DNA from: a virus
Length of the DNA stretch: 64,000 nt
IMG/VR virus record: IMGVR_UViG_3300013126_000011
Strand: one strand, 5' to 3'
The position numbers were made by a program, and so were the translations under genes. The notes beneath the pieces were generated by a model. It saw nothing but the letters and a program-made list of their open reading frames with translations, was not told the DNA's origin and did no database searches. Shown here in pieces: positions 1 to 64,000 of this stretch; positions within the stretch are counted from its first letter, which is position 1, and each line of letters starts with the position of its first letter.

Positions 1-2
1 TC

Positions 3-482
3 TTGTCGAAGGTGACAAAACCGAGTTTTACGATTTCCGATGTAGGACACAAATACCTCAATCACACATACTACTTTCCAGGCAAAGTTGAGTGGGACAA
101 AGTAAGCTGCACGCTAGTAGATCCTGCCGATCCTGATGCTGCTGGTATCGTAATGGGTATTATCTCTGCTTCTGGATATCAGCCACCTAAAGATAAGGAT
201 TCGCTGAAGACTGTTGAAAAGCGTGGTGCAACAGGCGCTCTTGGCCAAGTAAAGATCAAGCAGATTGATGGCGATGGCGATGATATTGAAGTTTGGGAAT
301 TGCATGGCGCTTGGATTTCAAGTGCAAAGTTTGGTGAACTATCTTATGAAGAAGATGGTTTAACAAATATTGAAATCGAACTTCGATACGATTATGCATA
401 TGTTACCGTAAATCAAAACGTCACAATTCATGGCGGTTCAATTTCAGTTGTAGATGCCAAGACCTTCCCTCTAGGAAAGTAA
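3..482 (+). CDS. Tail tube protein (T4 gp19-like), 5'-truncated by the window
   Basis: YYFPGKVEW, WELHGAWISSAKFGELSYE and IEIELRYDYA are tube motifs; lies upstream of chaperone and tape measure genes. Confidence 0.85.
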   Translation: MSKVTKPSFTISDVGHKYLNHTYYFPGKVEWDKVSCTLVDPADPDAAGIVMGIISASGYQPPKDKDSLKTVEKRGATGALGQVKIKQIDGDGDDIEVWELHGAWISSAKFGELSYEEDGLTNIEIELRYDYAYVTVNQNVTIHGGSISVVDAKTFPLGK

Positions 483-510
483 TCATATAATTCTCATTTC
501 GAGGTAAATA

Positions 511-1428
511 ATGTCACGAAATTCTGATCGTCTTTTGTCTGGTGTTCCCGTTCAGACAGCAGGGGCAAATGTATCTGGCGCTGAAGTCACTCAACATGTT
601 GAATATATTCGACAAACAATTGCTGTAGACTTGCCATCAGAGGGCAAGTTTTATCCAGAGGGTCATCCTCTTCATATGCGAGAATATGTCGAGCTAAAGG
701 AAATGACAGCCAAGGAAGAAGACATTCTTATGTCTCGTTCTCTTATTCAAAAGGGACTAGTGCTTGATAAGCTTCTAGATAGTCTTTTGATTACCAGAGT
801 GGAGCCAAATACGTTGCTTTCTGGTGATAAGAACGCTCTTTTGATTGCCACTCGTATTGCCGCTTATGGAGCAGACTATAAAGTACAAGACGTAACTTGT
901 CAGTATTGTTTGCAGGCAGTCAAAGAGCATACATTCGATCTCGGTAAGCTTAAGAAAACAACACTAACCGATGTTCTTAACTCTCTAAAGCCATTTGAAC
1001 CAACAGAAGAGAATCCAGAGCCAGGAATCAATCCTCTGACAGATAGCGTAAAGTTTGAAGATAATCTGTTCTATATTACTGTTCCAAAGACAAAGCATGT
1101 ATTTGGTTGCAAGCTTCTTGACGGAAACGACGAAGAACGAATTACAAGAACATTAGAAGCTCGCAAGAAGAACAATCTAGGTGAAACCAACCTGATTGAG
1201 AACATGCGCGCATTTGTTGTGTCGCTTGACGGAGAAACAGATAGAGCCAAAATCAATGCTTTCTTGGTTAGTGAATATTTCCCATCCTCAGATTCTCTTT
1301 TCCTTCGCAGTACATATGGCAAATTGATTCCTAACGTGGATCTACGTCAGAATTATGTTTGTTCAAACTGTGGATTCGAGAAGGAGGTAGCGGTCCCAAT
1401 GACTGCGGGCTTTTTTTGGCCTAACTAA
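511..1428 (+). CDS. Baseplate hub/tail assembly chaperone (T4 gp26-like)
   Basis: VDLPSEGKFYP, MTAKEEDIL, GDKNALLIATRIAAYG, two CxxC pairs, C-terminal FFWP. Confidence 0.75.
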   Translation: MSRNSDRLLSGVPVQTAGANVSGAEVTQHVEYIRQTIAVDLPSEGKFYPEGHPLHMREYVELKEMTAKEEDILMSRSLIQKGLVLDKLLDSLLITRVEPNTLLSGDKNALLIATRIAAYGADYKVQDVTCQYCLQAVKEHTFDLGKLKKTTLTDVLNSLKPFEPTEENPEPGINPLTDSVKFEDNLFYITVPKTKHVFGCKLLDGNDEERITRTLEARKKNNLGETNLIENMRAFVVSLDGETDRAKINAFLVSEYFPSSDSLFLRSTYGKLIPNVDLRQNYVCSNCGFEKEVAVPMTAGFFWPN

Positions 1429-1615
1429 CGAATATCAAAAGTCAGTTTACGAGCAATTCTTTCAAATGAAATATCATGGGAATTGGTCGATCTTTGAATT
1501 ATACAATCTTCCAATTGGTCTTAGAGGCTGGTTTGTTGAACGTCTAAAACAACAATTAGATGCCGAGAACAAAGCAACGGAAGACGCTCAGAAGAAAAAG
1601 TCTAAGAAACATTAA
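1412..1615 (+). CDS. Second-frame extension of the tail chaperone (gp51-like / GT-like); not in ORF track; internal ATG at 1466
   Basis: +1 frame is open from the T7 run at 1411-1417 (FFGLTNEYQKSVYEQFFQMKYHGNWSIFELYNLPIGLRGWFVERL...) to TAA at 1613-1615. Confidence 0.65.
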   Translation, partial: FFGLTNEYQKSVYEQFFQMKYHGNWSIFELYNLPIGLRGWFVERLKQQLDAENKATEDAQKKKSKKH

Positions 1616-1620
1616 GCGCT

Positions 1621-1629
1621 CTATTTATA
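1621..1629 (+). promoter_or_regulatory. Putative late promoter motif CTATTTATA
   Basis: Same or similar motif recurs upstream of virion-type and endonuclease genes (16090, 22252, 24812, 38230, 46219, 48610; minus strand at 57241-57250). Confidence 0.55.
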
Positions 1630-1657
1630 GGAGAAACCCATAACTGGAGCATTCATA

Positions 1658-2005
1658 ATGTCCAATCAGATTACATTAAATCTAAATGAAGTTGCAAAAT
1701 CAAGGGTCTTAAGCGAAAGTTGGCTTAAGATGTTCGGAAGTGCTATCAAAGGTATTCTCAAAATGATGATGGGCGATAAACCTCTGTCAGAATCAGAAGA
1801 CAACGCAGAGCTTCCAGTTAAAATCAAAGGTACTCCAGCACAAGTTGAAGCATTTGCCAAGGCTATTGGAAGCGAAAAGAAGTATCTTGAGGCTTGGACA
1901 AGTTTTGGAATGAAAGATCCCAAAACAGCTTTTCAGAGAGCCAGTTTAGATAAGGCAATTGCAGAATTCGAAAGAGCCACAAAGATTAAGTGGCCATTTA
2001 AGTAA
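1658..2005 (+). CDS. Hypothetical virion-associated protein with LxE motifs
   Basis: RBS GGAG, late-type motif upstream, VLSES and PLSES resemble prohead protease sites. Confidence 0.5.
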   Translation: MSNQITLNLNEVAKSRVLSESWLKMFGSAIKGILKMMMGDKPLSESEDNAELPVKIKGTPAQVEAFAKAIGSEKKYLEAWTSFGMKDPKTAFQRASLDKAIAEFERATKIKWPFK

Positions 2006-2035
2006 TAAGATAGAAACAATAACGAGGATTTATAG

Positions 2036-4789
2036 TTGTCATTCGATATCACACGGATTGATCCTGAATCATCAAAATACATACAACAGCTTTTGGCTGG
2101 TTTGGAAAATGTAAATCAGAATATTACTATCATCAATACCAAGCTAGCTGAACAAAAAGCAATTCAATTGAGAGTTGCTGAAGTTGCTGGACAATATAAT
2201 GACAAACTTAAGTCTCGTATGGAGTTTGAAATAGAAGTAGAGAAAAAGTGGAGAGAAGTACTTGAAGCTAAGTATGCAGCCAATGAAGATGAGGCTACAG
2301 CAGAGCAAGAAAAACATAATCGAATTATGGCGGATTTAACTACGCAATTAGCCGCCGAAGAAGATGTTTACAGAAAAGCTGGTAAAAGTGCGACAGAGTT
2401 TGCAGCATTAAGACAAAAATATGCAGACAAGGAAGATGAAGAGCGAAAAAGGTTCGCTAAGGCTGATGAAGAGCGCGCGGATGCAGCCGCAGTAGAATTA
2501 AAAGACGCGGAAGCAATGTATAAGCAAGCCAAACAACTAACAAAGCAACGTGAAATCCAAAATACTTTACAAAATAAACTGGCCAAGACACTTGGAATGT
2601 CATATCGTTTTGAAGAATCAATGCTTGGAAAGGCGATTTTGTTAAGCAAAAATGCTGGCGGAATTGCAGGCTCTTTTAAGGCTGCTGGCGGCTTTTTAAA
2701 GGAAGCCGTGTTTTCACTTGGAGGTATCGGGAATATTGGCTCATCCATACTTTCCAAGGTTGCAGAATCGACAGCTTTGGTCGCAAAGGAAGTAAACTCT
2801 GCAACAACTTCATTTAACAAGCTTACTGGTGCTGGTGGTTCATATGATGAAATGATCATCAGCGTTCAAGCCAACAATCGAGAATTTAACGTTGATGCTG
2901 GAAAAACTGGCGAAGCAATGCAGGCATTATATGGCTCATTTGCTCAATTTACGACATTGGGCAAGCCAATGCAAGAACAGTTGGTGACGACTGCTGCAAG
3001 ATTAAGTTCTTTGGGAATTTCTTCAGAATCTAGTGCAAAACTAGTCAGTGGACTTGTTCAATCGCTAAAATTGACTGGTACTGAAGCAGATAGTATCGCA
3101 AAAGGATTATACGCTTCAGCATCAGAAATTGGTATCGTACCTTTTCAGATGATTGATGGTTTCAATTCTGCATTGCCGACTCTTGCTGCTTATGGAAAAC
3201 AATCAATCAAGATTTATAAAGATCTTGCTGCTGCTGCAAAAGCAACTAGTATTGCAACAGATCGATTAATTTCGCTTATGTCTCAGTTTGATACATTTGA
3301 AGGTGCTGCTCAAGCCGCTGGCAATCTAAATGCATTGTTGGGCGGCGATTTGTTTAACTCAATGGAATTGATGAATGCTAGCGAAGAAGAACGTATACGA
3401 ATTATCAAAAAAGGACTTGATTTAGGCAATATTCAGTTTGGACAGCTTGGCAAGTATCAACAGAAAGCAATTGCTGCTGCTGTTGGCATTACAGATATGG
3501 CGGAAGCCAACAATCTGTTCGGAATGAGTTTGACAGCCTATGATGATTTTGCAAAGAAATCAGAAAAAGCAGCAATGACGGAAGAACGATTCAAAGAAGT
3601 GACACAAGCCGCTACATCGATTGTTGAAAAATTAGCAAATATGGTTAGAGGGTTTGCGGTAGCAGTTGGACCGCTATTGACCGTACTTAATAAGGTTCTT
3701 GATGTAATCGTTGGTATTACCAGCAGCAAGTCTTTCGGTACTTTTGCTACAATTGCTGGTGGTGTCATGACGTTGGTTGGTGCTTTTAAGTTGCTTGGCG
3801 TTAGCATCATGAACTTGAAACTTGTTGGTCCTGTTTTGGAGGGATTGCAGAAAGGTTTTGGCAAAGTTGCCTCTATGATTGGTGATGCAGCAACCAAAGC
3901 AACGGCAAAGCTGAAACAATGGACGACTAGAACGCCAATTCCAACAGGAGCACCGTCAGCTTCTCCAATACCGGGTGGAGCGGGACCAACATTGCCCGGA
4001 GATAAGGCAAAAGGTGGCGCATGTGGTTGGGTAAAGTGTATGAAAGGCTTTTTCAAGGCTGTCAATCCTGCCAAAGTACTCGCCCTTGGAGCAGGTTTTT
4101 CGCTTCTTGGTGCAGGTTTTTTGCTTCTTGGTGGCGGAATTGGGCTTGCAGCTTGGGGAATGTCCGAGTTGATGAAGTCGATTAATGGATGGGAACAAGT
4201 CATTGGTATGTTAGCTTTCTTTTATGGTCTAATTGCTGTTGTTTTGGCTTTGGGCTATGCCGGTATTGCTGCCACGCCAGGATTGTTTGCTGTAGGTCTA
4301 GTAGTTGGAGCAATTGCGTTGGCAGTCGCAGTAGCTACTAATAGCATCAGCAATATGACCTTGAATATTACAAATTTGGTAAGCGCTCTATCTCAAATTA
4401 AAGATGTTGACTTTACTGTCAGTTTCAAGAGCATTAAACAGGCAATTGTCGAAACCTCAGAAGCGATTTCAAAGAATGAAAATGTAAAGAGCTTCCAAGA
4501 AATGCTAACTGTTGCTAATTCTGTGACAGACGAATCAGTCAAGCGTACTCAAGCGCTTGTTAATACTGCCAAGCAGTATGTCGAAGTACAGGCGACAATG
4601 AAATCTCCAGATACCGATGCATTTGTTACAGTATTGAAAAGCGCATTAGGTATTGATGGAACAGCAAACAACAAAGAGAAGCAAACAGCCAATAACGAGA
4701 TTGTTCTAGAGTTGGATGGTTATCGTTTTGGAAAAGTGGTCGCAAAAGCATTGAATAATCGAATGACCGTCACTCCGGAGATGGCATAA
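2036..4789 (+). CDS. Tape measure protein
   Basis: 917 aa, Ala/Gly-rich, coiled-coil N-terminus, hydrophobic C-terminal segments, canonical position after tube and chaperone. Confidence 0.85.
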   Translation: MSFDITRIDPESSKYIQQLLAGLENVNQNITIINTKLAEQKAIQLRVAEVAGQYNDKLKSRMEFEIEVEKKWREVLEAKYAANEDEATAEQEKHNRIMADLTTQLAAEEDVYRKAGKSATEFAALRQKYADKEDEERKRFAKADEERADAAAVELKDAEAMYKQAKQLTKQREIQNTLQNKLAKTLGMSYRFEESMLGKAILLSKNAGGIAGSFKAAGGFLKEAVFSLGGIGNIGSSILSKVAESTALVAKEVNSATTSFNKLTGAGGSYDEMIISVQANNREFNVDAGKTGEAMQALYGSFAQFTTLGKPMQEQLVTTAARLSSLGISSESSAKLVSGLVQSLKLTGTEADSIAKGLYASASEIGIVPFQMIDGFNSALPTLAAYGKQSIKIYKDLAAAAKATSIATDRLISLMSQFDTFEGAAQAAGNLNALLGGDLFNSMELMNASEEERIRIIKKGLDLGNIQFGQLGKYQQKAIAAAVGITDMAEANNLFGMSLTAYDDFAKKSEKAAMTEERFKEVTQAATSIVEKLANMVRGFAVAVGPLLTVLNKVLDVIVGITSSKSFGTFATIAGGVMTLVGAFKLLGVSIMNLKLVGPVLEGLQKGFGKVASMIGDAATKATAKLKQWTTRTPIPTGAPSASPIPGGAGPTLPGDKAKGGACGWVKCMKGFFKAVNPAKVLALGAGFSLLGAGFLLLGGGIGLAAWGMSELMKSINGWEQVIGMLAFFYGLIAVVLALGYAGIAATPGLFAVGLVVGAIALAVAVATNSISNMTLNITNLVSALSQIKDVDFTVSFKSIKQAIVETSEAISKNENVKSFQEMLTVANSVTDESVKRTQALVNTAKQYVEVQATMKSPDTDAFVTVLKSALGIDGTANNKEKQTANNEIVLELDGYRFGKVVAKALNNRMTVTPEMA

Positions 4790-4791
4790 AT

Positions 4792-5493
4792 ATGGCAAAA
4801 TCGACTCTATATTCAATTTATGAAAGCATGGGGATGACGCTCAAGTTTGAGCATCTTCCTTCAAATACAAAAGTCGAGTTTGTTGCAGCTTTGGAAGAGT
4901 TTTCTGACAATTACGATTCTTCTTGGCAGTCCGAAGAAGTGCTGGGTCGAATGGACCCTTTAGAGACATTCCAGGGAACAAAACGAACGATATCTTTTAC
5001 TTGGGTAGTTGCCTCAGAAAGTCAAGAAGAAGCCAAAGACAATATTGCGAAAGCAGAACAGCTTTTGAGGATGCTTTATCCATCATATGAAGATGGACCC
5101 ATTGGAAATGCAACCAGAATGGATGCAAGTCCTTTGTTCAGGATCAAATTTGCTAATCTTATTGCAGATCCAAGTGGTTCTGGTCTTGTCGGTCGAGTGA
5201 ACGGCTTTAAATATAGTCCAGATCTTGATTCTGGTTTCTTTGGTGATTCAGATCATAATGCATATGCTCAGACAATCAAATTGTCTTGTGAGTTTACGGT
5301 ATTTCATACGCATCCTCTTGGTTGGAAAACACAGACATTTAGACAGAAAAATTATCCATATAGTGTAAGTACTCTTGAAGATGTTACGACAGAAACCGAA
5401 AGGGCAACAAATCAATCAGATCTGAATGATTTGGATGCTATGGCTGCTCTTGATAATCAGGCAAGAACTTCTCAAATGACTGGTGGAACATAA
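4792..5493 (+). CDS. Baseplate/tube initiator protein
   Basis: VLGRMDPLETFQGTKRTISF and LYPSY motifs; follows tape measure. Confidence 0.6.
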   Translation: MAKSTLYSIYESMGMTLKFEHLPSNTKVEFVAALEEFSDNYDSSWQSEEVLGRMDPLETFQGTKRTISFTWVVASESQEEAKDNIAKAEQLLRMLYPSYEDGPIGNATRMDASPLFRIKFANLIADPSGSGLVGRVNGFKYSPDLDSGFFGDSDHNAYAQTIKLSCEFTVFHTHPLGWKTQTFRQKNYPYSVSTLEDVTTETERATNQSDLNDLDAMAALDNQARTSQMTGGT

Positions 5494-5831
5494 TGAATCG
5501 CTATGCAAACAGACAAGTGCTTCGAAACGATCATGAACAATACCGAGAAGTGTTGAAGAATCGTTCCGTAAAATATATTGATCAATATAATACTCCAAAA
5601 TTTAAAGTTCCAACTGTTGATGAAATAAAAATGATTACAACTATTGGACACATTTGGAAGGCAGGCGATAGATTGTACAAGTTAGCCTATCAGTACTATA
5701 ATGGACGTTCAGAACTTTGGTGGGTAATTGCTTGGTGGAATCAAAAGCCAACAGAAGCTCATATTAGCGTTGGAGACACGTTGATGATTCCTTTGCCAAT
5801 TGATCGAGTTTTGCATGCCTACGGAGTCTAA
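5493..5831 (+). CDS. LysM/tail-X-like baseplate wedge protein (gp53-like)
   Basis: HIWKAGDRLYKLAYQYY...LWWVIAWWN...GDTLMIP. Confidence 0.75.
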   Translation: MNRYANRQVLRNDHEQYREVLKNRSVKYIDQYNTPKFKVPTVDEIKMITTIGHIWKAGDRLYKLAYQYYNGRSELWWVIAWWNQKPTEAHISVGDTLMIPLPIDRVLHAYGV

Positions 5832-5834
5832 CAA

Positions 5835-8183
5835 TTGTCTGATACCAAGAATACATTAGCCAGTAAAAAGAGATTTCAAGCTCAGTGTTTTTTGACTGAC
5901 TATTGGCAAGTTTTTTCCGCTGCGAATTCAAGCAGAGCTTACAAAAATTTCATCATTGTTGATGGCGATGGTACATTCTTGATGAATCGCTTGACTGGCA
6001 GCAGAAATTTGGCTTTGTTGTCGAATCTTACGCCATATCAAGTTGCTGCCTTAGTTCCAAAGATTCGGTTATACAAAGTATATCCCAAGTTGGGAAACGA
6101 TTATGTCAGCATCGAAAAGACAGAAGAGTTTATTTTTCCAGAAAATCTAGCAATAGACGATATCAATCGAATTACTGAATCTCATTCTGGTAAAAATACT
6201 GGTTATGGCATTAAGTCCTTCAATTTTGAGTTTGCCGGAAAGAACGAAGCTGAAACGTTTTCCAACATCAAGGCAGAGTTGTCAATTCGTTTGCAAACAA
6301 TGGAAGAACTATTGGGCGGCTTAGAAGTAGCTGATGAAAGAGCAAAGCTTATCGATTTGATTTTGCCAGCACAAAAATATAAACTCAACCAATATGTGTT
6401 TAGTCCAGAATATTTTCGAATTAAAGCCGTTGTTGGTTGGGCTACTCTGAAAGCCGGAGAATTGTTCACTAGTGAAGAAGTAAATGCTATTGCAGATTGT
6501 ACCTTAACGCTTGATCTAAGCTTGATCGATCATGATTTCAGTTTCAATCAAGATGGTTCAATTGATATGAAGGTAACATATCAGGCTTGGATCGAAGCTT
6601 TAACCGGCGCCGCAAATCCAGACAGCAATGTTTTGGCTAGCTCTGAAAAAGAAGCGATAATTGAAAATGATTTGCAAAACAAAGAAAATCAAACAAAAAA
6701 GATAGACGATATTGATGAGTGTTTGAAAAAAGATAAATATGCAGGAAACTCTCATTTAAACTCTGCCAAAGAACAAGCAGAAAAAGATTTAGAAGATATC
6801 AAAAAGAAAGATATTGATCGACTTCAAAAGGTCAATCTTTATGGTAACTTCTTGAGTAAACTAACAAAAAATAGTTTGATTCGATGGGTTTCGATTCCAT
6901 CGGAAGATATTGGCGCTTGGACAGATTCTTGGTTCGAAGAAGGACAGACAAGACAGAAAACGCAACCAACAAGGGATTCAACAAGATGGCAATCACAGTT
7001 GACTTCTTTGAGCAATCTTAATCGTAGGTCCGACATTGAAAAAAAGTTTGAGGATCTGACCGAAGCAAAAAGTGATTCTAAAGAGATGATCGAAAATGCC
7101 GAAGAAGTTACAAATGATCAGTTTGTGGCTGAATTGGATGGTAATAATGTCATTATCAACTATGTCTACTTTGGAGACATTCTCAACCTTGCTTTAGACC
7201 GACTAGTAAAAGCCGATCCAAAATTCAAGGTCATTTGTGGACCAATTGTTTTCAGAGAACCTAGAACGCCAGCAAATAGCCAGGATATGAAGATTGTAAA
7301 CCTTGCAGACGTTCCAATTTCTCTGGATTTATTCATTGCATGGTTCACCAACAACGTGATTAAACCTCAGAAGTACAGTTATCCTCTCGATCAGTTTCTA
7401 AAAGATGTTCTTACAGAAGTAGTCGAACCAGCTTTGACTTCTACTTGTTTTGCTGAGACTGCCACGATTAACATGACGGTTGCAATGGAAACGTTCAACT
7501 TGGCTGCTGAAAGCACTCAAGGAATTTTTAAAGGATATCGCTATCCTGTTACAGAATTAGTACCTTTCGTTAATAGTGCTCTTGGAATTCATGATGATAA
7601 ATATTTGGTGTTGTATTCGAGAAAATTTCTTGAAAACAGGAAAGCTGAAGAATTCAAAGATGTTTCTGATAAAATAGCATATTTCAAGCTTGGCACAGAT
7701 CGCGGTTTAGTCAAGAAGATCGAATTTAATAAAGAAGATATGCAATACAACAGAGAATCAAGAATCTCTCAGGCATATCAAAGTGGTGTCGGACAATTGG
7801 CTCGTTTAAGAGGAAAATATAATGCCACAATTACGTTGCATGGTAATGCGTTGTTTTATCCCGGTCAGCTTGTATTTGTAGATCCTGTTATGATGGGAAT
7901 GGGAAGCGTAGCAGCCAGGGGAAAAGTAGCAAGCTTGATTGGCTTGGGTGGATACTATCGAGTTATCAAGGTTGAATCGTCTATCGAACGAGGAAAATTT
8001 GAAACAGTGCTACAAACCAAATGGGAAGCAATGGGCGATGGATCTGGATTGGCTCCAGAAACGGTTGCCTTGGCAGATAAGTGTCAAAAGATTGTCAATC
8101 AATCAATTCAGTCGCAACAAGAAAGAAAGAATATCGTTAGGCTCACCGATCAACAAATGGGTGAAGCCGCAACTCCATTCTAG
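5835..8183 (+). CDS. Baseplate hub protein (gp27/late control D-like)
   Basis: C-terminal ATITLHGNALFYPGQLVFV...GYYRVIKVESSI...FETVL; position in baseplate cluster. Confidence 0.6.
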   Translation: MSDTKNTLASKKRFQAQCFLTDYWQVFSAANSSRAYKNFIIVDGDGTFLMNRLTGSRNLALLSNLTPYQVAALVPKIRLYKVYPKLGNDYVSIEKTEEFIFPENLAIDDINRITESHSGKNTGYGIKSFNFEFAGKNEAETFSNIKAELSIRLQTMEELLGGLEVADERAKLIDLILPAQKYKLNQYVFSPEYFRIKAVVGWATLKAGELFTSEEVNAIADCTLTLDLSLIDHDFSFNQDGSIDMKVTYQAWIEALTGAANPDSNVLASSEKEAIIENDLQNKENQTKKIDDIDECLKKDKYAGNSHLNSAKEQAEKDLEDIKKKDIDRLQKVNLYGNFLSKLTKNSLIRWVSIPSEDIGAWTDSWFEEGQTRQKTQPTRDSTRWQSQLTSLSNLNRRSDIEKKFEDLTEAKSDSKEMIENAEEVTNDQFVAELDGNNVIINYVYFGDILNLALDRLVKADPKFKVICGPIVFREPRTPANSQDMKIVNLADVPISLDLFIAWFTNNVIKPQKYSYPLDQFLKDVLTEVVEPALTSTCFAETATINMTVAMETFNLAAESTQGIFKGYRYPVTELVPFVNSALGIHDDKYLVLYSRKFLENRKAEEFKDVSDKIAYFKLGTDRGLVKKIEFNKEDMQYNRESRISQAYQSGVGQLARLRGKYNATITLHGNALFYPGQLVFVDPVMMGMGSVAARGKVASLIGLGGYYRVIKVESSIERGKFETVLQTKWEAMGDGSGLAPETVALADKCQKIVNQSIQSQQERKNIVRLTDQQMGEAATPF

Positions 8184-8193
8184 GAACCATTGA

Positions 8194-9243
8194 ATGCTTG
8201 TAAATAACCAAAATTCAGCTAAGGCATTGTTTGATGGCAGAATACAGTACAAGAATTGTATATATCCGTCTACTTTGGCAAAACCAATTGATTTTTGGTA
8301 TCTGAATCCGAATTATGGGTTTATTGACGTATATGGACACGTAATTTACCCAAACGAAGCACATTTCCGTCAAGTTTTCAGCAATAACGGACGAATTCAA
8401 CTAGCAATCGATTTTGTTGCAGAAGCTTTCAATGATTTCGCTGATTTCTACAATCAAGTTATTCAAACTGCAATTGGAACAGAGCGAGATATCAATAAAT
8501 CAAAGTTAGTAACTGTTCAGGCTCTAGCTGCTTGGACAAGTCCACACAAAGATTACAATTCGCATTGTACTGGCGTGTTTGCTGGAATTCAGAAGAAATA
8601 TACCAAACTGAACAAACCAGTCAGCTTTAGAGTGTTCTTAGAAGACTTTAAAGTGCTTGCTTCTCAGACTGCTCATACGATTCCGTATACTTTCATGGGT
8701 TATTTGTCTTCGCCTTATGTAGATCCAAAGAATACTGGGCTAATCATTGAAGTTTACAAAGATGCTCATGACGATGATCGAATAAAGCAGAATTTCTTGT
8801 CAGATCCAAATTTTGAGATGTTTGCGGATATTGCCGTTAAGCATGGTTTTGTAATCGACAAGAACGCACCGTGGAGACTCGTTGCAGATCTTAACTCTCC
8901 AGCCATGAAGCCATATCTTCAACAATACGGCATGAATTCTGCAAAAGACGTGTTCGTCCTTGATGGAGAAGGCAGATTCCTAGCCGTCGATCAAGTCAAT
9001 ATGGATACTTTCAGAAGATATCTTGTCGGATATTACAATTCAATTATGGCTGAAGATTCAAAGCCAGAACAAATCGATCTGAACGAGACAGAATGGATGG
9101 AACTGTATGTATTTGTTCGGCAATTGGAAAAGAATTTTAAGCCGCTTGACAACCCCTCCAAAGTGATCTATGATGCTGTTGTGCTGAAGGAAAAGTTTGG
9201 CGAGCAGTATGCGTCGGTGTTTCTAGAAAACTGCTTGAAATAG
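8194..9243 (+). CDS. Hypothetical protein
   Basis: 349-aa ORF in the operon; GFVIDKNAPWRLVADL segment; function not recognised. Confidence 0.5.
   Translation: MLVNNQNSAKALFDGRIQYKNCIYPSTLAKPIDFWYLNPNYGFIDVYGHVIYPNEAHFRQVFSNNGRIQLAIDFVAEAFNDFADFYNQVIQTAIGTERDINKSKLVTVQALAAWTSPHKDYNSHCTGVFAGIQKKYTKLNKPVSFRVFLEDFKVLASQTAHTIPYTFMGYLSSPYVDPKNTGLIIEVYKDAHDDDRIKQNFLSDPNFEMFADIAVKHGFVIDKNAPWRLVADLNSPAMKPYLQQYGMNSAKDVFVLDGEGRFLAVDQVNMDTFRRYLVGYYNSIMAEDSKPEQIDLNETEWMELYVFVRQLEKNFKPLDNPSKVIYDAVVLKEKFGEQYASVFLENCLK
9146..9174 (+). promoter_or_regulatory. Sigma70-type early promoter
   Basis: TTGACA-N17-TATGAT upstream of the PolA-like gene. Confidence 0.55.
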
Positions 9244-10434
9244 GTGGATTTGTTTTACTTTCAGGTTCTCGATTACAAAAAGCAATGCGCAGGGTTTTAT
9301 CTAGCCGATGGAACAATCAACAAATCATTGCCAGAAGGCATTTGTAGAACATGGAAGCCTTATTCTGTACTAAATTCAAGGCAAGATATCGAATATGCCT
9401 GGATTTTGGTTTCCGGAGCAGATCTCGATGAACATGTACCAGAGAATTTGCAAAAAGACTGGACAAGCGTAACAGATCTGTTGCGTTTGCATCTGAATAC
9501 TCTTAAAGTTGCCAGAGTGCCACTAAATGACGTTTGTTTGTATGAAGTACTGCCAACAGACATTTATTTGCGTTACTTTGACGTGTTGAATGCAATCACA
9601 GAAAGCATTTTTGATTCGAATTGTAAACCTCAAAATCATGACTTTCTCGTCAGAATCCAAGTGCTTTTGAGCGAGATTGAAGAACGAAAAGTCAAGTTAT
9701 CAACAAAGGGAGTCGATTTTACTTCAAAAGAGATTTCTCTCAAGAAAATTCAAGACATTTGTGCAAAAACCAATATCGTCAAGTACAATTTGTTTGGTAC
9801 GCGAACCGGTAGACTCACAAATACTGACGTTGGGTTGCCTGTGCTTACGATGGCAAAGCGATATCGAGGGTTGTTGCATCCAACGAACAATTGGTATGTC
9901 GAATTTGATCAAAATGGAGCAGATCTAAGAGCTTTGGTTGGATTGCTTAAGCAAGAACAACCAGAAGAAGATATTCACGCTTGGAACGCAAGCAAGATTG
10001 GTTGTTCCAGGGATGAAGCAAAGCAAAAGACGTTTTCTTGGTTGTATGATGGCAATAAGCGAGACATTAAGCTTGAAAAGCTCTATGACAAAGAAGTAAT
10101 TCTTGATCGAGTCTATCAATTTGATCGTATTATCACGCCGTTCAATCGAGAAGTATTGGCTGACTATGAACATGCTTTGAATTATGCTGCACAATCTACA
10201 GCAGCAGACGTATTCTATGATCGAACATTAGCTGTCAGAGAATATTTGAAGAGCATCAAAGCTAAGTCAGAGATTGCATTCTTAATGCATGATGCAATGG
10301 TTCTTGATTATGCGGATTCTGATGGAACGGAAGTCTTGACAAAATGTAAAGAGATTTTTGCCGATACTTTGTTTGGTGAATATCTGGTAAATGTCAGCGT
10401 TGGAAAAAACTACGGAGAAATGAGGAAACTGTAA
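9244..10434 (+). CDS. Short family A DNA polymerase (polymerase domain only)
   Basis: GTRTGRLT, motif A VEFDQNGADLR, motif B RDEAKQKTFSWLY, motif C MHDAMVLD. Confidence 0.75.
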   Translation: MDLFYFQVLDYKKQCAGFYLADGTINKSLPEGICRTWKPYSVLNSRQDIEYAWILVSGADLDEHVPENLQKDWTSVTDLLRLHLNTLKVARVPLNDVCLYEVLPTDIYLRYFDVLNAITESIFDSNCKPQNHDFLVRIQVLLSEIEERKVKLSTKGVDFTSKEISLKKIQDICAKTNIVKYNLFGTRTGRLTNTDVGLPVLTMAKRYRGLLHPTNNWYVEFDQNGADLRALVGLLKQEQPEEDIHAWNASKIGCSRDEAKQKTFSWLYDGNKRDIKLEKLYDKEVILDRVYQFDRIITPFNREVLADYEHALNYAAQSTAADVFYDRTLAVREYLKSIKAKSEIAFLMHDAMVLDYADSDGTEVLTKCKEIFADTLFGEYLVNVSVGKNYGEMRKL

Positions 10435-10829
10435 TGAAGTGGAAGTTTTGGAAGAAAGAGTCAATCAAAATTAACAAGCCAATCAAGTCAATGAAGCTTC
10501 GCACACTTGAGCTTTATAATACCCATGATGTATTGATTGGCGGTTTGAGAGAGAACGCCCCGAATACATTCCCAGAGTCTCAAATCGATTTTGAAAACAA
10601 AGAGAAAAAATCTACTATTGAAGATTTTCTTTTGTGGTGGAACAATCCGAACGGTTCTGCTTCTTATGTTTTTCACTATTATGATGGTTCTATGTGTATG
10701 ATTCGTCGTAAACAAATTTACTTTTTTCGTATTGTTGTTCGATTCGAAGATGTCGAAATGACTCGACAAGAGATCGAAGCAGCAATTAAAAAGACAGAAG
10801 AATTGGAAAAGATTCAAAATGTTCGATAA
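10434..10829 (+). CDS. Hypothetical protein
   Basis: Translationally coupled ORF. Confidence 0.45.
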   Translation: MKWKFWKKESIKINKPIKSMKLRTLELYNTHDVLIGGLRENAPNTFPESQIDFENKEKKSTIEDFLLWWNNPNGSASYVFHYYDGSMCMIRRKQIYFFRIVVRFEDVEMTRQEIEAAIKKTEELEKIQNVR

Positions 10830-11730
10830 ATTTGACAACTTTGTTGGTTATGGTGATGCAGGCTGTCGGATTGTGAGAGCAATCAGAGCAACTTGCGCAG
10901 ATCAAAATCGAAAGTATTTTTATATTGGCACAGAAGAAAATGTTGACAAAGAAGGCTTACTTGTCGTGCCTGTCAATCTTGATCCCGTTCAGCAAGAGAA
11001 GCATACCCCTGTTGTGCGTTTAAATGCCCTTTTTAGAGCGATCAAGGGCAATACCCTAGTCGTACTGGCAGGAACAGGCAAAATCGTTCCTAGCAGCCTT
11101 AGAACGCTTGAAATCCTATCAAAGAAAATTAGCTCGGAAAACCTCAATATCCTTTATGTTCGTCCAGAAGAAATGAACAATGCCAATGAATCCAGAAAGA
11201 ACATGGATCGATTGACATTTGGAGTGCTTCAAGAGTATGTTCGCTCTGGAGAGTGTGCCAGAATCTTCGTTACAAGCAATTCAATGATGGAATTGGCTCT
11301 TGATGGTCTGAGCTTGACGAATTATCATGAGAAAATCAATGCTCTTCTAGCTTTTAGCATTTTGTCTGTCGAATCACTCTTGACCTTCAAGCCGGTCTAT
11401 GGTACAATTGGAAAGCTGCCAGAAAAGAACAGAATCTTTTGTCTAGGTGTCTTTGATGTAAATGATGGCGAAGAAAAGTGGTATTATGATCCGATGTTTA
11501 AGTTGGAATATGCTTCAAGCAATTCTGCTTATTTGTTTGCATTGAATCGAAAGAGTCTAGACGATCCGCAGACCCTTTCCAGAGTGCGAGAAATCGTCAA
11601 CAATAAGAGTGACTTGCGAAATAAGGTGTCGTATGCTGTCTACGATGCAGAGTTTTTGCAAAACGATTACGGTTTCTGTTTGAGTGTCTTCGATGAACCA
11701 CTTTTATATGAGGCATCGCTGAACAAGTGA
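10819..11730 (+). CDS. Divergent tubulin/FtsZ-like (PhuZ-like) protein
   Basis: N-terminal FVGYGDAGCRIV; LAGTGK resembles a degenerate GGGTGSG loop; YVRP...E and HEKIN segments. Confidence 0.55.
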   Translation: MFDKFDNFVGYGDAGCRIVRAIRATCADQNRKYFYIGTEENVDKEGLLVVPVNLDPVQQEKHTPVVRLNALFRAIKGNTLVVLAGTGKIVPSSLRTLEILSKKISSENLNILYVRPEEMNNANESRKNMDRLTFGVLQEYVRSGECARIFVTSNSMMELALDGLSLTNYHEKINALLAFSILSVESLLTFKPVYGTIGKLPEKNRIFCLGVFDVNDGEEKWYYDPMFKLEYASSNSAYLFALNRKSLDDPQTLSRVREIVNNKSDLRNKVSYAVYDAEFLQNDYGFCLSVFDEPLLYEASLNK

Positions 11731-11777
11731 TGTAGACTCGTGTAGACTGTATTCATAACGGTTGAGAAGGAAAAAGT

Positions 11778-12002
11778 ATGATGAATTTTTCTGAAGCGCT
11801 AAATTGTTTGAAGGGTGATTTACGGGTTGCTCGTCGTGGCTGGAACGGGAAGAATATGTGGATTATGTTGCAGAAGCCAGATGCAAATTCAAAGATGACT
11901 CTTCCATATGTGTATATGCGCACAGCAACAGAAGATTTTGTTCCTTGGTTGTGCTCTCAGACTGATTTGCTTAGTGATGATTGGGATACGGTGCCGCTAT
12001 AA
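11778..12002 (+). CDS. DUF2829 family protein (Tad2-like signalling-nucleotide sponge)
   Basis: MNFSEAL..LK.G..VARRGWNGKNMWI...VPWLCSQTDLLSDDW family signature. Confidence 0.75.
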   Translation: MMNFSEALNCLKGDLRVARRGWNGKNMWIMLQKPDANSKMTLPYVYMRTATEDFVPWLCSQTDLLSDDWDTVPL

Positions 12003-12372
12003 TGTCTCGAAAAGCTTACGTACCGGTCATTTACGATCATAACGAAGCTCGTAGTGAGCTTTTGCGAAAAGAACTTGTAATTCTCAGGCTTTTGAAGCAG
12101 AGAGCACTTTATCGAGAGCTATTTGCAAAGGTAAGAGGTTCAGTTGGTGATGTTACGGCAGCAATGCAAGATCTAGAATTTTATGTTCAAGTGGGCTGCA
12201 AAGATGATTAATGAAGAGTTGGTTGAGCATATCGATCACGCGATTGCCTACATTCGAGCTATTGCGACCATTGCTCGAAGTGAGCCGCATCCAAAAAATT
12301 ATGTGGAAACTTCCTGGGATATTGTTCGCAATACTGCTGATGCAGCGCAAGCTGTTTTAGAGGATTTGAAAA

Positions 12373-12630
12373 ATGAGCTATAAACAACCGACCTATAAAG
12401 CAACATATCGTAAGAATGACGGCACTTTACGTACCATGATTTTTGTAAAGTTGTCGGATATGCCACAAAAGATGATGGATTCCCTGATCAAGGGAACAGG
12501 AAAGCAGCGAGTCCTTAACGAAGGGCAAGAATTGGTATATGATGTTGAAAAACGTGGCTTGAGGCTATTTAACTATAGCACCACGATTGGAGAAGTCGAA
12601 AGACTAGATGCTCCACAATCGGCTGATTAA
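12373..12630 (+). CDS. Small WYL/SH3-like protein
   Basis: ATYRKNDGTLRTM...VYDVEKRGLRLFN pattern. Confidence 0.5.
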   Translation: MSYKQPTYKATYRKNDGTLRTMIFVKLSDMPQKMMDSLIKGTGKQRVLNEGQELVYDVEKRGLRLFNYSTTIGEVERLDAPQSAD

Positions 12631-12721
12631 CTCTCATTGGGAGAGTTTAGTCTACAAGCTTGATTCTCGACAATTAAGTCGACAAGCTAAACACATGGTA
12701 GCGAGAGATTTGTCGGCTACC
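12629..12721 (+). promoter_or_regulatory. Structured leader (three hairpins) upstream of SSB gene
   Basis: AACTCTC/GAGAGTT; AGCTTG..TCGAC/GTCGA.CAAGCT; GGTAGC/GCTACC just before RBS AAGGAG. Confidence 0.45.
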
Positions 12722-12739
12722 TAAGAAGGAGACAGTAAA

Positions 12740-13531
12740 ATGTCAACAAATGCAACGAACATGGACCTAATCCGCAAGAAGCTCGAAGAACTACGTAATC
12801 CCAACAAGGGTGGTGGAAAGAAGAATATTTTCTGGAAGCCCGAAACCGGTGAATCGGTTGTGCGAATTCTGCCAACTCCTGATGGCGATCCTTTCAAGCA
12901 GCTTCACTTTCACTACAATGTAGGCAAGGAAAACGGATTCCTTTGCCCAAAGCGCAATTTCGGTGATGATTGTCCCGTGTGTGGCTTTGCAACCAAGCTC
13001 TATAAGTCCGGTGATGCCGAGAACATGAAGAGTGCCAAGGAAATGTTCGTTCGTGAGCGTTTCTTTAGTTTCGTTGTGGTTCGTGGCAAGGAAGAGGAAG
13101 GCGTCAAGCTTTGGGGTTATGGAAAGCGAGTTTACGAGAAGCTTCTTAACTTCATGCTAGATCCTGATTATGGCGATTTTACTGATATCGATCAGGGCTA
13201 TGACGTTAAGGTGACGATGACAAAGGTTGCTGGCAAGTCTTTCCCTGACACCGATGTCGTGCTTAAGCCAAAGCCTTCGGTTATGTGTGAAGATCCTGCT
13301 ACAGTACTTGGTACGATGCCTGATTTCAATTCTCTGTTTGAGCGCAAGACCACTGATGATGTTCAGAACATTCTTGACGCTGCTCTGCTTGATCCTGCGA
13401 ATGCTGAAGAGCATTCAACCGAGACTGAGCATTATGCTGGAAATGGTGACGTTGCTGCCCCTGCCACTGGAGAGGATATCAATGCCGCCTTTGCCGAGCT
13501 AAAGGGCAAGTCTTCGAAGAAGAGCAAGTGA
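12740..13531 (+). CDS. Single-stranded DNA-binding protein (T4 gp32-like)
   Basis: VVRILP, H...C..NFGDDCPVC Zn site, YGDFTDIDQGYD, acidic C-terminal region. Confidence 0.85.
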   Translation: MSTNATNMDLIRKKLEELRNPNKGGGKKNIFWKPETGESVVRILPTPDGDPFKQLHFHYNVGKENGFLCPKRNFGDDCPVCGFATKLYKSGDAENMKSAKEMFVRERFFSFVVVRGKEEEGVKLWGYGKRVYEKLLNFMLDPDYGDFTDIDQGYDVKVTMTKVAGKSFPDTDVVLKPKPSVMCEDPATVLGTMPDFNSLFERKTTDDVQNILDAALLDPANAEEHSTETEHYAGNGDVAAPATGEDINAAFAELKGKSSKKSK

Positions 13532-13543
13532 TAAGCAATAAGT

Positions 13544-13610
13544 GAATTGGCAGGCAGCAAGTCTTAACCAGTACGGAATAGATACTTACGTAAGTCCTGC
13601 CATTCTTTTT
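13544..13610 (+). terminator. Terminator or small structured RNA after SSB
   Basis: GAATTGGCAGG...CCTGCCATTC followed by TTTTT. Confidence 0.45.
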
Positions 13611-13624
13611 ATTCGAGAAATCAA

Positions 13625-13951
13625 ATGAAGTGTCAATGCTTTTCTAAACTAACAGAAATCATCAAGTCTGCTTTTCGAACAACAAGACCATCTACGGTAA
13701 TCAATCCAAGCAATTTTGAGAAGTTTATGATTCCAAAAAAACAAACTCTACAATGCAGAGTTGATGGAATCAAGAAGCTTGTTATTGCCTTAGATATTCC
13801 GAGATTGTTTTGGAACGATCAACTTGTTGAAATGCTATACGAGAACAATACAAAATGGTATGTTTTAACTCATATTCGAGCAATCGATGAAGATTTTCTT
13901 GAACTAACCCTAATGAAGACTGGAGAAGTTAATCCAAATGTGCGATATTGA
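13625..13951 (+). CDS. Hypothetical protein
   Basis: ORF in operon. Confidence 0.4.
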   Translation: MKCQCFSKLTEIIKSAFRTTRPSTVINPSNFEKFMIPKKQTLQCRVDGIKKLVIALDIPRLFWNDQLVEMLYENNTKWYVLTHIRAIDEDFLELTLMKTGEVNPNVRY

Positions 13952-14192
13952 TCATGGGCAAGAATTGCCAATGCTTTATTCTTCAGATGAAGAGAAAGGC
14001 AAGTTTACAGCAGAGCTTTTACAGCTTTGTCGGCGTCATCGATTAGAACAGGCGTTTGATTTATATCAATTGGCGGATTATATTCGTGATTGTCTGACTG
14101 AAGTAGCTGTCAACACTGAAACGCTAACTGCAATGGCCACAAAACCTCACGCTTGTCATAATCGTGGGCTTTGTCAAGGTTGTGGATTATGA
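13938..14192 (+). CDS. Hypothetical protein
   Basis: ORF with RBS GGAG. Confidence 0.4.
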   Translation: MCDIDHGQELPMLYSSDEEKGKFTAELLQLCRRHRLEQAFDLYQLADYIRDCLTEVAVNTETLTAMATKPHACHNRGLCQGCGL

Positions 14193-14352
14193 CAGAAAGA
14201 TCAAGTGAGTTCTTTAGGGGAAGAACTTAAACAGCTATTAATCAAATACAAATATGACGTTGGTACTATGTTTCCAGCAGATGCGTTAGTAACGTATATT
14301 TGGCAAAATTTAATTTCACCAGAATTTTTGCAGACCGAAAAAGAAAGAAGGG

Positions 14353-14796
14353 ATGGTGATTGTGACTGAACGTGACGTTATTAATCGACAACTAGAGCAG
14401 AAGAATCAAGAACTACGAGTATATTGCTTTGATGTTGCCCTAAAGTTTCCTCATCAGGGCAATCTAATGACTGTTCTTGAGAATGCCAAGAAGGTAGAGA
14501 CATATATTCTCAACGGCTCTTATGGTGAATATGTTGCCCCAATTGGTGAAGAGGGCAAGCCTCCTATCAAGCTTGACAAGGAAACTCTTCGTGATGTACT
14601 AACTCAGACAGCAACAGGAGAATACGGAGATCCAATCGTCAATAAGCTTCTTGCTCCTGTTGGTAAGGCAGACATTAGCCCACAGGAAGTCGTTGAAAAG
14701 TATACCAAGATGATTGACAAGGATAGAGCAGAAATGCGGTATGAGCAATCTGTTATTGCAGAAGAGTTTGTTAATAAGATTCTTTTGAAGGAGTAG
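14353..14796 (+). CDS. Hypothetical protein
   Basis: ORF directly upstream of recA. Confidence 0.45.
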   Translation: MVIVTERDVINRQLEQKNQELRVYCFDVALKFPHQGNLMTVLENAKKVETYILNGSYGEYVAPIGEEGKPPIKLDKETLRDVLTQTATGEYGDPIVNKLLAPVGKADISPQEVVEKYTKMIDKDRAEMRYEQSVIAEEFVNKILLKE

Positions 14797-14798
14797 AT

Positions 14799-15959
14799 AT
14801 GGCAAACGCTAAGAAAGAACCAAAGGAAAAGAAGGCTGGAGCGCTATCAGTCGACGAATTAAGAGGATTAATTAATGCTCGTGCCGGAACTAAACTAGCG
14901 CGTTCTATTGAAAGCCAAAATGGACCAAAAGAATTCATTTCAACCGGTTCAAAAGCACTTGATTATGTTCTTGTCAAAGGACATAAGGGCGGCTGGGAGT
15001 GTGGACATATTCATTCGTTGAGTGGTGCTAGCTCTTCCGGTAAAACTTTTTTGGCTTTACAGACAGTTAAGTGCGCGCAATTACAGAAGATTCAAGTTGT
15101 TTGGTTTGACGGAGAAGCGGCGATTGATTTCTCTTTCCTTGAAGAAATTGGAATCAATTTGGATAATTTCATTTACATTCAACCTCCAGATATGGAGACT
15201 ATACTTGAGACAATTGAAGAGCTAGCCGGTCAAGCGACAAAAGATCAAAAGTTCTTGTTTGTTGTTGATTCTGTAGCTTCAATTCCAGCCAAGGCAGAGC
15301 TAGAATCAGATTATGACCCAAGTTCTACCGTTGCCGTGAAAGCTCGCGTGTTGTCGAAGGGGTTGTCAAAGCTTATTACTCCCTTGGCAACAACCAAATC
15401 AACACTTTTGCTGCTCAATCAACTAAAGGTCGCGATTGGAGTTGATCAGAAGTATTCTCCGCTTTCAGAGAAGTTTGCAGAGCCAGGAGGAAGTGCGATC
15501 AAGTATTTCAGCAATTTGCGTGTTTGGCTTGTGGCGAAGAATGCCAAAAGCTCATTTGTACTTGATGAAAATGGCTTTAGGATTGGTATCGAGACAGAAG
15601 CCGTTATTATCAAGTCGAGATATGGAACGCAAGGTCGTAAGATTTCTGTAAAATTGATTTGGGGCGGTGGATCGGTTTCGTATGGTGAGCACGAGACTTG
15701 GCAGGAAGCCATTTTAACTTCTGATTCGGTTGCTCAATCTGGAAAGGGCAAGTGGACGCTGACGTTTGAGGATGGAACCTCGGAAGAGTTTACTAGTGCT
15801 AATTTCCACAAGAAACTTGAAGATAAGAAGTTTGAAGAACGAGTATTAAAGCTTCTAGAAGAAGAGCTTATTGACAAGTTTGCTCATAAGAGCGGAAAGG
15901 CTGCCGATTTTTATGTCTCTGACGAAGAAGACTATACCCCACCAGCAGATCTAGACTAG
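14799..15959 (+). CDS. recA: RecA/UvsX recombinase
   Basis: ISTGSKALD, Walker A GASSSGKT, FDGEAAID, VVDSVA, LNQL, PGGSAIKY. Confidence 0.9.
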   Translation: MANAKKEPKEKKAGALSVDELRGLINARAGTKLARSIESQNGPKEFISTGSKALDYVLVKGHKGGWECGHIHSLSGASSSGKTFLALQTVKCAQLQKIQVVWFDGEAAIDFSFLEEIGINLDNFIYIQPPDMETILETIEELAGQATKDQKFLFVVDSVASIPAKAELESDYDPSSTVAVKARVLSKGLSKLITPLATTKSTLLLLNQLKVAIGVDQKYSPLSEKFAEPGGSAIKYFSNLRVWLVAKNAKSSFVLDENGFRIGIETEAVIIKSRYGTQGRKISVKLIWGGGSVSYGEHETWQEAILTSDSVAQSGKGKWTLTFEDGTSEEFTSANFHKKLEDKKFEERVLKLLEEELIDKFAHKSGKAADFYVSDEEDYTPPADLD

Positions 15960-15971
15960 AATTTATTTCTC

Positions 15972-16000
15972 TTGACCAGCGTACTTTGCTGGTGTATACT
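15972..16000 (+). promoter_or_regulatory. Sigma70-type early promoter
   Basis: TTGACC-N17-TATACT directly upstream of the tRNA-like element. Confidence 0.65.
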
Positions 16001-16011
16001 GTGTTTACTTT

Positions 16012-16087
16012 GAAGCCAGTAGTTTAAGTTAAAACTGCACGTTTATGTTTGTGCTGTTTCAGGTATCGAATCCTGACTGGCTTTCCA
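16012..16087 (+). tRNA. Atypical tRNA or tRNA-like RNA (identity uncertain, possibly His-like)
   Basis: Acceptor AAGCCAG/CTGGCTT + T + CCA, D stem GTTT/AAAC, anticodon stem GCACG/TGTGC with 8-nt loop, T stem TCAGG/CCTGA with 8-nt loop TATCGAAT. Confidence 0.55.
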
Positions 16088-16129
16088 GACTATTTACTTC
16101 AGCAAACAAAAGCAACTGGAGAATCCTAT

Positions 16130-17680
16130 TTGTCTTCCAAAATCCTCAAAGAATATCGAAATACTTGGCATAATCATTTGTTGACCGAGATGGATCAAGG
16201 GTCAATTAATACGATCCTCGAATTCATGAGTGACGCCGTTCCAGCAGATTATCCTTTCAATGATATGTTCGGTGGTATGTGGAGAATTGCTATACCATTA
16301 GAAACAAAAAACGTATTGGCAACTTTAAGTGAAAACGATCAACGAATATTAAAGTATTTTGCTTTGTTTGCCAATTCAATCGATCGTTGGACAAGTGATT
16401 TCAAGAATGGAATTGCCACAAAAATCGTCAAAGAAACCAACAGGTTAACCGGCGAAACGATTGATCGAGAAGTACAGATTCGATTGGGCAAACTATTTCC
16501 AAAAGTCATTGCTCAATACGAAAAATTGAATAAAAAGTTAGGGATCGAGTTAGAAGCGTACAAGCAAAATAAAGAAATTAGAGCATATGACGCTGCAAAT
16601 AGTTCTATATTAACTAATCGTGGTAGAATCGAATGGTGCAAAAAAGCTCAAGAACTTTGGAATAAAAAGTCAGAACTAATCCAAACTGGCAAGTTGATGA
16701 TAATTATCTCTCAGCATCCAATCGATGTTCTTCGAATGAGCGATTTCCATAGTCTTGAATCTTGTCATACTCAAGGAGCAAACTTTTTCATGTGTGCTAT
16801 CGTAGAAGCGCAAGCACATGGACCGATTGCTTATGTCGTGAGATTGTCAGATTACGAGAAATATAAGGATCGATTGCAAGAGCAAGAAGTATTTGCAGAC
16901 AATCTTTCTATGGCTCCAGATCCAGTACAAGATGATGACGATACTATCGAAATGCGTAATGTTGAAGGAATGGTTCCAATTTGTCGTATACGATTCAGAG
17001 AAATCGAGATTAAAGGAATCGGCAGTTTTCCAATACCAGAACGAACGCAGTATGGAACGGATATTGCTGGTTTTAGAGACATTTTGATGAGTTGGGCAAA
17101 AACAAGTCCAATTTATCGAGATGCAACATATCGAAAGAATATAACCAAAGACGATCTTCAGCTTCATGGAGGCAGCTATAAGGATTCAGAGCCATATGAG
17201 TTAGTTTCAGACTATATTGTTCGAGAGGTTAGAGGTGTGTATTCAGTTAATACAGTAGAAGAAGTTGTTAGAGATTATGTTCGAGAAAATGAAGAAGTTG
17301 TTGAACAAGACTATGATCTTGAAATGTTTCAAGATCATTGGGAGCTTTCAATGACTCTTCAACCTCTGGATATTCCTTGCGATACATCAATTTATACTTC
17401 CAGAGATGCTAAAGATGATGCAACACAAGCTCTTATAAAGTACGCTAAGAATGCCAATCGTCATGTACACGATTATGACCCGTTGTTGGTTGACGAAGTA
17501 AAGCTTTCTACTTCTGCGATTAGTGATTATGGCAATATTATCTGTTATTTCCAAAAAGTGATCTACAAATCAACTGATGATGGTGAAGATTTGCACAACT
17601 ATTTTCGTTATATCCAAATGCAATTGCAGCATATTCGAAATGCTGCTCGAAAGGAACTCTGTCAAGAACTTGCCTCTTGA
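16130..17680 (+). CDS. Paralog family member 1 (HPxDxLRMSD-SCH core); probable start TTG 16130
   Basis: ISQHPIDVLRMSDFHSLESCHTQGANFFMCAIVEAQAHGPIAY; RBS GGAG; N-terminal LLTEM. Confidence 0.75.
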   Translation: MSSKILKEYRNTWHNHLLTEMDQGSINTILEFMSDAVPADYPFNDMFGGMWRIAIPLETKNVLATLSENDQRILKYFALFANSIDRWTSDFKNGIATKIVKETNRLTGETIDREVQIRLGKLFPKVIAQYEKLNKKLGIELEAYKQNKEIRAYDAANSSILTNRGRIEWCKKAQELWNKKSELIQTGKLMIIISQHPIDVLRMSDFHSLESCHTQGANFFMCAIVEAQAHGPIAYVVRLSDYEKYKDRLQEQEVFADNLSMAPDPVQDDDDTIEMRNVEGMVPICRIRFREIEIKGIGSFPIPERTQYGTDIAGFRDILMSWAKTSPIYRDATYRKNITKDDLQLHGGSYKDSEPYELVSDYIVREVRGVYSVNTVEEVVRDYVRENEEVVEQDYDLEMFQDHWELSMTLQPLDIPCDTSIYTSRDAKDDATQALIKYAKNANRHVHDYDPLLVDEVKLSTSAISDYGNIICYFQKVIYKSTDDGEDLHNYFRYIQMQLQHIRNAARKELCQELAS

Positions 17681-17705
17681 CATTTGACTGAATCCGTCCT
17701 ATACT
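17677..17705 (+). promoter_or_regulatory. Sigma70-type early promoter
   Basis: TTGACA-N17-TATACT. Confidence 0.65.
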
Positions 17706-17735
17706 GTGTCTTGTGAACTTCTAAAGAGGTTTCTT

Positions 17736-18143
17736 TTGCAAATATCGAAGCGAATTCAAACGTATGTTGATTTGGCGATTCGACAGGCTCAACAGGCAGA
17801 TTCAAATCTACCACACCGCCACGGTTGCGTTTTGATCAAAGCTGGTAGAGTTATTAACGTTTCTCACAACAAACTTGGATTTTCTTCTTTTGGTCGACGA
17901 TTTCATTCTGAAGCAGACAAAGTGCCATCTAAAGCGAGCATGCACGCCGAATTGAGGGCTATCTTAAATCTTGATCGCACTCTTACTGAGGGAGCCAGCT
18001 TGCTTGTTGTTAGAATTAATCGTAAAGGTGAACTAAGAATGAGCAAGCCTTGTTCTATGTGTAAATGTTCTACTGCTTTTGTAGGAATCAAAAAGATCTA
18101 TTATAGTACCAATGAAGGTGATATTGAGGTAATGAAGCTGTGA
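17736..18143 (+). CDS. Zn-dependent cytidine/deoxycytidylate deaminase-family protein
   Basis: HAE and SKPCSMC motifs, RHGCVL; start moved to TTG after GAGG. Confidence 0.8.
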   Translation: MQISKRIQTYVDLAIRQAQQADSNLPHRHGCVLIKAGRVINVSHNKLGFSSFGRRFHSEADKVPSKASMHAELRAILNLDRTLTEGASLLVVRINRKGELRMSKPCSMCKCSTAFVGIKKIYYSTNEGDIEVMKL

Positions 18144-18367
18144 ATTTTTCAGTCGGTACCGTAATTAAGTTTTCCGATAAAGCCGCTCAATATATGACAA
18201 AATCAGGTTGGAATTTTTACGTTAAAGAAGAACCGCATTTTGTTGTTCTAAAGATTCATCAAAATGGATTGCATCGAGTGTTAGATATAGAGTCATTGCA
18301 AATTCATACTGTCGCAGGGTGGGGTCCGTTAAATATGATCGAAACATATGATGTAGTGGAGATTTAA
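18140..18367 (+). CDS. Small hypothetical protein (SH3-like)
   Basis: FSVGTVIKF N-terminus; coupled ORF. Confidence 0.4.
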   Translation: MNFSVGTVIKFSDKAAQYMTKSGWNFYVKEEPHFVVLKIHQNGLHRVLDIESLQIHTVAGWGPLNMIETYDVVEI

Positions 18368-19353
18368 TGAGCAATAAGCAACCAAAAAGATTAATTGTTA
18401 TAGATTCTTTGTCAAACTATCTTCGCCATTTTGTCTGTAATCCCTCTCTTTCTGACAACGGTATTCCTGTTGGTGGCATTGTTGGGTTTATCAAAGATCT
18501 CAACAAGTTTTGCAGAGAATTCAAGCCAGATCTGATTATAGTTTGTTGGGATGGTGAAGGTGGTTCTTCAAAACGTAAGTCGATTGTCAAAGAATACAAG
18601 GAAGGACGCAAACCAATTCGTCTTAATCGTTCGAACAGTCAATTAACGGAACAAGAAGACGCAGACAACAGAGTTTATCAGCAAATCAGATTGATCGAAT
18701 ATCTGAATACGATGCCTGTAATTCAGTTTAGATTTCAGAACACAGAAGCAGACGACATTATTTCAGAGTTGGCAACCATGCCAGCATTTAAGACGTGGGA
18801 TACTGTTGTCATAAGTTCGGATCATGATTTTTACCAACTATGTAATGATCACGTTTTGCTCTATAGACCCATTCAGAAGCATTTTGTTAATTTACCCCGA
18901 GTACTAGACGAGTATCATATTCATCCTTCTAATTTTGCCCTTGCAAGAGCTATAGCAGGGGATTCTAGCGATAACCTGAAGGGTGTTGGTGGAGTAGGTC
19001 TGCCAACTGTTGCAAAGCGGTTTCCTGAGTTTGAATCAGAAGAGAGTGTGACCTTTGAAAAGCTTTGGGAGCTTTGTGAAGAACGAAAAGATGCTGCCAA
19101 ATGTTATTCGACAATTCTTGAGAATAAAGATACTGTCAGAACCAATTATAAGATGATGCAGCTTTATTGTTCTTCGATGTCAATTCAAGACAAGCTTCAA
19201 CTGAGACAAACGTTGACAGATTACGTTCCATCTTTCGGTAAGTTGGAGTTTACCAAACTAGGCATTCAAGATGGGCTAGGAACCGTCAGTCTAGACAACA
19301 TGTTTGCAACTTTCAACTCAATGGTGTTTAACGGCAGTCCCATTTCGATGTAA
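18367..19353 (+). CDS. 5'-3' exonuclease / RNase H (T4 Rnh, PolI N-terminal-like)
   Basis: VCWDG, YKEGR, EADDII, SSDHDFYQL, GDSSDNLKGVGGVG. Confidence 0.9.
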   Translation: MSNKQPKRLIVIDSLSNYLRHFVCNPSLSDNGIPVGGIVGFIKDLNKFCREFKPDLIIVCWDGEGGSSKRKSIVKEYKEGRKPIRLNRSNSQLTEQEDADNRVYQQIRLIEYLNTMPVIQFRFQNTEADDIISELATMPAFKTWDTVVISSDHDFYQLCNDHVLLYRPIQKHFVNLPRVLDEYHIHPSNFALARAIAGDSSDNLKGVGGVGLPTVAKRFPEFESEESVTFEKLWELCEERKDAAKCYSTILENKDTVRTNYKMMQLYCSSMSIQDKLQLRQTLTDYVPSFGKLEFTKLGIQDGLGTVSLDNMFATFNSMVFNGSPISM

Positions 19354-19388
19354 CCTGTGTCTCTCAAGACAAGAAGGAAGCAATTTCT

Positions 19389-20783
19389 ATGACTCTTTCT
19401 CCAAATCAAGATGATTTTTCGCGATATGGAAAGCACTTTCAAGAGACTTTAGCGTTTCTGCTGCTCAGAGATCGAACATTTTGTGATCGTATGAGTGAGG
19501 TAATCAAAGAAGATTATTTTGAGACAAAATATCTAAAGGTATTTTCGAATATTCTGTTGTCTTATCGAGAAAAATATAAGACCCATCCATCAATTGATAC
19601 AATGACAACCTTGCTTCGTACTGCTCCAGAAATTGAGGTAGAAACAGAAGTTGTACAAAAACAAGTAAGAGAATTCTTTGCCAGAGCATATACAGAGAAC
19701 ATAGCTGATGATGCTCAGTACGTGATGGATACAGCAATTGATTTTTGTCGTCGCCAAATTGTCAAAGAAGCAATGCTCAAGTCAATCAAACTTGTTCAGA
19801 CAAGCAGTTTCGATGAAGTAAGTAAAGTTTTGAATGATGCTCTCAAGGCTGGTGGAGATCAAGATGATACATATGATTATTTGCTTGATCTAGAGAAGAG
19901 ATTTGAGGAAAACGCTCGTTCTTGTATTTCAACCGGTTGGAAGCCTGTCGATGTCATTTTGGGTGGAGGAATTGCCAAGCAAGAACTAACGATTGTTCTT
20001 GCAAGAACGAATGTTGGCAAGAGCTTTGTGCTGGTGCATTTGGGAGCACAAGCATTACTAACAGATCTGGATGTAGCACATTATTGCCTTGAAATGTCAG
20101 CAGAAAACACTGCTTTGCGTTATGATAGCTTGCTGACTGATATTCCAATGAACGATCTGAAGAGTGAAAAAGAGGTCGTAAGAGGAATCGTAAGCAATAT
20201 TAAGGGAAAGCTTGTTCTCAAGACTTATCCAACCAAATCTGCTACAACTCAGACAATTCGCAATCATCTTGAACGTCTTAAGATGCGAGGATTCAAGCCA
20301 GATGTTGTTGTAGTAGATTATGGCGATCTTTTGAAGAGTTTGCATCCAAGCAAAGAAGCTGTTAGACACGATCTTTCTAGTATCTTTGAAGAATTGAGAC
20401 AGATTGCTCAAATTTATGATTGTGCTGTCGTAACAGCTAGTCAATCCAATCGAAGTGCCAGTTCTGATGATTTGGTAACGATGGAATCGATTGCTGAATC
20501 ATATGGTAAGGTGTGGTGCGCCGATACGGTATTGAGCCTTTCCAGAAATCAACAAGAAATGGAAACCAACTCTGGTAGGCTCTATATTGCCAAGTCTAGA
20601 TCTGGTAGAGCAAATGTGGTATTTCAAGCGTTTATTGATTGGAGTCGTGCAAAAATTCAAGTGTTTGATCGAGAACAAAGTGTTGCTGCTAGCGCACAAA
20701 CATCACTAGAACAGCAGAAGCTTAATCTCAAGAAAATCTATAGTGATTTCAGAAAAGAAACGAAGGGACAAACAACTAAATGA
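19389..20783 (+). CDS. Replicative DNA helicase (DnaB/T4 gp41-like)
   Basis: Walker A ARTNVGKS, LEMS, VVVDYGDL, TASQSNR, AKSRSG. Confidence 0.9.
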   Translation: MTLSPNQDDFSRYGKHFQETLAFLLLRDRTFCDRMSEVIKEDYFETKYLKVFSNILLSYREKYKTHPSIDTMTTLLRTAPEIEVETEVVQKQVREFFARAYTENIADDAQYVMDTAIDFCRRQIVKEAMLKSIKLVQTSSFDEVSKVLNDALKAGGDQDDTYDYLLDLEKRFEENARSCISTGWKPVDVILGGGIAKQELTIVLARTNVGKSFVLVHLGAQALLTDLDVAHYCLEMSAENTALRYDSLLTDIPMNDLKSEKEVVRGIVSNIKGKLVLKTYPTKSATTQTIRNHLERLKMRGFKPDVVVVDYGDLLKSLHPSKEAVRHDLSSIFEELRQIAQIYDCAVVTASQSNRSASSDDLVTMESIAESYGKVWCADTVLSLSRNQQEMETNSGRLYIAKSRSGRANVVFQAFIDWSRAKIQVFDREQSVAASAQTSLEQQKLNLKKIYSDFRKETKGQTTK

Positions 20784-21067
20784 GCAGTACAGTTATGTTG
20801 ACGTTGGAATCTGGTCAAATTGTTGATGATAATCCGATGAAAAGTTTAAGGATTACGCTTAATCGAAAATTAAAGGCTCGATGTCCACATGAAAACTGTA
20901 ATGTTGATGGCAACTCAGCAATTGCTAAAGAACTCAAAGAAATGGTGGATGAAATTCCTGTCGAGTATTATCTTCAATTTGTTGAGAAGTCGATTAGAGC
21001 CAACAAAGAATATCGAGAGCATCCAGAAGTAGAAAAGACAGATAGCTATACAATTGTGACATACTGA
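20780..21067 (+). CDS. Hypothetical protein
   Basis: Coupled ORF. Confidence 0.4.
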   Translation: MSSTVMLTLESGQIVDDNPMKSLRITLNRKLKARCPHENCNVDGNSAIAKELKEMVDEIPVEYYLQFVEKSIRANKEYREHPEVEKTDSYTIVTY

Positions 21068-21080
21068 AGGGACAGCTTAA

Positions 21081-22418
21081 ATGACAATTTTTGACAAGAA
21101 TGAGGTAAAAGCATATACGCTTGCTTACTTTGATAACGATTCTTTGGCAACTGATGTTTGGATGAGCAAATATGCTCTTCGAGATAAAGAGGGCAATTTT
21201 TTGGAGCTTTGTCCAGATGATATGTTTGCGAGAATCGCAAAAGAGTTTGCTCGCATTGAGCAAAAGTATTCAAACCCTATGTCGGAAGCTGAAATCTATG
21301 GTCTTATTCGTCATTTTCGATTTATTGTGCCTCAAGGTGGACCGCTTTATGGTATTGGCAACAATCATGGGTTAATGAGTCTTTCGAATTGTGTGGTCGT
21401 ATCACCTCCGAGGGATTCTGTGTCTGGGATTATGAATACCGGTCGCGACATTGCCAATCTTTACAAGTATCGTTGTGGAGTTGGAAACGATCTTGACAAT
21501 CTTCGTCCATGTGGCATGAGCGTTAATAACGCAGCAAAGACAACTACTGGAGCTTGGTCTTTTGCTGATTTTTTCTCCTATATTACTGGAATGATTGGTC
21601 AATCTGGCAGACGTGGAGCTTTAATGTTGTCTATGGGAATCAAGCATCCAGATATTGAAAAGTTTATCGATATGAAACGTACAAAGGGCAAAGTAGACAA
21701 CGCCAATGTTTCCGTTAAGCTTTTCAATGATTTTATGAATGCGGTGGTTGAAGATCGCGAATATATGCTATCTTGGAATGGATATGCAGAGCGAAAGGTG
21801 TCCGCAAAGCTTCTATTTGAGAAAATCTGCAAGGCAGCTTGTGATGAAGGAGAGCCGGGAATCTTGTTTTGGGACAACATTCTCAAGAGTGTTCCCTTGC
21901 AGTGTTACGCCGATGTAGGTTTCAATCATGTTGGTGTAAATCCATGTGTAACTGGCGATACAGTTGTGGATACAAATGGTGGTCAGAAAACAGTCAAAGA
22001 GTTATCTGACAATAAAGCTGTATTTTACGTTCAATCTTATAACGAAAAGACCGGACTAGTGGAACCTAAGAGAGCAACGGCATTTAAAACGAAAGATCGT
22101 GCTAAGATTTTGAAGATTAAAACGAAAGACGGAAAAAGTCTTCGTTTAACATCAGATCATCTAGTCTACACTAATCGTGGATGGATTAAGGCTGGCGAAC
22201 TTACAGTTGAAGATAAAATTTTGTCGATGCGGTCGAATGAATCCGTGTCACCTATTTATAATGTACACGGATTGGAGAACGAAAATGAAGCTATACAACT
22301 TGGAATTGGAAAAGAGCAAAATTCAGAAAATCAATACATTACTGGAAACAGTGTTTCCGAGTGCAACAAGCTTGTCGAACCATCGGGGGAACCGAAAAGT
22401 ACTTCGACAGTTTGTTGA
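21081..22418 (+). CDS. nrdJ: Class II ribonucleotide reductase N-fragment fused to split-intein IntN (Cys1 at 21945)
   Basis: SLSNCVV, GRRGALM, EPGILF, GVNP|CVTGDT (intein block A), LTSDHLVYT (block B). Confidence 0.9.
   Translation: MTIFDKNEVKAYTLAYFDNDSLATDVWMSKYALRDKEGNFLELCPDDMFARIAKEFARIEQKYSNPMSEAEIYGLIRHFRFIVPQGGPLYGIGNNHGLMSLSNCVVVSPPRDSVSGIMNTGRDIANLYKYRCGVGNDLDNLRPCGMSVNNAAKTTTGAWSFADFFSYITGMIGQSGRRGALMLSMGIKHPDIEKFIDMKRTKGKVDNANVSVKLFNDFMNAVVEDREYMLSWNGYAERKVSAKLLFEKICKAACDEGEPGILFWDNILKSVPLQCYADVGFNHVGVNPCVTGDTVVDTNGGQKTVKELSDNKAVFYVQSYNEKTGLVEPKRATAFKTKDRAKILKIKTKDGKSLRLTSDHLVYTNRGWIKAGELTVEDKILSMRSNESVSPIYNVHGLENENEAIQLGIGKEQNSENQYITGNSVSECNKLVEPSGEPKSTSTVC
22240..22277 (+). 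promoter_or_regulatory. Hairpin containing a late-promoter motif next to the endonuclease RBS
   Basis: AATCCGTGT (22240-22248) / ACACGGATT (22265-22273) flank CTATTTATA; GGAG follows. Confidence 0.6.
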
Positions 22419-23106
22419 TATTCCGGCGCTTGAAGTACATCGTTCAGAACTTAAAGTTTTGTTGTCGGAATTATATTTTGATAATCAGCTTGGATTTAAG
22501 TTGATTTTACGTGTATTGGAAAATTCTCATTTGTCGTATAGTAAACTGCGAAAGATTTTTGGGTATTTGGAAATAGATTTTCGTAAAGGTACGTCTGTAG
22601 TTACAGAACTTTTGCGAAGCGTAAGAAGTCAAAATGCGCTAGCAAAAGAGTGTCCCTTCGAGAATTGGCCAGAAAAACACCAAGATTGGCTGGTCGGTTC
22701 CTCCCGCGCAGCAAATGGATTTTATTATAATGCATCCAAAAAGAAATATGAATTTTTAAGAAGTAGTTATGAATTTGCATATGCAAAGTATCTTACTCTG
22801 GCTAACAAAAATTGGGGCGTCGAGGAAAGAACATATTTGTTGAATTCTGGTGCATATTATCGTCCTGATTTTTTCGTTTATGATCAAAATTGGACTTTGG
22901 AAAAAATCGTAGAAATTAAATCGATGTACAACTTTGAAGCGGCTCTAAGGCTGCAAAAATATTATGATTTTAAGCGGCAGTATCCAGAAATTACGACCGA
23001 AGTTTTGCTTGACAAGGAACTTTATGAGTTGATCGGAACATCTTATTGTAAGAATCTTCGGGAATGGAAAAGTGTTCGCAAGCATCTTGGGGAGATTAAA
23101 GAATGA
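22285..23106 (+). mobile_element. Free-standing PD-(D/E)xK homing endonuclease between split-intein halves
   Basis: RSSYEFAYAKYL, YRPDFFVY, IVEIKS; out of frame and overlapping both RNR halves; ATG 22285 after GGAG. Confidence 0.75.
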
Positions 23107-24749
23107 TGGTAGAGTTTATCGAGATTGAATCCATTGAAGACTGTGGCGAAGAAGCCGTATACGATTTGACTGTCGATGATAATCACAACTTTTTTGCAAA
23201 TGGACTTTTGGTGCATAATTGTTCCGAATTGGTATTATCCGCAGATGATGGTTGTCGTCTTATTACTATCAATCTTTCGTCGTTTGTCACTAATGACGAA
23301 TTTGATATGTTGCAGTTTGGGGAAGTCGTAAGACAAGCGCAGCGATTGTGTGACGATTTGATTGATCTGGAGATTGAAAAGCTTCAAGGGATTATCGACG
23401 CCAGTAATGAAGATGATGTTGAGCACGTTTTTAGTCGGCTAAAGAGATCTGCAATTGCAGGTCGCAGAACGGGATTGGGAGTCTTTGCGCTAGGTGATGC
23501 ACTTTTGAGAATGGGTCTAAGGTACGACAGCGATGAAGCTGTTGCTTTTGTTGATCAAATGATGAGTACGTTCAAGAACGCTGCATATATGTCTTCTGTT
23601 GCAATGGCAGAGGAACGCGGAGCATTTCCCGTTTGGGAGTGGAACAAAGAAAAAGATAATGAATTTTTGCTTGGGCTAGATCCCAAAGTTTATGAAAAGA
23701 TGAGTCAGGTTGGTCGTCGCAATGGCGCTTTGTTAACTATTTCTCCAACAGGTAGTGTAGCCATTGAAGCGAGAACAACATCAGGCATTGAACCAGTGTT
23801 TAGATTGGAATATGATCGTCGCAAGAAGCTTAATCCGGGTGATTCGGAGGCTCCAGACTATACAGACGAAAACGGAACATCGTGGAAGCACTATAGCGTT
23901 TATCATCCGTATGCACAAGAATATATGGTAAAAAACGGGCTTACTGATATTGCACAACTGCCATCGTATTTCGTGACTAGCGATCAAATCGATTATCATA
24001 AACGCTTGGCCATGCAAGCGGCTTGTCAGAGGCATATTGATCATCAGATTAGTTCAACAGTTAATCTACCACGCGGCACTACATGGCAAACAGTACGCGA
24101 CATTTACCTTGAAGCCTGGAAGGTTGGGCTGAAAGGCATTACTGTTTATGTTGATGGGTCTAGAGATGGAGTGTTGCTTACGAAGGGCGAGAAGACTGAA
24201 GCAAAATTCGTTCAGTGTGAAGCTCCAGCTAGACCAGAAAGATTGGAGTGTGAAATTCATCATCTTCAAGTGAAGAGCGAAAAGTGGACAATCTTGGTTG
24301 GCATGTATGATGGAAAACCATATGAGGTTTTTGGTGGCTTAAGTAGCAAGGTGCAGCTTCCAAAGAAGTCCGATCACGGCTTTGTGGTTAAGCATGTTAG
24401 AAAAACGGCAAAATCAACATATGATCTTGTGATTCCCGTAGGCGAAGGTGAATTGGTCATTCAAGACGTTGTTGACGTGTTTGACAATCCGACCAACCTG
24501 TCTCTATGTCGAATGATTTCTCTTAGTCTTCGTCAAGGTGCTTCAGTTGAACGAGTCGTTGAGCAACTTTTGAGAAGCGACAAAGAAGCTGATATGTTTA
24601 CCTTCTGTAAGGGTCTAGCTCGTTGTTTGAAGAAATATATCAAAGATGGCTCTGTTGCTGCTGGTGATGTTTGTCCAGAATGTCAATCGAAATTGATTTA
24701 TCAAGGAGGCTGCGTCCAGTGCAGCAGTTGTTCATACTCAAAATGTTGA
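23103..24749 (+). CDS. nrdJ: Split-intein IntC (39 aa) fused to class II RNR C-fragment
   Basis: VYDLTVDDNHNFFANGLLVHN|CSE; ISPTGS, SGIEP, ISSTVNLP, GLKGITVY; C-terminal CPEC...CSSC Zn ribbon. Confidence 0.9.
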   Translation: MMVEFIEIESIEDCGEEAVYDLTVDDNHNFFANGLLVHNCSELVLSADDGCRLITINLSSFVTNDEFDMLQFGEVVRQAQRLCDDLIDLEIEKLQGIIDASNEDDVEHVFSRLKRSAIAGRRTGLGVFALGDALLRMGLRYDSDEAVAFVDQMMSTFKNAAYMSSVAMAEERGAFPVWEWNKEKDNEFLLGLDPKVYEKMSQVGRRNGALLTISPTGSVAIEARTTSGIEPVFRLEYDRRKKLNPGDSEAPDYTDENGTSWKHYSVYHPYAQEYMVKNGLTDIAQLPSYFVTSDQIDYHKRLAMQAACQRHIDHQISSTVNLPRGTTWQTVRDIYLEAWKVGLKGITVYVDGSRDGVLLTKGEKTEAKFVQCEAPARPERLECEIHHLQVKSEKWTILVGMYDGKPYEVFGGLSSKVQLPKKSDHGFVVKHVRKTAKSTYDLVIPVGEGELVIQDVVDVFDNPTNLSLCRMISLSLRQGASVERVVEQLLRSDKEADMFTFCKGLARCLKKYIKDGSVAAGDVCPECQSKLIYQGGCVQCSSCSYSKC

Positions 24750-24811
24750 ACTTCACATCTTAGGCATCTTGCATAACCAACTTATTCGATCTCTTTAGTC
24801 TCTTCTAGCCT

Positions 24812-24820
24812 CTATTTATA
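24812..24820 (+). promoter_or_regulatory. Putative late promoter of the paralog array
   Basis: CTATTTATA upstream of GGAGG and TTG 24850. Confidence 0.55.
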
Positions 24821-24849
24821 TCAGAAATTCTCACCTCGGAGGCTTCTTC

Positions 24850-26487
24850 TTGTCTACAATCTTTTCAGAACGTAAATGGCGTGCCTATCTTGGCGAAATG
24901 CGTCAAGAATATATCGATCAAGTTGCTTCTTCAGATAAACGAATGATGCAAGGTCATCATGCTTTTGATAACCTGTTCGGAAAGCATTGGCGAATCGTTA
25001 TTCCTTCTTCAATGAAATGGAATGATTTCTCTCACACGTATCTTGCAACAATGGGATATGCTTGGTTGTCAGATATGAAGTCGTTTATCGAAGATCGATA
25101 CATGGGAGGCAACGTAGCCAAACTAGACATTGACAACAAGCTGGTTAAAGTCAAGAAAAAGGGTGTCAACCCAAAAAACAACATGCCTTTTGAGCAAGTT
25201 GTCGATATGAGGATCAATAAGTTCTTTGCAATGGCAGCATCAGAATATGAGAAGAAAGCGCAGCAGATCGAGAAAGAAACAGAAGCCAATCCACCAACTA
25301 ACAATCAGCAACTAAAGAATCGAAAAGAACTTGCCGAAGACGCTAGAGCTTTTGTATATGGCTGTGAATATCATTCAAAACGTTGGGAAAAGCGAGCACA
25401 TCTAATTCAGAACGCTATAATCATCATTTCCAGGCATCCTGTTGATGTTCTTCGAATGAGCGATGTCGGCAATGGTACTCATTTTAGATCTTGCCATTCT
25501 CAAGGTGGCGATTACTTTGAATGTGCCATTGAAGAAGCTCAAGGTCACGGATTTGTTGCTTATTTGGTTGACAAGAAAGAGTTCGATAAAATCAAAGACA
25601 AAATAGATTCCTATCAAGAGATCTTTTCAGATACTCAACGTGATGTGCCAGGGATTTCAGCGATTTCAAGAGCAAGAGCAAGAGAATTTTATAGCAAGAA
25701 AGACAACTACTCGATTGCTCTGCCAGAAGAGAAAATGTACGGTACAAAGATCGACAGTTTTAAGAGAGATTTTGATAGTTGGCTGCATTCTGTTCAAGAT
25801 CCTCAACTACCAAAAAATCTGAATCCAAACGATTTTGAACTGTTGGGTGGAGAATATTCAGATGCAAGAACAAATAACGCTGAAGTTGGGCTATTGAAAT
25901 TGTTCCAAGATTATTTTCCAGATCGAAGATATCGCAATAACGATGAATATATTAATGATTTTGGTGACGATAGAAACATTCGAATGTTGCAAGATGAAGC
26001 TTATGCGATTGAAAAAAAGTATTTGTTGGATTCTAAGGAGATGGAAGAAATTCGACCATTGCGTATTTTAGAGTCGGTACAGAATATTTCAAAATATAGA
26101 GCAATTGATAAAAGAAAACGCAAAACAGTTGTTTTTGCAATGCCGTTATATCGAATTTCAACAAAACTATTTGTCGAATATTGCAAAAATAATAACATGC
26201 GAATGCCAAATGTCGGCGGCTTTTTGTCTTTTGGTGATAAGTCTTTTGGTGATAGGTTTGATGCGCGGGTTATGTATTATACTGCAAATCCTATCATTGA
26301 ACTTCAATTTTTGTCGCCTCGTACTTGTCCAAAAACTTCAGAACATGATGTTGGCACTGCATTTAATATGGAAGAAGCTCGATGCATCTTGAGTGAGTTT
26401 GAGAAGAATCTGCAAGAATTGCAACAGTTGGGCGATGGCAATATTGTTGCTGGTATATTCAAAGCCTTGTTGAATGGCTCGAAATAA
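24850..26487 (+). CDS. Paralog family member 2
   Basis: ISRHPVDVLRMSD...SCHSQGGDYFECAIEEAQGHG; N-terminal YLGEM. Confidence 0.75.
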   Translation: MSTIFSERKWRAYLGEMRQEYIDQVASSDKRMMQGHHAFDNLFGKHWRIVIPSSMKWNDFSHTYLATMGYAWLSDMKSFIEDRYMGGNVAKLDIDNKLVKVKKKGVNPKNNMPFEQVVDMRINKFFAMAASEYEKKAQQIEKETEANPPTNNQQLKNRKELAEDARAFVYGCEYHSKRWEKRAHLIQNAIIIISRHPVDVLRMSDVGNGTHFRSCHSQGGDYFECAIEEAQGHGFVAYLVDKKEFDKIKDKIDSYQEIFSDTQRDVPGISAISRARAREFYSKKDNYSIALPEEKMYGTKIDSFKRDFDSWLHSVQDPQLPKNLNPNDFELLGGEYSDARTNNAEVGLLKLFQDYFPDRRYRNNDEYINDFGDDRNIRMLQDEAYAIEKKYLLDSKEMEEIRPLRILESVQNISKYRAIDKRKRKTVVFAMPLYRISTKLFVEYCKNNNMRMPNVGGFLSFGDKSFGDRFDARVMYYTANPIIELQFLSPRTCPKTSEHDVGTAFNMEEARCILSEFEKNLQELQQLGDGNIVAGIFKALLNGSK

Positions 26488-26500
26488 AGGAATTGTTGGA

Positions 26501-28951
26501 ATGACAGAAAGTAAGCGAGTTTTATCAGAGATTTCAAGCAAGTTTGCCGATAAGGTAATTCAGTGGATGAAGTATTCTGCTCCATCAGAATTTCCATTTG
26601 ATTATCTATTTGGAGAAAATAAGTGGCGAATCTTGGTGCCATACAAAAATGAAAAAGTTGATATTGCAACGCTATACGATCCTAAGAATACGAAAGGTTA
26701 TCCGGTAGAGATCGTTTTGATCAACAATTTGGCTCGTATGAACATGTTCGCTGTAGATTACAAAGAAGGCACAGTTCTTAAAGAGTACATGAAATTGAAC
26801 CCCAAAGACAACAAACAGTATCCGTCAAAAGAGAAGTTTACGATTGGAACCTATCTTAATCGAATTCTGAAGACATATAACAAAATGTCTGATGAACAAA
26901 AGATTGAATTTTTCGATAAGTTGGCAACTGAGTGCGGAGAAGGAATGAAATACTTTTCAGCCAGAGAAGTCTACGATTCGAATCTTGGGGAACATATCAT
27001 CAAAGTTTTGCCACCAGAAGAAATTTGGCAAAAGATTCACGCGACAAAGCTGTTCGAAGTCTTGTTTGGCAAAAAGAAGGCTGACGCCGCTCCAGAAACC
27101 GAAAAAGACGCTCCAGATATTTTGAATTGGTGGAATCAAAACAGCTTTAGATATATGGGAGAAAATGCAGACAAAAAAGATATTAATCAGAATTACGTAA
27201 TGATGGTTTCTCGGCATCCTCTTGATGTAATGAGAATGAGTGATTGGAGCAAATTAAAATCTTGCCACGCTGAAGGAAATTCATATTTTTACTGTGCTCT
27301 TCAGGAAGCTCAAGGGCATGGACCGATTGTATGGCTTATTGATCGAAGCACGGCAGATTATATTGAAAAGAACGATTTATTGCAAGTTGATGAGATCTTC
27401 CGAGATCCAGAACGCAATGTAGGTTATAAGAATGATGCTGGAGTTTCATTGGCACCACTAGGACGAGTAAGACTAAGAGAATTTTACAATCGTTATGATT
27501 ACTATTCGATTGCTCTACCAGAAGGCAATACGTATGGTTTGGGATACGGAGAAGAGTCACGTAAATTTCTCAATAACGTATATCGATGGTTGCATGAAGT
27601 TCAAGATCCAGTACTGCCAGAAGGTCTTTTGCGGACAGACAAGATCGACATGTCACAATTTTCTCTGTATGGTGGAGAATACGAAGATTCTGATGCCAAA
27701 GAATATTTTCAAAAATACTTTTCTGAAGCTTCAATTGAAGGTCATTATCGCAATGAACCAGAAGAAAACTTAGGATCTGGAATCGAGTTTGATAAAGAGT
27801 ATATTGATGTTCAAATTAGACAATTTGAAAAAAACTCAAATATGTTCAGTCTTGGCTTTACAATCGAAGACAGTGGAGATGACAGCGGTTATATAAGTTA
27901 TTGGGCATTTTGGAGAGTAGAGATATTATTCGAGAGTATGCCAAGTGTCGAGTTAGACAAAGAATATTTTCAAAGTTGGGCTGGAGACTATAAAAAACAA
28001 AGTGATTTAGCTAGAAAGTTAAACGCTGGTCCGTTGAGCTTTCGACCAGAAGAGCTTGAAGTCGAAGAAGTATATGGCGATAAGGGACTAGACGACAAAG
28101 GCGAGACAATTGGGTTAGTTTTCAAAGGTTATGTCGAGATTGATCCAGAATATGAGCAAGAAGATGGAAGAATCGATTCTGTTATTGCCGGTTTGAAATA
28201 TGATGATCGCAAATATGACGAGACAATTGAATTTTTGACTGAATATTTGCTTGACGAAGGCATTTTGGTCGATAAGCGTTCTTATTCTGAAGAATTAATT
28301 GAAACTCTTCGAAGCTTTAAGATCGAATCAGAAATGATCGCGAACGGTTCTCCAAATGCTGTGCGAGCAAATATTGAGTTGGTGCCAATTACGTTTCCCG
28401 TGAAGATGCTGCCAAAGAAATTCATCAAGCGTCTTGTACAAAGAGTAACTGTAGAAGGTCTTGGTACTGCCAGACTGAAGATTGATCCAGAAGCTAAACA
28501 AAAGATTCGTTCACTAGCTTTTAAATTGCTCAAGAATTATCTTGAACATGATATGGTAAATTTGCGAGAAGATGAACCACTTAGCACTTCCGTATATGAA
28601 GTGTTGCTTTCAAATACGACTCCAAGGAACAGAGAAACGGCAAAACAAAAGCTAGTCGAATTGGTCAATTCGAATGCCGAAGCCTTTGGAGAAAAAGGTC
28701 TAAAGTTTCAATGCTCATTGGGAGAAGTCGGACATAAGGTAATTCTATCAATTCGTTCTGTGATCAACAGCAGAAATGCAGAAGGCATCAAAGAACTAGA
28801 TGCAAGTTATGACCAATTTGCTGACAGTATTTTTCAGAACATTTATGACTCGATTATTAATGAAAGTTTGGTTGACGAATTGGGAAACAAGATTATTCGT
28901 CAAATGCATGCTCGACTGAGAAGACTGCCAGATGGAAAGTATATAAATTAA
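26501..28951 (+). CDS. Paralog family member 3
   Basis: VSRHPLDVMRMSD...SCHAEGNSYFYCALQEAQGHG; N-terminal VLSEI; start taken as ATG 26501. Confidence 0.75.
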   Translation: MTESKRVLSEISSKFADKVIQWMKYSAPSEFPFDYLFGENKWRILVPYKNEKVDIATLYDPKNTKGYPVEIVLINNLARMNMFAVDYKEGTVLKEYMKLNPKDNKQYPSKEKFTIGTYLNRILKTYNKMSDEQKIEFFDKLATECGEGMKYFSAREVYDSNLGEHIIKVLPPEEIWQKIHATKLFEVLFGKKKADAAPETEKDAPDILNWWNQNSFRYMGENADKKDINQNYVMMVSRHPLDVMRMSDWSKLKSCHAEGNSYFYCALQEAQGHGPIVWLIDRSTADYIEKNDLLQVDEIFRDPERNVGYKNDAGVSLAPLGRVRLREFYNRYDYYSIALPEGNTYGLGYGEESRKFLNNVYRWLHEVQDPVLPEGLLRTDKIDMSQFSLYGGEYEDSDAKEYFQKYFSEASIEGHYRNEPEENLGSGIEFDKEYIDVQIRQFEKNSNMFSLGFTIEDSGDDSGYISYWAFWRVEILFESMPSVELDKEYFQSWAGDYKKQSDLARKLNAGPLSFRPEELEVEEVYGDKGLDDKGETIGLVFKGYVEIDPEYEQEDGRIDSVIAGLKYDDRKYDETIEFLTEYLLDEGILVDKRSYSEELIETLRSFKIESEMIANGSPNAVRANIELVPITFPVKMLPKKFIKRLVQRVTVEGLGTARLKIDPEAKQKIRSLAFKLLKNYLEHDMVNLREDEPLSTSVYEVLLSNTTPRNRETAKQKLVELVNSNAEAFGEKGLKFQCSLGEVGHKVILSIRSVINSRNAEGIKELDASYDQFADSIFQNIYDSIINESLVDELGNKIIRQMHARLRRLPDGKYIN

Positions 28952-30993
28952 TGCAAAACTATAAGCAGTTTCTTGATATTTGGCAAAAGAAGATTGTTCT
29001 TAATGAGATTTCTCAGCGACATATCAATAAAATCAAGAGGTTCATGAAAAAAGCTCAACCATCTGATTATGCTTTTGGAGAACTATTCAACAACCAATGG
29101 AGAGTTGCTGTTCCTGTCGATTACAATAAATTCGATTTAGATGAATTGCGAATGTCTCCAGTAGCCAGGAATTCAGAAGCATTTAATCGAGGATTGGAAG
29201 CCTTTCAGAAGCTACTCAAAAAGTATCCGAAATTCTTGAAGTTGGATCTAAATCGCAAGCTTGTCAGTTGGAATGAAGACCAAACCAATCCTCAAACTGG
29301 AATTACGGAAGAGAGAACAATATCTAAAAAGATTGGCAAGTTTTTAAGTGAATTGTCAACAAAGAGCGAATTCAGTGTTTTGTTTCCTCCAAACATGAAC
29401 ATTTTTGCTTGGGGCAATTTGTTTCTTGAGCAACTTGGTGAACGAGTGATGATCATTTCTCGTCATCCAATTGATATTTTGAGAATGAGCGATTTTCAGC
29501 ATATGCAGTCTTGTCATACAGAAGGAGGTGACTATTTCTTTTGTGCTGTCGAGGAAGCTCAAGGTCATGGACCGATTGCTTATTTGGTGAGCAAGCAAGA
29601 CTACGAGAAAGTCAAAAATCATTTGCAAGACGAAGAAATCTTTGAAGATATGCCATTTACTCAAGCCGACTATGATGAACTAGAAGACCGACATAGCAGA
29701 AATATTGCTGGAATCAAACCGATCTCTAGAGTTCGAGCAAAAGAGTTCCATAATGGAAAAGATGGTTATTCGATTGCTCTAGTCGATCCAAAGACATATG
29801 GCACTCCAGCAATAGGATTTAAGAAAGCATTCGAAGATTGGTTACATTCCGTTCAAGATCCACACTTACCAGAGAAGCTAGATCCAAACGATTTTGAATT
29901 GATGGGCGGTTATTACAGCGATAACGAATATTACTATGATTATTTCCTTGACTATTTCAAAGACAAAACTGAGCAATATGTACCAAAGCAAGAAAACAAT
30001 CTCGTAGAAATCAATAAAGTAACAGAGCTAATTGATAGATATAACGCTTATTCTACGTTTGCTATCATAAAATACGATATCATTGAATTGTCAGAAGATG
30101 ATTGGGCAAAAGAATGGAGAGAAAACGAAGAATATGATCGCTATGATAGTGAGCTTTCCAGTACCGATCAAGCAGTTTATGGACCGAAATCAGGACCAGC
30201 TTACGTGTTGCAAATTAAAGAGATTAATATCAATAATTTTAATCCATTGGATTATATGCCAAGGGGTTATTTTATGTCACCAATTACAATGCAAAATGGT
30301 CACAGTGCAATGGAAGCTGCTGGAAAAAGAGTTGGATTTTCTGCCGCTCAAACAGTTGAGTTGGCGTTAGATAAGTTGTTTGGAAAGCAAATCTTCGGAA
30401 GTTCTTTCTCTTTAAATATCTATAATAAGTTTAATATTCAATTTTATGTTTCGCTTACTGCTTGCGCCAAAGCAGACGGTCTTGAAAATGCACAATGTAC
30501 TATTGATGCATTGACATCAAAAAAGCTTAATTCCGCTGATGTTTGGGGACCAATACTAGCCAAAATGTTCATAAAGCTTGGAATGGCAGTAAAAGAAGAT
30601 AGCGCCGCGCTGGGCGCTCATAAAGATTTCTACTATAATGATAAGAGCGATTCTTGGTATTATCGAGGTAGTTTGTGGAATGCATTTGAAGATTCGGAGC
30701 CAGGAAGAGATTTGCTGAAACTTGGTGAACAGAGGTTGACGGCTGCTGTCAGAAAGTTCTTGAAATCTCAAAAGTTTGTCGATGAAAATCTTGTTGAAGT
30801 CAAATTATTGTCAAATGGCAGCGGAAACAATAAGATGGTTTTTGTTGCACTTAAGGTTGACAAGAGATTGGTTGAAATGATGCAAAACAAAGGTTCTTCT
30901 GCTGTTTTATCAGGATTGCTTCGTCTTAAAGTAGGTTTTGCGTCTTTATGTAAAGAATTGTTTAACAAATTAAGACTGGAAAAATATGAGTAG
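28951..30993 (+). CDS. Paralog family member 4
   Basis: ISRHPIDILRMSD...SCHTEGGDYFFCAVEEAQGHG; N-terminal VLNEI. Confidence 0.75.
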   Translation: MQNYKQFLDIWQKKIVLNEISQRHINKIKRFMKKAQPSDYAFGELFNNQWRVAVPVDYNKFDLDELRMSPVARNSEAFNRGLEAFQKLLKKYPKFLKLDLNRKLVSWNEDQTNPQTGITEERTISKKIGKFLSELSTKSEFSVLFPPNMNIFAWGNLFLEQLGERVMIISRHPIDILRMSDFQHMQSCHTEGGDYFFCAVEEAQGHGPIAYLVSKQDYEKVKNHLQDEEIFEDMPFTQADYDELEDRHSRNIAGIKPISRVRAKEFHNGKDGYSIALVDPKTYGTPAIGFKKAFEDWLHSVQDPHLPEKLDPNDFELMGGYYSDNEYYYDYFLDYFKDKTEQYVPKQENNLVEINKVTELIDRYNAYSTFAIIKYDIIELSEDDWAKEWRENEEYDRYDSELSSTDQAVYGPKSGPAYVLQIKEININNFNPLDYMPRGYFMSPITMQNGHSAMEAAGKRVGFSAAQTVELALDKLFGKQIFGSSFSLNIYNKFNIQFYVSLTACAKADGLENAQCTIDALTSKKLNSADVWGPILAKMFIKLGMAVKEDSAALGAHKDFYYNDKSDSWYYRGSLWNAFEDSEPGRDLLKLGEQRLTAAVRKFLKSQKFVDENLVEVKLLSNGSGNNKMVFVALKVDKRLVEMMQNKGSSAVLSGLLRLKVGFASLCKELFNKLRLEKYE

Positions 30994-33328
30994 AAAGCTT
31001 TTAACAGAGATTTCACAGCAATATATTGATGAAGTGTTGTTGTTTATGGCCAAGAAGTCGCAGCCATCAGACTATCCATTCAACTATATGTTCAATAATC
31101 AATGGAGAGTTGTTATCCCAATTGATACCGATATCAACCAAATCATAAAAGCAGCATATGATGAGGGTGAAGGAGGCAGTGGTAAATTTGAATATCAGCC
31201 CCTACTTGAAATTTATAAAGAAGTAGAGAACGGAATGTACGATAGTCATGTTGATTTTAAGGCTGGCAGAGTTTATCGAGAAGAGAGACAATACAATAAA
31301 ACAACCGATGAATACAATTATCGTAAAGTCGAGTACAAAATCGGAAAATTCGTGCAAAGGCTAATTTCTCAAGCAAAATTAGATGGTTATAATTACCAAG
31401 TTGTTGCTTGGGAAAAAGTATTGACTTGGTGGACAAATAACTCTGAAAAGATCCGTTCAAATTTTGTTGTTATCATTTCTCAGCATCCAATTGATGTTCT
31501 TCGAATGAGTGATTTTAAAGGCATTCAATCTTGTCATTCGCAAGGAGGCGTATTCTTTCAATGTGCCTGTGAAGAAGCTCAAGCTCACGGTCCAGTTGCT
31601 TATTTATTAAGTGAAAACGAATACAACAAGATAAAAGATCGATTACAGGATTCTGAAGTTTTTGAAGATATTGGTTGGGAAAAAGAGCCAGAAGTCGTCG
31701 TTGGCGGTCAAATTGTACGAGCAGCCAAACGTCATCCTGGTAGAGATATCAAAGGTGCAAGACCAATTTCAAGATTAAGGTTTCGAGAAGCTTTTAATGC
31801 AAAGTTTGGCTCCGTAGCACTTCCAGAAAGAAAGATTTATGGAACTCAACTAGAAGATTTTAAAGATGTTGTTACTCGTTGGGCTCATGAAAAGCAAGAT
31901 CCATATTTGCCAAAGAAAATTTCTTTGAGTGGTTGGCGTTTGGTGGGTGGTAGTTATGAGGATACTTCATATCAAGTACTACTTACTGATTTCTTCAAGG
32001 GAAATGTAGACGCTAAAAGTTACGATTTTGAAGAAATGAAGATTGCCGTTCATCAATTTATGGACGACAATTATCCAAAAGTATTTATGGATATTGACGA
32101 AGAGCTAGATGATCGTACTGGCAAATGGCGTTGTACAATCATGGCAAAAATTCTTTCTGAATATGCTACGTTAGATTGTGGTGGTCGAAAAGTTGTTCAA
32201 ATGCCAGATTTAAAGAATATCAAAGCTGCAATAATTCGTCGAACAATTACATATCTCAAATTATTGGGAATTCGCGTCAATGGTGCAGATAATTTTGAAT
32301 TAGATGTAATGTTTGATTTAAGTGCGTGCCCAAACATTTACAATGAAAGCGACTTACGTTGTTATTTTGAGAATATTTTAGATCAATTGGAGGATTGGGA
32401 CAGAACAATTAAACCAATACTAGAGCAATTGATTCTTCGACCACCTTATCTTGAGTCATATCGCGATACGGACAATATTGTTGATATGATTGAAAAGATG
32501 GATTTGGAACATTTTGTATACGATGAAGAGCATCATACTGTGATATTTCGTGAAATGCCGACACTTGGATATAACAAGTGGGATATGCAGACAATGCCAA
32601 GTGACATTTCGGTATTTTTCAAGAACTTTTTGAAGAGACTTAACTATAACGAAGGTAAATCTACCAAGCAAGCAACCGCTAGCAGAAAATATGCAGATAT
32701 TCAAGATTCGTTTGATTTGAAAGTTGATGTTTCTGATTTTGCTGAAACGTATCAAACTGATGGCTTTTTGAGCAAAATTATACAAGATCGTAATTTCAAC
32801 GGAAATATTGAACTGGCAAACGATTCCAAAGAACCGTTGTATATGTTGTTTTTAGAGGTAATTATCGGGTTAATGAGGCAGAATTTTTATCGTCAAGAAG
32901 AATTGCTTCCGAGCGTTACAACTAGAAGCATTTCTGGTATATTGATGCCAAGCATTTTCATTGACGTTGATTCTATAGATGATTCTGTCAATTATTACTT
33001 TGAATACGATCTTAAAGATGTTTTCGGACAACTTAAAGAACGAAATGAATATGGTACCAGATTGATTTTAATGTGCATTAAGACAATTGATGAAAATTTC
33101 GATTATATTGTCGAGAAGATGCAACAGCTATACAATCGATTGGTACGTAAGGTTATTGGACAAGACACTTTATTGCTCAAGCGACCTTTGATTAGATTTT
33201 TGGAAGAGCGAAAGCTTTGTTGTGCTGAAGCAGATTATAATTTGAAGCAACAAAAAGTTGCATTGGCTTTATCTGCTTTCAACAAGCAACTCGATCTTCA
33301 TATGCAAAAAGTTGGAGCAGCGAAATGA
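30986..33328 (+). CDS. Paralog family member 5
   Basis: ISQHPIDVLRMSD...SCHSQGGVFFQCACEEAQAHG; N-terminal LLTEI. Confidence 0.75.
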   Translation: MSRKLLTEISQQYIDEVLLFMAKKSQPSDYPFNYMFNNQWRVVIPIDTDINQIIKAAYDEGEGGSGKFEYQPLLEIYKEVENGMYDSHVDFKAGRVYREERQYNKTTDEYNYRKVEYKIGKFVQRLISQAKLDGYNYQVVAWEKVLTWWTNNSEKIRSNFVVIISQHPIDVLRMSDFKGIQSCHSQGGVFFQCACEEAQAHGPVAYLLSENEYNKIKDRLQDSEVFEDIGWEKEPEVVVGGQIVRAAKRHPGRDIKGARPISRLRFREAFNAKFGSVALPERKIYGTQLEDFKDVVTRWAHEKQDPYLPKKISLSGWRLVGGSYEDTSYQVLLTDFFKGNVDAKSYDFEEMKIAVHQFMDDNYPKVFMDIDEELDDRTGKWRCTIMAKILSEYATLDCGGRKVVQMPDLKNIKAAIIRRTITYLKLLGIRVNGADNFELDVMFDLSACPNIYNESDLRCYFENILDQLEDWDRTIKPILEQLILRPPYLESYRDTDNIVDMIEKMDLEHFVYDEEHHTVIFREMPTLGYNKWDMQTMPSDISVFFKNFLKRLNYNEGKSTKQATASRKYADIQDSFDLKVDVSDFAETYQTDGFLSKIIQDRNFNGNIELANDSKEPLYMLFLEVIIGLMRQNFYRQEELLPSVTTRSISGILMPSIFIDVDSIDDSVNYYFEYDLKDVFGQLKERNEYGTRLILMCIKTIDENFDYIVEKMQQLYNRLVRKVIGQDTLLLKRPLIRFLEERKLCCAEADYNLKQQKVALALSAFNKQLDLHMQKVGAAK

Positions 33329-33555
33329 ACAAAAACTGTTTAACTAATTGTGCTACTTGTCAACACTATAAGCCGCCATTTTTGTTCTTCAAGGCAAAAT
33401 GCCTATATGCAGCAAAATCGCTTGATTTCAAGATCAGAGTTCTTCGAAGTCTCATAAAAATCAATGGAAAAAAGAATGAATTAATTTTGAATCGTATTTT
33501 TCCCAAGCTGCCAAAAAACTGCTGTGCATGCGCGTACTACCGAATCAAAAATTGA
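33325..33555 (+). CDS. Small Cys-rich hypothetical protein
   Basis: CATCQH...CACAYY; coupled to upstream gene. Confidence 0.35.
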   Translation: MNKNCLTNCATCQHYKPPFLFFKAKCLYAAKSLDFKIRVLRSLIKINGKKNELILNRIFPKLPKNCCACAYYRIKN

Positions 33556-33561
33556 ACGTTC

Positions 33562-33590
33562 TTGACATTCTCTCCTATCTAGAGTATCCT
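33562..33590 (+). promoter_or_regulatory. Sigma70-type early promoter
   Basis: TTGACA-N17-TATCCT. Confidence 0.55.
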
Positions 33591-33620
33591 GTAGCTGAAC
33601 CTGGGATAAGGGAGAGCAAC

Positions 33621-33839
33621 ATGCGAGTACGAGTCATGTTTAGTTGGAAGAGTGAGAGTCAGGTAACTGCCAGTCGAGTAGCTGAGATCGAAGTTGATGA
33701 TCTCAAGGAGGCAAAGCGCTGGGCAAACCTTGCGATTGCCACTGGACTCATGAACAAGAACGGTCCCATCACGTATACTATTGATCAGGTTGCGGGTTCG
33801 GCAGAGCCCGAGAAGCTTGACAACGACGACAACGATTAA
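33621..33839 (+). CDS. Hypothetical protein
   Basis: ATG after GGGAG, downstream of promoter. Confidence 0.5.
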   Translation: MRVRVMFSWKSESQVTASRVAEIEVDDLKEAKRWANLAIATGLMNKNGPITYTIDQVAGSAEPEKLDNDDND

Positions 33840-33854
33840 CAAAAAGAGGTTAAA

Positions 33855-34172
33855 ATGTCAGAAGAGCAGAAGAAGCGTGGTCGTCCACGCAAGGACAGTA
33901 TCGCCTATGATGAGGTGGCTGTCAAGGAGTTTGTTGAGGGTGAGTTTGCCTATCATGTAGAAAAGAAGCAAGCTCAAGAGACTCATAAGGAATTTCGAGA
34001 GACTTTCAAGGAACGAATCGATCCGCAGCTAGTTGGACAGATCATTCAGGCTGTCAAGCTTCGTTACAAGATGGAGAAGCGGAATGCCAGTCAAGATACC
34101 GTTGAATCCATCATGGAGATTGTTGAAGAAGTATATGGTACAACTCTAAGCCGAGAGGTTCAGGAAGCTTAG
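33855..34172 (+). CDS. Small DNA-binding protein (AT-hook plus helical DsbA/GapR-like region)
   Basis: KKRGRPRK AT-hook followed by helical coiled segment. Confidence 0.45.
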   Translation: MSEEQKKRGRPRKDSIAYDEVAVKEFVEGEFAYHVEKKQAQETHKEFRETFKERIDPQLVGQIIQAVKLRYKMEKRNASQDTVESIMEIVEEVYGTTLSREVQEA

Positions 34173-34175
34173 TTT

Positions 34176-35054
34176 GTGGTACGTCTAGATTTCACCAGAA
34201 CATACCGAAAGATCGTAATTGGTGGACGTGTTGAAGCGTTGAAATACGCTGCCAACGAAAAACGAATTCACGATCTTTTGTTCATCACTGTCAAGCCAAA
34301 GCCTCCTGGCTATGGAGACAAAGCAAAAGATGGCACTTCTCTATTAGAAGAGTGGTCAAATCTAAACGCTTGTCTTTCTTATCTTGGCTGTCAACCATTT
34401 TCGGATAAAGTAAAAGCAATTCGAGTTGATTTTCAAGATAATAAGTTTGTTTTAAAGGTCTTATCTGATGTTGGCTTACTTGGAGAAGTAAAATCTCACA
34501 AACTTGTAATTTTCGATGCAGACGGAATCAATATGTTGATAAAAAAAGAACAAGCATCTTTCAATGGGGCTGGAGACTCATATCTTGTGAGAGATACGAT
34601 CTTAATTTACAAGATGTATCCGTTGCAAGGGCTTCCAGTAAAGCTTGTTCGAATTGAAGATGAATTCTTTTGTGGTGGAGCATACTTCTATTATAAAAAT
34701 AAGCTTGGTAATACGCATCCATATACACCAGATCAAGGGGAGCGATACAATTCTCCTAGAAGACTAGTAGAAATTACTTCTCCATTGATGTCTGAAGCAG
34801 AATTTTTAGAATATGACGTTGGAAGTGTCAGAATGGCACTGAGAAATCGTTTGGCAGCAGCAGCATTTGATGGCAGAACGTTTGAGCCAATCGAGAGGCA
34901 AGTATATACGATTCGAAAGTTTCTGTATCCTACAAGATCATATTTCGATTCTCGTGCCATTATGTATGATCCAAATATGTCCAAAAAGACGATTCAAAAA
35001 CCAGTTCAAGATGTGAGGAATCTTTGTCTTCCAAAATCAAACTTAATAGTCTAG
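34176..35054 (+). CDS. Hypothetical protein, degenerate Rossmann/FAD-binding-like N-terminus
   Basis: KIVIGGRVEALKYA. Confidence 0.35.
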   Translation: MVRLDFTRTYRKIVIGGRVEALKYAANEKRIHDLLFITVKPKPPGYGDKAKDGTSLLEEWSNLNACLSYLGCQPFSDKVKAIRVDFQDNKFVLKVLSDVGLLGEVKSHKLVIFDADGINMLIKKEQASFNGAGDSYLVRDTILIYKMYPLQGLPVKLVRIEDEFFCGGAYFYYKNKLGNTHPYTPDQGERYNSPRRLVEITSPLMSEAEFLEYDVGSVRMALRNRLAAAAFDGRTFEPIERQVYTIRKFLYPTRSYFDSRAIMYDPNMSKKTIQKPVQDVRNLCLPKSNLIV

Positions 35055-36058
35055 ACAAACCATCTTTTGCGAATCATTTAGCCGGAATCATTCCAATTGG
35101 TTCGGTGCCTACTGCTGGGTTGGGAATGCCTTGGCACGAAACACTAATGCCAGTTGCACCACATTATAGTGCTATTCAGCGAGCAGTTGTGGAATGCGCT
35201 ATATTAGGCTGTAATACTATTTGGATTGTTAGTAGTATAAAGCTTCAGCCTTTAGTGCGAGAACATTTAGGCGAGTTGATTCGCGATCAAAAAGCCATTG
35301 GACTACCGTTAGAACGAAAGATCTTTTATAAGTCTCTCAGATTTAAGAGAAAACTAGTATTAGCAAGATTAGATATTCCAATTTATTATATTGCTTATCC
35401 TCAAGCTGCTTCTGCTAGTGCCGAAGGAGCAGCTTTTGCAATATTGTATGGCATAACAAAGATCAAGCAAATTTCATCGGAGTTTTCAAAACTTTTGGCT
35501 CCAGAGAAGTATTGGATCTCGTTTCCTCACGGAGTACATGATAGTGAGTTTTTGATTTCTTTGAGAGATATTGTGAGAAGAACAGAAGTTAATACTTTTC
35601 TTGCTTATGAGTCTGAAACGATTCGTGATGGAAAATTGCTTGGATTTTCATTCAAAAACGATGATTTGACCAAATTTCGTAGTGTTTATCATCGTAAATA
35701 TCAAAAAAGTCACGAAACCTTTGATTATAGAGAACAATCCGCCAGTCGTTTCAAGCATTCTCGTAGGAAAGTCAAGGTCTTACTTGAAGATGTCTTTAAA
35801 GAGTTGACAGTTGAGCCAGGACGTGATATTGTATTGGAGCTTCCTTGGTATTCGCAGATCGATTCCTGGGAAGGTTATTGTTCGTATTTGGCGACCAATG
35901 CAAAGAAGCTTGAAAGAACCAATTTGCTTTTTGCCTCTCCAAGATGGCAGAGAAGATTGATTGAGTTTGACGAGCTATTAAAAAACATGGATTCGAATCG
36001 AGGTTTTACAATTGGCAAAAAGAGCAGTATTCAAGGTTCCGATGGAGAAGGTGATTAA
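35024..36058 (+). CDS. Divergent sugar-phosphate nucleotidyltransferase-like (GT-A fold) protein
   Basis: AGIIP...LMPVA...AVVECAILGCNTIWIV resembles the NTP_transferase N-terminus. Confidence 0.5.
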   Translation: MSSKIKLNSLDKPSFANHLAGIIPIGSVPTAGLGMPWHETLMPVAPHYSAIQRAVVECAILGCNTIWIVSSIKLQPLVREHLGELIRDQKAIGLPLERKIFYKSLRFKRKLVLARLDIPIYYIAYPQAASASAEGAAFAILYGITKIKQISSEFSKLLAPEKYWISFPHGVHDSEFLISLRDIVRRTEVNTFLAYESETIRDGKLLGFSFKNDDLTKFRSVYHRKYQKSHETFDYREQSASRFKHSRRKVKVLLEDVFKELTVEPGRDIVLELPWYSQIDSWEGYCSYLATNAKKLERTNLLFASPRWQRRLIEFDELLKNMDSNRGFTIGKKSSIQGSDGEGD

Positions 36059-36368
36059 GACGATGGTTTCAGACCTTGCCGAAAAGAAAGGTGTTGAGAT
36101 TTGTCAGTACATTTTCGGTAAAGCAGAACCAGATTTGATGAAGGCTCTTGCAATTCACGCAAATTTTAAAGAGCTTGAAGGAAATCAATTTCTTGAGGTG
36201 ATCTTTGAGGAAGGAGTTCCAGAAGAACCTACAGCAAAGATCATTCCGTTTCCAAAAAAGTATCGAGAAATCGATCCAGAGACAGGCAATTTTTTCGATC
36301 CTTCAGAGCGACAGAATCATCAGCCAGAGAACGATGAACCTGAGCCTCCGCAACCAAATGCAATGTAA
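36012..36368 (+). CDS. Hypothetical protein
   Basis: TTG after GAGG; AKIIPFP motif. Confidence 0.45.
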   Translation: MAKRAVFKVPMEKVIKTMVSDLAEKKGVEICQYIFGKAEPDLMKALAIHANFKELEGNQFLEVIFEEGVPEEPTAKIIPFPKKYREIDPETGNFFDPSERQNHQPENDEPEPPQPNAM

Positions 36369-36377
36369 GAGGTTATC

Positions 36378-38318
36378 TTGAGCAAGATCGATTTTGTAAA
36401 TCTTCACGTTCATACAAACGCTGGTTCTATTGGTGATGCCATTGGTTTTCCAAAGGATATCGCTGAACGGCTAATGAGTCAGGGTGTTAATGTTTGTGCG
36501 ATCACGGATCATGGGTCAGGAGCAGCTTATTCGCATGCCTATTTGACTCGTAAGGACATTCAGAAGCAAGGCAAGGACTTTCGATTCATCTATGGCATTG
36601 AAGCTTATTTTGTTGACTCTCTTGATGATTGGCACCAGAAGTACGCTGAAAATCAAGAAGCCAAGCTAACCGAAAAGAAGAAGCGCAAGAAGGCAGACGA
36701 TATTGTTGCTGATGCTGATGAAGCTTCGGTTGCAATTGAAGACGAAGAAGAAACTAAGAGTGCCAAGGGTCAAGCCAATCCTCTTAATCGCCGCTATCAT
36801 CTTGTGTTGCTGGCAAAGAATGAAGTCGGATACAAGAATCTTTGTCGTCTAATTTCAAAGTCTTATGAGCGCGAGAATTACTATCGATATCCAAGAATCG
36901 ATTATAAGATGCTGCAAGAACATTCAGAAGGGCTTGTTTGCTTGTCTGCTTGTATGGGATCGAGGCTTTCGAGAGCCATTCTTGACGGCAATCTAGAAGA
37001 TGCGAATAATGTCGTAGAAAAGCATAAGGCTATCTTTGGCAACAACTACTTTCTAGAAATGCAATGGAATGGTCTGCCAGAGCAGCATATCATCAATCCA
37101 ACTATCATTTCTCTGGCAGAAAAGCACAATCTCAAGCTTGTTAGCACGGTTGATGCACATTATCCCAATCCTGAGTTGTGGCAGACAAGAGAGCTTTACA
37201 AGCGTCTTTCTCGTATGTCTCAGGGAGCAAAAGAGATTGCTCCGCTTCCAGAAAAGATCGAAGATATGAAGTATATGCTCTATCCCAAGACGGGAGAAGA
37301 GATGTATGCAGATTTCAAGAAGTACAGTGCTGAAAACAATGTTGAATATGACGAATCCAAGGTTTTAGAGAGCTTCGCAAATACCGTCTATATTGCTAAT
37401 GAGCTTATTAGCGATTACACAATTGACACTAGTGTAAAGTTTCCTAGTTTCGTAATTGACGAGGGCAAGACAGCCATTGAGACTCTTTGTGCAAGAGCAG
37501 AAGAAGGAATTAAGAAGCTGTTTAATGGCAAGCTAAATGCAGAGTACCAGAAGCGCTTTGAATACGAGCTTTCTGTAATTGAAAAGAAAAACTTTGCTGA
37601 GTATTTTTTGCTGACTCAGCGGATCATGACTGAGAACAATAAGCGTTGGCTGGCTGGTCCTTCGCGCGGCTCTGCTGGTGGCTGTTTACTATCGTATCTG
37701 CTTGAGATCACTCAGATCGATCCGATCAAGTACGGTTTGCTGTTTGAACGTTTCCTTGATCCAGATAGCGATGGATATCCAGATATTGATTGTCTGGAAT
37801 CCACTCATTTAGTTTCTACTCCATCTGGCTCGTTGGCTATCTCCAAGTTGACAACTGGTTCAAAAGTATATGATCATTTGGGAAATGTTCGAAAAGTATT
37901 ACACGTTCAAACGAGAGCGAGAAAAGAGAGCGAAGGCGTTTATAATATCTACGTGAAGCATCGGAATACAGTTGGATTAATCATTGCTAGCGAAGATCAT
38001 CGCTTGTTGAATCAAAATGGAGCGGAAATTTTCGTAAGGGATTTGGAAGTTGGAAATAGAGTTTGGTCAAACCTAAAAGAGCCCATTGTTGTTGTACAAA
38101 TCGAACCAAATTTTGATGAAAAGTTGTTTTTTACGGACATTACTGTAGAAAAAACCTCTACGTTCGTATTTTATCCTTTTGATGTGATCATTTTGGAGTC
38201 CGATGAAGGGCGTTTCGTATCCTGTGTCCCTATCTATAATATAGACTTAGATGTAGAGGGGATATACAATGAGTTACAGCAAAATAGATTTGCAAGAGTT
38301 ACAGAGTGGTGTACGTGA
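36378..38318 (+). CDS. dnaE: DNA polymerase III alpha N-fragment (PHP domain) fused to split-intein IntN (Cys1 at 37791)
   Basis: LHVHT, AITDHG, GIEAY, HLVLLAKN, DAHY, RGSAGG, LLFERFL, PDID|CLESTH; ASEDHRL (intein block B). Confidence 0.9.
   Translation: MSKIDFVNLHVHTNAGSIGDAIGFPKDIAERLMSQGVNVCAITDHGSGAAYSHAYLTRKDIQKQGKDFRFIYGIEAYFVDSLDDWHQKYAENQEAKLTEKKKRKKADDIVADADEASVAIEDEEETKSAKGQANPLNRRYHLVLLAKNEVGYKNLCRLISKSYERENYYRYPRIDYKMLQEHSEGLVCLSACMGSRLSRAILDGNLEDANNVVEKHKAIFGNNYFLEMQWNGLPEQHIINPTIISLAEKHNLKLVSTVDAHYPNPELWQTRELYKRLSRMSQGAKEIAPLPEKIEDMKYMLYPKTGEEMYADFKKYSAENNVEYDESKVLESFANTVYIANELISDYTIDTSVKFPSFVIDEGKTAIETLCARAEEGIKKLFNGKLNAEYQKRFEYELSVIEKKNFAEYFLLTQRIMTENNKRWLAGPSRGSAGGCLLSYLLEITQIDPIKYGLLFERFLDPDSDGYPDIDCLESTHLVSTPSGSLAISKLTTGSKVYDHLGNVRKVLHVQTRARKESEGVYNIYVKHRNTVGLIIASEDHRLLNQNGAEIFVRDLEVGNRVWSNLKEPIVVVQIEPNFDEKLFFTDITVEKTSTFVFYPFDVIILESDEGRFVSCVPIYNIDLDVEGIYNELQQNRFARVTEWCT
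38223..38266 (+). promoter_or_regulatory. Hairpin with late-promoter motif sequestering the endonuclease RBS
   Basis: TGTGTCCCT(A)TCTAT can pair with GTAGAGGGGATATA; CTATCTATA at 38230-38238; ATG at 38269. Confidence 0.55.
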
Positions 38319-39369
38319 GTTAACTCGTGAAGAGTGTATTCGCTACATAAACGAAAAGACTGGTTTTAAGATGTGTGCTGAAGAATCGTATTACGACGAA
38401 ATTCGAAAACATCTTAAAAATATCAATTGTTGTTCAATGTCGCTAAACAACATTTCAAATGCGGATTTCGTATCTTTTTTGGATGAAGGCGGAATTAAGG
38501 TTATCGCAAAACCAGAGGAATTCGAGGTTGTACTTTTTGGAGGATGGAGACAGCAATTAAAACATCAAAATCACGGACTGATTCGGATCGTACAAACATC
38601 TCTTATGCACTTTCAATGTCCCGCGTGTGGAAAAAAGATTGTTGCTGATATGAACCCTTCGAGAAGAAAGGAGTTTTCTCTTTGTGAACAGTGTTTCAAG
38701 GCTGTATATTACTTGTCTGAGGAATACCGCCAAAAATATAATGCTGAGATGATCAAAAAATACGGAGAAACAAGTCCGATACGAATTCCCCACATAAGAA
38801 AAAAGATTCGATCAACAATGATAGAACGTTATGGTGTACCCTTCTCTGGTATGAATCCAGAGTTGCTGGAAAAGACGTGGACTACTACAGAGAAGAAGTG
38901 TGGTCGAAGAAATCGGTTTACTGGTCTAGATTGTATTGAATTGTATGGTCCTCGCTCTCATTATTGTGTTTCAAAGCTAGAAGTCGAAATAGCAGAAAAG
39001 ATTCATGAGGTTCTTGACGATAAATATATCATTCGTTCTAATGCTCACAAAAACATGAGAGCGTTTTTTCTTTCTGAAAAGAACGTCCTTGGAAAAAAGC
39101 GCTATATTTTTCCTGATATTTTTATCGAAGAGAAGAAACTGATCATTGAGATTTTTGGAGATTATTGGCATGCTAACCCAAGTGTTTTCTCCAAAGAGCA
39201 TATCTTTACCGGAGGTAGAACTATGGAAGAGATTCATAAAAAAGATAGAAGTAGAATTGAAAGTTTGAGTGTCGACGGTATTAAAGTATATGTTGTATGG
39301 GAAAAAGATTGGCGCGAAGACAAAGAGAGAGTTTTTAAGGAAATTTTGAAGACCGTTGAGGAAGCATGA
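38269..39369 (+). mobile_element. Free-standing Vsr-like homing endonuclease between DnaE intein halves
   Basis: CPAC..CEQC Zn ribbon, KKYG/ERYG repeats, VSKLE, FPDIFIEEKKLIIEIFGDYWH, VVWEKDW. Confidence 0.8.
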
Positions 39370-41480
39370 AAACACTTTACTGTAGTTCGTTTTTAACAAA
39401 GAATATCACGGTCGGTTCTCATAATTGCGATGTCGAAGAGCCAATGGCTTTGAAGGAATTGTTGACTGAAGAATGGAAGCGTCTGCACAATATCGACGTT
39501 GTGCCTGTCAGCAACTTTACGACATTCCAAATTCGCAATCTAATCAAGGACGTATCCAAGTTTTTTGATGTACCTTTTGAAGAAGCCAATAACGTAACCA
39601 ATGTGATGCTGAACGAAGCTATTCCAAAGATCAAGGAAAAGCGTGGGATCAAGACTGGTGTATTGATTGGTGATGACGCTCCAACGACCGAAGAAGTAAT
39701 GGAGTTTTCTGAAACTCTTCAAAAATTCCTCAAGAAGTATCCTGTTGTTGCAAAGCAAATTGAATTTCTACAGGGTCAATATAAGAACGCCAGTCGTCAT
39801 GCCTCTGGTTGTATTATTGCTGAAAACCTAGCAGATCGTATGCCAATTTTTATGTCTGGTGGTGTTCGTCAAACACCGTGGACAGAAGGAATTGCTGGTC
39901 GGCATCTGGAACCAATGGGTTTTGTCAAGTTTGATATTCTTGGGCTTGCAACGCTTCGAACCATTCGTGATACTGTGTCTCGTATTTTGCAGAAGCAAGG
40001 AACTGACAATCCAACATTTGAACAAATCAAAACGTATTATGAAAGTCTGTTGCATCCTCGTAAGATCGATTTCGACGATCAAGAGGTTTGGAAGAGCATC
40101 TTTCATGATGGTCGTTTCATGGGCATTTTCCAGTTTGCTCAGAAAGGCGCTCAAGCTTTGTGCAGGGCGACCAAACCAACCTGCATTGATGATTTGTCGG
40201 CTGTAACTGCCATTTATCGTCCGGGTCCATTGGCTGCTGAGTTTGATAAGCAGTATATTCATTATCGAAATCATCCAGAAGAAATCGAGTATGTTCATCC
40301 AATCGTTGAACAAAACCTCAAGGCTTCGATGGGCATGGTTATCTATCAGGAAGATATTACTCGTCTTGTGTGCTCTCTTGGAGAAAACATTTCATTTGCC
40401 GAAGGTAACAAGCTTCGCAAGGTTCTTGTCAAGAAGGGAATTGGAAAAAATCAGGAATTTAAAGACAAAATCAAGACGAAGTTTATCGCTGGTTGTGACA
40501 AGAAAAACATTCAAGTAGATAAAGCTGAAGAACTTTGGCAAGTGCTTGAAAATACTGCGCAGTATTTGTTTAATGCGAGTCATTCGAAAGGATATTGTGT
40601 AATTTCATACATTTGTGCGTACTTGCTTCGTTATCATCCTGATCAGTGGGTTGCAGCATTTTTGGAGCGTGAACAGGACGACGACGATAAGAAAAACATT
40701 AGTCTTTCGCTAGCTCGTAATGACGGGTACAGTATTGATAACGTCGACATCAACACGTCAGGGCTTAGATGGGAAATCAGTGCTATGGCTCCAAAAACCC
40801 TTGTTCCGCCTCTTTCGAGCATTAAGGGCATTGGTGATGCAGCCATTGATGAGATCGTTCAATTTCGACCATTTGCGTCGATTTCTGAGCTATTGTTTCA
40901 TCCAACTATGAGCTATCGAAAGGTTAATAAGCGAGTGCTTGACGTTCTGGTTCGTGGAGGTGCTTTGAAGAGTTTGATGGATCAACGGTTTGTAAATTTG
41001 AAGCATTTTTGGGCTTCTGTGGTTGCCAATAGACCAACAAACGAAGAAGAACTAGCAACTAATATTGAAGCATTCAAAAATGAAAAAGATTTTAGCCGCG
41101 ATGAACGCATCGAATTCAAGCGCTCATTGACGGGATTGTTCCCAATTGAGGCTGTGATTGCTCCAGCCACGATCCGCGCTTTCTGGAACGTTGATTGTGC
41201 TCCTATGGGAGAGTTTAGCGAAGTTGACACTTTTGACACTTGTTGGGGAATCCCTCTTAGTGTTGAAGTCAAGACTAGCCAAAAGGGCAAGAAATTCCTT
41301 ATGGTTAAGTGCATCGATTCGACCTATAAACAATCGATTGTTCGGATTTGGTCGGCAAAAGAATCAGATGCAGAAAAGATTCAATTAAATCGAGTGTATA
41401 TTTTCAAAGCGTCATATAATTCTCAGTTTGGTTTCTCTTTGTTTGGGATGAACGGAATGAAATTTCTTGGAGTAATGTAG
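39366..41480 (+). CDS. dnaE: 20-aa IntC fused to DNA polymerase III alpha C-fragment
   Basis: MKTLYCSSFLTKNITVGSHN|CDVEE; SRHASG, KFDILGL, GIFQF, YRPGP, IYQE, FNASHS, IKGIG. Confidence 0.9.
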   Translation: MKTLYCSSFLTKNITVGSHNCDVEEPMALKELLTEEWKRLHNIDVVPVSNFTTFQIRNLIKDVSKFFDVPFEEANNVTNVMLNEAIPKIKEKRGIKTGVLIGDDAPTTEEVMEFSETLQKFLKKYPVVAKQIEFLQGQYKNASRHASGCIIAENLADRMPIFMSGGVRQTPWTEGIAGRHLEPMGFVKFDILGLATLRTIRDTVSRILQKQGTDNPTFEQIKTYYESLLHPRKIDFDDQEVWKSIFHDGRFMGIFQFAQKGAQALCRATKPTCIDDLSAVTAIYRPGPLAAEFDKQYIHYRNHPEEIEYVHPIVEQNLKASMGMVIYQEDITRLVCSLGENISFAEGNKLRKVLVKKGIGKNQEFKDKIKTKFIAGCDKKNIQVDKAEELWQVLENTAQYLFNASHSKGYCVISYICAYLLRYHPDQWVAAFLEREQDDDDKKNISLSLARNDGYSIDNVDINTSGLRWEISAMAPKTLVPPLSSIKGIGDAAIDEIVQFRPFASISELLFHPTMSYRKVNKRVLDVLVRGGALKSLMDQRFVNLKHFWASVVANRPTNEEELATNIEAFKNEKDFSRDERIEFKRSLTGLFPIEAVIAPATIRAFWNVDCAPMGEFSEVDTFDTCWGIPLSVEVKTSQKGKKFLMVKCIDSTYKQSIVRIWSAKESDAEKIQLNRVYIFKASYNSQFGFSLFGMNGMKFLGVM

Positions 41481-41491
41481 GCTAAAACTGC

Positions 41492-41520
41492 TTGACAATC
41501 AAGCTTGGTTGAGCTATACT
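41492..41520 (+). promoter_or_regulatory. Sigma70-type early promoter for the dUTPase-macrodomain-SH3 cluster
   Basis: TTGACA-N17-TATACT. Confidence 0.7.
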
Positions 41521-41654
41521 CATGATGTGAAGATGGAGACAGTATTGTCTGAAGCACCAGCAATGAACGTACCAGATTATAACTTTACGCTAACGCCTAC
41601 TGCGATTGCTAATGGCAATAATGGACCAGCCGAAAAGCCACATGGGAGGTTCAA

Positions 41655-42098
41655 TTGATTCTACGATTTCAGAAGCTTCGTTCAACTAGCAAGATTCCAG
41701 AACGAGCAAACCCTTCAGATGCCGGGCTTGATTGCTTTGCAGATCTCGACTCTCATGTAATGATCGAGCCTCATCATAATGCATTGATTCCAACTGGAAT
41801 TAAGCTTGAAGTGCCTCACGGTTATATGGCAATGATTTGTCCTAGATCTGGTATGGCTGCAAAGCGTTCTCTGGTGCCAGGAGCAAGAGTTGTTGATGCA
41901 GGCTATGCTGGTGAAATTTTTGTCGATCTTCACAACTATGGTCACGCAACACAGACTATTCAGCCAAATGACAAGATCGCTCAGATCGTGATTATCCCCG
42001 TGGTTCATGTGCGTCTTGAAGAAACCGAGCAAGTATACCGAGATCCGGTTTGCATCAGCAATCGTGGTGAAGGTGCTCTAGGATCAACGGGGAATTAA
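41655..42098 (+). CDS. dut: dUTPase (trimeric)
   Basis: AGLD, PRSG, VVDAGYAGEI, KIAQ, RGEGALGSTG. Confidence 0.92.
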   Translation: MILRFQKLRSTSKIPERANPSDAGLDCFADLDSHVMIEPHHNALIPTGIKLEVPHGYMAMICPRSGMAAKRSLVPGARVVDAGYAGEIFVDLHNYGHATQTIQPNDKIAQIVIIPVVHVRLEETEQVYRDPVCISNRGEGALGSTGN

Positions 42099-42554
42099 AT
42101 GCCAAGTATCAATCTTCAGGGAGATCTATTGCTATCTGATTGCAATTGTTTTGCCCACTGTTGCAACTGTTTTTGTCAGATGGGTTCTGGAATTGCCAAG
42201 TCAATTCGTGCAAAATGGCCAGAAGTATATCAGGCTGACTTCTTTACTCCGAGAGGTGACAAGCGAAAGTTAGGAACATTCAGCAAAGCAACTGTCGATG
42301 ATAACAAGCTAGTCTATAATCTTTACGGACAATTCAAGGCTGATGCCAGCAGTCGACAACTTGATTATCAAGCTTTTGAAGATGCTCTCAAGGCAATGAG
42401 GCAAGATTTGATCGATCTTGGAATTTACAAGACTTGCAAGCTTGGTTTGCCCTACAAAATCGGATGCGGTTTGGCAGGCGGCGATTGGACTGTAGTTTCT
42501 GAAATCATCAATAAGGTGTTTGTCGATAAGGCAATCTACATTTACAGGCAATAG
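42099..42554 (+). CDS. Macrodomain ADP-ribose hydrolase (Poa1/DarG-like)
   Basis: GDLL, HCCNCFCQMGSGIAK, NLYGQ, PYKIGCGLAGGDW. Confidence 0.85.
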   Translation: MPSINLQGDLLLSDCNCFAHCCNCFCQMGSGIAKSIRAKWPEVYQADFFTPRGDKRKLGTFSKATVDDNKLVYNLYGQFKADASSRQLDYQAFEDALKAMRQDLIDLGIYKTCKLGLPYKIGCGLAGGDWTVVSEIINKVFVDKAIYIYRQ

Positions 42555-42971
42555 ATGATCTTCAAAGAAGGTGATCAGGTAATTATTCAGGCTGGTACGT
42601 GGACTTATCCATATGAACTGCAACCGTTGCCAATTAGTTTTCATACAAACAACAATACTAGTTCTGCTGGTGTTGGTCAAGTCACTGGACCTACCTTTAA
42701 AAAGTTGAAAGCTAAATGGACAGTAGAATCGGGATATGATCATCTGGAATCTGATCGACCGGCAATTTTCATTAGACTTCATGAGAAGCAAGAACATGAA
42801 GCTGTTGTTCTGTTGATCGATGAAGCAAAGCTTGTGGTTGTAGCAAATGATCAGCTTATCAAGTACGTGGAGGGCGATGTTCTTCGAGAAAACGTAATCC
42901 CCAAGGGTGAACAAAATCTATATGCTATTCATGGAGAAAGAGCTTTCGAGACAATTTGCAAACGACATTGA
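42555..42971 (+). CDS. SH3-like protein carrying major-capsid-protein-like segments (KLKAKWTVE; QNLYAIHG)
   Basis: Scaffold FKEGDQVII...AIFI...VVLLIDEAKLVVV..DQLIKY is shared with the next two ORFs. Confidence 0.6.
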   Translation: MIFKEGDQVIIQAGTWTYPYELQPLPISFHTNNNTSSAGVGQVTGPTFKKLKAKWTVESGYDHLESDRPAIFIRLHEKQEHEAVVLLIDEAKLVVVANDQLIKYVEGDVLRENVIPKGEQNLYAIHGERAFETICKRH

Positions 42972-43000
42972 TAACAATATTCTGAATTCTTTATCTGCAT

Positions 43001-43411
43001 ATGTCATTAATCACAACAGAGAAGAACCGGCAGAATCAGTTGAACCAGTTGAAATTAACTCGAAGATTGTTGGACGATAAAGCGTTTAATCCTGGCGATA
43101 TTGTTGAAATATCTGATTTGGCAGTATTAAATAATAGAAAACAATACGAGATTCAACCAGCGTCAAATTTAAATGGATATGTTTATGCGCCATATATTCC
43201 ACTAGTAGTTTCGCAAATGATTGCCTTCGAAAAACAATATCGTAAGGCAATTTATATTGAACCTTTCTTGTCAAAATGGTCGAAAGGGGAAGATCTATCT
43301 TTGGTGCTTCTTTTGGATGATGGTGAAATTTATGTAGTTAAAAAATCGGAGTTAAAAGAATATGTCGAGCAACAGATTTGTTCCTGGCCAAACAGTTGCA
43401 ATTGCAGCTAA
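43001..43411 (+). CDS. SH3-like protein carrying capsid-like segment GYVYAPYIPL
   Basis: FNPGDIVEI...AIYI...LVLLLDDGEIYVV..SELKEY scaffold. Confidence 0.6.
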   Translation: MSLITTEKNRQNQLNQLKLTRRLLDDKAFNPGDIVEISDLAVLNNRKQYEIQPASNLNGYVYAPYIPLVVSQMIAFEKQYRKAIYIEPFLSKWSKGEDLSLVLLLDDGEIYVVKKSELKEYVEQQICSWPNSCNCS

Positions 43412-43970
43412 TGCAATGTTGCATGATGTAGAGATTGAACGCCAACGAGAAGAGACATATAAATGCTTTTTAAAAAGTCCATTAATGAACGGAATTACTG
43501 GTCCAAAAGATCGGCAGCTAATAGCAAAACTTTTAGCTAATCAAGCTAGTGCGCTGAACAACAATAATAGTTTTGGGTCAACTGGAAGCCTTTCCAAATT
43601 TACAATGCCGACAGTAAGGCGAGTGTTTCCTAATTTGATGGCAAACGATCACGAAGAATCAGAAACACTGGCAATCTATGTTGATGAGTATTTCCCAGGC
43701 GATTATTCAAGCGCAATGGCTAACGCAATCGTAACTGTTAAAACTGTTCGTTGGGCATTAGTTCTTTTGATCGATGAAGCAAGAAGCGTATATGTTAGAG
43801 AAGACGATCTTCGAGAATACAAATCAGATGGCAGCGATCAGCTAAAGACGGAGCATATCCAAGGTCTTATGAGCGTTCAGCCAATGTCTGCACCATCAAG
43901 CTTACTTTTCTATATGGACAGTTATACTGGCAGTCATAATGTTCTTGACAACCAAGACAAAGTAGAGTAA
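43362..43970 (+). CDS. SH3-like protein carrying capsid N-terminal/Gol-like segments
   Basis: IAKLLANQ, VRRVFPNLMAND and SVQPMSAPSSLLFYMD placed in and after the FVPGQTVAI...AIYV...LVLLIDEARSVYV..DLREY scaffold. Confidence 0.65.
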   Translation: MSSNRFVPGQTVAIAANAMLHDVEIERQREETYKCFLKSPLMNGITGPKDRQLIAKLLANQASALNNNNSFGSTGSLSKFTMPTVRRVFPNLMANDHEESETLAIYVDEYFPGDYSSAMANAIVTVKTVRWALVLLIDEARSVYVREDDLREYKSDGSDQLKTEHIQGLMSVQPMSAPSSLLFYMDSYTGSHNVLDNQDKVE

Positions 43971-43973
43971 ACT
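43945..43973 (+). promoter_or_regulatory. Sigma70-type early promoter
   Basis: TTGACA-N17-TAAACT. Confidence 0.55.
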
Positions 43974-44029
43974 GTATTATGCAAGTCAGCAATCAATCTC
44001 GTAACATCTAATCAAAAAGGAAGTATAAG

Positions 44030-44416
44030 ATGGGGTTCGCGAAAAAATTCCGTAGGCAGAAGTTCTTGGAAGCTAAGGCGAATATGCAATCGACTGTTGG
44101 AGATAAAATGATGTTTTTTGATCGCATTCCTGATAAATGCGATGTATGTCAAAAACCATTCAATAAAAAGGATAAGCAGCAAGTGTCAACTTGGTTTGTA
44201 ACTGTTAGAGCAGACAAGAAAACTGTTCATTTGTTCTGCCCTGATTGTATGGCAAAGACTCAACGAATTCTTGAACCTCTTGTTGGTGATGGCAAGGGAA
44301 TCAAGGAAGCAACATTAACAGAAGATGGAAAGCTTGAGATTAAGAGCGAACAAAGCGAGCCAGTCGAAGTGAACATGTTCAGCGTACCGGTCGAGGTGCC
44401 AGTTGAAAATTCTTGA
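44030..44416 (+). CDS. Zn-finger hypothetical protein
   Basis: CDVC...CPDC. Confidence 0.5.
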   Translation: MGFAKKFRRQKFLEAKANMQSTVGDKMMFFDRIPDKCDVCQKPFNKKDKQQVSTWFVTVRADKKTVHLFCPDCMAKTQRILEPLVGDGKGIKEATLTEDGKLEIKSEQSEPVEVNMFSVPVEVPVENS

Positions 44417-45473
44417 TAAAATTGGACTTAGTTTCGATGATATTTCGTTGGTACCACAGTATAGTACGATAGATTCCAGAAAGGAAGTTGGCACCTCGAT
44501 CAAACTTGGAAAGCATATGTTGATGGTACCGTTGATCTCTTCCAACATGGATACGATCACGGGACCAGAAATGGCTATTAAAATGGCGCAACTTGGCGGT
44601 CTTGGGATCATTCATAGGTTCGAAGACATTTCTGTACAAGAGCTTTGGGTGAAGAGAATCTCCAAAAAGGTTGGGGAAAATATTGCGATGATTCCATATA
44701 TCGCCCCTGTTGCAGCTTCAACCGGCGTTGGATGGAAAGCTGAAGAAGACGTTCGAACGCTTGTTAATGCTGGCGCAGACATTATCTGCATTGATGTTGC
44801 TCATGGAGATATGAAAAAGTGTCATGACGTGACATATGCTCTTGCCAAGTTATTTCCCGACACTCTCTTTGTTTCTGGTTCAATTGCGACTGCTGGTGCT
44901 GCTCAAAGAGCCATCGATTCTGGTTGCAAAGTTCTTCGTGTTGGTGTAGGCTCTGGTTCTGCTTGCACAACTCGAATCATGGGCGCAACTGGCGTCCCTC
45001 AAGTAACTGCTCTAATCGATATCTGTCAGCTAGCCAAGAAGCACGATATTCCAGTTATTTCCGATGGTGGCTGTAAGTATATTGGTGACGTTGCCAAGGC
45101 AATTGGTCTTGGTGCTACAGCAGTAATGAGCGGTTCTTTGTTTTCTGGCACGAAGGAAACTCCAGGTCGTATTCATCGTTCTGGAATGTTCCCGAATGAG
45201 AAGATTTATAAGGAATATCGTGGTTCTGCTTCATATGAAAGTAAGGTTGATCGCGGTGAAACTGGTAACAACGTTGAAGGTGTCAGTCAACTAGTAAACT
45301 ATCGGGGACCAGTAGAGCCAGTCGTCAGTCAGATTCTTGATGGTCTTCGTTCTGCAATGAGTTATTCCGGTGCAAAGAATATTGCAGAGTTTCACGAAAA
45401 TGCTACATTTATTCAAGTCTCACAAGCTTCACAGTTCGAAGCTCAACCTCATGGACTTGTGTGGAACAAGTGA
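44403..45473 (+). CDS. IMP dehydrogenase / GMP reductase family (no CBS domains)
   Basis: [47 protein letters not shown]. Confidence 0.85.
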
Positions 45474-45949
45474 GAAAAAAAAATCGTAAGCTATTAGTAC
45501 CCAGAAAATCCAAAGGTGAAATCAACGCTGGATATGTAATTGATGTTGATTTTGTTCGAACAACTATCTCTTGCATGACAGAAAAAGAATGGCTCGATCT
45601 TGCTTGCGCTTGTTCGTTAAATGAAATTCCAAGTTGGGCATTTTTTAGAATTTGCGTTTTGGCTTTCATTCATAACGATCCAGAGTTTATGACGTTCTTT
45701 AAAGAGTTTTATGCAAAACTGCTTCGATATGGTGGTACAGATTTGCGCAAAGCCGCAAGGCACGCCAAAGGTTCTATTAATTTGATTGCGGCAGTAAAAA
45801 GAAAGGCAATGAAGACTCTAGAGCTTTATGGAATCGATAATTCAGATAAGGCAGCTAAAATGTTTGATGTATCACAGGGAATCGAAGCACCATTACATAC
45901 AGATATCTCAGATCCACTAGATCAGGCAATTTCCGAAGAAGAGGAATAA
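45461..45949 (+). CDS. Hypothetical protein
   Basis: ORF in operon. Confidence 0.4.
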   Translation: MEQVRKKNRKLLVPRKSKGEINAGYVIDVDFVRTTISCMTEKEWLDLACACSLNEIPSWAFFRICVLAFIHNDPEFMTFFKEFYAKLLRYGGTDLRKAARHAKGSINLIAAVKRKAMKTLELYGIDNSDKAAKMFDVSQGIEAPLHTDISDPLDQAISEEEE

Positions 45950-45951
45950 AT

Positions 45952-46206
45952 ATGTTAGACTGTACAAAAAAGTGTGTCGATTACAGAATGCCGTGTCCTT
46001 GTAAGTCTTGCAGACTACATATATCATATAAAGACGAATATAATTGTCTATTGGTATCAATTGATAAGAGCAGGAACTTGCTGAAAGAAGGGTTAACGTT
46101 ACGTGAGGTGGCGGATAGGATTGGCGTTAGCTTTGTACGAGTTAAGCAGATTGAAGACAAGGCTCTTCAGAAGATCGGACCACGATTACTAGAATTGAGA
46201 GATTAG
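45952..46206 (+). CDS. Sigma-70 region 4-like HTH protein with Cys-rich N-terminus
   Basis: LTLREVADRIGVSFVRVKQIEDKALQKI. Confidence 0.75.
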   Translation: MLDCTKKCVDYRMPCPCKSCRLHISYKDEYNCLLVSIDKSRNLLKEGLTLREVADRIGVSFVRVKQIEDKALQKIGPRLLELRD

Positions 46207-46259
46207 AAAATTGCGTCACTATTTATTTGTGATTGCAAACCCCGGAGGAATTAATAGCT

Positions 46260-46982
46260 ATGGTTAAAAATCGCAAGAACAACAATTCACGTACTCTACT
46301 TGACGAAAGCGTGATTCGCAATTTCGCAAGGCTTGGTCGTTTTAACATTTCTGAGCAATTCAAGCGGGATTATCTAAAAGAAGCAAAGCCCGAAGAGGAA
46401 GATGAAACCGATCCAATGGGCGATATGGGTGGCGAAGATGCTGCTCCACCAACTGATGATTTTGGTGGTGAGGCTCCAATGGATGATGCCGGAATGGGCG
46501 ATATGGGAGATATGGGTGGTGACGAAGAAATGGCACCAATGGGTGACGAGGCTCCTGCTCCCGAAGGTGCAACCGGAACAACTGCGCAGGTTGACGTTGA
46601 GCAACTAGTTGATGAAATCGCTGGTGCTATTGAGCGTCTAACTGGTGTAACTGTTGAGCGTGTTGGTGGTGAGGGTGCTGAAGGCGATCTAGATGATCTA
46701 GGTGGTGAGGAAGCTTCTGAGACACCAGAGGAAGAGGAAGCCGAGCATGCAGAGGGCGAAGAGGCTCCAGATGAAGGTGGTGAGCTTCCTGATATCGATC
46801 TAGGTGATGAAGAGGAAGAATCAGAAGAGAAGAAGAACGAAAAGCTTGTTGAAGCAGTTTATCATAAGGTAGTTACTCGTCTTGTACAAGAATCAAAGAA
46901 AGCTGCTGCTCGAAAGCCAGAAACCAAGAAGCCAGCAGTTGCCAATAAGGTTTCTCCAAAAAAGCCTGTTGTCAAGAAGTAA
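46260..46982 (+). CDS. Acidic prohead core/scaffold-like protein
   Basis: Very Asp/Glu-rich with GDMG repeats; multiple LxE sites (LLDES, YLKEA, LVEA); late motif at 46219; start ATG 46260 after GGAGGA. Confidence 0.55.
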   Translation: MVKNRKNNNSRTLLDESVIRNFARLGRFNISEQFKRDYLKEAKPEEEDETDPMGDMGGEDAAPPTDDFGGEAPMDDAGMGDMGDMGGDEEMAPMGDEAPAPEGATGTTAQVDVEQLVDEIAGAIERLTGVTVERVGGEGAEGDLDDLGGEEASETPEEEEAEHAEGEEAPDEGGELPDIDLGDEEEESEEKKNEKLVEAVYHKVVTRLVQESKKAAARKPETKKPAVANKVSPKKPVVKK

Positions 46983-46998
46983 AATTGAGGTCTGTTCA

Positions 46999-47265
46999 AT
47001 GATCGAGGATCTTCGCAAGCAAATTCGTAAAGTTCTTTATGAGGAATTGCGGAATCCAAACAGTATTCTGCTAGAGTCTCCACTAGAGCGTATCTTTGCA
47101 GATATCAGAGAAACAAAAAATAAAACAACTAAATCTGCTGTTGTAATTTCTGAAACTACAGTTGCACAAAAGCCGGTTGTCAAGAAAATTTCTCTAGAAG
47201 AACACGTCACAAAAGAGCAGTTAAAATCAATCGTTCTAAATTCTGTCAATCAAAATCCTAAATAA
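46999..47265 (+). CDS. Small LxE-motif virion-type protein
   Basis: LRKQIRKVLYEE, ILLES; start after GAGG. Confidence 0.45.
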   Translation: MIEDLRKQIRKVLYEELRNPNSILLESPLERIFADIRETKNKTTKSAVVISETTVAQKPVVKKISLEEHVTKEQLKSIVLNSVNQNPK

Positions 47266-47302
47266 ATCATTTCAAAAATTATAGAGGGTCTGCATTTAGA
47301 TC

Positions 47303-47331
47303 TTGACCTAGCCTTGAGCTTGTGGTATCCT
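47303..47331 (+). promoter_or_regulatory. Sigma70-type early promoter
   Basis: TTGACC-N17-TATCCT. Confidence 0.5.
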
Positions 47332-47359
47332 GTGTCTGAACTGAAAAGTGGAGTTGAAA

Positions 47360-47932
47360 ATGCCCAAGAAGGCTGTGAGTGTTGTTGAGCCTCAAGTTGT
47401 CGGTGTCGTTTGGAAGCAATACGATCTTGATAATGGAAGGGGTTCTCACTACGTCCTTCAACTAGAAAACATTGAACAACGAGAGCTTAACCGTATCAAG
47501 CTTGATTGTTGTCCCAAGTGGAATTATACTGGTTGGGGAACGTGCAAGAACGGTAAGTTGATGTTGATTTATGCCAGGGATTTTGTTTCTCTCAAAGAAC
47601 TGTCTGAATGGACAAAGCAGTTTGGCTATCCGGTATCTCTTCTGAAGCCTGAAAGGGCATCTAAGATCAAGCAAGAAAATGAAGATGGGACTGAACAAGT
47701 TGTCAAGATTGTTGTAAAGTCTAAATTGGTGAAGCTTCCTGGCAAGAAGAAGGAAGCGACAAAGCCGATTGAGCCTGTCAAGAAGAACAAGCTTGATAGA
47801 AACGTTCTTTTCAAGAAGCGCAATGTTGCTGTCAAGGCAGTCAACAGTGAACGCAAGCAATACGTTTGCTCTGTTTGTGGTCAACTTGGACATAATTCGC
47901 GTACATGCTCACACAAGGAGAAAACATTTTGA
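47360..47932 (+). CDS. Basic protein with C-terminal CCHC zinc knuckle
   Basis: CSVCGQLGHNSRTC. Confidence 0.6.
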   Translation: MPKKAVSVVEPQVVGVVWKQYDLDNGRGSHYVLQLENIEQRELNRIKLDCCPKWNYTGWGTCKNGKLMLIYARDFVSLKELSEWTKQFGYPVSLLKPERASKIKQENEDGTEQVVKIVVKSKLVKLPGKKKEATKPIEPVKKNKLDRNVLFKKRNVAVKAVNSERKQYVCSVCGQLGHNSRTCSHKEKTF

Positions 47933-48606
47933 CAAATCGAAAACATAAAATTGAAGAAGAGCCTGAAGACTTTGATTTAGACGAAGAAGATGAAGGATAT
48001 TGTGCAACACAATTTAACGCTGATGCTTTAGAACAGAGAACGATTTTTCTTTGTGGTATCATCAGTGGAAATAATGGTCCTGCTGCTGTCAATGCGCTAC
48101 TAAGCTTTTATGAAGCCGAGAAAGCCAGAATTGATCGATATCGTAAGGAAGTGCCAGAAAATGAAGCGCAAGAAGAGTTTCTGAAGTTTCGTCCTGTTAA
48201 GTTTTTCATCAATTCTGGTGGTGGAAATGCCGACGATATGTTTGCAATTTGCGACACAATGGAGTACGTACAAAAGCAAGGACTTCCAGTACATACAATC
48301 GCGCTAGGTAGTGCAAAGAGTGCAGCGATTCCTATCTTGGCATATGGTACAAAAGGTGAGCGTTATGCTGGTCGTCATACACGTTTTATGTTACATTCAA
48401 TTGGCGGAACAGGTTCAGGCGCTCTAGGCGATATTCTTCTAGATGTAAAAGAACTTGAATGGGCACAAGAAAACTATATTCAAATGACATTGGAGCGCTC
48501 AAATTTGACAAAGAAGTTTCTCAAGAAGATTGTTTCCAGTAATACAAATCACTATTTTGATGTCAACGAGGCTCTAAAGTTTGGAATCATCGACAAGATC
48601 TATTAG
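47929..48606 (+). CDS. clpP: ClpP-like protease subunit
   Basis: RTIFLCG, FINSGGG, GSAKSAA (Ser), RFMLH (His), EALKFGIIDKI. Confidence 0.8.
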   Translation: MTNRKHKIEEEPEDFDLDEEDEGYCATQFNADALEQRTIFLCGIISGNNGPAAVNALLSFYEAEKARIDRYRKEVPENEAQEEFLKFRPVKFFINSGGGNADDMFAICDTMEYVQKQGLPVHTIALGSAKSAAIPILAYGTKGERYAGRHTRFMLHSIGGTGSGALGDILLDVKELEWAQENYIQMTLERSNLTKKFLKKIVSSNTNHYFDVNEALKFGIIDKIY

Positions 48607-48645
48607 AGCCTAGTTATTTCAAAATCTATTGGAGGCTCATAAGTT

Positions 48646-49653
48646 TTGCACAATATCGATTCAATCATTGAACGTCAATTAACCAGAGAATCCCTAATCA
48701 AGCGTATTGATGAAGATTTGTGGGAAGGTAAACAGCCAGTTACATTTTCTGGTCAAGATTCAGAAAGATTTCTAGCTAACGCAATCAACACTATTTGTGC
48801 TGATGGTCCAAAATCGTTGTCTTTGGGCGATCTTGGAACATACGAAGTTGTAGGCGCTAGATCTGTTGCTGGAGGCTTTCCGGAACCAAAGGCAGATATC
48901 GCGATTACATTAAAGACCGGTCAAGAGTTTGGAATTTCCATGAAGAAGGAGAATTTCGAGTTTCTTGAAAACTGGATGGACAAGGACAAGTTGTACGGGA
49001 GACTTCAGCAAGTAGGAATGACACCAGAAGAATCTGAAGCTGTCGTAACTCGTCTTATAAGTCAAGCGAGATTGTCAACAGAACAGCTAGCTGACGTGAT
49101 TCAAAGAGAGCGCGAAGCCTTTACCAGCCGCGTTCAGGAGCTTGTTCCAGGTTATCGATATCCAGATAGAATCTCCAAGGACGTAATGAATCAACTCGCC
49201 AAGTACGACGAATTCCGTACAGCAGCAGGAACGTTCTCGATTGGTGGATTTAAGATTGCAAATTACTATGTCAAGCTTTCTGGATTGTTTGGTGAACGTT
49301 ACGGTGAATTTCTGAAACTTATCGTTGAAGGTGGCGATGATAATCCAAAGAAGGCTGATGGCATTTTAGTTGCCGATGTTGACGGAACAGTCAAAAATAT
49401 CGAACAACTGCAATTGATTCTTGATCGTATTAAGTCCGTTGAAACAATCGTAAAAGAATACAAGGCAGATCCAAAAATAAACATTGCTTTCAGGCTTCGA
49501 CCAATTACGTTAACAAGAACAACGTATTCTAGAACGAATGCCAACAAGTATCGAGTAGGCAAGCGATTTTATGAGAATCCAGAGTTAGGCGTAAGTTGGA
49601 CAGTATCGGTTGTGTCGGTTGGAGCAAAAACAGAACCAGATGAAGAGGAATAA
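48646..49653 (+). CDS. Putative PD-(D/E)xK/restriction-like nuclease, possibly virion-packaged
   Basis: EPKADIAITL...GISMKK; late-type motif CTAGTTATT at 48610. Confidence 0.45.
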   Translation: MHNIDSIIERQLTRESLIKRIDEDLWEGKQPVTFSGQDSERFLANAINTICADGPKSLSLGDLGTYEVVGARSVAGGFPEPKADIAITLKTGQEFGISMKKENFEFLENWMDKDKLYGRLQQVGMTPEESEAVVTRLISQARLSTEQLADVIQREREAFTSRVQELVPGYRYPDRISKDVMNQLAKYDEFRTAAGTFSIGGFKIANYYVKLSGLFGERYGEFLKLIVEGGDDNPKKADGILVADVDGTVKNIEQLQLILDRIKSVETIVKEYKADPKINIAFRLRPITLTRTTYSRTNANKYRVGKRFYENPELGVSWTVSVVSVGAKTEPDEEE

Positions 49654-49988
49654 TGCACCATATTGATCTGTGCGAAGCCTATAAGAACAAAGAAAAGTAC
49701 ATCACTGTAGATTACTTAGATTACGAAAGCGAAGATATTCGAGAACATAATGGGTTTTATTATCGAGTCTATCGTTGTTTCGCTGTCATCAATGGCGATT
49801 GTAATAAGTCCTGGTTAGTCAAGAGAGCTAATGCCAAAGAAGGTTGGGTAGAATTAGTAATCGAAAAAGATGATCCGCGAGACATTACCGATCACGAAAT
49901 CATAAAAGGTGAAATCGTAATTTTTCCGCTAAACGTTAATGGCGAATATTTCCCAATTGATTACAAGCAAAACGGAGTTGTTGAATGA
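49653..49988 (+). CDS. Hypothetical protein
   Basis: Coupled ORF. Confidence 0.4.
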   Translation: MHHIDLCEAYKNKEKYITVDYLDYESEDIREHNGFYYRVYRCFAVINGDCNKSWLVKRANAKEGWVELVIEKDDPRDITDHEIIKGEIVIFPLNVNGEYFPIDYKQNGVVE

Positions 49989-51625
49989 GCAAGCAATTAC
50001 AGTGTTTTGATGAAGAGCTTCGAAGCAAGTCTCTCAACGCTTCCAGAAAGCTAGCAAAAATCGTTGGCTCTACGCTAGGTCCGAGAGGAAGAAACGTAAT
50101 CCTTCACGGTGATGGAAGAAGTCCGATTATCACAAAAGATGGTATTACAATTTCTCGTGTTGTCCAGTTTGATGATCCTGCCGAGCAAACCGCTGCCAGC
50201 ATAATCAAACAAGCGGCAGAAAGTACCTCAAATGACGCCGGAGATGGCACTACAACGACGACGGTGTTAGCAGATGCAATCTTGCAACAGGCAAGCAAGC
50301 ATATCGCTAGAAACGTGTCTCCCGTTGAAATTAAGAAGGGAATCGATCTGGCAGTCAGAACGGTTGTGACAGAGATTGAGCAGGTTGCTCGATCCATTGA
50401 AACCATTGAAGATGTTGAGAACGTAGCTACAATTTCTGCCAATAACGATAAGGTGATTGGAAAACTAGTTGCCAAAGCCATTGAGGCTGCTGGTAGGGAT
50501 GGAGTTGTTACAATCGAAGAGTCTCGAAGCGTAGAGACAACCATTGATGCTCTAGAAGGTTTTCGCTTTGATTCTGGATATTTATCAAACGCATTTATCA
50601 CAGATGAACGTCGAAAGCTAGTACGCTATGAAAACGTAAGAGTAATGGTCACTGATTATGATCTGTCCGAGGCAATGCAAATCAAGAACGCAGCAGAGTT
50701 GATTGCTCGTGATAACAAGCCTCTTCTTGTTATTGCCAATGAAGTAGAAGGAAAAGCACTTGCTGCTTTGGTTGCAAATGCTCTTCGAGGATCACTAAAG
50801 GTTGTTGCAGTAAAGGCTCCCAGGTATGGCGAGGAACGTCGTGATATCCTTGAAGATCTTGCTATTGCCACAGGAGCAAAATACTTTCGAAGAGACAAAG
50901 GTGATCTTTTAGAAGATATTCAGTTGATTGATTTTGGTATTGTAAAGACAATCGAGATTGATAAACACAATACCACGCTGATTGGTACTGGCGGAAAACA
51001 AGAAGCAATCGAACAAAGACTAGCCGATATTAAAGCTTTGTATGAAGCTGCAACGGAACCAGTCAATGCAGAAATGTATCATCAAAGAATGATTCGAATG
51101 AACGGTGGTGTTGTTGTCATTCGTGTTGGTGGTTCAACTGAAGTAGAAATGATTGAGAAGAAACATCGCATTGAAGATGCTCTGGAAGCTGTCAAGGCTG
51201 CACAAGCTTTGGGTGTTGTTCCCGGTGGTGGTTGTACTTTGGCAAAGATCGCTTGTAATTTACAGAAATCGAGAAACTCTGTAAATTCATTAATCACAAA
51301 AGAACAGCAGCTAGGTTATTATGCTCTTTTGGAAGCTTGTTATGCTCCAATTCTAAAGATGGTTGAGAATGCAGGCTTGAAGTCATATAACGTTATTCCG
51401 CATCTTCTGAGAACCAGCAAGAGAACGTGGTATGGAACAAAGAGAGTTGATACACATAGTCCAAATTTGGGATATGATTTCCTAAGTGAAGAATTTGTTG
51501 ATATGTATTCGAAGGGAATTATTGATCCTGCAAAGGTTGTAATTTTTGCTTTGCGTAATGCTGCAAGTGCTGCAAGCGCGCTATTAACTGCTGATGTAGC
51601 TTTGATTGAGGAAGGAAAAGAATAA
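49985..51625 (+). CDS. groEL: Phage chaperonin GroEL-like
   Basis: TLGPRGRNV, ITKDG, AGDGTTT, FDSGY, KAPRYG, IEDAL, VPGGG, IIDPAKV. Confidence 0.93.
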   Translation: MSKQLQCFDEELRSKSLNASRKLAKIVGSTLGPRGRNVILHGDGRSPIITKDGITISRVVQFDDPAEQTAASIIKQAAESTSNDAGDGTTTTTVLADAILQQASKHIARNVSPVEIKKGIDLAVRTVVTEIEQVARSIETIEDVENVATISANNDKVIGKLVAKAIEAAGRDGVVTIEESRSVETTIDALEGFRFDSGYLSNAFITDERRKLVRYENVRVMVTDYDLSEAMQIKNAAELIARDNKPLLVIANEVEGKALAALVANALRGSLKVVAVKAPRYGEERRDILEDLAIATGAKYFRRDKGDLLEDIQLIDFGIVKTIEIDKHNTTLIGTGGKQEAIEQRLADIKALYEAATEPVNAEMYHQRMIRMNGGVVVIRVGGSTEVEMIEKKHRIEDALEAVKAAQALGVVPGGGCTLAKIACNLQKSRNSVNSLITKEQQLGYYALLEACYAPILKMVENAGLKSYNVIPHLLRTSKRTWYGTKRVDTHSPNLGYDFLSEEFVDMYSKGIIDPAKVVIFALRNAASAASALLTADVALIEEGKE

Positions 51626-51888
51626 TGCAAATTGGAAATGTAACTCTGTCGAATTGTCTTTCTGTTGCTACTGGTGCTCCGATCTGTACGTGTATCACTG
51701 GCTGTCAAGCGTATGAAATGATTCCTCAAACACCTCAGACATTGCTTAGTGAAGCTGGTAGATGCCAGTTTGTTAACCCCGAAACCAACGTATGCACTAA
51801 GTGTATTCCGATGCTGCTGGCAGAACTTGAACAAGTTTGCCAACATGGGGACGAGGAATCAAGCCACCATGAGCGTCACAGCCACTAG
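51625..51888 (+). CDS. Small Cys-rich hypothetical protein
   Basis: Eight Cys in 87 aa; coupled to groEL. Confidence 0.35.
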   Translation: MQIGNVTLSNCLSVATGAPICTCITGCQAYEMIPQTPQTLLSEAGRCQFVNPETNVCTKCIPMLLAELEQVCQHGDEESSHHERHSH

Positions 51889-51907
51889 AGCGTCTATCAG
51901 TTTTCTG

Positions 51908-51936
51908 TTGACAACTGAGTAGTGATCGAGTAGGAT
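51908..51936 (+). promoter_or_regulatory. Promoter of tRNA cluster
   Basis: TTGACA-N17-TAGGAT. Confidence 0.55.
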
Positions 51937-51946
51937 AGTGTCAGTT

Positions 51947-52023
51947 GGAAGAGTGGACTAATGGTAGGTCAGCACCCCGCTAAGGGAGTGACCCTGCCAA
52001 AACAGGGTCCGAAGGTTCGAATC
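51947..52023 (+). pseudogene. Truncated, decayed tRNA-Ser(GCU)
   Basis: GGAAGAG acceptor 5' strand, D arm, GCT anticodon, long variable arm, GAAGGTTCGAATC; 3' T-stem and acceptor strand missing. Confidence 0.65.
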
Positions 52024-52026
52024 ACC

Positions 52027-52686
52027 CTAGGTGGGCTGATGCACTCGTTCTTTTAAAATTGACAGCATTATGTCTAGATATTTTTGAGAGGTGCGAGGCT
52101 TAACGTATCTTTGTGCGCTAGTGTCAACAATGCACAAACTAATTCCTGCTTCTCCGCAAGCCTGGAATTTACGGTGATCGTTGTTTTGAGTTGATTGAAG
52201 TTTTGCTTCACCGAAAATTGGTTCATAGTGAAAGATGCCATTCAGTTCAAAAGCTAGCTTGAGAGATGGAATGTAAATGTCGAGTTCTGAATTGATGGCG
52301 TCTTTGCGGTTGAAGTGAATTTCGAGGTTCGGATAAAGTGTTGTGAGTTGCCCTTCCAGCCAGCATTCAAGCTTTGAACGACGTAAGCCGGAAAGGCGAT
52401 TTCTAGGGGTATGCGTATTATTGTAGGTGGCAGCACAAGAATGAGAACAAAAGTTATTTTTAGATCTAATTTGGGAGGGAGTTTTATAAAACTCTTTATT
52501 GCATTGTTGACAACAAACGAAAAGTGATGTTTCGCGATGTTTAAAGAGGCAGCTTTGACTACAAAAAACGGGAATGGTAATCATGCCCTCTTTTTTAAAT
52601 TGTTCTCGCACTTTTTTTGAAAAGTCGCCAATGCGTCGAGTAATGATTTTGTTACATGTAGCACACGTCACATTTAAAGTTTGCAT
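52027..52686 (-). mobile_element. Free-standing homing endonuclease (Zn-finger repeats plus Vsr-like nuclease)
   Basis: CATC, FCSQSC, CQQC, FCSHSC; RSKLE; ELDIYIPSLKLAFELNGIFHY. Confidence 0.8.
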
Positions 52687-52754
52687 TTTGTTTGTCCTTT
52701 GAATATTGCGTTAGTATATAGTATTGAAATTAAGTTTTCGACGTATTTAATTAC

Positions 52755-52838
52755 GGTGGTTTGCCGTAGTGGTCAGCGGAATTGGTTGCTAACCAATCTG
52801 ACCTTCGGGTCACGAAAGTTCGAATCTTTCAACCACCG
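52755..52838 (+). tRNA. tRNA-Ser(GCU)
   Basis: GGTGGTT/AACCACC acceptor, ATTGG-TTGCTAA-CCAAT, long variable arm, GAAAG-TTCGAAT-CTTTC. Confidence 0.88.
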
Positions 52839-52870
52839 CCGCAAGTGATTGTTTTTATTGAGGTTTTAGT

Positions 52871-52964
52871 GGAATGTTCGCCTAGTCTGGTTGTAGGCAC
52901 TCGCTTGGAAAGCGAGCAAGCGTCTGAATAAGGCGCTTCAGTCGTTCGAATCGACTACATTCCG
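52871..52964 (+). tRNA. tRNA-Ser(GGA)
   Basis: GGAATGT/ACATTCC, CTCGC-TTGGAAA-GCGAG, long variable arm, AGTCG-TTCGAAT-CGACT. Confidence 0.9.
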
Positions 52965-52999
52965 CCTAAGTGATTGATATTGCTGGTATTTTTAATTTT

Positions 53000-53090
53000 G
53001 GAAGATTAGCCTAGCTGGTAAGGCAGCTGCCTCGAAAGCAGTAAGGCGCACGAGCAATGCGTCTGGTCAGTTCGAATCTGACATCTTCCT
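53000..53090 (+). tRNA. tRNA-Ser(CGA)
   Basis: GGAAGAT/ATCTTCC, GCTGC-CTCGAAA-GCAGT, long variable arm, GTCAG-TTCGAAT-CTGAC. Confidence 0.9.
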
Positions 53091-53098
53091 CAATGCTT

Positions 53099-53133
53099 TC
53101 AACGACTTAAACAATTCAAAAATAAGTCGTTGA
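53099..53133. repeat. 11-bp perfect inverted repeat overlapping a -35 box
   Basis: TCAACGACTTA-N13-TAAGTCGTTGA. Confidence 0.6.
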
Positions 53134-53158
53134 CATTCCGATCCGACTCTGCTATACT
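53130..53158 (+). promoter_or_regulatory. Sigma70-type early promoter
   Basis: TTGACA-N17-TATACT. Confidence 0.7.
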
Positions 53159-53191
53159 GTTTCTGTTGGTTGGGAATGAAAGAAAAAGAAT

Positions 53192-53902
53192 ATGGCTTGG
53201 TCGAAGCGTTACCCCGCGTATCAAAAGCCCGAAATTGTCGAAGATATCACTTTCGTTGCTCGCCTGGAAAAGCTTCTGAACGTTCCGAATCTTCCTGCCA
53301 ACTATGTGACTGTCGTCAAGGACTTCCAAAAGTACCATAACAAGAATAACGGTCTTACTGCCGGTCAGGTCAAGTATCTTCTGAACATCGAAAACCAATT
53401 CAATGACGACAAGATTCGCGCTGCAAAGACGTGGAATGAGACTTGGGATGCCGAAAAGGCTCGTGTGTTTCATATCTGCTGTAAGTACTATGCGAAGCTT
53501 GGTCAGTACTGGAAGGAAGTTGCTGCCAAGGGTCTTGCCGATCCTGCTTACATTCCTAGCGAAAACGTCTACAACAAGATGGTCACGAACAAGTACGCGA
53601 TGAAGGTCATCGCTGCTGTTGATTCGGAAGCCACTTTCACTCTTGGTAGTTATGTAATGGTTCGCAAGTCTCCTGCTGCCAAGCAGTTGATCGAGCGCCA
53701 ACTTAATTGGCAGTTTCGCAACAAGATTGATTTCAGCAGCGATATTTTCATCGTTGTTGAAAACGAATCCGATGCTGTTGCTTCTAGCGCTGTTGGTTCG
53801 AAGCCTTATCGGATCATGAAGATTGACGATCCTGCGATGATCTTCGATACCGAAGAGCGTTTTCTTCGCAAGGCAAGCAAGAAGCTGGTTGGAGACAACT
53901 AG
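53192..53902 (+). CDS. Hypothetical early protein with C-terminal SH3-like region
   Basis: Follows strong promoter; FTLGSYVMVR...EERFL. Confidence 0.55.
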   Translation: MAWSKRYPAYQKPEIVEDITFVARLEKLLNVPNLPANYVTVVKDFQKYHNKNNGLTAGQVKYLLNIENQFNDDKIRAAKTWNETWDAEKARVFHICCKYYAKLGQYWKEVAAKGLADPAYIPSENVYNKMVTNKYAMKVIAAVDSEATFTLGSYVMVRKSPAAKQLIERQLNWQFRNKIDFSSDIFIVVENESDAVASSAVGSKPYRIMKIDDPAMIFDTEERFLRKASKKLVGDN

Positions 53903-53907
53903 ACATA

Positions 53908-54219
53908 ATGGCAAGATATCGAGTCTTCAAAAATGGTGATGTGTGTATTACCAATAGTAGATGGTGGAGTGGTTACAAGTTTGTAATGACTAAGCGTAAG
54001 GACAACAGCTTTAGCTTTGGCGCTAGCTTTGGCGCCATCGGATCTAGATCTAGATCTGCAATCGATTCAGACCAGTGTGGTGAATTGATTGTAATAATCA
54101 TTGATAACAAGATGATTCGAGATAGTAACGGTGAACGATATCTTTGCATGATCACCAGCGACGGATCGTTGGACTTGATTATTTGCTATGAACACGAGCT
54201 TGAGAAAGTGGAAATGTAA
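53908..54219 (+). CDS. Small SH3-like hypothetical protein
   Basis: FKNGDVCI...YEHELEKV. Confidence 0.45.
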   Translation: MARYRVFKNGDVCITNSRWWSGYKFVMTKRKDNSFSFGASFGAIGSRSRSAIDSDQCGELIVIIIDNKMIRDSNGERYLCMITSDGSLDLIICYEHELEKVEM

Positions 54220-54506
54220 TGATTTCAGTTGGCAGAGCATATAAGATTCGCAATGAAATCAAGTACAGTAAGGAAGTCTTTGCAACTCCAAAGAAAGATG
54301 AACAAGGCGCTTGGATAATCAAGTCAGCTTCAAAAAGTTACAACTTGCTAAATGAAAACAACGTTCTCGTAACTGTTTTGATGCAGCTTGAGAATGATAG
54401 TCGTAATTTCGAACGCTTTTTGTGTCTGGTTCATGAAGTGCAACTATATAACATTATCCTATTTGATTACGAATTAGAAGAGGTGCAAGAGCAATATGAA
54501 CAATAA
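54219..54506 (+). CDS. Small SH3-like hypothetical protein
   Basis: ISVGRAYKI...FDYELEEV. Confidence 0.45.
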   Translation: MISVGRAYKIRNEIKYSKEVFATPKKDEQGAWIIKSASKSYNLLNENNVLVTVLMQLENDSRNFERFLCLVHEVQLYNIILFDYELEEVQEQYEQ

Positions 54507-54798
54507 CAAGAGAGTACAACTAACTTTGACAGTTGATCTGGTCCATACACCGGTCATTGTGTTTCGGCACCTTGAAGATGCCAGGGTTAATCTTCAAAAT
54601 ATGCCAAGAACAATTGTTGAGGCAATTAAGGAGGAACGAGAAGATCTTTTGCACGAGAGAATTGATTTGTACATTTCGAATCTAACCAATTTGATTAGTG
54701 CGCTTGAAGATGCAAGGAATATTGGCTTGGGATATATTCGAGCCATGCAAGAAAAGGAAGAAGAAAATGTTGATGAAGGTTCAGGAAGTGACTCGTAA
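54496..54798 (+). CDS. Hypothetical protein
   Basis: Helical ORF with RBS GAGG. Confidence 0.45.
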   Translation: MNNNKRVQLTLTVDLVHTPVIVFRHLEDARVNLQNMPRTIVEAIKEEREDLLHERIDLYISNLTNLISALEDARNIGLGYIRAMQEKEEENVDEGSGSDS

Positions 54799-55057
54799 TG
54801 AGACAGGTACGTATAGCGTTGCTGATACGTATTTTGTGCGAGAACGTTATCTAGACTCTGGCGATGTTGCAGGAATTGTTGATTCCCCACAGCATGAAAA
54901 GCTTTTGCGAGAACAGAAGATCAAAGGTTGCACGCCAACAACCAAGTTTAGTCTTGTGACTCTCAAGAGTGGCGGAACACTTACGTTACTTGGTGAGTCA
55001 GATGCACTTTATGTCAAGTTTAACAGCAAGAATGGAAAGCAGCTTCTCAATGACTGA
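54767..55057 (+). CDS. Hypothetical protein
   Basis: MLMKVQEV..., start after AAGGAAG. Confidence 0.4.
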   Translation: MLMKVQEVTRNETGTYSVADTYFVRERYLDSGDVAGIVDSPQHEKLLREQKIKGCTPTTKFSLVTLKSGGTLTLLGESDALYVKFNSKNGKQLLND

Positions 55058-55715
55058 TGACAATGAATTCAAGTGCGAGTTTCTAGAGATTCCAGAGTAT
55101 CGAATATTTCCTGTTACAAAGGATACGGTCTTTAAGAAGGGTCGATATCATGGCAGCGTCTTTACTGTGCCTGGATATGGAACAAGCACTTGGGTAATTG
55201 CAGGCTATATCAAGGTCGACTGGAAGCAACTTCAGAAACAAGGATTGAGCAATCAAGAAATTCTTGATCGATGTATTACTTATTTGAACGCTCCAACAGT
55301 TATGGCTTCTGGCAAGGTTCGAAAGAACGCCAAAAACAAATATGATATGACGTTTGGCAGTTGTATTCATCACAAGTTTATCGAAGCAGACAATCAGCCT
55401 GTCATTGAATGTTATCTTACAACTAATAAGCATAATTCGAAGCATTTTTGGTCCGAGGGCATTCTTATGAGTGGTGGTATTGCTGCTAGAGGTGGCAAGA
55501 AGAAGCTTGAACAGAACGAAGACGTGCTAGACGATATTGTCGATCCAACTGTTGAGGTTATCGAATCTCTTGATGAAGACAAGATGCCCAAGAAGAAGGG
55601 CAAGATTCCCAAGGCTTCGAATAAGCTAATTAAGAAGGAAAAGAAGCCTTCAGGTCGAGTATGCGGTAGGTGCGGTCAGCCCGGTCATAATGCTCGTACT
55701 TGTGGCAAGAAGTGA
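55050..55715 (+). CDS. Protein with C-terminal CCHC zinc knuckle
   Basis: CGRCGQPGHNARTC after a Lys-rich linker. Confidence 0.6.
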   Translation: MTDDNEFKCEFLEIPEYRIFPVTKDTVFKKGRYHGSVFTVPGYGTSTWVIAGYIKVDWKQLQKQGLSNQEILDRCITYLNAPTVMASGKVRKNAKNKYDMTFGSCIHHKFIEADNQPVIECYLTTNKHNSKHFWSEGILMSGGIAARGGKKKLEQNEDVLDDIVDPTVEVIESLDEDKMPKKKGKIPKASNKLIKKEKKPSGRVCGRCGQPGHNARTCGKK

Positions 55716-55735
55716 TGAATAAGGACTGAAAATAA

Positions 55736-56254
55736 TTGCCAAATGACGCTTATAATGCCCTCTGGAACGATTTTGTAAATGAAACCCTAGAAGAGTCCTA
55801 TGACTACCAGAAGAGCGTGAAAAAAGGCTATCCTGAGCGTAAAAACGCTATTCTAACGGGTGGCAAGAAGCCGGTAAAGACCGGTAAGCCATTTGTGGTA
55901 AACCCGCCAAAAGAACGAAGCAAGTCAGCGCCTCCTGGGGCTGGTGTGTTTCAAGAATCAATCGATCAAGAACATTGGATCGGCAGTGTTGTTTTTGTAA
56001 AGCCGCTCAATGTATATGGAGTTGTTGAAGATAAAATAGAAGAGGGTGGACAATATACGTATCAAGTATCCTATTGGGATAAGAACAATAATGCAGTCAA
56101 AGCTTCCAATGGCGCGCCTTCTGGTTGGCATAGAGCAGATGAATTGTATGATCAAGAAGGATTGACTGAATCTTCTGGTATGTCATCTGGCGCTATAGCT
56201 GGCTCTGTCAACAATAATGTTTTTGGTTTATCTGACGAAGAAATGGGAAGATAG
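55736..56254 (+). CDS. LxE-motif virion-type protein
   Basis: TLEES, VFQES, GLTESS; RSKSAPPG. Confidence 0.5.
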   Translation: MPNDAYNALWNDFVNETLEESYDYQKSVKKGYPERKNAILTGGKKPVKTGKPFVVNPPKERSKSAPPGAGVFQESIDQEHWIGSVVFVKPLNVYGVVEDKIEEGGQYTYQVSYWDKNNNAVKASNGAPSGWHRADELYDQEGLTESSGMSSGAIAGSVNNNVFGLSDEEMGR

Positions 56255-56255
56255 A

Positions 56256-56585
56256 TTACTTTACAAGTTGAATAACAATGTTTGCTGCTGTCAGGAGAGC
56301 GGCAAGAGAAGCAATGGCTACTGCTACAATTCCCCAAAACCGTGCTTTTTCCTTGACAGACGTTTCGATTTCAGTTTTAAAAGCAGTATAATCTAGCCTA
56401 AATTTACTGACTTCTGTGTTCGTTTCGATGCTTTCTTTATGGTTGTTTTCGATGCGCTGAATCAACTGCTCTTCCATCTTTTCACCGGAAGCGCTGAGAT
56501 TCTTTAGTGTTTCGTTGACGCCACCCATCCAGCTATACAGTTCTTTTACGTTCTCGTTTGTCATCAGTTGTTTTTCTGGTGGCAT
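56256..56585 (-). CDS. Coiled-coil protein with C-terminal transmembrane helix (holin/XhlA-like)
   Basis: FWGIVAVAIASLAALLTAANIVIQLV C-terminal anchor. Confidence 0.5.
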   Translation of the reverse strand: MPPEKQLMTNENVKELYSWMGGVNETLKNLSASGEKMEEQLIQRIENNHKESIETNTEVSKFRLDYTAFKTEIETSVKEKARFWGIVAVAIASLAALLTAANIVIQLVK

Positions 56586-56651
56586 TCTTTGAGTATCCCT
56601 TCAGGTTGTAGAATTCGTAGTATTTTAGAGCGTCGTTTCTTTCAACTATAA

Positions 56652-57200
56652 CTATTGAGAAAAACGGCAATTGTCGTGTCCGTGGCAGGTTCCGAAGAGA
56701 TTTTTGTAGATACATTTGTTGTCTTTGGCTACTAAGCCAAAATCAGGCGGGATAAGTACTGCGTAGCCATATGCACCATCTTTGCTGATGATTTCTAACG
56801 AATGAATGTCTTTGGGTTTTAAGTATGCGATGTTTCGATATTGTGTTTTGCTGAGAGGAATCGATTGACTTTCAAGATGCAAGATCGCTTCGCCACCTTC
56901 GACGACAATCATTTCATTCGAATCTTCATGGACGTGCAATTCAGCCTTGTGAGGTCCATCGACTTTCCAGTTGACAATCAGAATGTTACCATCACAATAT
57001 TCAGCCCATATTTGAAAGCCATTGTAATTCAAGATTTCTTTTTCAAATTGTTTGGAGTAAGAGAAGAATGCTTTTCCCTCTTCTACCATTTTTCCGAAGC
57101 TTTCACGGAAACCGTCAATTTTTGTTAATAGTAGCTTTTGTTGAGATTTTAGAGTAGCATATTCATCAGCAAGTACGTGCGGATTTGTTTGTTGTGACAT
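56652..57200 (-). CDS. Cupin-domain protein
   Basis: LHVHEDSNEMIVVEGG...YLKPKDIHSL. Confidence 0.65.
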   Translation of the reverse strand: MSQQTNPHVLADEYATLKSQQKLLLTKIDGFRESFGKMVEEGKAFFSYSKQFEKEILNYNGFQIWAEYCDGNILIVNWKVDGPHKAELHVHEDSNEMIVVEGGEAILHLESQSIPLSKTQYRNIAYLKPKDIHSLEIISKDGAYGYAVLIPPDFGLVAKDNKCIYKNLFGTCHGHDNCRFSQ

Positions 57201-57274
57201 ATTGACAAAACTTCCATGTTAAAAAGGTATTTGACTTCTGAAATAACTAGCGCTGTAGTTCTGGAAAGGAAACC

Positions 57275-57303
57275 TTGACAGCCGGGTTTTGATCGGCTAT
57301 ACT
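57275..57303 (+). promoter_or_regulatory. Sigma70-type early promoter
   Basis: TTGACA-N17-TATACT; ATG at 57310 suggests a leaderless transcript. Confidence 0.65.
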
Positions 57304-57309
57304 CTAGGC

Positions 57310-58356
57310 ATGAAGTGGAAGCTCGAAGATGCAAAAGTTGGTGCAGTGTATAGAGCAAGAGTAGATCTGTCAGAAGATGTTGTTGACAGTCTTACCAAGC
57401 TTGGATTGATTGACAGTAAGCTTCTTTTGGTTGAGATCTTTTATCTGCCAGCAATGAGCTATCGAGTGACTGTTTTGAATCTTGAGACAGCCAAAAAGAT
57501 CAGATCGTTGGCGCTTGAACGCTTTCTTGACAATTTCGAGGTAATCGAGTGAAAAATCAACCGGCAGCGATTATTTTTGAACCGAAATTGCAAGGATCTT
57601 ATTTGAGAGTTGAACATGCGCTTCATTATCGCAATTTTACAGAACAATTATTGATCTATATTGAAACGGAAGTATGGAGAAGGCATGGTTGCAGAGTTGC
57701 ACGCTTTTTGAATACTGTAACCGGAGAAATCGTTTCAATTGAACGTCGTGAATTTCCGCATTACTTTAGGCGGGTACCCGAATGACTGAACGTAAATGGC
57801 AAGCAAAAGTCAAACAAGAAAAGCAAGAACGAAAGCAAGTCAAGATTTACGTTGGCTCTAATTGGTGTTGGAGAGCGCAAGAACCTTGGGAATGGCGAAT
57901 GGGAACATCGAACAAGTTTTACGTGACTTCTTCGTTGTATACGGTTGTTGGAATTGAGAAGCGTTTTGATAGTGCAAAACTTATTGTGCTAGAAAATGAT
58001 TCTGGGATTATGCATTCAATGTCTCAGTATGATTTCGAAAGAGATTTTAAGCTGGTCAAGTCTTAACGATAAAAGCAATGAATACCAAAGAACGTCGAGA
58101 GCTTGAAGAAAAGTATGTCAACAAAGTAATGCGATTAACATATTTGAAAGACACAAAAAAGATCAATGAATGGCTGATTCTAATTTTGGAAGTGTCTCGC
58201 AATAATGTTACATATCTGATTCTGCCTGAAGGCATTGTTTCTTGCATGTCGACTGGATCATTCAAAGATCGATTGATTAAGAGTAGATGGCTAACTGATT
58301 TTGAGCTTGAGTTGATTGATTTGGAGAGCTATAATGACGACAACCGCTTTATTTGA
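57310..58356 (+). CDS. Run of four small SH3-like hypothetical genes (57310-57552, 57549-57785, 57782-58066, 58078-58356)
   Basis: Coupled short beta-rich ORFs ending in FLDNFEVI / FPHYFRRV / FERDFKLV-type motifs. Confidence 0.45.
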
Positions 58357-58493
58357 CAACGAAAAACTGATCAGGGCTGCAAAAGAAGCAATCGTTGCCT
58401 TTGATAATCGAGCATTAACAGACTCTCGATGTTGGCGAGCAGTGGTTGTCAGCAAGAAGAATCGTAAAGATTTTAAGGTGTTGCACAAGTTGC

Positions 58494-58522
58494 TTGACAG
58501 GCAATTTGGCTTCTGATATACT
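58494..58522 (+). promoter_or_regulatory. Sigma70-type early promoter upstream of the NAD cluster
   Basis: TTGACA-N17-TATACT. Confidence 0.7.
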
Positions 58523-58549
58523 GATGCTGAAATTGAGTGGAGAATAAAA

Positions 58550-58975
58550 TTGTCGATTCCTGCTGTTCTCAATCGTTATGATCTGTTTTATGAGCGCGAG
58601 ACAAATAACACCTACTTTTTTCTTGGTGACGAGAAGGGACGTTATTGTTTCCAGCAAACGCCCAATATTGTCAATAGTAAGTTGACTCGATATCCCAAGT
58701 TTAAGATCGATCCGTCGTTCTTCGACAAGCTTGAGCAGATTGCTTCAACGAAGCCCAATGTTTATGAGGATCTCATTTACAGCATTCAGTTTAATGAGGT
58801 TTTGCGATATCTTGAGCCTGATGAAAATAAGCATGCAGCAGTTATTTTTATGGTTCAGCCTATTGATGGTGAGCGTGGTTGTGCTACGTATCTGTTTGAT
58901 AACATTCGGTCAGTCGATCATCTTCGTCGTAGGAAGCTAGTCGAAGTTGGCGCTTGGGTAGCTATCAATCTTTAA
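58550..58975 (+). CDS. Hypothetical protein
   Basis: TTG after GGAG, first gene after the promoter. Confidence 0.5.
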   Translation: MSIPAVLNRYDLFYERETNNTYFFLGDEKGRYCFQQTPNIVNSKLTRYPKFKIDPSFFDKLEQIASTKPNVYEDLIYSIQFNEVLRYLEPDENKHAAVIFMVQPIDGERGCATYLFDNIRSVDHLRRRKLVEVGAWVAINL

Positions 58976-58989
58976 GGGAACTGAAACAA

Positions 58990-59163
58990 ATGACGATTGC
59001 AATTTTCAGACTTATTACGTTGCTTTGGATTGCTGGAGTTGTATTGGTGGTAAGAGGTTATGGTGCCTCCCTGACAGATAGTTTGCTGATTGGTGCTTTG
59101 TTTGTTTTGTATGGTATATTTTGTCGAGTTGACGATATTGCCGACAAGCTTGATGGGAAGTAA
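58990..59163 (+). CDS. Small two-TM membrane protein
   Basis: Two hydrophobic stretches. Confidence 0.4.
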   Translation: MTIAIFRLITLLWIAGVVLVVRGYGASLTDSLLIGALFVLYGIFCRVDDIADKLDGK

Positions 59164-59176
59164 AGGAAATTCAATA

Positions 59177-60382
59177 ATGTCTACTGAGCGAATCATTAAC
59201 AGTGTTCTTGATACAGATTTGTATAAGCTGACAATGCAAAATTTTGTGCATGCTTGTTATCCTAATGTACCTGTTGAGTATGAGCTTATTGTTCGCAAGC
59301 CCTTCGAACATGAGCTTGATATCAAGAAGTTTGCAGAGAATCTCGAAATTCAAGTTGGCATGATGAGTCAACTTTGTGTGAGCAACGAAGAGATTGCCTA
59401 TCTGAAGAGCTTGAATCTATTCAGCGATTTGTATCTTGAATGGCTTCAGAGAAATTTCAAGTTCTATCCTGATGATATTCATATTGAAGTTGTTGATGGC
59501 TGCTTGAAGGTGAAGGTTGCTTCGTATTTTCGTAATTGGGAACGGCTTATCCTTTGGGAAACGCCTCTGATGGCAATGATTTCTGAGCTTCGTTCCAGAA
59601 TGAGTGGTCTTCCGATGGTTCCGTTGAGCTATTCAGTGAACAGCTATAAGAAGATTGTACAATTTAAGCAGCATGAGCTATATGCATTTCATGCATTTCC
59701 TACAGAGTTTGGTACTCGTCGTAGGTTTTCTTATGATGCTCAAAAGCATTTTCTATTGACAGCTATCAATGTTTGTGGAGCAGAAAGCGTTTCAACCAGT
59801 AATGTTAAGCTTGCAATGGAGCTTGGTGTAAGACCAGTTGGTACAATGGCTCATGAGCTATTTATGGCTTTGTCTTCTGTTCGTGGTACTTTTGTTGGTA
59901 CAAATGCTAATGTTCTTTGTGATTGGAGCAATTTCTATAAGGGCAAGCTTGGTATCGCTCTGACAGACACTTGGACAAGCAAGGCTTTTTTCAACGAATT
60001 CGATGGCTATTTCGCACGGCTGTATGACGGAATTCGTCATGATTCTGGTGATGTTTTTGCGTTTTGTCAGCTTGCGCGAGACAATTATCGAAAGCACGGA
60101 ATCGATCCGAAGACCAAGAAGGTAGTGTTTTCTGACGGAATCAGCAGTTTTGATAAGGTTTACGAGATTGTTGATGCTTGCAAGTTTAACGATCTGATTC
60201 CTTCTTTTGCTGTTGGAACATGGTTCACTCATGATGTTGATGAATTGGACCCGATGAATATCGTTATTAAGCTTACGAAAGCTAATTGTGTCGGAACTGT
60301 CAAGTTGTCCGACAATATTGGCAAGGCTTTGGGAAGCAGGGAAAATATCGAGCGCTGCAAGAAGGAGCTTGACATTGCCTGA
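59177..60382 (+). CDS. pncB: Nicotinate phosphoribosyltransferase
   Basis: LDTDLYKLTM, EFGTRRRFS, GTMAHE, ALTDT, GIRHDSGD, VFSDG, NIVIKL, VKLSDNIGK. Confidence 0.9.
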   Translation: MSTERIINSVLDTDLYKLTMQNFVHACYPNVPVEYELIVRKPFEHELDIKKFAENLEIQVGMMSQLCVSNEEIAYLKSLNLFSDLYLEWLQRNFKFYPDDIHIEVVDGCLKVKVASYFRNWERLILWETPLMAMISELRSRMSGLPMVPLSYSVNSYKKIVQFKQHELYAFHAFPTEFGTRRRFSYDAQKHFLLTAINVCGAESVSTSNVKLAMELGVRPVGTMAHELFMALSSVRGTFVGTNANVLCDWSNFYKGKLGIALTDTWTSKAFFNEFDGYFARLYDGIRHDSGDVFAFCQLARDNYRKHGIDPKTKKVVFSDGISSFDKVYEIVDACKFNDLIPSFAVGTWFTHDVDELDPMNIVIKLTKANCVGTVKLSDNIGKALGSRENIERCKKELDIA

Positions 60383-60397
60383 GAGTGCTGCTATGCT
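60369..60397 (+). promoter_or_regulatory. Internal sigma70-type promoter
   Basis: TTGACA-N17-TATGCT. Confidence 0.55.
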
Positions 60398-60423
60398 GTG
60401 GCTGAACCTGGGAAGAGGTTGAA

Positions 60424-60606
60424 ATGACTGCTGAAGAATTCAAGGATCGTTTTGGTCGAGAACCCGAAGATGATGATCTTGATCGTGTAAATTGCAAAGA
60501 AGTTGGTACGCTTGGTCATTGGTTTTGTGGGGTCTGTGAAACTCACAACAAGCCAAGATTCGAATGTGGTTGCATGATCGACAACAGAAAGAAGATGGAG
60601 AATTAA
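60424..60606 (+). CDS. Small Zn-binding hypothetical protein
   Basis: DDLDRVNC...GHWFCGVCETH...C; RBS GAGG. Confidence 0.5.
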   Translation: MTAEEFKDRFGREPEDDDLDRVNCKEVGTLGHWFCGVCETHNKPRFECGCMIDNRKKMEN

Positions 60607-60607
60607 G

Positions 60608-61411
60608 ATGCTTAATCGTTATTTCAATGCTGAACATGCCGTCAATCAGATTTGTGGATGGATTCGTTCGTATGTAAATGGTGCTGGCAAGACCGATGTA
60701 GTGCTTGGTCTTTCTGGTGGCTGTGATAGTGCTGTTGTTGGCGCTCTTGCAATTCGAACACTTGGCAAAGAACACGTTCATCTTGTTGCCTTGCCTTGTG
60801 AGTCGAGCAAGGACAGCCTTTTGCACGCTCAGATGCAGGCAGATGCTTGGAAGATGCCTTTGCGAATTGAAGATCTGACTGAGAGCTTTCACCATCAGGC
60901 GAACAATTGGGATTTTCTGCTGTACTCTGACGATGACAAGATGAACGCGCTGATTCGTGGCAATACGAAGGCTCGTATGCGAATGGTGTTTCAGTATGCA
61001 TGGGCACAGAATCTTGATGCTCTTGTCATTGGTACTGGCAACAAGAGTGAAGAGTCTGTTGGCTATGCTACGAAGTTTGGTGACAATGCGGCAGATCTGT
61101 TTCCCATCGGAGCGTATTACAAGACGGAAGTATGGGAAATTGCGAAGTATCTTCGAGATCATACTTACGTTCCAGTAATCACAGAAATCATTGACAAGGC
61201 TCCTAGTGCTGATCTTTGGGCTGGTCAGACCGACGTTGATGAAATGGGCTTGCCTTCTTACGGTGTGCTTGATAATTGTCTGTGTTGGTTGTTTGGTGAA
61301 ACCGCTGTTGATAATGCTCCGATCACCAATGATCAGATTGCAAGGGTTCACCTTATGGTTGTGCGCTCGAAGCATAAGAATGAAGTTGTGCCTGTTTGTC
61401 CGAGGTTTTAA
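60608..61411 (+). CDS. nadE: NH3-dependent NAD+ synthetase
   Basis: GLSGGCDS, NTKARMRM, GTGNKSE, GYATKFGD, KAPSADL, QTDVDEMG; no glutaminase domain. Confidence 0.92.
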   Translation: MLNRYFNAEHAVNQICGWIRSYVNGAGKTDVVLGLSGGCDSAVVGALAIRTLGKEHVHLVALPCESSKDSLLHAQMQADAWKMPLRIEDLTESFHHQANNWDFLLYSDDDKMNALIRGNTKARMRMVFQYAWAQNLDALVIGTGNKSEESVGYATKFGDNAADLFPIGAYYKTEVWEIAKYLRDHTYVPVITEIIDKAPSADLWAGQTDVDEMGLPSYGVLDNCLCWLFGETAVDNAPITNDQIARVHLMVVRSKHKNEVVPVCPRF

Positions 61412-61962
61412 TGCTCAACGCACAAGCTGACATTCTTTTTCATCAGGGACGCTTTATTGATTTTCACGTCAAGTGGTTGGAATCTGAGGATTGTCACACA
61501 AAGATTGATTGGGAGTATGTTTCTCGAAAGAACAATCGAGAAGCAGTTGTAATCATTCCGTTTATCGAAGATCTTGATCGCTATTTGCTTGTCAAGCAGT
61601 ATCGACCGGCTGTTGGCTGTGAAGTGGTTGAATTTCCTGCTGGCTTGATGGATTCTGGTGAATCTGTTGAAGATACGGCAAGGCGAGAGCTTCTTGAGGA
61701 AACAGGATTTAAGATCCTTTCAATTGATTCGGTTACAAAGACTGCTTCAAGCCCTGGAATTACAAGCGAAATCGTTTGGCTAGTGCAAGCTACTGTCGAT
61801 CCCGAAGTCATTGCAAGCCCCAAGCGAGAAGAGACAGAAATTCTTCTGAATCTTCAATGCTTTACGGTCGATTCAGATATTGACATAAATCTCTTGCAAG
61901 ATATGGTCGGACCTGATACAATCCTAGATGCAAAGGTGGCGGCATATTTTGGTACGTTGTAG
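61396..61962 (+). CDS. Nudix hydrolase, ADP-ribose pyrophosphatase-like
   Basis: KQYRP, EFPAGLMDSGESVEDTARRELLEETG, SSPG. Confidence 0.85.
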   Translation: MSEVLMLNAQADILFHQGRFIDFHVKWLESEDCHTKIDWEYVSRKNNREAVVIIPFIEDLDRYLLVKQYRPAVGCEVVEFPAGLMDSGESVEDTARRELLEETGFKILSIDSVTKTASSPGITSEIVWLVQATVDPEVIASPKREETEILLNLQCFTVDSDIDINLLQDMVGPDTILDAKVAAYFGTL

Positions 61963-61970
61963 GGTTAACG

Positions 61971-62561
61971 ATGAACATTGGATTACTAGGTTTATCAGCG
62001 AATCCAATTCACAATGGCCATATCTATGTTGCAGAAAAGGCAATCAAAGATCTAAATCTCGATAAGCTATATGTTCTGCCCTGTGGCAAGAATCCTTTGG
62101 TAAATAAGCCAATGGCAGACTACATTACCAGATTCAGTTGGACAAGCGATGCCTTCGAGAACAATCCCAAGGTCAAAGTAATCTTTAGCGAATATGTGTA
62201 TTTTGTTGAGGTACTTTGTCAGGTTGTTGCTAGAGTCGAGAAAGACAACGAAACAAACGAATGGAACAAGTACTTTGTAATCGTTGGAAGTGACGAATAT
62301 CAAGAATTGCAGATGAATATGAGTTGGCGAGCAAGTCCGTTGATTCATAAGATCTGTGGTGTATATTTAGTTGATCGTCCAGAGGGAGCAATTAGCTCTT
62401 CTCAAATTCGAAAGTGGTTTGTGCAAGGAAACCTATTGGAGATTGAAAAGGTTGTTCCAGCTAGCGTATATGATGAACTAGTCGAAGACTATCAAGACGG
62501 TTGGTTATCGTCTTATTGGAAGCAAAAGAAGCAAAAGAAGCAGAGAAAGGAAAGTAAATGA
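61971..62561 (+). CDS. nadD: Nicotinate-nucleotide adenylyltransferase
   Basis: GLSANPIHNGH, IVGSD, ISSSQIR, VPASV. Confidence 0.82.
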   Translation: MNIGLLGLSANPIHNGHIYVAEKAIKDLNLDKLYVLPCGKNPLVNKPMADYITRFSWTSDAFENNPKVKVIFSEYVYFVEVLCQVVARVEKDNETNEWNKYFVIVGSDEYQELQMNMSWRASPLIHKICGVYLVDRPEGAISSSQIRKWFVQGNLLEIEKVVPASVYDELVEDYQDGWLSSYWKQKKQKKQRKESK

Positions 62562-63118
62562 AAAAGGCGCTCTTGATTATCGATGTTCAAAACGATTTTT
62601 GCGAAGGTGGCGCTCTTGCTGTGCCTGGAGCCAATGCGGAGTTTATCGAGAAGATCAGTAATCGAATCGATAATGTAGATTACGATCTTTTGGTATACAC
62701 GAAGGATTGGCACCCTAATGGCCATTGTTCGTTTACTACTGCTGGTGGTCCTTTTCCGATTCATTGTGTAAAGGGTTCCGTGGGTGCAGAGTTTCATAAG
62801 GGATTGCACTTTCCCAAGAATGCGTCGTATCATGTATTCAGCAAGGGAATTGAAGATAATAAGGAAGCCTTCAGTCCTTTCTTTGATACAAATGGCAACA
62901 AGGCAACCAGCATTGACAATCTGTTAAAGGTTGATGGAATTACCGATGTAGAAATTTGCGGATTGGTAATGCCATATTGTGTGTCTGCTACTGCTAAGGA
63001 TGCAAAAAAGTTTGGATATAACGTAACCGTTCGAACAGATCTTTCGTTGTATCTTGGCAATGAAGAAGATCGTATGCAGCATATGACCGAATTGCTAGAG
63101 GCTGGTATTGTTCTTTAA
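62558..63118 (+). CDS. pncA: Nicotinamidase
   Basis: IIDVQNDFCEGGALAV, DWHP, HCVKGS, SKG, YCVSATA. Confidence 0.92.
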   Translation: MKKALLIIDVQNDFCEGGALAVPGANAEFIEKISNRIDNVDYDLLVYTKDWHPNGHCSFTTAGGPFPIHCVKGSVGAEFHKGLHFPKNASYHVFSKGIEDNKEAFSPFFDTNGNKATSIDNLLKVDGITDVEICGLVMPYCVSATAKDAKKFGYNVTVRTDLSLYLGNEEDRMQHMTELLEAGIVL

Positions 63119-63128
63119 AGAGGTGAGC

Positions 63129-63308
63129 ATGTTATTGAAAGGTCGTAATAGTGTTGGCTGGCTGTTCTTTGTAATTGCTGCAATTGCATTTTGTGTGTTC
63201 TTTCCAGTTGTGGTTCAACCTTGTGTAATGTTATGTGACCTCCATCAATGTAAGCAGATTTGTACCACTGACAGGGCTAACGAAACTGTTGTTGGACTTG
63301 AAATCTAA
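63129..63308 (+). CDS. Small membrane protein
   Basis: ATG after GAGGTG; hydrophobic N-terminal helix, Cys-rich tail. Confidence 0.4.
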   Translation: MLLKGRNSVGWLFFVIAAIAFCVFFPVVVQPCVMLCDLHQCKQICTTDRANETVVGLEI

Positions 63309-63420
63309 GGAACGTTTTAAAAGATCGATCTTGTTGATGATCTGAGCTGCCTCCAAAGATGAAAGTTTCTCAAGCGATTCAATACCTTCGAAGAAAAAGA
63401 AGATGGGCTGCATTTTTTGA

Positions 63421-63449
63421 TGGACTTCTTAGGCAAGGTCGAGTATACT
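63421..63449 (+). promoter_or_regulatory. Sigma70-type early promoter
   Basis: TGGACT-N17-TATACT. Confidence 0.5.
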
Positions 63450-63520
63450 GTGTCTATGGTTGAAGGAGATTGGCTCCCGAAACTGACGCGGAAATGATTC
63501 CGCATCGTTGGAGGTTTCTT

Positions 63521-63916
63521 ATGGGTCGTCAGGTTGGTCAGCAGGGTCGTTGTAGTGTGTGTGGTCAGGTTGGTCACAATGCTCGTACTTGTCCGAACAA
63601 GGACAATGCCGAATTGGTGGCTGCGTTCAAGGCTGAGTGCGAGGCTGCCAAGGCTGCTGCGAAGGCTGCCAAGGGTCCGGCTGGTAAGCGTGGTCGGAAG
63701 CCCGTTGCGAACGCTGTGGTGTGTTTTGAGCGCAAGGATGGCTCGTGCGGGTTCCTGCGCGATCATGTTGGCGTACTGCGCTCTGACGCTGATCTGACGT
63801 GCCTGGAGAAGAACGTCAGCCTGTCGCCTGACAGCAAGGTGGCTGGTTACTTCGTCGGCAAGTTTGTGCCTGCCCAGGTCAAGTTTACCGGCAAGCGCAA
63901 GCACGTCACGCTGTAG
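63521..63916 (+). CDS. Basic protein with N-terminal CCHC zinc knuckle
   Basis: CSVCGQVGHNARTC, Ala/Lys-rich linker, KRGRKP; ATG after GGAGG. Confidence 0.6.
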   Translation: MGRQVGQQGRCSVCGQVGHNARTCPNKDNAELVAAFKAECEAAKAAAKAAKGPAGKRGRKPVANAVVCFERKDGSCGFLRDHVGVLRSDADLTCLEKNVSLSPDSKVAGYFVGKFVPAQVKFTGKRKHVTL

Positions 63917-64000
63917 TAGCCGTCAGTTTGACGGAAACGGTACAAGAGGCTGGCAAACAGATAACTGTGCAGGGGTTGCTTGCAGCGATTCTTGCCATAC

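Follow-up and report, generated by a model that had tools for sequence, protein, structure and literature searches.

Why would a phage keep three pieces of its own major capsid protein (MCP) in three small proteins encoded far from its head genes? The question is raised by an uncultured T4-like phage (IMG/VR record IMGVR_UViG_3300013126_000011), of which a stretch of 64,000 nucleotides, here called the window, was analyzed. Three adjoining small genes, ORF1 to ORF3, are co-oriented and form one gene block, in which the start of ORF1 abuts the stop of a macrodomain gene (TAG ATG) and ORF2 and ORF3 overlap. The original prediction described them as tandem paralogs on an SH3-like scaffold, each holding a different fragment of a gp23-type capsid protein. 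In the following list, S1 denotes the N-terminal scaffold strand, S2 denotes the C-terminal half of the scaffold, and MCP positions are approximate.

41492..41520 (+), candidate sigma-70-like promoter, TTGACA-17-TATACT, upstream of the dUTPase-macrodomain-trio operon; 11/12 consensus matches
42099..42554 (+), macrodomain gene of DarG/TARG1(OARD1) type
42555..42971 (+), ORF1, 138 aa
42555-42602 (+), S1 of ORF1
42693-42740 (+), ORF1 segment similar to MCP 339-353
42741-42872 (+), S2 of ORF1
42906-42935 (+), second MCP segment of ORF1, start only
~42934..43080 (+), +1-frame continuation of ORF1 (ELSRQFANDIDNNILNSL...), putative remnant of a spine-helix mimic; open for 48 codons
43001..43411 (+), ORF2, 136 aa counted from ATG 43001
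43082-43126 (+), S1 of ORF2
43166-43228 (+), ORF2 segment similar to MCP 518-534
43229-43372 (+), S2 of ORF2
43362..43970 (+), ORF3, 202 aa
43371-43418 (+), S1 of ORF3
43434-43649 (+), N-terminal MCP segment of ORF3, similar to MCP 17-91
43650-43826 (+), S2 of ORF3 with an additional loop, followed by a linker
43863-43946 (+), second MCP segment of ORF3, similar to MCP 90-118

The true start of ORF2 may be TTG at 43067/43070 instead of the ATG at 43001; its ortholog in a second phage, described below, begins directly at S1. The ATG of ORF3 at 43362 has a GGAG 11 nt 5' of it, and S1 of ORF3 is missing from the database gene call, which begins at 43416.

The scaffold consists of the strand F-x-x-G-[DQK]-x-V-x-[IV] and a C-terminal half of 45-60 residues. 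BLASTP comparisons within the trio gave E=1e-6 for ORF1 versus ORF3, E=1e-3 for ORF2 versus ORF3 and E=0.43 for ORF1 versus ORF2, and in leave-one-family-out HMM searches of 4,399 six-frame pieces the omitted window ORF was each time the top non-training match (E=9e-5, 8e-6 and 5e-4). An AF2 model of ORF1 residues 1-108, obtained from six sequences, has a mean pLDDT of 72.7 and six strands (8-11, 16-19, 68-75, 82-87, 92-97 and 101-103), with block means of 76-90 at residues 1-20 and 61-108 and low values at 21-60; the capsid insert is modeled as a loop with pLDDT <50. AF2 of ORF3 with two sequences only reached a pLDDT of 29.7. The ORF1 model falls within the class of small closed barrels (5-6 strands, ~60 residues), and in structural comparison it matches PWWP, KOW and Tudor domains with Z-scores of 7.5-8.5 and an rmsd of ~2 Å over ~57 residues, the best VIA score with the predicted model as query being 8.5 (rmsd 1.9 Å across 57 residues). 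The top Foldseek matches in the PDB were mostly of SH3/Tudor/PWWP type and not significant (E >=0.1), the top BFVD match was a 96-aa viral protein (E=4e-4), and ESM Atlas models concur, with small viral proteins, Tudor, SH3_3, DUF3104 and WYL as neighbors. Searches of Pfam, PHROG and NCBIfam gave no match to a curated SH3, Tudor or KOW family; Pfam DUF3006 scored 13.3 and 14.2 bits (E=0.05-0.1), under its gathering cut-off of 32.3 bits. Pairwise similarity, held-out profiles and model thus agree with the expected paralogy on an SH3-like scaffold: each ORF is predicted to be a small SH3/Tudor/KOW-like barrel, built from the N-terminal strand and the C-terminal half, carrying capsid sequence in the loop between its first strands and in the C-terminal tail. 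The barrels also look homogenised within each genome. A split intein or intein was rejected: the scaffold has only ~60-65 residues as against the ~130-residue Hint fold, inspection of the junctions shows D|H without the conserved Cys/Ser and His-Asn, and the fold matches are SH3-like, not Hint.

The inserts were compared with the phage's own gp23-type MCP (P0150; L017:1665-3371), encoded ~14 kb upstream of the window. By BLASTP all three ORFs match it, ORF1 with E=3e-4 and an identical 8-mer (KKLKAKWT), ORF2 with E=2e-5, and ORF3 with two matches of E=7e-9 and 6e-7. A profile of 13 MCP sequences ranked ORF3, ORF2 and ORF1 first to third of the window's 2,961 six-frame pieces, with E-values of 1e-14, 0.039 and 2.8, respectively; this required a diverse HMM, and a narrow one built from 120 close Vibrio-phage relatives detected ORF3 only. 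ORF3 also matched phrog_138 (major head protein; E=8e-7) and Pfam Gp23 (E=0.0015), the latter with a score of 18.5, under the cut-off of 24.4. The alignments to the own MCP and to gp23 HMMs that had been suggested at the outset therefore bear out the claim that the inserts match gp23-type capsid motifs. This homology is local, to conserved MCP blocks, and none of the ORFs gave a full-profile gp23 match (PF07068 or phrog_138) of the kind expected of a complete HK97-type fold with A and P domains. Along the 461 profile positions, ORF3 covers ~8-110, ORF2 ~403-418 and ORF1 ~227-240, so that, as predicted, the segments differ among the ORFs and are not collinear (middle, C-terminal and N-terminal in ORF1, ORF2 and ORF3). 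From the MCP, ORF3 carries the propeptide of the N-terminus, the N-arm and the first strand of the E-loop, with the region equivalent to Gol among them, ORF1 the returning E-loop strand and the start of the spine helix, and ORF2 a C-terminal strand that we assign to the P-domain. A search of the PDB with ORF3 by phmmer found no capsid match, and a word-based search for longer relatives of ORF3 found none. P0126 and P0130 were set aside as repeat-rich chance matches, and an MCP origin of the N-terminal scaffold strand was ruled out (z <2 in shuffle tests).

The scaffold was also said to split a contiguous capsid segment in two of the ORFs, both times at D-H-x-E-S. This holds for ORF3, in which profile positions 8-85 and 86-110 lie on the two sides of a 72-residue insert; in ORF1 the insert lies between positions 223-234 and 235-245, the latter part being weak in the window and clearer in the ortholog from the second phage. 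The junction motif is present in ORF1 and ORF3 of the window and is not conserved in the second phage. The statement that all frames are intact, on the other hand, fails for ORF1. Its in-frame tail in this phage has no MCP match, and a continuation in the +1 frame, which runs to where coupling to ORF2 would occur and stops at 43080, matches the in-frame C-terminus of the second-phage ortholog (E=0.007) and aligns to the MCP register 369-386, an alignment that alone is not significant. The tail of that ortholog matches MCP 361-387 with z=5.9, a value reached by 2/2,000 shuffles. The break is present in all assemblies, L001 and L002 having 100% identity to the window, and the 138-aa form occurs in both JGI and Logan assemblies. 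When a programmed +1 frameshift was considered, no known slippery motif was recognized at GGA GAA AGA G. Because ORF1 is frame-broken, the helix-mimic tail is either dispensable here or decaying.

The second phage, represented by the syntenic contig L012, has this trio too, in matching order and position, as intact overlapping ORFs. Between the two phages, identity is 89% for the adjacent IMPDH-like protein and only 23-34% for the trio; the trio DNA is unalignable, and the flanks are 67-81% identical. The comparison shows that capsid motifs and barrel core residues are kept while linkers drift: invariant blocks include GYVYAPYIP, RRVFP and VQPMS, and the ORF2 ortholog matches the MCP with E=3e-12. 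The ORF1 segment designated C1 is only 25% identical, and the capsid segments are not uniformly the best conserved. A codon comparison of the capsid similarity found 20/48 identical residues sharing a codon and a nucleotide identity of 61%, so the similarity does not stem from recent copying, and recent gene conversion from the MCP gene is ruled out by the differing codons. A foreign MCP clade as the source of the fragments was likewise rejected, the phage's own MCP clade being the best or equal match. Synonymous sites are scrambled and amino acids retained in the capsid-like motifs, which are old and conserved at the protein level.

This pattern bears on the idea that the three genes are remnants without function, left when an old duplicate of the MCP fragmented and mixed with a repeated gene for a small barrel, and now drifting. 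The frame break in ORF1, the very fast divergence and the very narrow distribution would fit it. Several observations stand against it. Both phages retain all three ORFs open, in one order and with overlapping junctions, although their DNA cannot be aligned here any more; capsid motifs and barrel core persist amid drifting linkers; a fold could be predicted from six sequences; and synonymous sites are scrambled with amino acids kept. We regard decay as the least probable of the explanations considered here, and the view that this is not a decayed capsid gene stands.

The family is known from two phage populations only. None of 50,697 isolate phage genomes has it, and >2,500 of these records match a gp23-type MCP; blastn with the region as query found nothing in the 50,697 phage records, tblastn searches of phage genomes with ORF1 and ORF2 gave chance matches only, and an exact-pattern scan of viral contigs found none. 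Neither the trio nor capsid fragments occur at the distant loci with an IMPDH-like gene, one from a metagenome and 60 viral. Nothing in the databases searched matched the architecture, and no gene family like it came to light.

The genomic setting agrees with what had been read from the DNA. An early-type promoter was expected upstream, and the sigma-70-like candidate occupies this place; a candidate late motif (CTADTTA) does not occur between 24818 and 46219. The trio shares its operon with nucleotide-metabolism genes, outside the head module, and its expression is likely to be early. The macrodomain gene that directly abuts it, as also foreseen, is DarG/TARG1-like: it matches phrog_335 with E=1e-46, OARD1/C6orf130 macrodomains in the PDB with E ~2e-7, and the macrodomain part of NCBIfam DarG with E=1e-7, far under the equivalog cut-off. 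The phage's own Cpn60 and ClpP are encoded 4-8 kb downstream.

What could such proteins do? We tentatively favor, as possible and still short of probable, that the trio are mimics of nascent MCP segments that would intercept a capsid-sensing host factor as non-activating antagonists. Support for a decoy or poison function is circumstantial, consisting of fast divergence with kept capsid motifs, flexible-loop display and the neighboring gene. Host factors of this kind are known: Lit senses gp23 via the Gol peptide with EF-Tu (PMC3014915), CmdC, the chaperone of an mRNA ADP-ribosylating system, senses newly made Gp23, for which no escape mutants of T4 gp23 against CmdTAC were obtained (PMC11618068), and a TAC chaperone binds a short peptide from an incompletely folded structural protein (bioRxiv 10.1101/2024.02.24.581848). 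The barrels would serve as inert display scaffolds, and the working parts would be the capsid peptides, flexible and unfolded-like. Made ahead of the real capsid protein, the trio would mimic nascent MCP segments and occupy the factor that recognizes them, most likely a sensor of capsid-triggered abortive infection of the Lit/Gol or chaperone-sensor (CmdTAC-like) type. Since Lit/Gol and CmdTAC are activated by binding nascent gp23, a plain mimic would trigger them, and a decoy would have to be a non-activating antagonist; the adjoining macrodomain could provide a second layer by removing ADP-ribose marks. This need for antagonism is an additional assumption that counts against mimicry, as a plain mimic should do harm, and so do the frame break in ORF1, the uneven conservation of the capsid segments and the restriction of the family to two phage populations. 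In a more elaborate version, which we consider quite unlikely, the trio would assemble via its barrels and rebuild a miniature surface of the E-loop base and P-domain (two sheet strands, the start of the spine helix and the N-arm/Gol region), acting as a non-activating antagonist and forming, with the macrodomain, a two-layer counter-defence to systems which, like CmdTAC, sense the capsid and ADP-ribosylate.

The same segments could instead be directed at the phage's own MCP, the displayed elements pairing with nascent MCP or competing for EF-Tu or the phage chaperonin, and so holding back or guiding the MCP until the prohead machinery is ready. In our reading of the HK97/T4 fold, mapped onto T4 gp23, the three segments pack against one another at the base of the E loop and the P-domain, the I domain of gp23 being inserted in the E loop (PMC9958956); the phage has its own chaperonin nearby, its own MCP clade is the best or equal match, and the Gol region has been proposed to bind EF-Tu for gp23 translation or folding (PMC3014915). 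Helpers or regulators of this kind are nonetheless unlikely, as the trio lies in an early-type operon away from the head module, diverges far faster than expected for a partner of the slowly evolving MCP, includes an ORF1 truncated in this phage and, being absent from so many isolates with a gp23-type MCP, is not a general requirement. Probable early expression and fast evolution would suit weapons against competing phages, in which early gp23 fragments would act as dominant-negative poisons on the head assembly of T4-like phages that co-infect or superinfect, and the segments carried are blocks conserved across the whole gp23 family; no mechanism of discrimination is visible, and since the motifs resemble the own MCP no less than foreign ones, self-poisoning would have to be avoided, which makes this reading very unlikely. 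We give no more credence to minor virion or prohead-targeted proteins, whose MCP pieces, especially the propeptide/N-arm copy in ORF3, would dock the barrels onto the scaffolding core or capsomers. ORF3 does have a counterpart of the propeptide that T4 gp23 loses by cleavage (PMC9958956), but the copy is internal, not N-terminal, and the early-type operon lies far from the head genes with the late motif absent nearby.

Whatever the function, the architecture is unusual: a half-barrel inserted in a contiguous capsid segment, repeated for three segments and kept in two phages amid drift. Bacterial immunity often detects phages via conserved structural proteins that are hard for a phage to change, and capsid mimicry, if true, would answer capsid-sensing immunity in a new way, by displaying the most conserved capsid segments on neutral scaffolds; alternatively, the trio would represent a new way to control capsid folding. 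The system could show what reads short capsid peptides in infected cells and which of them it reads, as well as the way in which such chimeric genes come about, and the three genes are small and easily synthesised and tested.

Viral mimics and decoys include the phage DNA mimic Ocr, the poxvirus pseudosubstrate K3L and filovirus sGP. Their logic is like the one proposed here, in that a non-functional look-alike occupies a host factor, whereas the trio would imitate a structural protein of the virus itself, in the form of linear scaffolded peptides in three complementary pieces; no phage example of scaffolded own-capsid peptide mimicry appeared in the literature searched. With small β-barrels (SH3, Tudor, KOW and PWWP domains and many uncharacterised phage proteins of 57-105 residues) the trio shares its predicted fold, but the loop after its first strands holds a foreign insert of 40-75 residues. 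The inserts are homologous to three blocks of the gp23-type MCP family (PF07068, phrog_138; T4 gp23, PDB 5VF3/7VS5) and of the own MCP; unlike an MCP, the trio has only ~100, 50 and 30 residues of it, in separate proteins and non-collinear. Having neither A-domain nor I-domain, it cannot form the HK97 fold alone. The Gol peptide of T4 gp23 spans, as we take it, residues ~93-122. Its equivalent in ORF3 is VRRVFPNLMAND ... SVQPMSAPS, corresponding to T4 VRRAIPNLIAFDICGVQPMNSP (PMC3014915), which differs from T4 Gol in lying outside the capsid gene and probably being made early. It is not a contiguous ~29-residue peptide: the residues are present but split in ORF3, between the equivalents of T4 D110 and I111, by 72 residues comprising half a barrel and a linker, and likewise in the second phage. 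In CmdTAC, HigBAC-type TAC and CapRel, immunity reads conserved or nascent segments of structural proteins (PMC11618068; bioRxiv 10.1101/2024.02.24.581848); these are host systems, whereas the trio is encoded by the phage.

The trio consists of conserved, fast-evolving chimeras in which an SH3-like barrel bears capsid peptides in a flexible loop and tail. The source phage is uncultured, ~166 kb in length and present in JGI and Logan metagenome assemblies. Its gene content is T4-like (UvsX, DnaB, split ribonucleotide reductase, sheath protein, gp13-like neck protein, ClpP, and Cpn60 chaperonin). The relevant genes are as follows:

42099-42554, macrodomain gene of the TARG1/OARD1 and DarG type (PDB E ~2e-7; NCBIfam DarG E = 1e-7), abutting ORF1
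42555-42971, + strand, ORF1, 138 aa
43001-43411, + strand, ORF2, 136 aa
43362-43970, + strand, ORF3, 202 aa

ORF1 starts at the base directly after the stop of the macrodomain gene, and ORF2 and ORF3 overlap by 50 nt.

The phage's own gp23-type major capsid protein (MCP) gene was recovered ~14 kb upstream of the window (L017:1665-3371; 569 aa), and its product, P0150, matched the structures of T4 gp23 with E ~3e-26. It is directly followed by a GIY-YIG/NUMOD3 homing-endonuclease gene and then another NUMOD3 ORF, the three together spanning L017:1665-4393. The original prediction that all three ORFs carry gp23-type capsid fragments is borne out by comparison with P0150, which was matched by ORF1 with E = 3e-4 (KKLKAKWT being identical), by ORF2 with E = 2e-5, and by ORF3 in two places with E = 7e-9 and 6e-7; a profile built from 13 diverse gp23-type proteins, run against 2,961 six-frame pieces from the window, also placed the trio in the top three positions. 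ORF3 additionally matched the PHROG major head protein family (E = 8e-7) and Pfam Gp23 (E = 0.0015, below cut-off), and a HMMER search of 1.84 billion representatives matched its residues ~25-96 mostly to gp23-type capsid N-termini at 40-50% identity. That a contiguous capsid segment is split by the scaffold in two of the ORFs, as had also been proposed, is clear for ORF3, where profile positions 8-85 and 86-110 are separated by 72 residues; ORF1 has the same split pattern (223-234, then 235-245), with a second half that is weak in the window. Only 20 of the 48 residues identical between the capsid-like stretches and the phage's own MCP share the same codon; the likeness is therefore kept by selection at the protein level, not through recent copying.

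Alignment to T4 gp23 placed the ORF3 piece at the propeptide, N-arm, and start of the first E-loop strand, the ORF1 piece at the strand that leads back out of the insertion domain together with the beginning of the long helix, and the ORF2 piece at a strand ~50 residues before the C-terminus. The barrel half of ORF3 is inserted between the equivalents of T4 D110 and I111, a point within the Gol region, which we take to span T4 residues ~93-122. By the HK97 fold, the three capsid elements presumably pack together at the base of the E loop and the P-domain. Gol is described as the most conserved part of gp23 and the EF-Tu-binding trigger of the Lit protease, and the ~100 N-terminal residues of gp23 give more stable EF-Tu binding (PMC3014915); the insertion domain of T4 gp23 is located in the E loop (PMC9958956).

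The shared SH3-like scaffold of the original prediction was recovered by pairwise BLASTP (ORF1 versus ORF3, E = 1e-6; ORF2 versus ORF3, E = 1e-3), by scaffold HMMs built without one family, for which the left-out window ORF was the best non-training match, and by structure prediction. In the AlphaFold2 model of ORF1, computed from six sequences, residues 1-20 and 61-108 are confident (block-mean pLDDT 76-90) and form six short strands that superpose on PWWP, KOW, and Tudor domains with Z of 7.5-8.5 and an rmsd of ~2 Å over ~57 residues, while residues 21-60, which hold the capsid peptide, have pLDDT <60. Most of the top Foldseek hits in the PDB are SH3, Tudor, and PWWP domains, none of them significant; among viral proteins, the best structural match is to an unnamed protein of 96 residues (E = 4e-4), and ESM Atlas models of ORF1 and ORF2 agree with an SH3-like fold. 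On the basis of the AlphaFold2 model and the superpositions, the N-terminal strand and the C-terminal half are predicted to form one barrel; the loop that joins them would carry the first capsid piece, and a ~15-residue linker would attach the second to the C-terminus. Shuffle tests showed that the N-terminal strand and its linker are not of capsid origin. Neither the window and its upstream 29 kb nor contig L012 of a second phage contains a fourth scaffold copy. No simple insertion explains the interleaved order of barrel strand, capsid piece, barrel half, and next capsid piece, which occurs three times.

The sole non-capsid relative of ORF3, P0129, is encoded on L012, a 38-kb Logan contig with synteny to the window (genes for polymerase III alpha, dUTPase, and macrodomain, followed by those for IMPDH-like, sigma-r4, ClpP, and Cpn60 proteins). 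Reading of its DNA revealed a second trio, in the same order and with overlapping junctions:

L012:9204-9674, ORF1 ortholog
L012:9667-10017, ORF2 ortholog
L012:10001-10534, ORF3 ortholog

Each member shares its scaffold and its type of capsid piece with its window ortholog; the ORF2 ortholog matched P0150 with E = 3e-12, and the tail of the ORF1 ortholog aligned without gaps to capsid residues 361-387 (z = 5.9). Between the two phages the IMPDH-like neighbor is 89% identical and the trio 23-34%; flanking DNA is 67-81% identical and the trio DNA is not alignable. Invariant runs include GYVYAPYIP, RRVFP, and VQPMS, and the linkers are 9-15% identical, but conservation is not uniform, as identity is only 25% over the first capsid piece of ORF1. 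Unlike the scaffold parts, the capsid inserts follow orthology (42555-43970 versus L012:9204-10534): scaffold-only scores were as high or higher for window paralogs (63-77) than for orthologs (39-62), which in six sequences is only a hint that the barrels may be under concerted evolution while each insert keeps its identity. In L012 the macrodomain gene and the trio are also separated by a Dam-family methylase gene (L012:8662-9207), and a UDG gene lies upstream; the window lacks both.

The frames had been described as intact, and for ORF1 this proved incorrect: the in-frame tail has no capsid likeness, and the sequence expected to follow is instead found in the +1 frame, which is open for 48 codons from ~42934 to 43080. 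Its product matched the tail that the L012 ortholog encodes in frame (E = 0.007) and falls in the same register on the capsid protein; its end is the point at which translational coupling of ORF2 would occur. Every assembly shares the break, which sits at GGA GAA AGA G: two JGI contigs agree with the window at 100% identity, and the 138-residue product occurs in JGI and Logan. No known slippery motif was seen at the break, for which the simplest explanation would be that one base was recently inserted, with loss of the helix-mimic tail from the window phage. If ORF1 once reached 43080, the probable start of ORF2 is TTG 43067 or 43070, because its L012 ortholog begins directly at the scaffold strand. 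ORF3 must start at ATG 43362, 11 nt 3′ of a GGAG, because this start is needed for inclusion of the scaffold strand; the database call begins at 43416 and so omits it.

The dUTPase gene is preceded by a strong sigma-70-like site at 41492 (11/12 matches); the candidate late-promoter motif is absent from 24818-46219, and the gene block contains no terminator-like site. The trio belongs to an early-type operon and adjoins the macrodomain gene. Macrodomains of the TARG1/OARD1/DarG class strip ADP-ribose off proteins and nucleic acids, and the phage protein is a candidate eraser of ADP-ribosylation by host defense toxins. After the trio, 44030-44416 encodes a small protein with weak zinc-ribbon Pfam matches (below cut-off), whose L012 counterpart (192-212 aa) has a long acidic C-terminal extension. 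A few kb 3′ of the trio are genes for a ClpP protease (47905-48606) and a Cpn60/GroEL-like chaperonin (49985-51625), both kept in L012. The DNA polymerase III alpha gene (36378-41480) is in two parts of 646 and 704 aa, separated by an endonuclease-like ORF of 366 aa (phrog_3339, DUF7487), and is a single unsplit gene in L012 (1,154 aa; L012:2823-6287); the ribonucleotide reductase large subunit (21081-24749) comprises two ORFs with a 309-aa ORF (22177-23106) in between.

We infer that the capsid peptides are the working parts and that they would imitate nascent or unfolded capsid protein. Hosts read such signals: Lit reads the gp23 Gol peptide (PMC3014915); CmdTAC reads newly made Gp23 via a chaperone, its effector ADP-ribosylates mRNA, and gp23 mutants escaping it were not obtainable (PMC11618068); and a 30-residue peptide from a tail protein that is not yet completely folded is bound by a TAC chaperone (bioRxiv 10.1101/2024.02.24.581848). 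Since they do, we tentatively rank first a counter-defense role, in which the trio would be non-activating antagonists of a capsid sensor. The weakness of this reading is that the known systems are triggered by binding, so that a mimic would have to bind but not activate; the half-barrel inserted in the middle of the Gol-equivalent block could give binding of that kind. A role in the folding or timing of the phage's own capsid protein is an unlikely alternative to such antagonism, and we regard interference with competing phages and targeting into the prohead as improbable, each to the same degree. Lowest of all we place decay without function. That three ORFs of 116-202 codons have stayed open through large divergence argues strongly for function.

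No ORF3 relatives beyond the second trio were found by HMMER among 1.84 billion representatives or by a word index of 5.8 billion clusters, and none of the trio in 50,697 phage genomes or 60 distant loci; by exact look-up, the three ORFs and two orthologs all fell into clusters of 1-2 members. A literature search found no reports of phage capsid mimics or decoys. The trio proteins are not inteins. The trio belongs to none of the curated SH3, Tudor, or DUF families, and it differs from capsid proteins in holding fragments only, for which reason its members are not themselves capsid proteins.
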